A stretch of DNA of 63,654 bases, counting the filler, from Reclinomonas americana ATCC 50394 (Eukaryota): NCBI GenBank assembly GCA_048213135.1. It is 8 parts of 4 records of this genome, joined end to end, with 100 filler letters (N's around TTAATTAATTAA, not from the genome) between each part and the next. Parts side by side here need not be neighbours in the genome. Positions count along the whole stretch, not along the records: positions 56,959 to 62,497 come from PS015077.1; 7 more parts are not named here. One strand, given 5' to 3'. A program made the position numbers and the translations under genes. The notes under the pieces are model-generated. The model was not told the DNA's origin, did no database searches, and was given only the letters and a program-made list of their open reading frames with translations. This document shows, piece by piece, positions 1-63,654 of this stretch; position 1 is the first letter of the stretch, and every line of letters starts with the position of its first letter.

Positions 1-421
1 TGCGTTGAGTGCCGTGTCGATGGCGAGGCGAGCAGTGTAGGTCTGCAGGCTCCAGTTGGTCTGCGACAGGTTGCTGATGCCGGCAGTGGCCGCATACGGT
101 GTGGCGCTGGCGGCAGCGTTGTTGATGTCGATGAGGTCGCAAGTGGCGACCACCGACGTGTCGATGATGATGGCCTGATCGGCGGCACTGAGCGAGACGC
201 CAGAGAGGCTGTAGAGGACGCGAGCGCCGCGCGGCAGTGTCGACACGCCGGGCTGAGCGAACGGTGCACTCACTGTCACCAGGAGAGAGGAAGGGAGGGA
301 GTGAATGAGTGATGGGAAAGGTATGCAAGAGTGGTGATATCGAAAGGACGCAACATGCAGCAGCGCACGAGATGAGTGCGGCCACAATGGCGCACACGAG
401 GAGCAGGCGCGATGAGGTCAT
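1..421 (-). CDS. 5' part of a secreted/surface protein (signal peptide), runs off the window edge
   Basis: ATG at 421 gives MTSSRLLLVCAIVAALISCAAA (hydrophobic signal peptide). An 82-nt intron 354-273 (T|GTTGCGT...ACAG) follows, then open frame LSAPFAQPGVSTLPRGARVLYSLSG... to base 1. Confidence 0.7.
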   Translation of the reverse strand, partial: MTSSRLLLVCAIVAALISCAAACCVLSISPLLHTFPITHSLPPFLSPGDSECTVRSARRVDTAARRSRPLQPLWRLAQCRRSGHHHRHVGGRHLRPHRHQQRCRQRHTVCGHCRHQQPVADQLEPADLHCSPRHRHGTQR

Positions 422-1384
422 GGTTGTTGCTGTTGTTGTGGTTGTTGATGTGGTTGGTGGTGTTGTGGGGGTGGTTGTCTTGGCTCACCAAGGGATGCGA
501 AAACTGAATGAAAAGAGTGATGACAGTGCGAACGAAGGTCATTCGCGTTTTGATGACAGCAAATGTGTTGGTTGCACAAAGCGGGCCTGCACCGCGCACG
601 TTCTCGCCATCGGTGTGTTCGACGGTGGTAGTTGGCACTGGTCAAGGGTGGTGCAGTGTTGCGTGGTCCCTCTTCCTGCAGCTGCTGTTGTGATGAATGT
701 GCGTGCTGCAAAATCATCATCATCATCACACGAACCGCATCGGATCCGGACACAGGTCCCTTGTCATCACGCACTGTGCATGTGGAGGCACTCTGCCTTG
801 AGTGTCGCTCAGTGGGCAGTCCACACAAGTACATCGCAAGCGCTCACTGGGCACTCCCCGTACGTGCGATCTGAATGCGAAAACAATCAGCGAGTGATCA
901 CGCGCGGCAAACAGAAGTCATCAAAGCGACACACCACTGCGTACATGTGATGCATCCTCGACTCACCTTGACCACCCGGCGGCGCCGACACTCCACCACT
1001 GCGGCCGCAGCAGTGGCACGCAAATGTTTGATGTTGATGACGGCCAATTCGTGTCCGGTCACCAAAAACCGAACACTCATCACACAACAACAACAGCCAG
1101 CTCACGGCGCATCTGCGGCGCCGCGCCGCCAGTGTGCACTGGTGCACGATAATGTTGACATCATATCCTCCGCAGATAGAGCGAGTCATGCAGCGTGCAA
1201 AACACGACACGAACACCGGTTTCCTGAAACACGCACAAACAGAGTTTTACATAACGCACACCTTCTTTCACACCCCCATCCCACTCACCTCCCTTAACCT
1301 CTCCACTGCATCGACGTCGCCCCGGTGTTAGATACATTGATTTCATTCGCCGTCTCCTTTTTCTCTTCCACTCTCCTCCCACTC

Positions 1385-2475
1385 TCATTCTGCATGCACC
1401 ACTGGCTCGTGCTCCATGACTGTCACCGCCGTGGCGTCCTCGGCATCGTCGCAATCCGACCCGTTGCCCGAGTCGGAGGAGCTGGCCGACAGCGCCTTGC
1501 CGGCGGGCATACTGCTGTTGACGGTGGGCGACACCGCGTCGTCGCCCGTCCACGTCACCTCGCGAATGTTGTGAATCTTGGAGAACTCACGTCGAATGAC
1601 CGCCGCCATCTCCTCGGGTGTGCGGAACTGTGAGTAGTTGACCTTGATGACGGGGATCACGGTGGAGATCTCGGTGATGAAGGCCTCGTAGCAGCGGTGC
1701 AAGCCGCGCAGATACTCAATGCTGATGCCGCTCTCGCACTCGCGTTTCCGGGCGTGGATGCGCGCCAGCGACTCCTCCGGGCTCAGATCCAAGTGCACAA
1801 TCACATTCGGCTTCTTCATAAAGTTCGACATGTGGGAGAACAGCGACAAGTACGTGCGGTAGTCGCGCTCCTCCATCAGCCCGCTCTCCGTCAGCATCTG
1901 GAATGGCACAGGGTGAGAAAGAGGGGAGGAAAGGGAGAGAGGGGTGCGAGGGAAAGGAGAGGGAGAGAGAGAGAGACAGAAAGAGAGAGGAAAGAGGGAG
2001 GAATGCGAGAAAAGGGAGAGGGAGAGAAGGAGAGAGCAATGAATGAGGAAGTTGACAGTGAGAGAGTGAGAGAGAGAGAGAGGAAGAGAGAACACAGCGC
2101 CAGAATCAAATGAACACGAGAGCGAGACAGAAAGGCGATAGAGATAGGTAAGCATAAGTAAATAGAGAAAGTAGAGTGCGTCAGAGAGGTGAGCGAAAGC
2201 AAATGAAAGGAGAACGCCAACGGCATCGCCTTTGCGATTGCTCTCTCCTTCTCTCCCTCTCTCTCTCCCCCCTCTTGTCACCTTCGCAAAGATGGCATCC
2301 TCGTAGATGGTGCGATCCTGCACACCACCGCGTCCCGACCAGATGATCTGCTGGTGCTGCTGGAAGCGGCGATTGAGCAGGTAGATTTGGATCGGGAAGG
2401 CGTACTTGCGCATGTCGGCGTAAAAGTCGGCAAGGTACTCGTTGTCGGCGACAGGCTCATGCCACACAGGAAGAC
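1385..2475 (-). CDS. Deoxynucleoside kinase (dNK/dAK-dCK family); N-terminal P-loop exon missing, probably in the gap at 2598-2733
   Basis: Exons 2475-2282 and 1897-1385 encode EPVADNEYLADFYADMRKYAFPIQIYLLNRRFQQHQ, QDRTIYEDAIFAK, KPNVIVHLDLSPEESLARIHARKRECE and YLRGLH, all dNK motifs. Confidence 0.88.
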
Positions 2476-2516
2476 CTGTGCTTGCGGAGAGCACAGAGTG
2501 AGTGAGAATAGAGAGT

Positions 2517-2522
<6 letters not shown>

Positions 2523-2597
<75 letters not shown>
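2523..2597. repeat. (GA)n microsatellite at a gap edge; many similar (GA/CT)n tracts elsewhere
   Basis: Perfect dinucleotide run, intronic, adjacent to an N gap. Confidence 0.95.
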
Positions 2598-2734
2598 NNN
2601 NNNNNNNNNNNNNNNNNNNNNNNNNNNNNNNNNNNNNNNNNNNNNNNNNNNNNNNNNNNNNNNNNNNNNNNNNNNNNNNNNNNNNNNNNNNNNNNNNNNN
2701 NNNNNNNNNNNNNNNNNNNNNNNNNNNNNNNNNN

Positions 2735-2782
<48 letters not shown>

Positions 2783-2964
2783 AGTGAGAGAGAGAGAGTG
2801 AGACAAAGAGAGAGCCTTCTCACTCTTTTTCATCTCCTCCCTCTCCCTCTCTCCTTCTGTCTCTCTTCCCCTCCTGTCTCTCTTTCTCTCTCGACATAAA
2901 CAACGACATGTCTCGCAGATTATATTACTACTTTTTTCTCTTTTCGACAGGGTTGTGGGGGCAA

Positions 2965-5280
2965 CTACGAGAAACTCTCTTGAATGGGCAGGAGGTGCCA
3001 GATGATGCGGCGATTGGTCGAGTCCTCGGCGGTGGTGTACGACGTCACAATGCACTGGCAGTCGATCTCGCGGTGCGACACTTGCGTCATGAAGCGGCCG
3101 CGGAAGGTATTGCGTGACTGCATCAGCTCGTCGGGGATCATCTCCACGTGCGCGGCCACTTGCTCCGGCGGGATAAAGTCGGCAAAGCGCTTGCGGTGAC
3201 CCGGCTTGCCGGCATTCTCCGAGTTCATCGGCGGCAACTCAAAGAGCGTAGCAAATGACGGATTGAAGGTTTCGATGTAGCCACACTCGTACAGCGTCAT
3301 GCACGGCACATTTGACGAGTGCCATGCCAACACCGCAATCTGGGAATGAACACAACGAGGGGAGACATGAGATGAGATGTCACAAGAAGGAGAGAGGGAG
3401 AGAGAGAGAGGGAGGGGGGGGGAGAGGAGAGCACAAGACGCAACATCTTGTTCTAGTTTCTTGGTTTCGGCATAGGCCTGCTCCACCGCTCGGCCCCACA
3501 GTGGCAGCGGTCGGAATCGCGGATCGCGCAGAATGGCGTGTTTCTAGCAAGAGATGCAACAGTGAGCGGGCATACACACAGTGTGATGAGCGTGGGAGAG
3601 AGCACACCTTTTCACACGCCAGCTTCAGCAGCGCCTCGCAGTACAATCGGTGCGTCTCGCTCGGCTCCTTGGTCAGCTTGCGTCGAATATTGTAGGCCTC
3701 CAGCACGCATTTCTTGTACTCCTCGATCGTGCGCATCAGCCGTTCACGGTCCTCCGACTTCAGTTCCAGCACCCATGCAGCAGACTCCTTCACGCCGAGT
3801 CGTTTGCGCGACGCAAACTGCTGGCTTCCGCTACCCGCCCCCGCAGCCGGCGATGACGCAGCAGACTCGAAACCACACGGTGCTGAGAATTCGCCGCCAC
3901 TCGCGGCTGCTGCTGCTGCGGCGGCGGCGGCAGCAGCGGCGGCAGCTGCCGACGACGACGACGCTGACGAGGAGGAAGAGGAGGATGCTGCATCGGCCGC
4001 CGAACCGGAGGCTAATGAGGCGTCCACCGCCGTCACGCCCACCGACACTGTATCGGCGGCCGCCGACGCCATATCGTCGTCGGGTCCGCCGCCATTCATC
4101 AGCAACGCCTCGTGGATGTCGTCCATGCGTTCCAACTCCTCGGCATTGCCAAAGTCGAACAGACCATCCATCACTGGCCAGTCAGAGAAACGCTCGTGGA
4201 AGAGCGCCTCGTCCAACTGACCGGCGACGGCGGCCGCACCAGCAGCAGCACCGGCACCAGCAGGTGACGACGAGGAGAACAGATCGCCGCCGCTGCCACC
4301 CGAGGTGTTGGTGGTGGTGGAGCCGGGTGTGTACGAAGTGGGCGGGTACGAGTCGGGCAGTGGCGGGGCGGGTGACCACGCAGAGTTGGCGGCCGAGGCA
4401 GCAGGCAACGGATACAGTGACGGGTTACTGGGCGGGAACGCGAAGCGGGCGGACAGAGATGATGACGATGCGCCAGTGGGCGGCAGCGGAGTGCCGTTGA
4501 CACCGGCGGCAGCCGCAGCGGCGGCGGCAGCCAACACCGCGGCTCCATTCTCCGCATGTGAATATTGCGAATGCGAAGGTGGTGGCGGCGGCAGCAGCGG
4601 AAGCTGTTGCGGATGTGACATGGGCATCGGCAGCGGTGGTTGCGAGAATGTGCCGGGCGGAGCCGAGGACCCGTCAGAGCCCGCCACAGCGGCCGTGGCG
4701 CGCATCAGGGCGTTGAGGGTTTCGTTGCTCACGCCTGAGCTCGACAGCAGGTGAATGGCTGCAAAATGCGAGTGTGAGATGGAGAGAGCAGAGGAAGGAG
4801 AGATAGAGAGCAAAGAATGCTGACCAGCTCTGACGACAGCATCGGGAACTCCAAATGCTCCGACCGGCTGCTGCGCACGACCGGCGGCCGACGAACCAGA
4901 GTGCGACAACGCCGAGGCACCAGCAGCAGCAGCACTGCCGCCGGCACCGAGAGCCTCGGATGGGTCCGTGTCCACGCAGTCAATGTTCATGCGCTTGCAT
5001 CGGGGGCAAGGTCGCTCGTCAGCGCAGGAGAGGTGAGATTTCTGAGGGGGAGGGGTGAGAAAGAGGTGGGGAGAAGGAGGGAGAAGGATGCACTTACCCT
5101 GCAGTGCAGACACGCGCGCTTGACCTGCTTCCTCCTCTTCTTCTGCGGCCCCGCATCGTCGCCATTGCCATTGGCATGCGAGTGGTACGCGTGGCCATCT
5201 TCGTGGTGGTGATTGTGTTGATGATGATTGTGTGGAGGCGGGGAGTCTTCCTCGCGTCGGTGCTTGCCAGTGTGCTCCAT
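2965..5280 (-). CDS. Zn(II)2Cys6 binuclear-cluster transcription factor with C-terminal PAS-like domain (5 exons)
   Basis: Splicing 5097-5042 joins KKRRKQVKRACLHCR|KSHLSCADERPCPRCKRMNIDC (six Cys, zinc-cluster spacing, basic NLS). The last exon has VPCMTLYECGYIETFNPSFATLFEL...RFADFIPPE (PAS-like). The linker is Ala/Ser/Pro low-complexity. Confidence 0.82.
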
Positions 5281-6006
5281 GATCAAGACAACGCGATCTC
5301 TGCGTGAGGGAGATAGAGGGGAGAGTGAGTGAGTGGAGGGAGAAGAGAGAGAGTGTGTGTGTGAGAGAGAGAGAGTGCGTGAGTGAGTGCGTGAGACTGT
5401 CTCAGTGACCAAGGCGAAGGATAAGTGGACGCCTACGTCGCCTAAAGCGACGCCTACGAGAGTGCGACACTGATGCACTTACTCCCAGTCTCTCTCTCCC
5501 ACACACACACACAACACAAGTGATGCAGCAACTGTGGAGGCGTGCGTGAGGCAGCACTTGCACGAAGCACTGGCGAGAATGCACTCTTGTGCTGCTGCTG
5601 CAGTTGTTGCTCACTCTCTGTCATATTCAAATGCGCAACTCAAACAAAGGAGTGCTCGGAGGAACGGGCTCCGATAGGGGAAATGAGGGCGCGGAGGTGT
5701 GTGCGCGGAGGTGGCCCGAAAGAAAGCCGCGTTGTATGTGCGCACTTGCTGCGCGAATGTGGACTCGAACACGTTGATTGATCTCGGAGTTGCGCGATCG
5801 GGACTCCGAGGGTCCGCGAGCATCAGAGCACCGTAGACCGTAGACGGAAATAGTTGCCGCGCCGATGCTCGTGCGAAGGCTGTGAGACTCGGGAATAGTG
5901 CGAGAGGAAGCTGGAATGCGATGTTGGCGATTCTGTGATGAGGATCCAGATTTGGATCCATGTGCACCATCAACACAAACACGTTTTCTTTTGTGAAACA
6001 ACAAAT

Positions 6007-6211
6007 AAAACAAGACACTTCGTGCACCACATTCCAATAACGTGACCAACAATGGCCTTGGTACACCAACAAGACACACAATCTCCTCTCCAACAGCAAA
6101 GCCAATCAAACGCGTGTTGGCCTCAAGTGGGTTTCGGATGCTGAACTCGTTGAAGCTGGGTGCTGCAGTATACGTAGCGACGCGATGATTCCAATTGCCC
6201 TGAGGCTGCGG
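6007..6211 (-). repeat. Dispersed repeat, copy 1 (diverged copy at 58769-59040, opposite orientation)
   Basis: Shares blocks such as CCGCAGCCTCAGGGCAA, CATCGCGTCGCTAC, CCCAGCTTCAACGA, TTGAGGCCAACACGCGTTTGATTGGCTTTGC and TTATTGGAATGTGGTG with copy 2. Confidence 0.85.
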
Positions 6212-6815
6212 GTGGGAGATTGTTAGCTTGGCTCTGGTTGAGCCACCACAGCGAAAAGCGAACGTCGCGTGCGCAGCAACTGTCCACGTCTTGGCGCAGC
6301 TGGCCGCTCTCAATGCCCATCCTCTTCAACGACGCCCGGGTAAAGTCTGTGCACAGGTTCCAACTTGGGTGACAACAATTGGCACGTTACGTTACCACGC
6401 CACTCCAGTGTGCGTTCGGCACAATTCGCCAGCTTGCGCAGTGCCTCCTCGCCCTTCGGGTGCGCCACGGTGAGCTCCACAACCAGCCCTTTCGTCACCT
6501 GTGCCACCTGCACCTGCACGACCACAGAAGCTTCTGCATGCGCCCATCAGTTCGCGGTACTTCAGCAGCCGGCTCCAGCGAGCTCTTCTTCTCGTCTTGT
6601 CAACAGCAACAACAACAACAACGACGACACTCAGACGGCCTCACCTTCCCTCTCCCCTCGATCTCCCTCCCCTCCCTCCCCCCTTACCGCACACGTGCGA
6701 ATGATTTATTCATGTTACATATATTCCTACCCTCCCTCCCGCGCCCTCCCTCTCTCCCTCCCACCCACTCCATCTACCCCGCGCCATTTCTACATACATC
6801 CCGGTCGCTCGCTCC

Positions 6816-8012
6816 TCAGACGAGGGGCGTCAGGTGGAGAATGAGAACTCGATCAATCTCGTTGGCGGTGAGTGCGGAATTGGGTGAGGGAGCGACCACG
6901 GGTGGCACGGTGGCTGGCGTGTCGCCGGGTTTCGCCGGTAATGGCGGCAGGGCGCGGAAGGAGGAGGCATTGAAGACGCAATCGACGATGCGTCGAGTGC
7001 GATAGGTGATGAGGCGCTTGCGGTGCGGGATAATCACGCGGCCAATCATGAACTCGGCAATCATCTTCAGGTGCGTGGGAATGTCCTCGGGGGCCACAAA
7101 CGTGCGAAACACCATGCGATCACGCATAATCTCCTCGCGCGAGATCTCCAGCAGCTCACACAACGCGCGGTTGCAGGCCAGAATCTCGCCCGGATTCGTC
7201 GACGACACGAGACACACCGGCAGATTCACCGCCGAGTACAACATGAGCGCCACCTGCAGCCGCCGCCACCATCCAATCAGCTTCTGCACAACCGCACAGA
7301 CATTCCCGCACACGCAAACGCACCTGCCGATCGAGCGCCGTGGCCATGGCATCGGCCGCCGTCACATGCTCGCCCCAACACGATCCACCCAGCCGCATCA
7401 CCAACGACTCCGCCGGCGACACATACACCGCAGCCGCATTCGCCATGCGATCCATCGACCCGCGCAACGCCAGCTGCTGCTGCTGCTGCTGCTGCGACTC
7501 CAACAAGTGCTGCTCCGCTCCCAGTGCCGGTACTGGTGCATGCTCCGACCATCCCATCACCGGCACCATGGGCGGTGCAACAGCAGCTGCCGCATTTGCC
7601 GCCGCTGCTGCTGCTGCTGCTGCTGCTGCGGCCGCGGCTGCAGCTGCGATTGCCGATGAGGGCACAGGCGGGGGTCGCAACAGAGGAACTGCACTAGTGG
7701 CCGCCACCGCTGCGGTCGACGGCTGCGGTGGTTGCGGTGGTGGTCCAGGCTGCTGCTGCTGATCGCGCGCACGTGCGTACACATAAGCCCGCTGAGCACA
7801 GGGAGAGAGAAAAGAGAGAGAACGAGAGATACCTCCACAGTCTCATCGCCACCACCATCGTCCTCCTCTCTTGAGCGCTTGCCCGTGACCGACCTCGCGT
7901 GCCCGTTGCTGTTGTGCTCCTCTCCGCGCAGTGACGTGTACAGCGGTGCATTATCAGCTCGTTTGCGCGTGGGTGGCGGGGTCAAGTGCGACTGCACCCA
8001 GTGCAGTGTCAT
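6816..8012 (-). CDS. PAS-domain protein with Ala/Gln/Pro-rich N-terminus (3 exons; start uncertain)
   Basis: The last exon (after intron 7323-7254) reads LYSAVNLPVCLVSSTNPGEILACNRALCELLEISREEIMRDRMVFRTFVAPED, a typical PAS fold start. It lies in tandem with the Zn-cluster/PAS gene. Confidence 0.65.
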
Positions 8013-10027
8013 TGGAACGTCGACGCACTCTGTATGACAGTGAGTGACGTGAGAGAAAGAGTTGTGTGCGTGTCTCTCGTGCGTACCGTGTCCGTGTGCC
8101 ACACAGCGGTGACAAGGGCGTTCGTCAGAGCACGATAAGTGCGAGGCCTATGGCGTGTGTGCGAGTGAGAGTGAGTGTGAGTAAGTGTTGGGCATGCGCA
8201 TAAACACGCGTTTGTGTGACGCAACTCGGCAATGTGCGCATGCTTTCCGTGCTTGGCGCGACCGCTTCTGCGGTGGCGGCTGGTCATCAGAAGAGGCGGA
8301 GCTCATCGATGTGTGTCGTGAGTGTTGCGCGTCTGCGTGTGCGTCACAGAAACTTGCGAAACAGGACGGTGTTCGAATAATGGGTGAGGTGGTTGTGAAG
8401 TTGGGCGAGTGGTGCGTGGAGTGCAGTGTGCGCGCGCGTGCACTGGGTGTGATAGATAGGATCGGAGGTTTTGGGCGAGCGACGGATTTGGCAGGCGAAT
8501 TGGTGTGGTGAGCGTCCGCGCGGACGTCGACCCCCGGAGACTCCGGAATGGGGGGTCGCTGGTGTCGGGAGGTGCTTGCGTAAGCGAGTGGGAGTGAGCG
8601 TTCCCCTCACGGCAGATTCTCTGCTTCCGTGAGTGGACGGAAAAAAAGATCGTGGAGTGTGCGAAGACCAATTAGAAGGGGGGATCGACTCGCTCTTTGT
8701 GGGCGGATAGGTGCTGGCCCATGGCGGCGGTGGTGGTCAGCATGCGAGTGTGCACGGGCGGCATCTCGAACGGGCAGTGTGCGAAGGGCTGATCGCGATC
8801 CGGTGCGCAGCGTGTTCGAATTCACCGGTCATTCGAGGCTGACGCGCGCTCGGCAGGCGACTCCAGCTGGTGCTGTTGCAAGGGATTCTCTCGGAAAACC
8901 CAACCACAGACAAGGGATCGCAGCGATATCAATGCGATCCTGAACACATTGGTTTTCGCTTCGAGTTCTGCATGCTCGTTCCCCGCAATCGCAAACAAAT
9001 GTCACACGTGCAGACTGCAGTGCTCCGAGGTGCATGGTGCCGTGCCCTTGACCCTTGGTCATCAAGACAGCTGTTGCTTGTTTGTTGGTGAATGAATTTG
9101 TTGTTGGCACTCCGAAAAGCACGTACGACGACGGCAGCAGTTCGTTCGCATGCGCAAGAAGGCAACTGCGATCAAGTCCGAGCGTGTGCAACTGCAGAAC
9201 CTGAACACGGATGCCATTCCTTACCCCAGCGGCAGGTTGCTTGTGAATGCATTCGCTCTCGTAGCTTCGACGAGTCGGTGGAGGGCGATCTGCTTTGCAA
9301 TCGCATCGCTGCGGATTCGGAATTCGAATTCGAAAAATATCATGATCCGCAGGGGCTTGCACTTGCAGAATGGTACGTGCGGGCCGTCCGCTCATTCACA
9401 TGTTGCCAGTCTGTGGCATTCTTCCGTGCTTCGCGCTTCGAATTCGCCGGCAAATTTGCAATACCGTTAAAACGGTCATCAAATCGCCCTCGTCTTTCTC
9501 TCGCCTCCTCCTCCGATCGCCGTGCTTGGCGCAGCGCGTACACGACCATCGCAAACAGGTCGTTTCTCCATGCCTGTCTCAAAGAAGAACGAATTCGAAC
9601 ACATGTGATCTTGCATCACCTCTCGCCGTCCATTCACCACCTGCTTCCCGCACCACCCGATCAGCCAACGAGCGAGCCCACCAGCTGCAGCCGATGCGTT
9701 TGTCTCTGCTTGCAACGTCGATTGGTCACGTGTCCGATGGATCGACAGCCCAACCGCTTTTTTCTGATCGTCACCGCGAAGAGTGTGTGCGTGTGCGTGC
9801 GTGCGTGTGTCTTTGTGCACACTCGCCCCCCTCCACACACACACAACACACTAGACTAGAAAAAAGAAAGACAGTCAGAACAGAGAGAGTGATTGAGAAA
9901 GAGAAAAAAGCGCGCGCGCGCAAGAGAAGAGTGAGCCGCCATGACGCACGTTTTGTGCCCATTGACGGCACATAGCGCGCAGGCGACGAAAATGCTTGCA
10001 GTCTCCACTAGTCGACGAGGAGATCGC

Positions 10028-10845
10028 ATGGAAAAGAGAAAAAGCAGTCACGTATCATTGTCATCATCATCATTCATGGTGACTTTGATGATGGTGGTGT
10101 TGTTGTCGGTTCAATTGGTGTCGGCGACAACGTGTGGGCCGAACTGTGCGGCCGGCACGTACTTTGATGCGACGAGTGGGGCGTGTGTCACGTGTCCGTC
10201 GGGTCACTAGTTGCGTTGGGAGGGGGGAAGGGTTGTGTACTTAGACACAGAGAGACAGGCAGGCGATGAAGGGAGAGAGAGAGAGAGAGAGAGTGTGTGT
10301 GTGTGTATGTGTGTGAGGGGAGAGAGAGAGAGAGAGAAGATGATGAGAGACTAGTCTTGGCTGAAAAAACGACCCAGACAGAGTCACGCACACACACATA
10401 CACACACACGCGCACACACAACCGAGAGAGAGGGATGCACCCAAGTCGTCGCAACTAACGACTTTAGGCGCGACATATCTGTCTCGTAGTTTCATTAACT
10501 TTCTCTCTCACTCTCTCACTCATACATACACACACACAAAAACAGAGAGAAGGAGAATGAGCTGGGGGTGAAGGAGCGTTCAATCTCTGTATCACATGGG
10601 CAATCGATCGAGCGCAGAAGTTCTACTGCTGACGCACTGACACGGCGCTTGTGCGGCCAGAGCCCTTCTCTCTCTTGCTTCTTGTTTCATGCATCCTTCT
10701 CTTTCTTGCGGTGTCTCTCTGTGTGTGGTTGTTGCCCTCCACGCACTTCCACTTGCTCGTGATCCCTCAGTGAATGAGAGAGAGCAACGAAAGTGATGTA
10801 AGAGCCTGTTTGCACTGCCTGAATCACCGAGCAGCAGCGCTCTTG

Positions 10846-10878
<33 letters not shown>

Positions 10879-11048
10879 GNNNNNNNNNNNNNNNNNNNNN
10901 NNNNNNNNNNNNNNNNNNNNNNNNNNNNNNNNNNNNNNNNTACGTACGTACGTAGTAGAGAGAGAGACGAACGAAACGTAAGTAGTAGTAGTAAGTACGT
11001 CGTTCGTTCGTACTACGTCCGTCGTACGTACTACCGACGACGACGACG

Positions 11049-11112
<64 letters not shown>

Positions 11113-41531: not shown

Positions 41532-42677
41532 CTATTCCGTCACGTCGGTGCGCTCAATCGACATGATCCGGTGGCCGTCCCAGCCGAGAATCAGCGAGCG
41601 CACCTCCTCAAAGTTGATCCACGTGGTGGGACGCTGACCGCGGCGTGCGGTGAGCACCTGTCGCACCTCCGTGGTCTTCTTCGTGACGGGGTCGTACGAG
41701 GCCCACGAACGCGCACCGTACAGCAGCGCGTAGTGATTCTTCAAGTGGAACAGCAGGCAGGCGTGCGGGCGTGACAGCGCGCCGACCAGTGCTGTCCACT
41801 GCTTGGCAATCGTGGCGGGCGTGTCGCTCGACGAGATGCCAATGTCCACTGGTCGCGCCTTGCTGGCCGCTCGCTGCTTCCGTGCCGCAAAGTATCTCGC
41901 CTGCACATTGACAGGCGAGGCTTCGTTGAGACGCGCCACGGCGGCGATAATGTCGGCGTTGCCCACGGGGGCGGTGGAGGGGCGCGGCCGACACAATTTC
42001 GTCATGCCACACTGATGAGGGAAAGTGAGTTCACCACGTCAGCTGCAAGCTCGTACACGCAGACAACAAGCACGCACCACTTGACGGAAGAGGCCAGCCA
42101 CCTCCTTGCGCCAACTGAACCCAGGTCCACTCGCTTTCTTCTTCTTGGCTCCACTGGCAGCAGAGTCTGAGGCACTGCCGCTGCCACTGCCCTCACCGAC
42201 ACCACCGTACACAGTAATGGACCATGCACGCGGCGCGAGAGGTGGCTCGTCACCGCTGGTGGTCATGTCCTCGTCGTCGTCGGCGGGCCCATCCTCGTCG
42301 TCGTCAATGTCATCCTCATCAAACTCCTCGTCTTCATCCTCGTCCAGCACCGTGAAATCGTCGAGACTGACCGTCGACCCGGTGGGCGACGACGGCTGCG
42401 ACGACGATGCCGAAGACAGACCCGAGTCTGTGCTCGTGCTGCTGCTGGCACCGCGACGTTTCCGGAACGCCAACTCCTTCATGCGCACAAACGCGTCGTC
42501 GACCGCCGGGCTGCTGCTGTCTTGTGCACGCTCCGCAAAGTAGGCCGTCACTGCACCGCGCACAGCCGACACCAGCTCCTTCTGCGTCCACTTCTTCCTC
42601 TTGCCGTGCGTCAGCTCCGGGAGGCGGCCGTAGACCGCACGCTCAAAATTGTCGACCGACCGAACACCGAGCAATCG
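41532..42677 (-). CDS. Uncharacterised protein, C-terminal part, with acidic tract and a conserved-looking FHLKNHYAL domain (5' truncated)
   Basis: Two exons: ...FSWRKEVAGLFRQV|CGMTKLCRPRPSTAPVGNADII...LLFHLKNHYALLYGARSW...QVLTARRGQRPTTWINFEEVRSLILGWDGHRIMSIER. A BIVM-like relationship is possible but is a guess. Confidence 0.65.
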
Positions 42678-42908
42678 CTGCGTGTGCGAGGGTAAGAAGA
42701 GAGAGAGAGAGGAAGCAGGGAGAGAGAAAATGCANNNNNNNNNNNNNNNNNNNNNNNNNNNNNNNNNNNNNNNNNNNNTTAATTAATTAANNNNNNNNNN
42801 NNNNNNNNNNNNNNNNNNNNNNNNNNNNNNNNNNGACGGACGGAGAGAGAGAGGAAGGAAGGAAGGAAGGAAGGAAGGAGGTAGGTAGTACGTTACGTTA
42901 CGTACTAA

Positions 42909-42955
<47 letters not shown>

Positions 42956-44195
42956 GGGAAGGAGAGGGAAGCACGTGCGGGTAGTGCAAGAGAGGTGAGC
43001 AAACGAATGCGGAAGAGGCACTGCGGGACAGGAGGAGAGATGAGAGGTGACAAGCGTACGGTTTCTCAAGTGAGTAAACGAACACGAGGGAGAGAGAGAG
43101 AGAGAGAGGGAAAGGAGAGGGAGGCACACGAGGAGAGCGAGAGAAGGAAGGAGAGGAGTGCAAGCTGAGTCAGTTCCGATAGCCATTCTGAGTTCCAAAC
43201 AATCTCTCTCTCCTGTGCTCTCTCTCTCTCTCTCTCTCTCTCTGCGTGTGTGCGTATGTGCGTGTGTGTGTGTGAGAGAGAGAGTGCGTTGTGTGTATGT
43301 GTGCGTGTATCTGTGTGACAACTGGCGTGACTCTCTCCTCTCAACCTCTCTGCTCAATCATTCTCTCACCAGAGCCTCTCCTCTGCCTCGTCACTTGCCG
43401 CGTGGGCGACGACGAGGCCGACACAGACGAAGGCTCCTCTGAGGCCTGCGAGGGCGTTCCACTTGCCGTGTCACGCCTGCTCGACTGCTGTTGATGCTGA
43501 TGCTGCAGCGGTTGCTGGGGTTGTGTTTGTGCGCGTGGGCGGCCCTTGGATTGTGGGACGGCGGCGCTTTGCAGAAGAACGCGCTGCGTGTGGCAAAGCG
43601 GCAAACGTGAGTGGGAACGTGGGAGCGGGAGAGAGCGGGAGTGGCGTGATGAACCCCTGTTTGTGCGTCTCTGCGGAGTTGATCGCTCCAGGAGATGGAG
43701 CCTTGTTGCGGGCCACTCATTGTGCGTGTGAGTGGGGAGAAGAGAGGGAGAGACACGCGTCTCTCTCTCTCTCTTTCGCTCGCCGCGCGCGCTCTCTCCG
43801 CTGGTCTCCTCGCTCACAACTCGACGGGGGAAAACAATAAATATTCGGACTTTGTAATTCCCGCGTATAATTGGTGAACTGTCGTATACGTAGACATGTG
43901 GCGTGTCATCCTGCCACTTTCCCAAGGTGCTTTGCAGCGTGTACGTGTGGAGAGACAAGCAGTTCGATCAGTTTCTTGCACAAACTGCTTGCAGTTGTAC
44001 AAGCATATGACTTGGAATCGTGTTCGCAATACTTGGCCAGGAGTCTTGCACTGTCGCTCACAACGGATCACTTGCAGGTTCGAGGAAGCGTTTCACATGG
44101 CACTCGAGAAGAGAGATACAGTATCAAGCACCTCGCTCATATCCTTGTTCAGCAGACTTCACCTTCGTCGTGCTTCTTCATTCACACGCTGATGA

Positions 44196-45414
44196 TCAGC
44201 AGAAGAACTTGGTGCGCAGACCAAAGTTGTAGACTGTCGGGGCGGTTTCGCTGGTGAAGTTGAACTGCGCGCAGAGTACACAAGATCAGCGCGACTATGG
44301 TTGTGCATGTGCATGCAAAACAAACCTCGTCGTCGGCATTCGGATCGCACACCACCGAGATGTCGATCTGGCGGTCGCGACCGTCCCACGTCTGCACTCA
44401 CGGTGAGCAGAGGTGCAAGCACGCGAAACAAAGGTGCATCGAACCTTCTGACCACCGCCGTACACAATGTGCGTCACTCCGCTGCTGTCGACGCGAGAGG
44501 AGAAGAAGGTGGAGCGGCCGAGCATGTAGCACACGTCGTTCTTGGGGTCGTACTGTGAGAAAGGGAGAAGAATGAGAGAAGGCGGAAAAAGAGAGACGCG
44601 AGTGATGGCAATCTATAGAAGGTGAGGGAAGACGTGGGGAAGAAGCAGGGAGAGAGAGAGAGGAAGTGAGAGAGAGGGAGAGTAGAAANNNNNNNNNNNN
44701 NNNNNNNNNNNNNNNNNNNNNNNNNNNNNNNNNNNNNNNNNNNNNNNNNNNNNNNNNNNNNNNNNNNNNNNNNNNNNNNNNNNNNNNNNNNNNNNNNNNN
44801 NNNNNNNNNNNNNNNNNNNNNNNNNNNNNNNNNNNNNNNNNNNNNNNNNNNNNNNNNNNNNNNNNNNNNNNNNNNNNNNNNNNNNNNNNNNNNNNNNNNN
44901 NNNNNNNNNNNNNNNNNNNNNNNNNNNNNNNNNNNNNNNNNNNNNNNNNNNNNNNNNNNNNNNNNNNNNNNNNNNNNNNNNNNNNNNNNNNNNNNNNNNN
45001 NNNNNNNNNNNNNNNNNNNNNNNNNNNNNNNNNNNNNNNNNNNNNNNNNNNNNNNNNNNNNNNNNNNNNNNNNNNNNNNNNNNNNNNNNNNNNNNNNNNN
45101 NNNNNNNNNNNNNNNNNNNNNNNNNNNNNNNNNNNNNNNNNNNNNNNNNNNNNNNNNNNNNNNNNNNNNNNNNNNNNNNNNNNNNNNNNNNNNNNNNNNN
45201 NNNNNNNNNNNNNNNNNNNNNNNNNNNNNNNNNNNNNNNNNNNNNNNNNNNNNNNNNNNNNNNNNNNNNNNNNNNNNNNNNNNNNNNNNNNNNNNNNNNN
45301 NNNNNNNNNNNNNNNNNNNNNNNNNNNNNNNNNNNNNNNNNNNNNNNNNNNNNNNNNNNNNNNNNNNNNNNNNNNNNNNNNNNNNNNNNNNCGACTCTCT
45401 CCTCCTCCTCTCTC

Positions 45415-45448
<34 letters not shown>

Positions 45449-46038
45449 CATGCCTCCCTCCCTCCCTCTCCCTCCCTCTCCTTCCCTTCTCCCTTCCTTC
45501 TCCCTCGCCTCACCTGATACCCCGCTCCCAACGGCAACGCCCTGCACCGCCCTGGGATCATCTGCACCGGCACATCCTGGCACAACCTACAAGAGCAAAG
45601 AACATAAGACTTCACCAATGCCCTTGCCAACAATCATCATGACACACAACGCACCCCATGAAATACTCATATTCCAGTCCAGGTCCCTGCGCATAGTACA
45701 CACCCGCGGCACTGCTCAAGTCCTTGGTGCCAAACGTGCCTGCACAGAGAGAGAAAAGAAAAAAGTTCGCAATCCGAACATACATTAATCACAAATGCAC
45801 GCAGAGAGATGCGAGTGACAAGAGACAAGAGAGCGCACACACGCACACAGAGAGGTGCTTTAACGCAACAGTTGGGCAAGTGTGCTGATGCGTGAGGCAC
45901 GGGCAGGCGCACAAACAAAGCGTCGTCTGCCATGTCCATGTGCATCTCCTGCCGCGTGATGCACGCGGTAGCGAGCACCGACAGTGTTGTCAATACGAGG
46001 AGAGTGACGATGAGCAGAGAGCCTGTGCGCGCGGCCAT
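44196..46038 (-). CDS. Small secreted protein with a mannose-6-phosphate-receptor-homology (MRH)-like domain
   Basis: Signal peptide MAARTGSLLIVTLLVLTTLSVLATA. The spliced product NCTFGTKDLSS...EYFMGLCQDV...GYQ|YDPKNDVCYMLGR...HIVYGGGQK|TWDGRDRQIDISVVCDP...FTSETAPTVYNFGLRTKFFC* matches the MRH Cys/Q/R/E/Y pattern. Confidence 0.72.
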
Positions 46039-46109
46039 GATGAAGTGAAAAGAGTGGAGGACATGAGTGGAAGGACGAATGACGACGTTCTTTTTCTCCA
46101 TTTTGGTGT

Positions 46110-48119
46110 TCAAAGCATGAAGAACACGGCCATGGGTGCAACGGTGGCGAGGATTGCGGCGACTGCGAGGTTCCACGCGACCTTTTTCTTGTGAGCGGCG
46201 GCCTGGTCGACGTCGTCGTCGGGCAGTGCGGCGGCCAGGGCGGCATCGTCGACAGCGTCGTCGCGCAGCTTCTCGGGCACGATCATGACGGCGGCCAGTA
46301 GAGCTGTGAGGCACATTACTATTCCGTACAACGTCACCAGCGCGGTATTTTGCTGGTGGGCCCAGCCGACCAAGTGTCGGCCGCAGACGCCGAAGAGGTG
46401 GATCATGGAGACGAGGAGTAGTGCTGCGAGGGGGAAAGGGGGAAGGGAGGGGGTGAGTGATGAGGGGCAGGGGAGAGAGGGGATGTTGAATGGCGAAAAG
46501 AGCAAGAAAGAGATGGAAGAAGAGAAGAGTGGGGGACGAGAACTCCAGCTCCACACAGGGGACAGGCTGCAGCAGTGAGAACGACACACCAGGGAGGAGA
46601 GCAAATCCGATCGCAGACTGCAAACACGAAACAGGAGTTTCTCACTGATGAGATCAACGAAGAGGCGAGAACGACACAGCTAAGGAGAGGAAAGCAGGCG
46701 GACAGGAACACGAGTTTCGAACACAAGAGGCATGAGGGACTGGAGGCGAGCAGACTGCAACAGAGAGAACACGAGTTTCAAGCAGGGGACAGGTTGCAGA
46801 GACGGGAACAGACACGCAAGGAGCGGAGCAGGGTCGAGCACGCGAGAGAACATTTGTTCCAAATGCGACGGGTGCCTCTCTCTGACGAAATCAAGACAGA
46901 AGGACACAAGCAGTAGACCGGCAGTAGAGAGGAAAAGAGAGGGAGCAAAGAAGAACACGAGAGACCATGAGTTTCAAACACGAGACAAGCTACTCACTGG
47001 CATGATCAACGACGAGACATGAAAGACGCACAGAGAGACGAAAGCAGAGCAAGGCGGACAAGAGCACGAGTTCCAGACAGGAGACAGGCAGCAGCAAAAG
47101 ACATGCAAGGAGAGGAGCAGAGGCTGATCGCAGGCAAACGAGAGATAATAAGTTCCAAACACAAGGCATGATCAACCAAGAGGCGAGTACACAATACACC
47201 AACAGGAGAGAAGAGCAGACAGCGACGAACGAGAACACGAGTTCCATGCCAACGAGGGAGCAGACTCCAACACAGCTGCAACTGCGACAGAGAGCACGAG
47301 TGCCGAACACGAGGAGATCGCCTCTCACTGACACGATCAAGAGGGAGATGAACGAGACCTAGAGTCCAAACAGGAGAGGCAAACAACAGATCATGAGTTC
47401 CAAACACGAGACAGGCTGACGAGATCAAGAGCATGGGCGAGAAAGAGAAGCGACCACGAGCACCGAACACAAGGAGGTTGCTTCTCGCAGACACGATCAA
47501 GAGAAGGAGATGAACGAGAACTCGAGTCCAAACAGGAGAGGCAAACAACACAAGTTCCGAACACGAGACAGGCTGACAAGATCAAGAGCAGGGGCGAGAA
47601 AGAGAAGCAGACAAGGACGCCACCTCCAAAGGAGATAGCACGCCACAGAAGACACTCTTCACGGCCTTCTCATTCTTCCCCTTTCGCACCATCCACGACC
47701 TTCATCTCCCCCCGGCGACACCTGGCAACCGACCACACCACCGACGCGCCCACCACCACCACATGATAGACAGTGGCCGCCCGCGACCTCCACGTATCAT
47801 CATACACCTCGCGTTCCGTTCTCATCGCCGCCAACTCCTCCAGCGTTCGCGGAAACGAGGCCGAGCCCGCCGGATACACCATATTCACCAACTGCGACAC
47901 GTCATCACCACCTTCTCCTCCAGCAGCAGCAAAGTTCCACTGAGGGAACTGCTGTCGGAGGCGATCGCGATGCGCGCGCACAAACTGTAGTTGTGCCTCT
48001 TGCACGGTGGGTCGGCGGTTGGACTTGGACGGTGCCTGGATGCTCGTCCATGTGCGTACGCAGCAGATGCCGGCGAGACCGGCGGCAGTGGACCACAAGA
48101 TGAGCGCGCGGAAGCTCAT
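46110..48119 (-). CDS. Uncharacterised multi-pass membrane protein, 2 exons (48119-47690, 46423-46110)
   Basis: G|GTGCGA donor at 47689 and CAG acceptor at 46424 join ...EMKVVD|ALLLVSMIHLFG... in frame. Several hydrophobic segments. Confidence 0.6.
46538..47610. repeat. Degenerate modular repeat array inside a 1266-nt intron
   Basis: About 14 copies of a core close to GAGAACACGAGTTYCAAACACGAGACAGG at irregular spacing, a second recurring motif containing GATCAA, and a recent duplication of about 130 nt (47322-47451 vs 47482-47609). Confidence 0.85.
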
Positions 48120-48800
48120 TGCTGAGAGTGAGAGACGGAGATGATTGTGTCCTGCGGAACTTTTGCATGTTTGGTGCGTGCTCGTTGCTGAGTGGTGTGA
48201 TGGTAGTGTGGAGTGTAAGCTCACTATGTAGCGGATCAGATCTGCCAGGCACAAGCTGCGTCTTGTGTTCTTGAGCAACGTCGACGTCGATGAGTTTCGA
48301 AGTTGTGCCTTTCTCTGCTTGCAAGCGAGTAGCTGTGGTGGTTGCCCTGTGTACTAGCACGTTGATAAGAGTGGCACTGATAATGGACAGAGGATCAGCG
48401 CGTCCTGCACGCATCATTTCCATCCGTCATGGCATGCAAGGTGAGCAGTCGTCATCTCTCTTCTCGTGGCATCACGCTCATGAAAGGTGACCTCCTTCCA
48501 CTTCACTTCCTCTCCCCCCCTCCTCCTCGTCCTCATTCTCTTCCTTGCATTCTTCTCCTGTGCCTTTCCTTCTTCTTCTTCTCCTCCTCCTCCTCCTCCT
48601 CCTTCTTCTTCTTCTTCTTCTTCTTCTTCTCCTCCTCNNNNNNNNNNNNNNNNNNNNNNNNNNNNNNNNNNNNNNNNNNNNTTAATTAATTAANNNNNNN
48701 NNNNNNNNNNNNNNNNNNNNNNNNNNNNNNNNNNNNNTTCTCCTCTTCCTCCCCCTTCTTCCTCGTCCCTCTTTCTCATCTCCCTCCTCCTCCCGCGCAG

Positions 48801-49829
48801 ACCTTGGAGGGACACACCGACTGTGTCGCGTGCATCGCCATCACTCCCGACGGCCAACACCTAGTGAGTGGCGGTGAGGACGACACTGTGCGCGTGTGGT
48901 CGCTGGCCAGTGGCGAGGAGGTGCGACCGCGCGTCCTCCCGCTCACCTACGTGGTGACGGCTATCGCGGTGACACCCAATGGAAAGGCGATTGTGGGCAC
49001 CGACGACAAGTCGGTGCATGTGTGGGCGCTGGCCAGTGGGAAGGAGCTGCATAGAGCGAGCGAGCACTGTGCGGATGATGTGCTGTTGTCGGTGGCGGTG
49101 ACGCCCGATGGCCGGCATGCGGTCACGGGCGGTGGAAGCGCCGACAACACTCTGATTGTGTGGTCACTGGTGACGGGCGACGAGGTGCGACGACTCGTCG
49201 GACACTACGACTACGTGAAGAGTGTGGCGATCACCCGCGACGGGCAGCACGTGGTGAGCGGCAGCTACGATTACTCGGTGATTGTGTGGTCGCTGGCGAG
49301 TGGCGACTGTGTGCGGCGGCTGGAGGGCCACACGAATTATGTGCGCGCGGTGGCGGTCACCGCCGACGGCCAGCACATTGTGAGTGCGGGTGACGACAAG
49401 ACGATCCGCGTGTGGTCGCTGGCGAGCGGTGCGGAGGTGCGACGACTGGAGGGGCACACTGCGGAGGTGCGGTCGGTCGCGGTCACCGAGCAGCACATTG
49501 TGAGCGGGTCTGTGGACAGAACGGTGCGCGTGTGGTCGCTGGCGAGTGGCGAGGAGGTGCGCCGGTTCGAGGGTCACAGTGGGTGGGTGTCGTGCGTGGC
49601 CGTCACCGGCGACGGCCAGCATGTGGTGAGCGGCAGCTACGATCACACGATTCGAGTGTGGTCGTCACCGCGCGGCCTGGCGGAGCAAGAGCTTGCGTCG
49701 GCGCGGCTGGCGGTGGCGGCGGTGGGCGAGATGCTGCCGGGCGACGAGTGGATTCTGGTCGACGTGGTGCTGCGGTGCTGTGTGGTGGAGGAGGCGGAGG
49801 TGACAGCGTTGCGGGCGGTGCGGTGGTAA
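48801..49829 (+). CDS. WD40-repeat protein A (5' truncated; one long exon)
   Basis: Seven LEGHTxxVxxVAVTxDGQHxVSGSxDxTVRVW-type repeats plus a helical C-terminal tail. CAG acceptor at 48800. Confidence 0.9.
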   Translation, partial: TLEGHTDCVACIAITPDGQHLVSGGEDDTVRVWSLASGEEVRPRVLPLTYVVTAIAVTPNGKAIVGTDDKSVHVWALASGKELHRASEHCADDVLLSVAVTPDGRHAVTGGGSADNTLIVWSLVTGDEVRRLVGHYDYVKSVAITRDGQHVVSGSYDYSVIVWSLASGDCVRRLEGHTNYVRAVAVTADGQHIVSAGDDKTIRVWSLASGAEVRRLEGHTAEVRSVAVTEQHIVSGSVDRTVRVWSLASGEEVRRFEGHSGWVSCVAVTGDGQHVVSGSYDHTIRVWSSPRGLAEQELASARLAVAAVGEMLPGDEWILVDVVLRCCVVEEAEVTALRAVRW

Positions 49830-50840
49830 CGCGGGCGAGAGGGAAGTGAGGAAGCAACACGAAGGGCAAAGGATGGCAACAACATCATCAAGAAGCAACA
49901 GCAACTATTCAACAACAGCAGCTACACGAGCATCAAGAACCCAGCCGACGGCTGTCATTGCTGACTTGCACCGATCTTGGCACGGGACCCGCCGAGCTTG
50001 GCGGAGCGGCGATGATCTTTTCCAGTCAATCGCGACGGCCGCGGCAAGAGGTGTGCTCCGCCGCAAGTGAACGGACCACTCGCCTGCCTTCCAATTTCGA
50101 AAAATTAGCCGCCAATTGAAACCAATGCACGAGTCGTAATTGATCGAGCTCGATTCGACATGCAGCTCTCGGGAAACGGGAAAAATCAACAACCGGCGGC
50201 AATCGGCATCATGCACCGCGCGTCCAGCTCATCGGACCAGCGCTTGCACGCTGACGACTGCTGCAGCCGGCGCCTGTATTCGAACACGTCCGGATTCCCC
50301 CTCCGAGTCCTCTCACTCGAGCTCGCCCATGCGAGCTCTTCGCCTCCGCCATCTGGTCCGTCTCCTCGTCCAAGGAAAAGAAACAAACTGCAAGAACGCT
50401 GCCGCATCTCCGCGTCGAATCGTCGCACAAAAGGCCAACTCCTCCAACTCCTGAGCGCGCAAATCCGAACAACAGCATCGCAAAACGAATCATGACGACA
50501 TGACACGGACGCAGCACGCAGCACCGGGCGCAAACCAACGATAGCACTCGATTGCATCACAGCAACACTCCGAAATGCCGCGCGCCTGCATCAGTGCAGT
50601 CCGGATCCAAGAAAATCGAACATGTGCACGAAATGCTGTCTCTCTCCTGATCAGTGGCGCGCGCACGCAGACACGCACGAGCATACTCAAACTCGACATG
50701 CACAATAAAAAAGATGCAGGGCACTGGTCGCCGACTGCATCAGTTAAGCTCAAAAGAAAAAGATGCGGTCGTGATTGGATTCGCATCTTTTTCGTTGTCC
50801 TCAATCACTCTTTCACACTCTCTCGTTGAGCGCAGACACA

Positions 50841-51609
50841 ATGGCCGGTCACTGGGAATCACATGGAGGTAAACACACACACACACAAAGAGAGAGAGAG
50901 ACAGGCGTGCGCGTGTGTGTGTCTCACTGTGCGCTGCGTGTGTGTCATGCAGAGTTGAGCTTCTCTGCGCATTGCGTCAGCGTGTCACTGGGCGCACTCT
51001 CCGACATTCGCGCGGCACACGCCGACGAGCTGCGCGACATTGAGCTGTACCGGTGAGAGCGTGTGTCTGCGTTATGTAGTTGTCTCCTTTGCTGACGAAT
51101 GCGTTTCGTTGTGTAAGTCGCTTTTTGAACTACATGAGCGCGGCGCAGATCTACCTGAAGAGCAATGAGTTTCTGAAGGAGCCGCTGGTCGCCGAGCATT
51201 GCAAGGAGCGATTGTTGGGTGCGTCTCTGTCATGAGATTCCCTCTTCTTCCTTCTTTCAAAGTTCTTACACTTTTTCCTCTCTGTGAATAGGTCACTGGG
51301 GCACGTGCCCTGGCATCAACCTCGTGTGCGCGCATCTGCAGCGTGTGATCAAGCGCGATGAGCAGGAGATGCTTTTTGTTGCGTTTTTTTGTTTTGTGGA
51401 CAAGTCGAGTTGTCTCGGGGTCTCTCTCCTTCCCTCCTCAGTGTGCTCTTCTTCCCCTCACCATTTCATCCCTCGTCGAGTTGTTTGTCAGTGCCCTCAA
51501 GCCCTCTTTCTGCTTGGAATCTCTCTTTTTCATGTCGTGTTCCTCCGCTTGACTCGTGTGAGTGAACTCTGCCTCTTTCCTCTCTCGAGCTGGCTCACCG
51601 TGCCTGCAA

Positions 51610-51640
<31 letters not shown>

Positions 51641-51742
51641 NNNNNNNNNNNNNNNNNNNNNNNNNNNNNNNNNNNNNNNNNNNNTTAATTAATTAANNNN
51701 NNNNNNNNNNNNNNNNNNNNNNNNNNNNNNNNNNNNNNNNCG

Positions 51743-51792
<50 letters not shown>

Positions 51793-54700
51793 CAAACCAT
51801 TCCCTTTCCCTTCCTTTTCTCTTCTCCCCCTTTCCCTCACTCTCCCTTCTTCCGCAGGTCGTCGGTCCCGGCCACGGCGCACCCGCCATGCTGTCGAACC
51901 TCTTTGCCGAGGGCAGCCTGGGCACCTTCTACCCCAGCAACGTGCTGACGCTGGAGGGCGCAGCGCACTTGATCCGCCAGTTCTCGTGGCCTGGCGGCTT
52001 CCCGTCGCACATCAATGCTGAGGTTTGTCCATTTCTTCTAGCAGTCCGTGCTGCAGTTTGACTCATCTCGTGATTTCGCACACAGACGCCCGGCAGCATT
52101 CACGAGGGCGGCGAGCTCGGCTACGCGCTGGCTGTGGCCTATGGTGCCGTGATGGACAGTTGCGTTGTCAGTGGGATCGTGCGCTCTCTACCCTCCTCCG
52201 AAATACAGTCTGCTCAGTCCTTTCCCACTGTCACTTTTCTTTTCCACACATTTCTCTCCCTCTTCCTCTTCGTCCCCCTCTTCCCCCTCTATTCTGCCTC
52301 TCTTCAGCCTCCTGTTTCTCCTTCCCCCTCTCCCTCTCCCTTTTCCTTCTCCCTTCCCCCTTTCCCTCTCCTTTCCCCTCTCCTTTCCCTCTCCCTTCCC
52401 CTCTCCCTTTTCCCTCTCCGTTTCCCCCCGCTCTTCCCCCCCTCTCTTCCCTCTCCCCTTCCCCCCTCATCCCTCACCACCCTTCCCCCCTCACAGATCC
52501 CGACCTGATCGTCCCCTGCCTGGTGGGCGACGGCGAGGCCGAGACCGGCCCGACTGCCGCCGCGTGGCACTCGACCAAGTGGCTCGACCCGGCTGAGAGT
52601 GGTGCCGTACTGCCCATTCTGCACGTCAAGTTGCGGCTTGTGTGCTATTCTTCTTTTCTTCTCGCACACACTCACATTATGTTGTATGATTGCAGTGGGT
52701 ACAAGATTGCCGAGCCGACGATTTTCGGCGGTGAGTTTCTTCGCATGCCCATTCACTCCCCTCTCCTTCCTTGCCCTCATACCTCATCTTCACGCAGCCA
52801 TGAGCAACGAGGAGCTGGTGGCACTGTTCACTGGCTACGGCTACAACGTGCGCATCTGCGACGGCTTTGGCGGCGCCACCGAGATCTCCATCGACACGAT
52901 GGATCTGTTGCGTTTCCCTCTCCCTGTGCCAGCGCTCTGCTCTCCTCAACTCACCTCCACCTCGTAGTGATGCCGACTTCTACGCGAGCGTCGACTGGGC
53001 CATCAGCGAGATCCGCACCATCCAGCACGCTGCCCGCTCCGGCAACCCGATCAACAAGGTGTGTCTCTATCGCCTGTTTGTTCCTTTCTTCTGTCACCCT
53101 CCCTCTTCCTCTCTCTCTCTCCCTTCCTCTCCCCCTCTCCCACTCTTCCTCTCTCCCTCTCTTCTCTCCCCCCTCTCTCCCACTTTTCCTCTCCTCTTTG
53201 TCTCTCTATCTCTCCCCTCTCTTTCTCTCCTTTCTCTCTATCTCTCCCACTGTTCCTCTCCGTCTCTCTATCTATCTCTTCTTTTTTCTTTCTTTCTCTC
53301 TATCCTTTTTTCTTTCTCTCTTCCCCTCACCCACCCTCCCCCCTCTCTCTCCCACTTTTCCTCTCCGTCTCTCTATCTATCTCTTCTTCTTCTTTCTTTC
53401 TCTCTTCCCCTCTCTCCTTCCCCCTTCTCCTCCCCCTTCCTCTCTTTCTCTTCCTTTTCTTTCTCGCCCGCTCTTCCTTCTTCTTATTTTCTCATTCTCT
53501 TCCCCTCTCTTCCCCTCTCTTCCCCCCTCCCTCTGTCTCTTTCCCTTTTCCCCTCTCTTTCTCTCTTCTCTTCCTCTCTTGTCTCTCTTCCTCCCCTCCT
53601 TCTCTCCTTTTCTCTTCCCCTCTCTTCCCCTCTCTCCCCCCCTCTCTTTCCCCCCTCTTCCCCTTTCCCTTTTCCGAACTGACCCTTTGTGTCTTTGGCA
53701 GCCTCGCTTCCCGATGATCGTCCTCCGCAGCCCGAAGGGCTGGACCGGCGTGCGCACTCTGGACGGCGAGCCCGTCGAGGGCTCCTTCCGCAGCCACCAG
53801 GTGCCATGCTCAGACACATACACCAACCCCGCCCACTTGCGCGCCATCGAGGACTGGCTGCGCAGCTACCGCGTTGCGTTTCCTTTTTTCTTGTCACGTG
53901 TCCTTCCCCATCAATCGCACTCACCGCTATCCTGCTGCAGCCGGATGAGCTGTTCCGCATGGAGGACGGCAAGTGGCTGTTGAAGGAGTTCCTGGAGGAC
54001 TTTTGCCCAAAGGGCAACCTGCGCATGGGCTGCAATCGGTCAGTTCTATTTGTGCAATCCTCCCTGTTCCACACACGACGCTCACCTTTTCGTTGTATTC
54101 TCGCTGCAGCCACACGTGCTACTGGCGCCCCGACGGCTCCCACGTCGACCCGTGCGCTCACCTCGATGTGCGTCTTGCTTTTCTTTTTTAACCTTTCATC
54201 TTCCCGAATGCTGAGTGTGTGTGTGCAGCTGCCGAGCCTGTTCGAGTTCGCCACCCACGTCAATGTCGCCCAGCGTGACTCCACTGGCGTGTCGTCGGCC
54301 ATTGACAGCTCGACGCGCCAGCTGGGCAAGTTCCTGCGCGAGGTCGTGTCGCGCAACCCGCGCACGTTCCGCGTGTTCTCGCCCGACGAGTTCGTCTCCA
54401 ACAAGCTCAACTACATTTTCGATGTGACGCACCGCAACTTCCAGTGGCCGATTGGACGCGGTGACTACCACATTGAGAAGCAGAACGGAGGCCGCGTGCT
54501 GGAGATCCTCTCCGAGCACACGTGCCAGGGCTGGATGCAGGGTTACTCGCTGACCGGTCGCTACGGCATGCTGCCGAGCTACGAGGCCTTTTTGGGTGCG
54601 TGTTGTACTTTTTCACTTGTTTTTTTTTTGCATCCTCTCCCTCACCATCATGTGCAGGCATCATCGCCACCATGATGGACCAGTACGCCAAGTTCATCAA

Positions 54701-56111
54701 GATGGCGACGCCGCTCGAGTGTTGCGTGCAGCTGCCGAGCGTGTAGAGTGGGGGAAGAGTTTGCTTACCCCTCGTGATGTAAACAGGGCGCCCGCGCGTG
54801 CCGAGCCTGATTTACCTGGAGACCAGCACTCTGTGGCGCCAGGAGCACAATGGTTTCAGCCACCAGAACCCGAGCTTCATCAACACCGTGCTCAACAAGA
54901 AGGTTTGTTTCGTCCCTCATTGATGTTCTTGGCGGCTATGATGCCGACGAATTTCATGCAGGCGCACTTTGCTCGCGTGTACCTGCCGCCTGATGCCAAC
55001 ACTCTGGTCGCCACCTACCACCACGTGCTGCGCTCGACCAACAAGTGCTGCCTGATTGTGGCACCCAAGTACGAGATGCCGCAGTGGTTCACGATGGAGG
55101 TCAGTCGCAGCACCACTCTTTGCCTGTTGTTGATGAAAGCAGCGGTCTCACCTACTCTTTACAGGAAGCACTGGCTCACTGCCGTGCCGGCGCCGGCGTC
55201 TTCAAGTGGTGCAGCACCGACGATGGCGAGAACCCCGACGTGGTGCTCTGCGGTATCGGTAGCGAGGTGTGTGACTGGAGAGGAGTGCTTGAGTGGCATA
55301 TCTGGCTGCTGACTTTTTCTGTGTGTAGGTGATGGTGGAGACGGTTATGGCCGCTCGCATTCTCTTCAAGAAGCTGCCGAAGCTGCGCATCCGCGTGGTC
55401 AACGTCACCGATCTCTGTTGCGTGCATGATTCAGTCGCCATACTCCCGCTGACCAATGAGCTCACTTTTTTCCTCCGCGCTGCAGTGGTGCTGTCGACCG
55501 ACCACCAGCACCCGCATGGCCTGTGCGACGCTCAGTTTGCGTCGCTCTTCACTGCGGACAAGCCGGTGATCATCAACTTCCACGGCTACCCGTCGGCCGT
55601 CAAGGAGGTGAGCAACACTGTACGTATACTCCTTCGCCATTTGTCACTCACCAACCCCGACTGCAGTTGCTGTTCGATCGCCCGAATACGGCTCGCTTTA
55701 CCATCCATGGCTACATGGAGGAGGGTGAGTGTGACCCCGCCCACGCATCCCTTGTCTGCACACACACCGGCACTCACACTGTTTTCGCCCAACAGGAACC
55801 ACCACCACGCCGTTCGACATGCACGTGCTGAACAAGACCGATCGCTTCACGCTTGCCCGCGAGGCGGTTGAGTTCGGTGTTGCGGGCGGCAACAAGGCCA
55901 TTGAGGCCGACGCCCTGGGCCTGCTCTCGCACTTTGCCTACCTGCTGCGCGATCACCACCAGTTTCGTCGCTTCATGCACACTGTCTTCGCCTCGCTGTT
56001 GCTCATCTCACCCCCCCCCCCCACAGCTACGTGCGTCAGTACGGCAAGGACGCCGACCACATCCTGCTGTATCCGGATGCGCCGTCGACGGAGGGCTCCT
56101 CGTCAACATGA
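50841..56111 (+). CDS. xfp: Xylulose-5-phosphate/fructose-6-phosphate phosphoketolase, 23 exons
   Basis: Spliced motifs [133 protein letters not shown] and [14 protein letters not shown]. Confidence 0.97.
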
Positions 56112-56343
56112 TGAGTGCATGCGCTCCCTTACCGTGTTTTGTTGTTGAGCGAATGGGAAGGAAAAAATTGAGCAAGTTTGTCAATGAAATATCGACCATC
56201 AGTGTTTAATTATTACTGAAGGGGGCATCGACAAGTGTCGGAGGGCTCCCTTGCTGAATACACTCATTCCCGTGTTGTTTCACGGAAAAGGGAGGGAAAC
56301 AATCTTGCAAGCATTGTACAATTGCAATTGTGGTCCATTTTAA

Positions 56344-56702
56344 TCATTGTGCCGCATGCAACGCCGCCACTGCCTGCTGCGCCATTTCGAGTTCCTCGTC
56401 GGTGGGCACGACCAGCACCTTGATAAAGTGCGAGTCCGCCGCAGCGTCGGGTGGTGGCGAGCGACTGATCTCCCACGCCTTGTGGCCCTGCTCGCGATGA
56501 TGCCGCTTGGAGACGGTGTTCAACGCGGGATCGATGGCCAGGAAGCCTCGCAAGCAGCGCAGACCGCTGTAGAGGGACATAGGAGTTAGCGCGTTGCAGG
56601 GGAGGAAGGCGGTGGGGCACGACGTACATGCATATTTGTTCGCGGATAAAGGCGCTGTTCTCGCCAATGCCGGCGGAGAAGACAATGGCGTCCAGCTCGG
56701 CG
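56344..56702 (-). CDS. ackA: Acetate kinase, last two exons (5' part missing)
   Basis: AELDAIVFSAGIGENSAFIREQIC ... IKVLVVPTDEELEMAQQA are the acetate kinase C-terminal signature motifs. Confidence 0.9.
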
Positions 56703-57592
56703 CTGTGGGAGGGGAAGGGATTAGAGGGGAGAGGATGGGAGGGGGAGGGAAGGGAGGGAGGGAAGGAAGGGAGGGAAGGAAGGGAGGGAGAGAAGGGAGG
56801 GAGGGGAGGGAGGGAGGGAGGGGAGGGAGGAGGAGGAGGAGGAGAGAGAGAGAGGAGGNNNNNNNNNNNNNNNNNNNNNNNNNNNNNNNNNNNNNNNNNN
56901 NNTTAATTAATTAANNNNNNNNNNNNNNNNNNNNNNNNNNNNNNNNNNNNNNNNNNNNGAGTAAAAGTCGACAAACTGCACACAAAAACAAAGAGAGCAA
57001 GTGAGATATTCACAGATTCCTTCTCGAAATCATGTCTCATGTGATGTGTGCATGAGAGAGAGCGCATTGAGTGAGTGTGTGACAGTGAGAAAGTTCTCCT
57101 GTGTGTCTTTCTCTTTGGTGTTTGTTTGTTTGTTTTGGGCATCACCATCGCGCACACACACACATACAAACCATGCAATGTGCTGTCGAGGATGTGCGGC
57201 AGAGGCAGTGGCCTGCGCCCACACTCCGCTAAAGATGCGAATCACGTGGCCGCGCAAGCGCGACGCAGTGAACATTTGTGTGTGTTTGTTTGTGGCAAAT
57301 GAATTTTCCCGATGCGAAGTTGTGTGCTGTGGATAGTAGTGCCAGTGTCCACCGTGTGGAGGAGAGACAAGTGATGTATGTGGGAAAACCTGCAATGCTG
57401 CTTGTTGCAGAGAAAACGAGCATGAGCAACTTCGCAATTTGACTTCGCGATCGCGCAACTGCAAGCTGGCCATGAGAGAAGAAGAAGACGCAAGTGCTCA
57501 GCATAAAAGAGGCAACTGTAGGAAGCATGCATAACCCGTGCATGTCCTGGGGGTTCAGAACCCACCGAACGAACCTCGCTGCGAGAGACTTC

Positions 57593-58693
57593 ATGGCCTC
57601 CTCTTCTCCCCCTGATCCACCGCTCTTCGAGTTCTCCAGAGTCCGCATGAATGCACCTGGGTGCGTGTACTCTGTCGCCGTCACACCCGACGGGCAGTAC
57701 ATTGTCAGCGGTGGTGTTGGCAATGTTGTGTGCGTGTGGTCGCTGGCGAATGGAGAGTACGTGTGGAGGCTGAGAGGGCACAAGGCGGCGGTGATGTCTG
57801 TCGCCGTTGCTCGTGATGATGACGGGCAGCTGCTTGTTGTCAGTGGAGGCTACGACTTGACTGTTCGCGTGTGGTCGCTGGCGAGTGGGGAGGAGGTGCG
57901 ACGCTTTGAGGGACACACTCGCTATGTGCGGTCGGTGGCGGTCACTCCCGACGGTCAGCACGTTGTGAGTGGTGGAGGCCGTGGGGACGGCACTGTGCGA
58001 GTGTGGTCCACGGCGAGTGGAGAGGAATTGCGACGAATCGAAGGGCGCCCTGCAGCTGCAGACGAAGTGTTTTCTATCGTCATCACTCCCGATGCTCAGC
58101 ATTTTATCACTGCGACTGGAGACACCAACGTGGTACTGTGGTCGTTGGCGAGTGTCAAGCAGGTGCGACTGTTTGCTAGCGATCAACGGGTGCGCTGTAT
58201 CGCAATTTCTCCCTGTGGTCAGCACGTTGTGGGAGGCGGCGACAGATCGGTGTCGGTGTGGTCCATGGTGAGCGGCAAGGAGGCTCGGCGTCTCCGTGTC
58301 TCGGCAACATCTGTCGCCATCACAAACGATGGCCAGCACGTCGTGATTGGTGCGGACCGGTGCAACGTTTTGCGAGTGCGGTCTGTCGCGAGCGGGATAG
58401 AAGTGCAACGGTTGGAGGGGCACAGTGACGCAGTGCAATCTGTCGCCATCACGTACGACGGCGAGCACGTGGTGAGTGCGGGCAGCGATGCGACGGTGCG
58501 TGTGTGGTCGACGGCTCGCGGCCTTGCCGGCATCGACCTTGGTCAGGCACGCCTGGCCATGCGCGCTGTTCAGGAGATGCAGGAAACCGATGAGGAGATG
58601 GATCCACGCTGCCTGCCTGAAATTGTGCTGCGCTGCTTCATCGTCGAGGATGCCGAGGTGGTGCTCTTCCGAAGTCGCACAGATCGTCTTTAG
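57593..58693 (+). CDS. WD40-repeat protein B, intronless, paralogue of A
   Basis: Same repeat consensus (VRVWSLASGEEVRRFEGH, VAVTPDGQHVVSG) and the same C-terminal RGLA...ARLA...VLRC...VE(D/E)AEV tail. Confidence 0.9.
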   Translation: MASSSPPDPPLFEFSRVRMNAPGCVYSVAVTPDGQYIVSGGVGNVVCVWSLANGEYVWRLRGHKAAVMSVAVARDDDGQLLVVSGGYDLTVRVWSLASGEEVRRFEGHTRYVRSVAVTPDGQHVVSGGGRGDGTVRVWSTASGEELRRIEGRPAAADEVFSIVITPDAQHFITATGDTNVVLWSLASVKQVRLFASDQRVRCIAISPCGQHVVGGGDRSVSVWSMVSGKEARRLRVSATSVAITNDGQHVVIGADRCNVLRVRSVASGIEVQRLEGHSDAVQSVAITYDGEHVVSAGSDATVRVWSTARGLAGIDLGQARLAMRAVQEMQETDEEMDPRCLPEIVLRCFIVEDAEVVLFRSRTDRL

Positions 58694-58768
58694 CTGTGAT
58701 GGTGCTCCTGATGACTTTTGACACCAACATTTGTTGCTGTCCTCCTGCATTCCGGTAATTAAGCTGCG

Positions 58769-59040
58769 CCGCAGCCTCAGGGCAACTAGAACCATCGCGT
58801 CGCTACTGCAGCACACCCAGCTTCAACGATTTCAGCTTCTACGTATACGTAGGCCGCTGACACTATTTGCTCCACGTAATCCTTTTGAGGCCAACACGCG
58901 TTTGATTGGCTTTGCCTCCTGAAAGGGAAGATGACTGTTGGAGAAGTATGTATATTGTTGGTGTGCCAAGGTCATTGTCGGCAAGGGATTTGTGGGCGTC
59001 TGTCGCATTATTGGAATGTGGTGAATGAAGTGTTTTGTTT
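58769..59040 (+). repeat. Dispersed repeat, copy 2
   Basis: Co-linear similarity, with insertions, to the reverse complement of 6007-6211. Confidence 0.85.
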
Positions 59041-59282
59041 GAGGCAACCAGCATTCGACTTCCTAGAATGCCAGCGTTCCGATGTTTCTGGCTGTCTCAT
59101 CTGGTGCTCACTCGGGATAATCATCGTCATGCTGCTGCGTTGATGTTTTGGAGAGTAAACTTGTTGGATATCAAGGGATTTGTCGCATGCACATTATTGG
59201 TGCATGAAGTGTTTGCTTTTCCTCGTTTCGTCCCCTTCCTTGTCCCCCCGTTCCTGTTGTCGTTTGCTCGCATTTGGGTGAG

Positions 59283-62125
59283 ATGGCAGAGCAGCAGGTG
59301 ATGTGCATCTCTCTCTCTCTCTCTCTCTCCCTCTTTCCCAAAGCCTTGCTCTCTCTCTTCGTCTCACCAATATGATATCCGCAGGATTGGGCTCTCGGTG
59401 ATGAGTGTGCCATCGATATGTCGGCTGCGGGCTACCTCGGGGGCGGCGCTGTTGCGTTCATGCCGTCCCTCTTGCTGTCGCCCACACGTGCTTGTTGCCA
59501 CTGACCGCTAACTGTGTGTGCGTCTCTTTGTCTGTCTCTCTCTCTCTCTCACACACACACACACTCTCTCTCTCTCTCCCTGCGCATTCCTTGCCATGAC
59601 AGTGTTGCGTTTGCATTCGTGTTCGGAAGAATGTTGCAATGAGACAACTGAGTTCTTTCTCTCTCACTCTCTCACTCTCTCTCTCTCTCTCACAGTCGGG
59701 CAGTGCCGTCGCGCCAGGTTTGTGTCTCTCTCTGCCTCTCGCCGACTTCGTCTCGTTCGTTCACTCGCTCACTCATACGCTGTTGCCAGACTGGAAGTAG
59801 CGGTCAAGGTATGCGCCAGAGAACAGCGTCATTGCGGTTACCTATTCTTACCCCTCTCTCTCTCTCCACACCGCAGCGCGTGTCTCTCCACTTGGAGTTC
59901 GTATCTCTCTCTCCCTCCGTCCCTTGCATTCTGCAGAGCGAGTTGACTTTCGTGTGCAGGCATCACATGTCCAAGTTCTACGTCCAACGGTGCTTCATCT
60001 TCCCCGCCACCCGCCGATCTTGCTTTGCTCTTACCGCCTCTGCAGTGTGCTCCGCGAGCTTCGCCTGCTGTCGCGCTTGTTCCACCCCAACGTTTCGCCC
60101 CCTTCCGTTGGCTTCCCCTCATCGTCGTCGTCTCTCACTCGCGATGCAGGTCATGCGACTGCTCGATGTCAAACCGCCGGGTCCCCGCTTCGAGGACTTC
60201 CACGAGGTCTACATTGTGACGGAGGTTGTCGACCGCGGCTCGTTGGAGGCGTTGCGTGTTGCATTGTTTTGCTTGCAGCGTAGCAGCTCGCAGCATGGCT
60301 CACGTCGCCACCACACAGTGCGATGGCTCCGCAGTTCCTCGGTTCGAATACCGACGTGAATCACGATGATGAGATCAACCGGCGTTTGATCATGTACGAC
60401 ATTGCAAAGGCGCTCAAGTACCTTGGCGACTCGAAAATCTTGCACCGCGACCTGTTGCGTCTCGCACGATCTTTGCAGTATTTTGACGCAGAGGCGCTGA
60501 TCTTTTGTGTGCTGCAGCGCGCCCAAGAACATTCTGCTGTTCTCGCGAACAGACGGCAGGCTGGGAGCCAAGGTAAGTGTCGATGCGGCCACCACGGATG
60601 TGACGAAAGGGCGGCGGCTGACGTGCATGTCTGCCAGGTGTGCGACCTCGGCTTGTCGCGTATGATGCTCGAGTTCCCGGGAGAAGGCAACAAACACACG
60701 GAGCTGGTGCAGACCCTCACGTATCGTTGCGTTGGAGAGTGTGTGTGAGTGGAGGCCTCGTTGTTTGCGTGTGAAAGGGTAGTAGAAGTAGAGAGTACGA
60801 CACTCGTTGGCGATGCACAGATCACCGTTGCCTGTAATATTTTTTATCTGTTGTGATCAACCTCTCACCATCGCTCGTCCCAACAGGTGCTCCAGAAGTT
60901 CTCGTGCGCGCGCCATACGATTACCGAGATATGTGGGGAATTCACTTGTGTGTCAACTCTACTTTTTTTGCCTTGCTGACATCTGCCGTCGCTTCGTCCT
61001 CCCAGCACCCGACCTGTGGAGCTACGGTTTGTGCGTGTGCGCGCACGTGTTGTCGATTGCTGCGCTCTGATTTTCTCCTTGACTCTACACAGGCTGCATT
61101 CTTGCCCGCATGTACAACTTCAGAAATCTTGTTGTGAGTCGAGTCATGTGGTGCCTGTCGTGCGCACCTTGTTTTTCATTGATTTATCTGCCGCAGCGAA
61201 AGTCAGGCTACGGTCCGTGCTGGCAGCAATTTGAAAGGGAGAGTGATGGTTGCTTACCAGTGATTGTTTGTCGCGACCGCATGCGCAGATTACGAAGTGT
61301 ACGAGGCGGTCTTTCATGGCCAGACAGGTCTGTCTCTCTGTCGCCTGCATCGATTCATGTACGCACTCACTGACTGAGTTGACCATGCGCAGAGACGGCT
61401 CAGTTGACTCAAATCATTCACGCGATCGGCTTGGATGAGCGGGTCAAGGCATGGGTTCTTGAAAACGGTCAGAGTCCCATGAAGGATTGGCTCAATCGCC
61501 AACCAGTCCGCGAGTCTCCTGGCTGGCGATCGGTGTTGCCTGACGGACCGGATGACGGTAGGCGTTGCGCGGACGTGTGCACCACGCACACATGGATATA
61601 TCGCTCACGCACGCGTTTCAATTTTTCGTTAACGTTGTCTCACAGCGCTGGATCTCATCGACAGGATTTTGCAGGTGCGAGTTCATATCAGTGACTTTCT
61701 TGTAGCAGCACACTCAGCGGTGCAGTGCAGTTCATCCCAAACGATCGGAATCGACGCCTGCAGAGAGCGGAAGACGACGACAAACTGTTGGATGGAGTTC
61801 TGAGCCACCCATACTTTGATCCCATCCGCCAGTTTGTTGTTGACTCGCACGACGTTGCGTAGTTTATTGTTTCCGGGTGCGTGCATTAGTGGTGGCAGCT
61901 TCTCACGGTTTGACCTCGCATATACTTGCAGGACGCTGTGCATTTGCCGGTCGGTCTCGACGAAGAATTCGCATTTGAAGATGTAATTCACGAGCTCAAC
62001 GTCGACGATTTGCGTGGTACGTGTGTCGGTGAAGATCCCCGTGACAACGTGATAATGACAACTGCGCAGTGGCCATGTGGGATACTGTTCGCAAGTTCCA
62101 TCCGGAGTTGCCGGCAGCTCGTTAA
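59283..62125 (+). CDS. Atypical MAP-kinase-like Ser/Thr kinase built from about 22 mostly tiny exons
   Basis: Spliced reading: YLGGGAFGQCRRARLEVAVK, RVLRELRLLSRLFHPNV, FHEVYIVTE, LHRDLAPKNILL, KVCDLGLSR, HTELVQTLTYRAPEV, DLWSYGCILA, ALDLIDRILQF, LSHPYF, EFAFED. Confidence 0.85.
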
Positions 62126-62293
62126 CAGCTGCCTCTCGACTCTTCCTCATGCACATGCCCGCGCCACAATTGGTGGGCCTTCTTATGGCACCGCCCCCGA
62201 GCAATGTCGGGCAGATTACAAAATTAAATCCTGTCAATTCTGTCGGATTTCATGCAGTCTCCAACGCCATTGGCGATTGATTTCCACACAACT

Positions 62294-62497
62294 ATGAGCG
62301 AGGACGACCACGGCAAGAAGATCTGCTGCTACTTTGTCCGCGGCAACTGCCGGCATGGCGACGCCTGCACGAACGCGCACACATACGAGAGCTGGAGGGC
62401 GGCGATTCCGTGGGGCGGTAAGGGCCGGTTTAAGGCCGCGGTGGCCGCGCAACGGGGGTACCTCGAGGACGCTGGTCTCGAGGGTTTTGCCGACACA
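62294..62497 (+). CDS. CCCH zinc-finger protein, N-terminal fragment
   Basis: MSEDDHGKKICCYFVRGNCRHGDACTNAH has C-x7-C-x5-C-x3-H spacing. Cut by the gap. Confidence 0.7.
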
Positions 62498-62597
62498 NNN
62501 NNNNNNNNNNNNNNNNNNNNNNNNNNNNNNNNNNNNNNNNNTTAATTAATTAANNNNNNNNNNNNNNNNNNNNNNNNNNNNNNNNNNNNNNNNNNNN

Positions 62598-63654
62598 GCC
62601 TTGGTCTTTGGCGGCGTGCCTCCTCGGCGCTTGTTGTTGCCGCTCGATGCCGGCTGCTGCACGATCCACTCGCCCGAGTTGGAGCGGTCGTTGGGATTGC
62701 GCTTCGGCGGCGGCGGCGCCGCCTTGGGAGCAGTCGCCGTTGGCTGCCGTCGCATGGCCGGCGCCGGTGCCGTTCCGCGCGTGCTCTTCTCCTTCGCGTA
62801 CTCCTGCAGCACCTCGTTCAGCTTCTTCGCCTCCTCCTTCTTGATGCGCGGTCGCCAGTTGTTGGCCTCGAGCTCGACCAAATCCTGCAGCATGAAGCGC
62901 GTGCGGGTCGAGAACCCGTCGTTCTCGCTCAGTGTCACCATGCGGCGCACGTAGAACTTGACCTTGGCCTGGTCGAGCGAGGGGCCGACACCGGTCGTCA
63001 GCAGCGACGCCAGCAACTGAATGTCGTCCTCCGACGGCACGCACTCTGGCGCAATGCCCAACAGTTCCTCAATGATGCGCAACACAATGCGCATGTTCAG
63101 CATGCCGCTGCAGCCGAGGTGGCCGACCAGGTGCAGCACGCCGAGGCGGTGCGCACGCAGGCGCTGCTGCCGCTCCAGACGCTCCTCAGCGTCCAGACTC
63201 GCCAGCTCTGCACTGTGATCGACATCCAGCTGCTCGTAGGCCTCCTGGCAGCGCTCCAGCAGCGATCGGCGCAGCAGCGTGTCGGCATCGTGCGCCACAT
63301 CCTTGCAGTGCGCCACCAGGTCACGACACAGCCGCACATACATGGCAGCATAGTGGCGCTGCAACACGCCAAAGTGGAACACGGTGGCGGCAACCACTTG
63401 CATCGTCACCGTCAAGTCCTCCTCCTTCACGGCTCCAATCAGCGTGTTGAGTCGGTGCAACAGCTTGTCGTACTTCTCCGGCGTCAGCTTCACCATGATG
63501 CGGTGCAACTCGAGCTTGAACACCTCGAGTGGCGTCTGCGGCACTGGAGCCAGGCGGAGTGGGCGACGGCTCGCCGTCGCAGTCGCAGTGGAACGCGTTG
63601 CGCCAGTTCGCCACGACCCCGCAGTCTTCTTCGTCTCTCCTGCCGCAGTGGTGG
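62598..63654 (-). CDS. MIF4G-domain (eIF4G-like) protein, partial at both ends
   Basis: IMVKLTPEKYDKL, YAAMYVRLC, LRRSLLERCQEAYE, RLGVLHLVGHL, PSEDDIQLLASLLTT and RTRFMLQDLVELEANNW are MIF4G motifs. Confidence 0.85.

Follow-up and report, generated by a model that had tools for sequence, protein, structure and literature searches.

We have found in a kinase gene of Reclinomonas americana ATCC 50394 a single T, at position 59603 of the window, that is probably a real exon of one nucleotide. The window is the whole stretch of DNA analyzed (63,654 nucleotides, filler included, of the assembly GCA_048213135.1), and the gene lies in the part of it that comes from PS015077.1. The T sits directly between an acceptor AG and a donor GT (CAG at 59600–59602, T at 59603, GTTGCGT at 59604–59610) and is required for the reading frame together with the conserved glycine-loop motif; the in-frame canonical alternative, an intron ending at 59703, loses the motif. 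The 245 bases between exons 2 and 3, which look like one intron, would then more probably be two complete introns of 152 and 92 nt around the exonic T. Each half would carry its own GTTGCGT donor, branch-like motif, CT-rich tract and CAG acceptor, and ordinary intron-defined splicing could excise the two, whichever of them goes first. The resulting mRNA, GCT-T-TCGGG, would encode a canonical G-x-G-x-F-G loop before VAVK. The first-pass annotation of this DNA had offered a microexon of one nucleotide and a stepwise re-splicing that leaves one base as separate options; both would amount to the same molecular event and we have treated them as one.

Structure and identity of the kinase gene

All the features of the gene are on the + strand. 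A putative first coding exon (59283–59297), with a presumptive start codon, reads ATG GCA GAG CAG CAG and is followed by a donor GTGATG at 59298. Exon 2 (59385–59450, 66 nt) encodes DWALGDECAIDMSAAGYLGGGA and ends in phase 0 (GGC GGC GCT, the last codon at 59448–59450). The upstream half-intron (59451–59602, 152 nt) opens with a GTTGCGT donor at 59451–59457 and has its terminal AG at 59601–59602. It is followed by the candidate exon, which would open a TTC (Phe) codon in the glycine-rich loop, and by the downstream half-intron (59604–59695, 92 nt), with a GTTGCGT donor at 59604–59610, a CT tract and a CAG acceptor whose AG is at 59694–59695. Exon 3 (59696–59717, 22 nt) reads TC GGG CAG TGC CGT CGC GCC AG, with a donor GTTTGTG at 59718, and after an ordinary intron of 72 nt (59718–59789, GTTTGTG to CCAG) comes exon 4 (59790–59808, 19 nt), A CTG GAA GTA GCG GTC AAG, then GTATGC. 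Exon 4 completes an R and encodes LEVAVK, including the beta-3 lysine, and it sets the reading frame of exon 3. With exons of 22 and 19 nt, splicing of tiny exons is therefore already a trait of this gene. The coordinates and base strings given in the first-pass annotation all proved correct when the sequence was read again.

The remainder of the gene (59809–62100, the end being approximate) was read by eye in three frames. It includes the exon encoding VLRELRLLSRLFHPN (60046–60091) and the kinase motifs HRDL (ending at 60453), APKNILL (from 60518), DLG (from 60638), APE (from 60887), DLWSYG (to 61026) and HPYFDP (at about 61805). A second deficit of one base, suspected at the 60251 intron, disappeared once the canonical acceptor at 60318 was used. 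The lineage of the source organism is GC-rich and intron-dense.

The Pfam Pkinase model against the 40-aa exon alone gave E = 0.0014 and 18.6 bits, under the gathering score of 31.7, and the matches of this exon to PDB kinases were weak. An exhaustive representative search with the same exon retrieved six distant multi-kinase proteins, and a homologue search with it returned one candidate, which was not scored, and no close relative. Spliced alignment of the gene to the kinase domains of the six relatives gave unstable, overfitted chains of N-lobe exons, from which we conclude nothing. Searches with the phosphoketolase frame and a WD40 gene likewise found distant matches only. Neither the spliced-junction probe against metagenome contigs nor the genomic exon 2 and donor with a variable gap against metagenomes had any match, and the Rfam search of the window was also empty. 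The stretch between the glycine loop and the lysine is longer in typical kinases than in the present gene, even counting the T, and the encoded protein may differ from a standard, active kinase.

Reading frame with and without the T

A scripted translation of the joined pieces gives YLGGGAFGQCRRARLEVAVK when the T is included, that is GGGAFGQC and then VAVK, and this bears out the kinase lobe that the first-pass annotation had derived from the inclusion of the base. When the T is left out and the intron is removed directly from 59451 to 59695, the frame reads DWK and then meets a stop in the exon that follows. The same annotation held that one base is missing between exons 2 and 3. The frame argument behind this stands, and yet the missing base does not follow of necessity, since a single intron with its end at 59703 also keeps the frame. 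Several canonical in-frame GT-AG solutions had in fact been overlooked, 59703 being the main one. From 59385 to 59808 there are 2128 GT-AG paths that stay in frame and free of stops, and the pattern G.G.[FY]G appears in only 9 of them.

The only AG between 59451 and 59602 is the one at 59601–59602, and because the 150 nt before 59601 hold no other, a longer exon ending at 59603 is impossible. A shifted cut (G/TT to AG, or GT to CA/G, giving Val) was discarded, as cleavage precedes the G in every GTTGCG intron for which homology fixes the flanks. A ratchet point of recursive splicing, i.e., an exon of zero nucleotides, was discarded too, given that AG and GT are separated by a base, which the frame needs.

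Quality of the splice sites

Scoring matrices were built from only 27 introns of the window supported by homology or motifs, with intron composition as background. They perform badly outside introns, where they reward purine-rich sequence, and because of this a matrix scan of the whole window is uninformative. Within introns, the donor at 59451 scores 7.9 (10 of the 27 true donors score at least as high) and the acceptor at 59602 scores 7.4, reached by 8 of 27 true acceptors and by 4 of 38 intronic decoy AGs. The donor at 59604 scores 9.3, a value reached by 7 of 27 true donors (leave-one-out) and by 2 of 145 intronic decoy GTs. The two sites that flank the T are thus comparable to good real sites among the 27 introns. 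The final acceptor, 59695, is low (3.3, with 24 of 27 true acceptors at or above it).

We have estimated how often such an arrangement arises by chance with 1,000,000 Markov-simulated introns of 245 nt. A bare AG-N-GT is frequent, with 0.33 of the simulated introns having one, so that 59600–59610 is set apart only by how good its acceptor and its donor both are. In 4.5e-3 of them there was an AG-N-GT whose donor equaled or surpassed the real one, in 4.7e-4 this held for both donor and acceptor, and in 5.4e-5 N was T in addition. The site scores, the AG-free stretch and this chance estimate favor a real exon of one nucleotide. The whole composite of 245 nt is also 3.7 times the median intron length (66 nt).

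The downstream half-intron is typical in having CTCAC (59671–59675) at 21 nt from its 3′ end and an AG-free zone of 41 nt. The upstream half-intron is the weak point of the single-nucleotide model. It has branch-like motifs at 59501–59505 (CTGAC), 59508–59512 (CTAAC) and 59548–59552 (CTCAC), the last one followed by a CT/CA microsatellite, and the closest to the acceptor, CTCAC, is 51 nt away from it, whereas in the 25 training introns with a branch-like motif this was always at 10–35 nt (median 18). Within that range the upstream half has a lone A in GCGCATT, a poor branch match. The claim of a real single-nucleotide exon made in the first-pass annotation is partly supported, by anatomy, frame, site scores and chance estimate, and is weakened by the distance of 51 nt to the branch-like motif of the upstream half and by the in-frame rival at 59703. 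We also considered that the two halves arose by tandem duplication or from an introner, and rejected it: they have in common only TGTTGCGTT and CT/CA microsatellites, and their local alignment score of 19 (14.5 ± 2.7 in shuffled sequences) was reached in 37 of 500 shuffles.

Alternative routes through the locus

The choice that a gene predictor would make is a single canonical intron that opens at 59451 and closes with the second CAG, at 59703, with CTCAC at 59689–59693 as branch and the AG two bases further on skipped. It is in frame and stop-free and needs no exotic exon, its acceptor outscores 59695 (4.8 vs 3.3), and CTCAC lies 11 nt upstream, inside the observed 10–35 nt. However, another AG lies 6 nt upstream of this acceptor, whereas none of the 27 training introns has one within 10 nt (minimum 19), and its positions -13 to -4 hold 6 purines, as many as in 1 of 27 training acceptors, and 4 G, found in 2 of 27. 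The product, YLGGGA joined to CRRARLEVAVK, has a degenerate glycine loop: G-x-G-x-F-G is left without its F and its third G, and the already short stretch to the lysine is cut by 3 more residues. The intron would moreover hold a top-quartile donor lying idle inside it (4.7e-4 by chance), while no training intron has an internal GTTGCG. If it were real, it would be by coincidence that the intron contains CAG-T-GTTGCGT and that TCGGGCAG looks as if it encoded FGQ, and we consider this route unlikely. An improbable reading as well, and by a hair the less so, is that the assembly is one base short, or that there is a true deletion of 1 nt (a young pseudogene or null allele), in which case the 245 nt would be one intron and its internal site a chance decoy. 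The window is draft sequence, in which 22 gaps account for 4140 N; one base added at any of several places restores a G-x-G-x-x-G loop, the candidates being a T at the end of exon 2 or the start of exon 3, or GGGG instead of GGG in exon 3. One more G in that run would restore the frame with A-S-G-Q, and among the canonical loops of the retrieved relatives the fifth place is S in 1 of 5 (F in the other 4). Against this, the coding sequence that was verified, 3661 nt, includes 98 homopolymer runs of at least 3 and required no frameshift, from which the assembly looks clean, and the remaining kinase motifs of the gene are all intact. The 4.7e-4 coincidence of an internal acceptor, T and donor would still be required.

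Other canonical routes insert residues into the glycine loop, as would fit a pseudokinase or non-standard kinase, or the locus could yield mostly a frameshifted unproductive form; we give this group of readings very little probability. The four insertion routes (acceptor 59643, acceptor 59652, donor 59488, and a 16-nt exon at 59603–59618) are all in frame and stop-free. Nevertheless each includes at least one very poor site. The acceptors at 59643 and 59652 score 0.5 and -3.2, and 26 of 27 true sites do at least as well as either; both routes translate the CT repeat, an AG lies 12 and 7 nt upstream, respectively, and the branch-like motif is at least 92 nt away. The donor at 59488 scores 2.4 (26 of 27 true sites at or above it) and the one at 59619, which ends the 16-nt exon, -4.5 (27 of 27). 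In the products of these routes the loop is broken by 5–18 added residues. The single-nucleotide exon at 59603 remains for us the probable reading, one under which gene models at this locus will either break the kinase or take a poorer in-frame acceptor.

The GTTGCGT donors

Both donors of the composite belong to a class that is abundant in this DNA. The window contains 40 copies of GTTGCGT, whereas 100 shuffles gave 12.15 ± 3.02 (maximum 20), and the + strand carries 35 of the copies. It is the donor of 10 introns backed by homology or motifs in the phosphoketolase and kinase genes, and donors of this type make up 10 of the 27 in the training set. GTTGCGT is here close to a dedicated donor signal. 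A G at -1 was never found at donors of this type, and the homology of the phosphoketolase gene shows that cleavage is still before the GT. They resemble G/GTGCGT displaced one base into the intron, so that the presumed contact with U1 would be wholly intronic; because of this, a preceding exon of one base might come without cost to donor recognition.

A much wider proposal follows from the same donors, one that we regard as doubtful. If about a third of the donors are GTTGCGT and are recognized inside the intron, the choice of the 5′ splice site could be made without any exon; two independent intron-defined reactions might then be the routine way of splicing exons of one or a few bases, such exons could be scattered over the genome and missed by gene predictors, and the T of the kinase would be the first visible example of a lineage-wide relaxed minimum exon size. 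No second ultra-short exon was found in the window. Three look-alikes, at 8032 (- strand), 56024 and 26674, all proved to be ordinary exon starts. Composite introns several-fold above the median length and with a strong internal donor are worth checking.

Comparison with known systems

If RNA confirms it, the T at 59603 would join Arabidopsis APC11 and Fusarium CYP621A as about the third recorded case of a single-nucleotide exon in a nuclear gene. No earlier case would come from this lineage or lie in a catalytic motif of a kinase, and the T would show once more that the spliceosome requires no exon body; its ability to work without one would here be linked to donors of an abundant class, recognized, as it seems, wholly inside the intron. 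That such exons are very rare, as the first-pass annotation stated, agrees with the abstract of the Fusarium paper, which terms its own case the second example (PMC12940212).

The single-nucleotide exon A333 of Arabidopsis thaliana APC11 (Guo and Liu, 2015; PMC4674806) is described there as proven by cDNA sequencing and mutant GFP constructs, the identity of the base being irrelevant to splicing. In both genes one base lies between AG and GT inside a supposed single intron, is needed for the frame and is flanked by ordinary GT-AG introns, predicted ones in the kinase. The APC11 exon is cDNA-proven, whereas the kinase T is known from genomic sequence. The region spans 422 nt in APC11, where a putative branch point precedes the base by 44 nt, and 245 nt in the kinase, with the motif 51 nt from the acceptor; unlike in APC11, both donors are here of the unusual GTTGCGT type.

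The exon of the Fusarium P450 CYP621A (Nelson and Syed, 2026; PMC12940212) was recognized in a similar way: the frame was disrupted within a conserved motif, which an AG-N-GT restores. In both cases the composite intron is more than twice the median length (139 vs 56 nt in Fusarium, 245 vs 66 nt here), an argument also used in that paper. The Fusarium base is the middle one of a Gly codon and is backed by 20 orthologues, an intronless relative and SRA reads, while the kinase T would be the first base of a Phe codon.

Ratchet points, the zero-nucleotide exons of recursive splicing in long introns of Drosophila and human (PMC8605326, PMC6110456), resemble the kinase site in that acceptor and donor adjoin within what looks like one intron, and in a removal in two steps, which here would be the predicted course. 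They leave no base behind and lie in very long introns, whereas in the kinase one coding base would be kept between pieces of 152 and 92 nt. As to the donors, Roca and Krainer reportedly described in 2009 5′ splice sites that U1 reads in a register shifted by one base, and GTTGCGT corresponds to the common G/GTGCGT moved one base into the intron. In humans the shifted-register sites are rare exceptions, whereas here 10 of 27 donors would presumably be read in this way.

The kinase gene and its reading frame

By its sequence, the gene at the locus of T59603 appears to encode a protein kinase. Three-frame reading of its exons gave VAVK, VLRELRLL, HRDL plus APKN, DLG, APE and DLWSYG, and a 40-aa exon at 60335-60454 was weakly matched by Pfam Pkinase (E = 0.0014) and by kinases of the PDB. 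The catalytic loop (60443-60540) reads HRDL-APKN: Ala occupies the Lys position of Ser/Thr kinases, and a Lys follows two residues later. At 60638-60650 DLG replaces DFG, and we take this combination to be a mixture of tyrosine-kinase-like and CMGC-like features.

The first-pass annotation had proposed that the single T at 59603 is an exon that completes the glycine-rich loop (G-x-G-x-F-G), and its description of the region agreed with our re-reading in every sequence detail. Exon 2 (59385-59450, + strand, like the next two exons) ends ...TAC CTC GGG GGC GGC GCT in phase 0, with a GTTGCGT donor at 59451. The internal site (59600-59610) consists of CAG, the T at 59603 and GTTGCGT, and the next acceptor AG is found at 59694-95, before exon 3 (59696-59717, 22 nt, followed by GTTTGTG). 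Exon 4 (59790-59808, 19 nt) codes for (R)LEVAVK and is followed by GTATGC. Three-frame translation with scripted joining of exon 2, T, exon 3 and exon 4 gave ...YLGGGAFGQCRRARLEVAVK, while joining exon 2 to exon 3 with the T left out gave ...GGGASGSAVAPDWK and then a stop. Elsewhere in this gene, the 60251 intron also seemed to leave the frame one base short, but using the acceptor at 60318 removed the problem, indicating that a wrong choice of exons easily creates apparent deficits of this kind.

Donor classes in a calibration gene

Splicing was calibrated on a phosphoketolase (XFP) gene with high similarity to bacterial enzymes (51080-56100, + strand), in which about 21 short introns were apparent between exon pieces 45-72% identical to those enzymes. 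Our own program for aligning proteins to genomic DNA permitted introns of any phase, exons as short as one base and frameshifts. It placed protein P0051 on 23 exons separated by 22 introns; apart from one GC-AG, every intron was GT-AG, and no frameshift was needed. The last exon was adjusted by eye. Together with the motif-fixed kinase junctions, and leaving out the two half-introns under test, this provided 27 training introns with a median length of 66 nt.

Two kinds of donor were present. GTTGCG donors made up 10 of the 27 and never had G at -1 (0/10), whereas the remaining 17 were GTGCGT, GTGAGT, GTTTGT or similar and had G at -1 in 15 cases; examples of the donor classes are found at 51378, 52159, 52907, 53873, 54721, 55417, 60251, 60454 and 60726. 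The phosphoketolase alignment places the cut before the G of GTTGCG-type donors (e.g., ...MLF/VVGPGHG and ...MD-N-PDL, the slash marking the junction), and a shifted cut giving Val was rejected for this reason. GTTGCGT equals G/GTGCGT displaced one base into the intron, which is presumably what the earlier annotation meant by a shifted class. The window contains 40 GTTGCGT against 12.15 ± 3.02 in shuffles (about 3.3-fold excess), 35 of them on the + strand, where the preceding base is T in 18, C in 10, A in 5 and G in 2; T, the base at 59603, is the favoured -1 base of these donors. GTTGCG(T) looks like an abundant class of 5' splice sites with the register shifted by one.

Quality of the sites and chance expectation

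Sites were scored with matrices built from the training introns, true sites being ranked leave-one-out. The donor at 59604 scored 9.3, a value reached by 7/27 true sites and 2/145 intronic decoy GTs, and the donor at 59451 scored 7.9 (10/27 and 3/145). The acceptor at 59602 scored 7.4 (8/27 true sites and 4/38 intronic decoy AGs). The acceptor at 59695 had a low score of 3.3 (24/27 and 20/38) but a model layout, with CTCAC 21 nt upstream, a pure CT tract and a 41-nt zone free of AG. Half-intron A (59451-59602, 152 nt) has its terminal AG as the only one, after 150 AG-free nt, which excludes any longer exon ending at 59603. Its weak point is the branch site. In all 25 training introns with a branch-like motif, 10-35 nt (median 18) separate the motif from the acceptor; here the nearest, CTCAC, lies 51 nt away. 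CTAAC and CTGAC are still more distant, and a CT/CA microsatellite lies between these motifs and the acceptor.

In 1,000,000 first-order Markov imitations of the 245-nt composite intron, some AG-N-GT was present in 0.326. The fraction fell to 4.5e-3 when the donor had to equal or exceed the real one, to 4.7e-4 when both donor and acceptor had to, and to 5.4e-5 when N was also T. An internal GTTGCG was found in none of the 27 training introns. A regular expression (YAG, then 0-8 bases, then a strong donor) was run over both strands of the window, and T59603 was the sole match in which a pyrimidine-rich stretch precedes the YAG and only 1-3 bases separate it from the donor. On inspection, the similar-looking sites at 8032 (- strand), 56024 and 26674 were ordinary exon starts; ultra-short exons are thus not visibly common in the window. 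An apparent 40-nt intron, GTATGT...CTGAC...CCAG, occupies 26638-26677 (+ strand); the training minimum is 56 nt.

Alternative routes

All GT-AG paths between 59385 and 59808 were enumerated, allowing up to four introns of at least 40 nt. There were 2128 in-frame, stop-free paths, of which 9 gave G.G.[FY]G and 16 gave G.G..G. The serious rival is a single intron that begins at 59451 and takes the following CAG, at 59703, as its acceptor; the product is GGGA/CRRARLEVAVK. In its favour, a CTCAC precedes this acceptor by 11 nt, and the AG that comes first follows the motif after just two bases, so that it might be skipped. However, that route leaves an AG 6 nt before the acceptor, when no training intron (0/27) has one within 10 nt (minimum 19), and positions -13 to -4 hold 6 purines and 4 G, equalled by only 1/27 and 2/27 training acceptors. 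It also deprives the glycine loop of its F and third G and leaves a top-quartile donor unused within the intron. Other in-frame routes, through acceptors 59643 or 59652, donor 59488 or a 16-nt exon at 59603-59618, each depend on a site outranked by 26 or 27 of the 27 true ones and add 5-18 residues within the loop.

A base missing from the assembly, for example GGG for GGGG in exon 3, would likewise restore the kinase frame, but no frameshift was required in the coding sequence that had been verified (3661 nt, including 98 homopolymers of at least 3 bases), and the internal acceptor-T-donor would still have to arise by chance. On balance T59603 as a candidate single-nucleotide exon is the best-supported reading, and we consider it somewhat probable.

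Genomic setting

The window is draft sequence from a eukaryote with many, CT-rich introns; its 22 gaps hold 4140 N, and several of them carry a TTAATTAATTAA linker. Most 2-kb windows have 52-63% G+C, and the six at 48% or less overlap N gaps. Gaps of 44 N, 12 bases and 44 N occur at 18778-18877, 36041-36140, 42735-42834, 48638-48737, 51641-51740, 56859-56958 and 62498-62597; the one at 51641-51740 reads TTAATTAATTAA, a six-frame stop linker, indicating that scaffolds were joined artificially and that adjacency across such gaps is uncertain. Past about 10 kb (10000-63654) almost every recognisable gene is on the + strand, and this region also contains 34 of the 35 + strand GTTGCGT sites, a strong co-orientation over some 50 kb, while the minus strand seems to be the coding one in the first 9 kb. 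A minus-strand gene start (8305-7860) shows a Zn2Cys6-type pattern, C-x2-C-x6-C-x5-C-x2-C-x6-C, over three exons, its first donor being GTTGCGT. A long gene or gene array (12000-30000, + strand) has cysteine-rich GYYCP-type repeats, many GTTGCGT introns and Pfam Ephrin_rec_like matches at 12382-13371, 21443-22138 and 23279-23890. Two single-exon WD40 genes (48690-49829 and 57476-58690, + strand), about 8.8 kb apart and with near-identical stretches at 49371 and 57956, are probably recent paralogues.

Proposed mechanism and known single-nucleotide exons

Most likely, two short, independently defined introns would be removed in either order, and all splicing signals around T59603 would be intronic. 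U1 may read GTTGCGT donors one base into the intron, in which case the size of the upstream exon would be irrelevant to donor recognition. Direct splicing from 59451 to 59695 leads to a premature stop, so that skipping of the T would be unproductive. Comparison of half-introns A and B (the latter 59604-59695, 92 nt) found nothing in common beyond TGTTGCGTT and microsatellites, and thus nothing to suggest that they arose by duplication or belong to a family of mobile introns.

Recursive splicing involves juxtaposed acceptor and donor sites with no base kept. An exon of one nucleotide has been proven in Arabidopsis APC11 (PMC4674806). For another, in Fusarium CYP621A genes, the support comes from 20 orthologues together with SRA reads, and its own authors term it the second example (PMC12940212). 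If T59603 is a single-nucleotide exon, it joins this very rare but already known kind.
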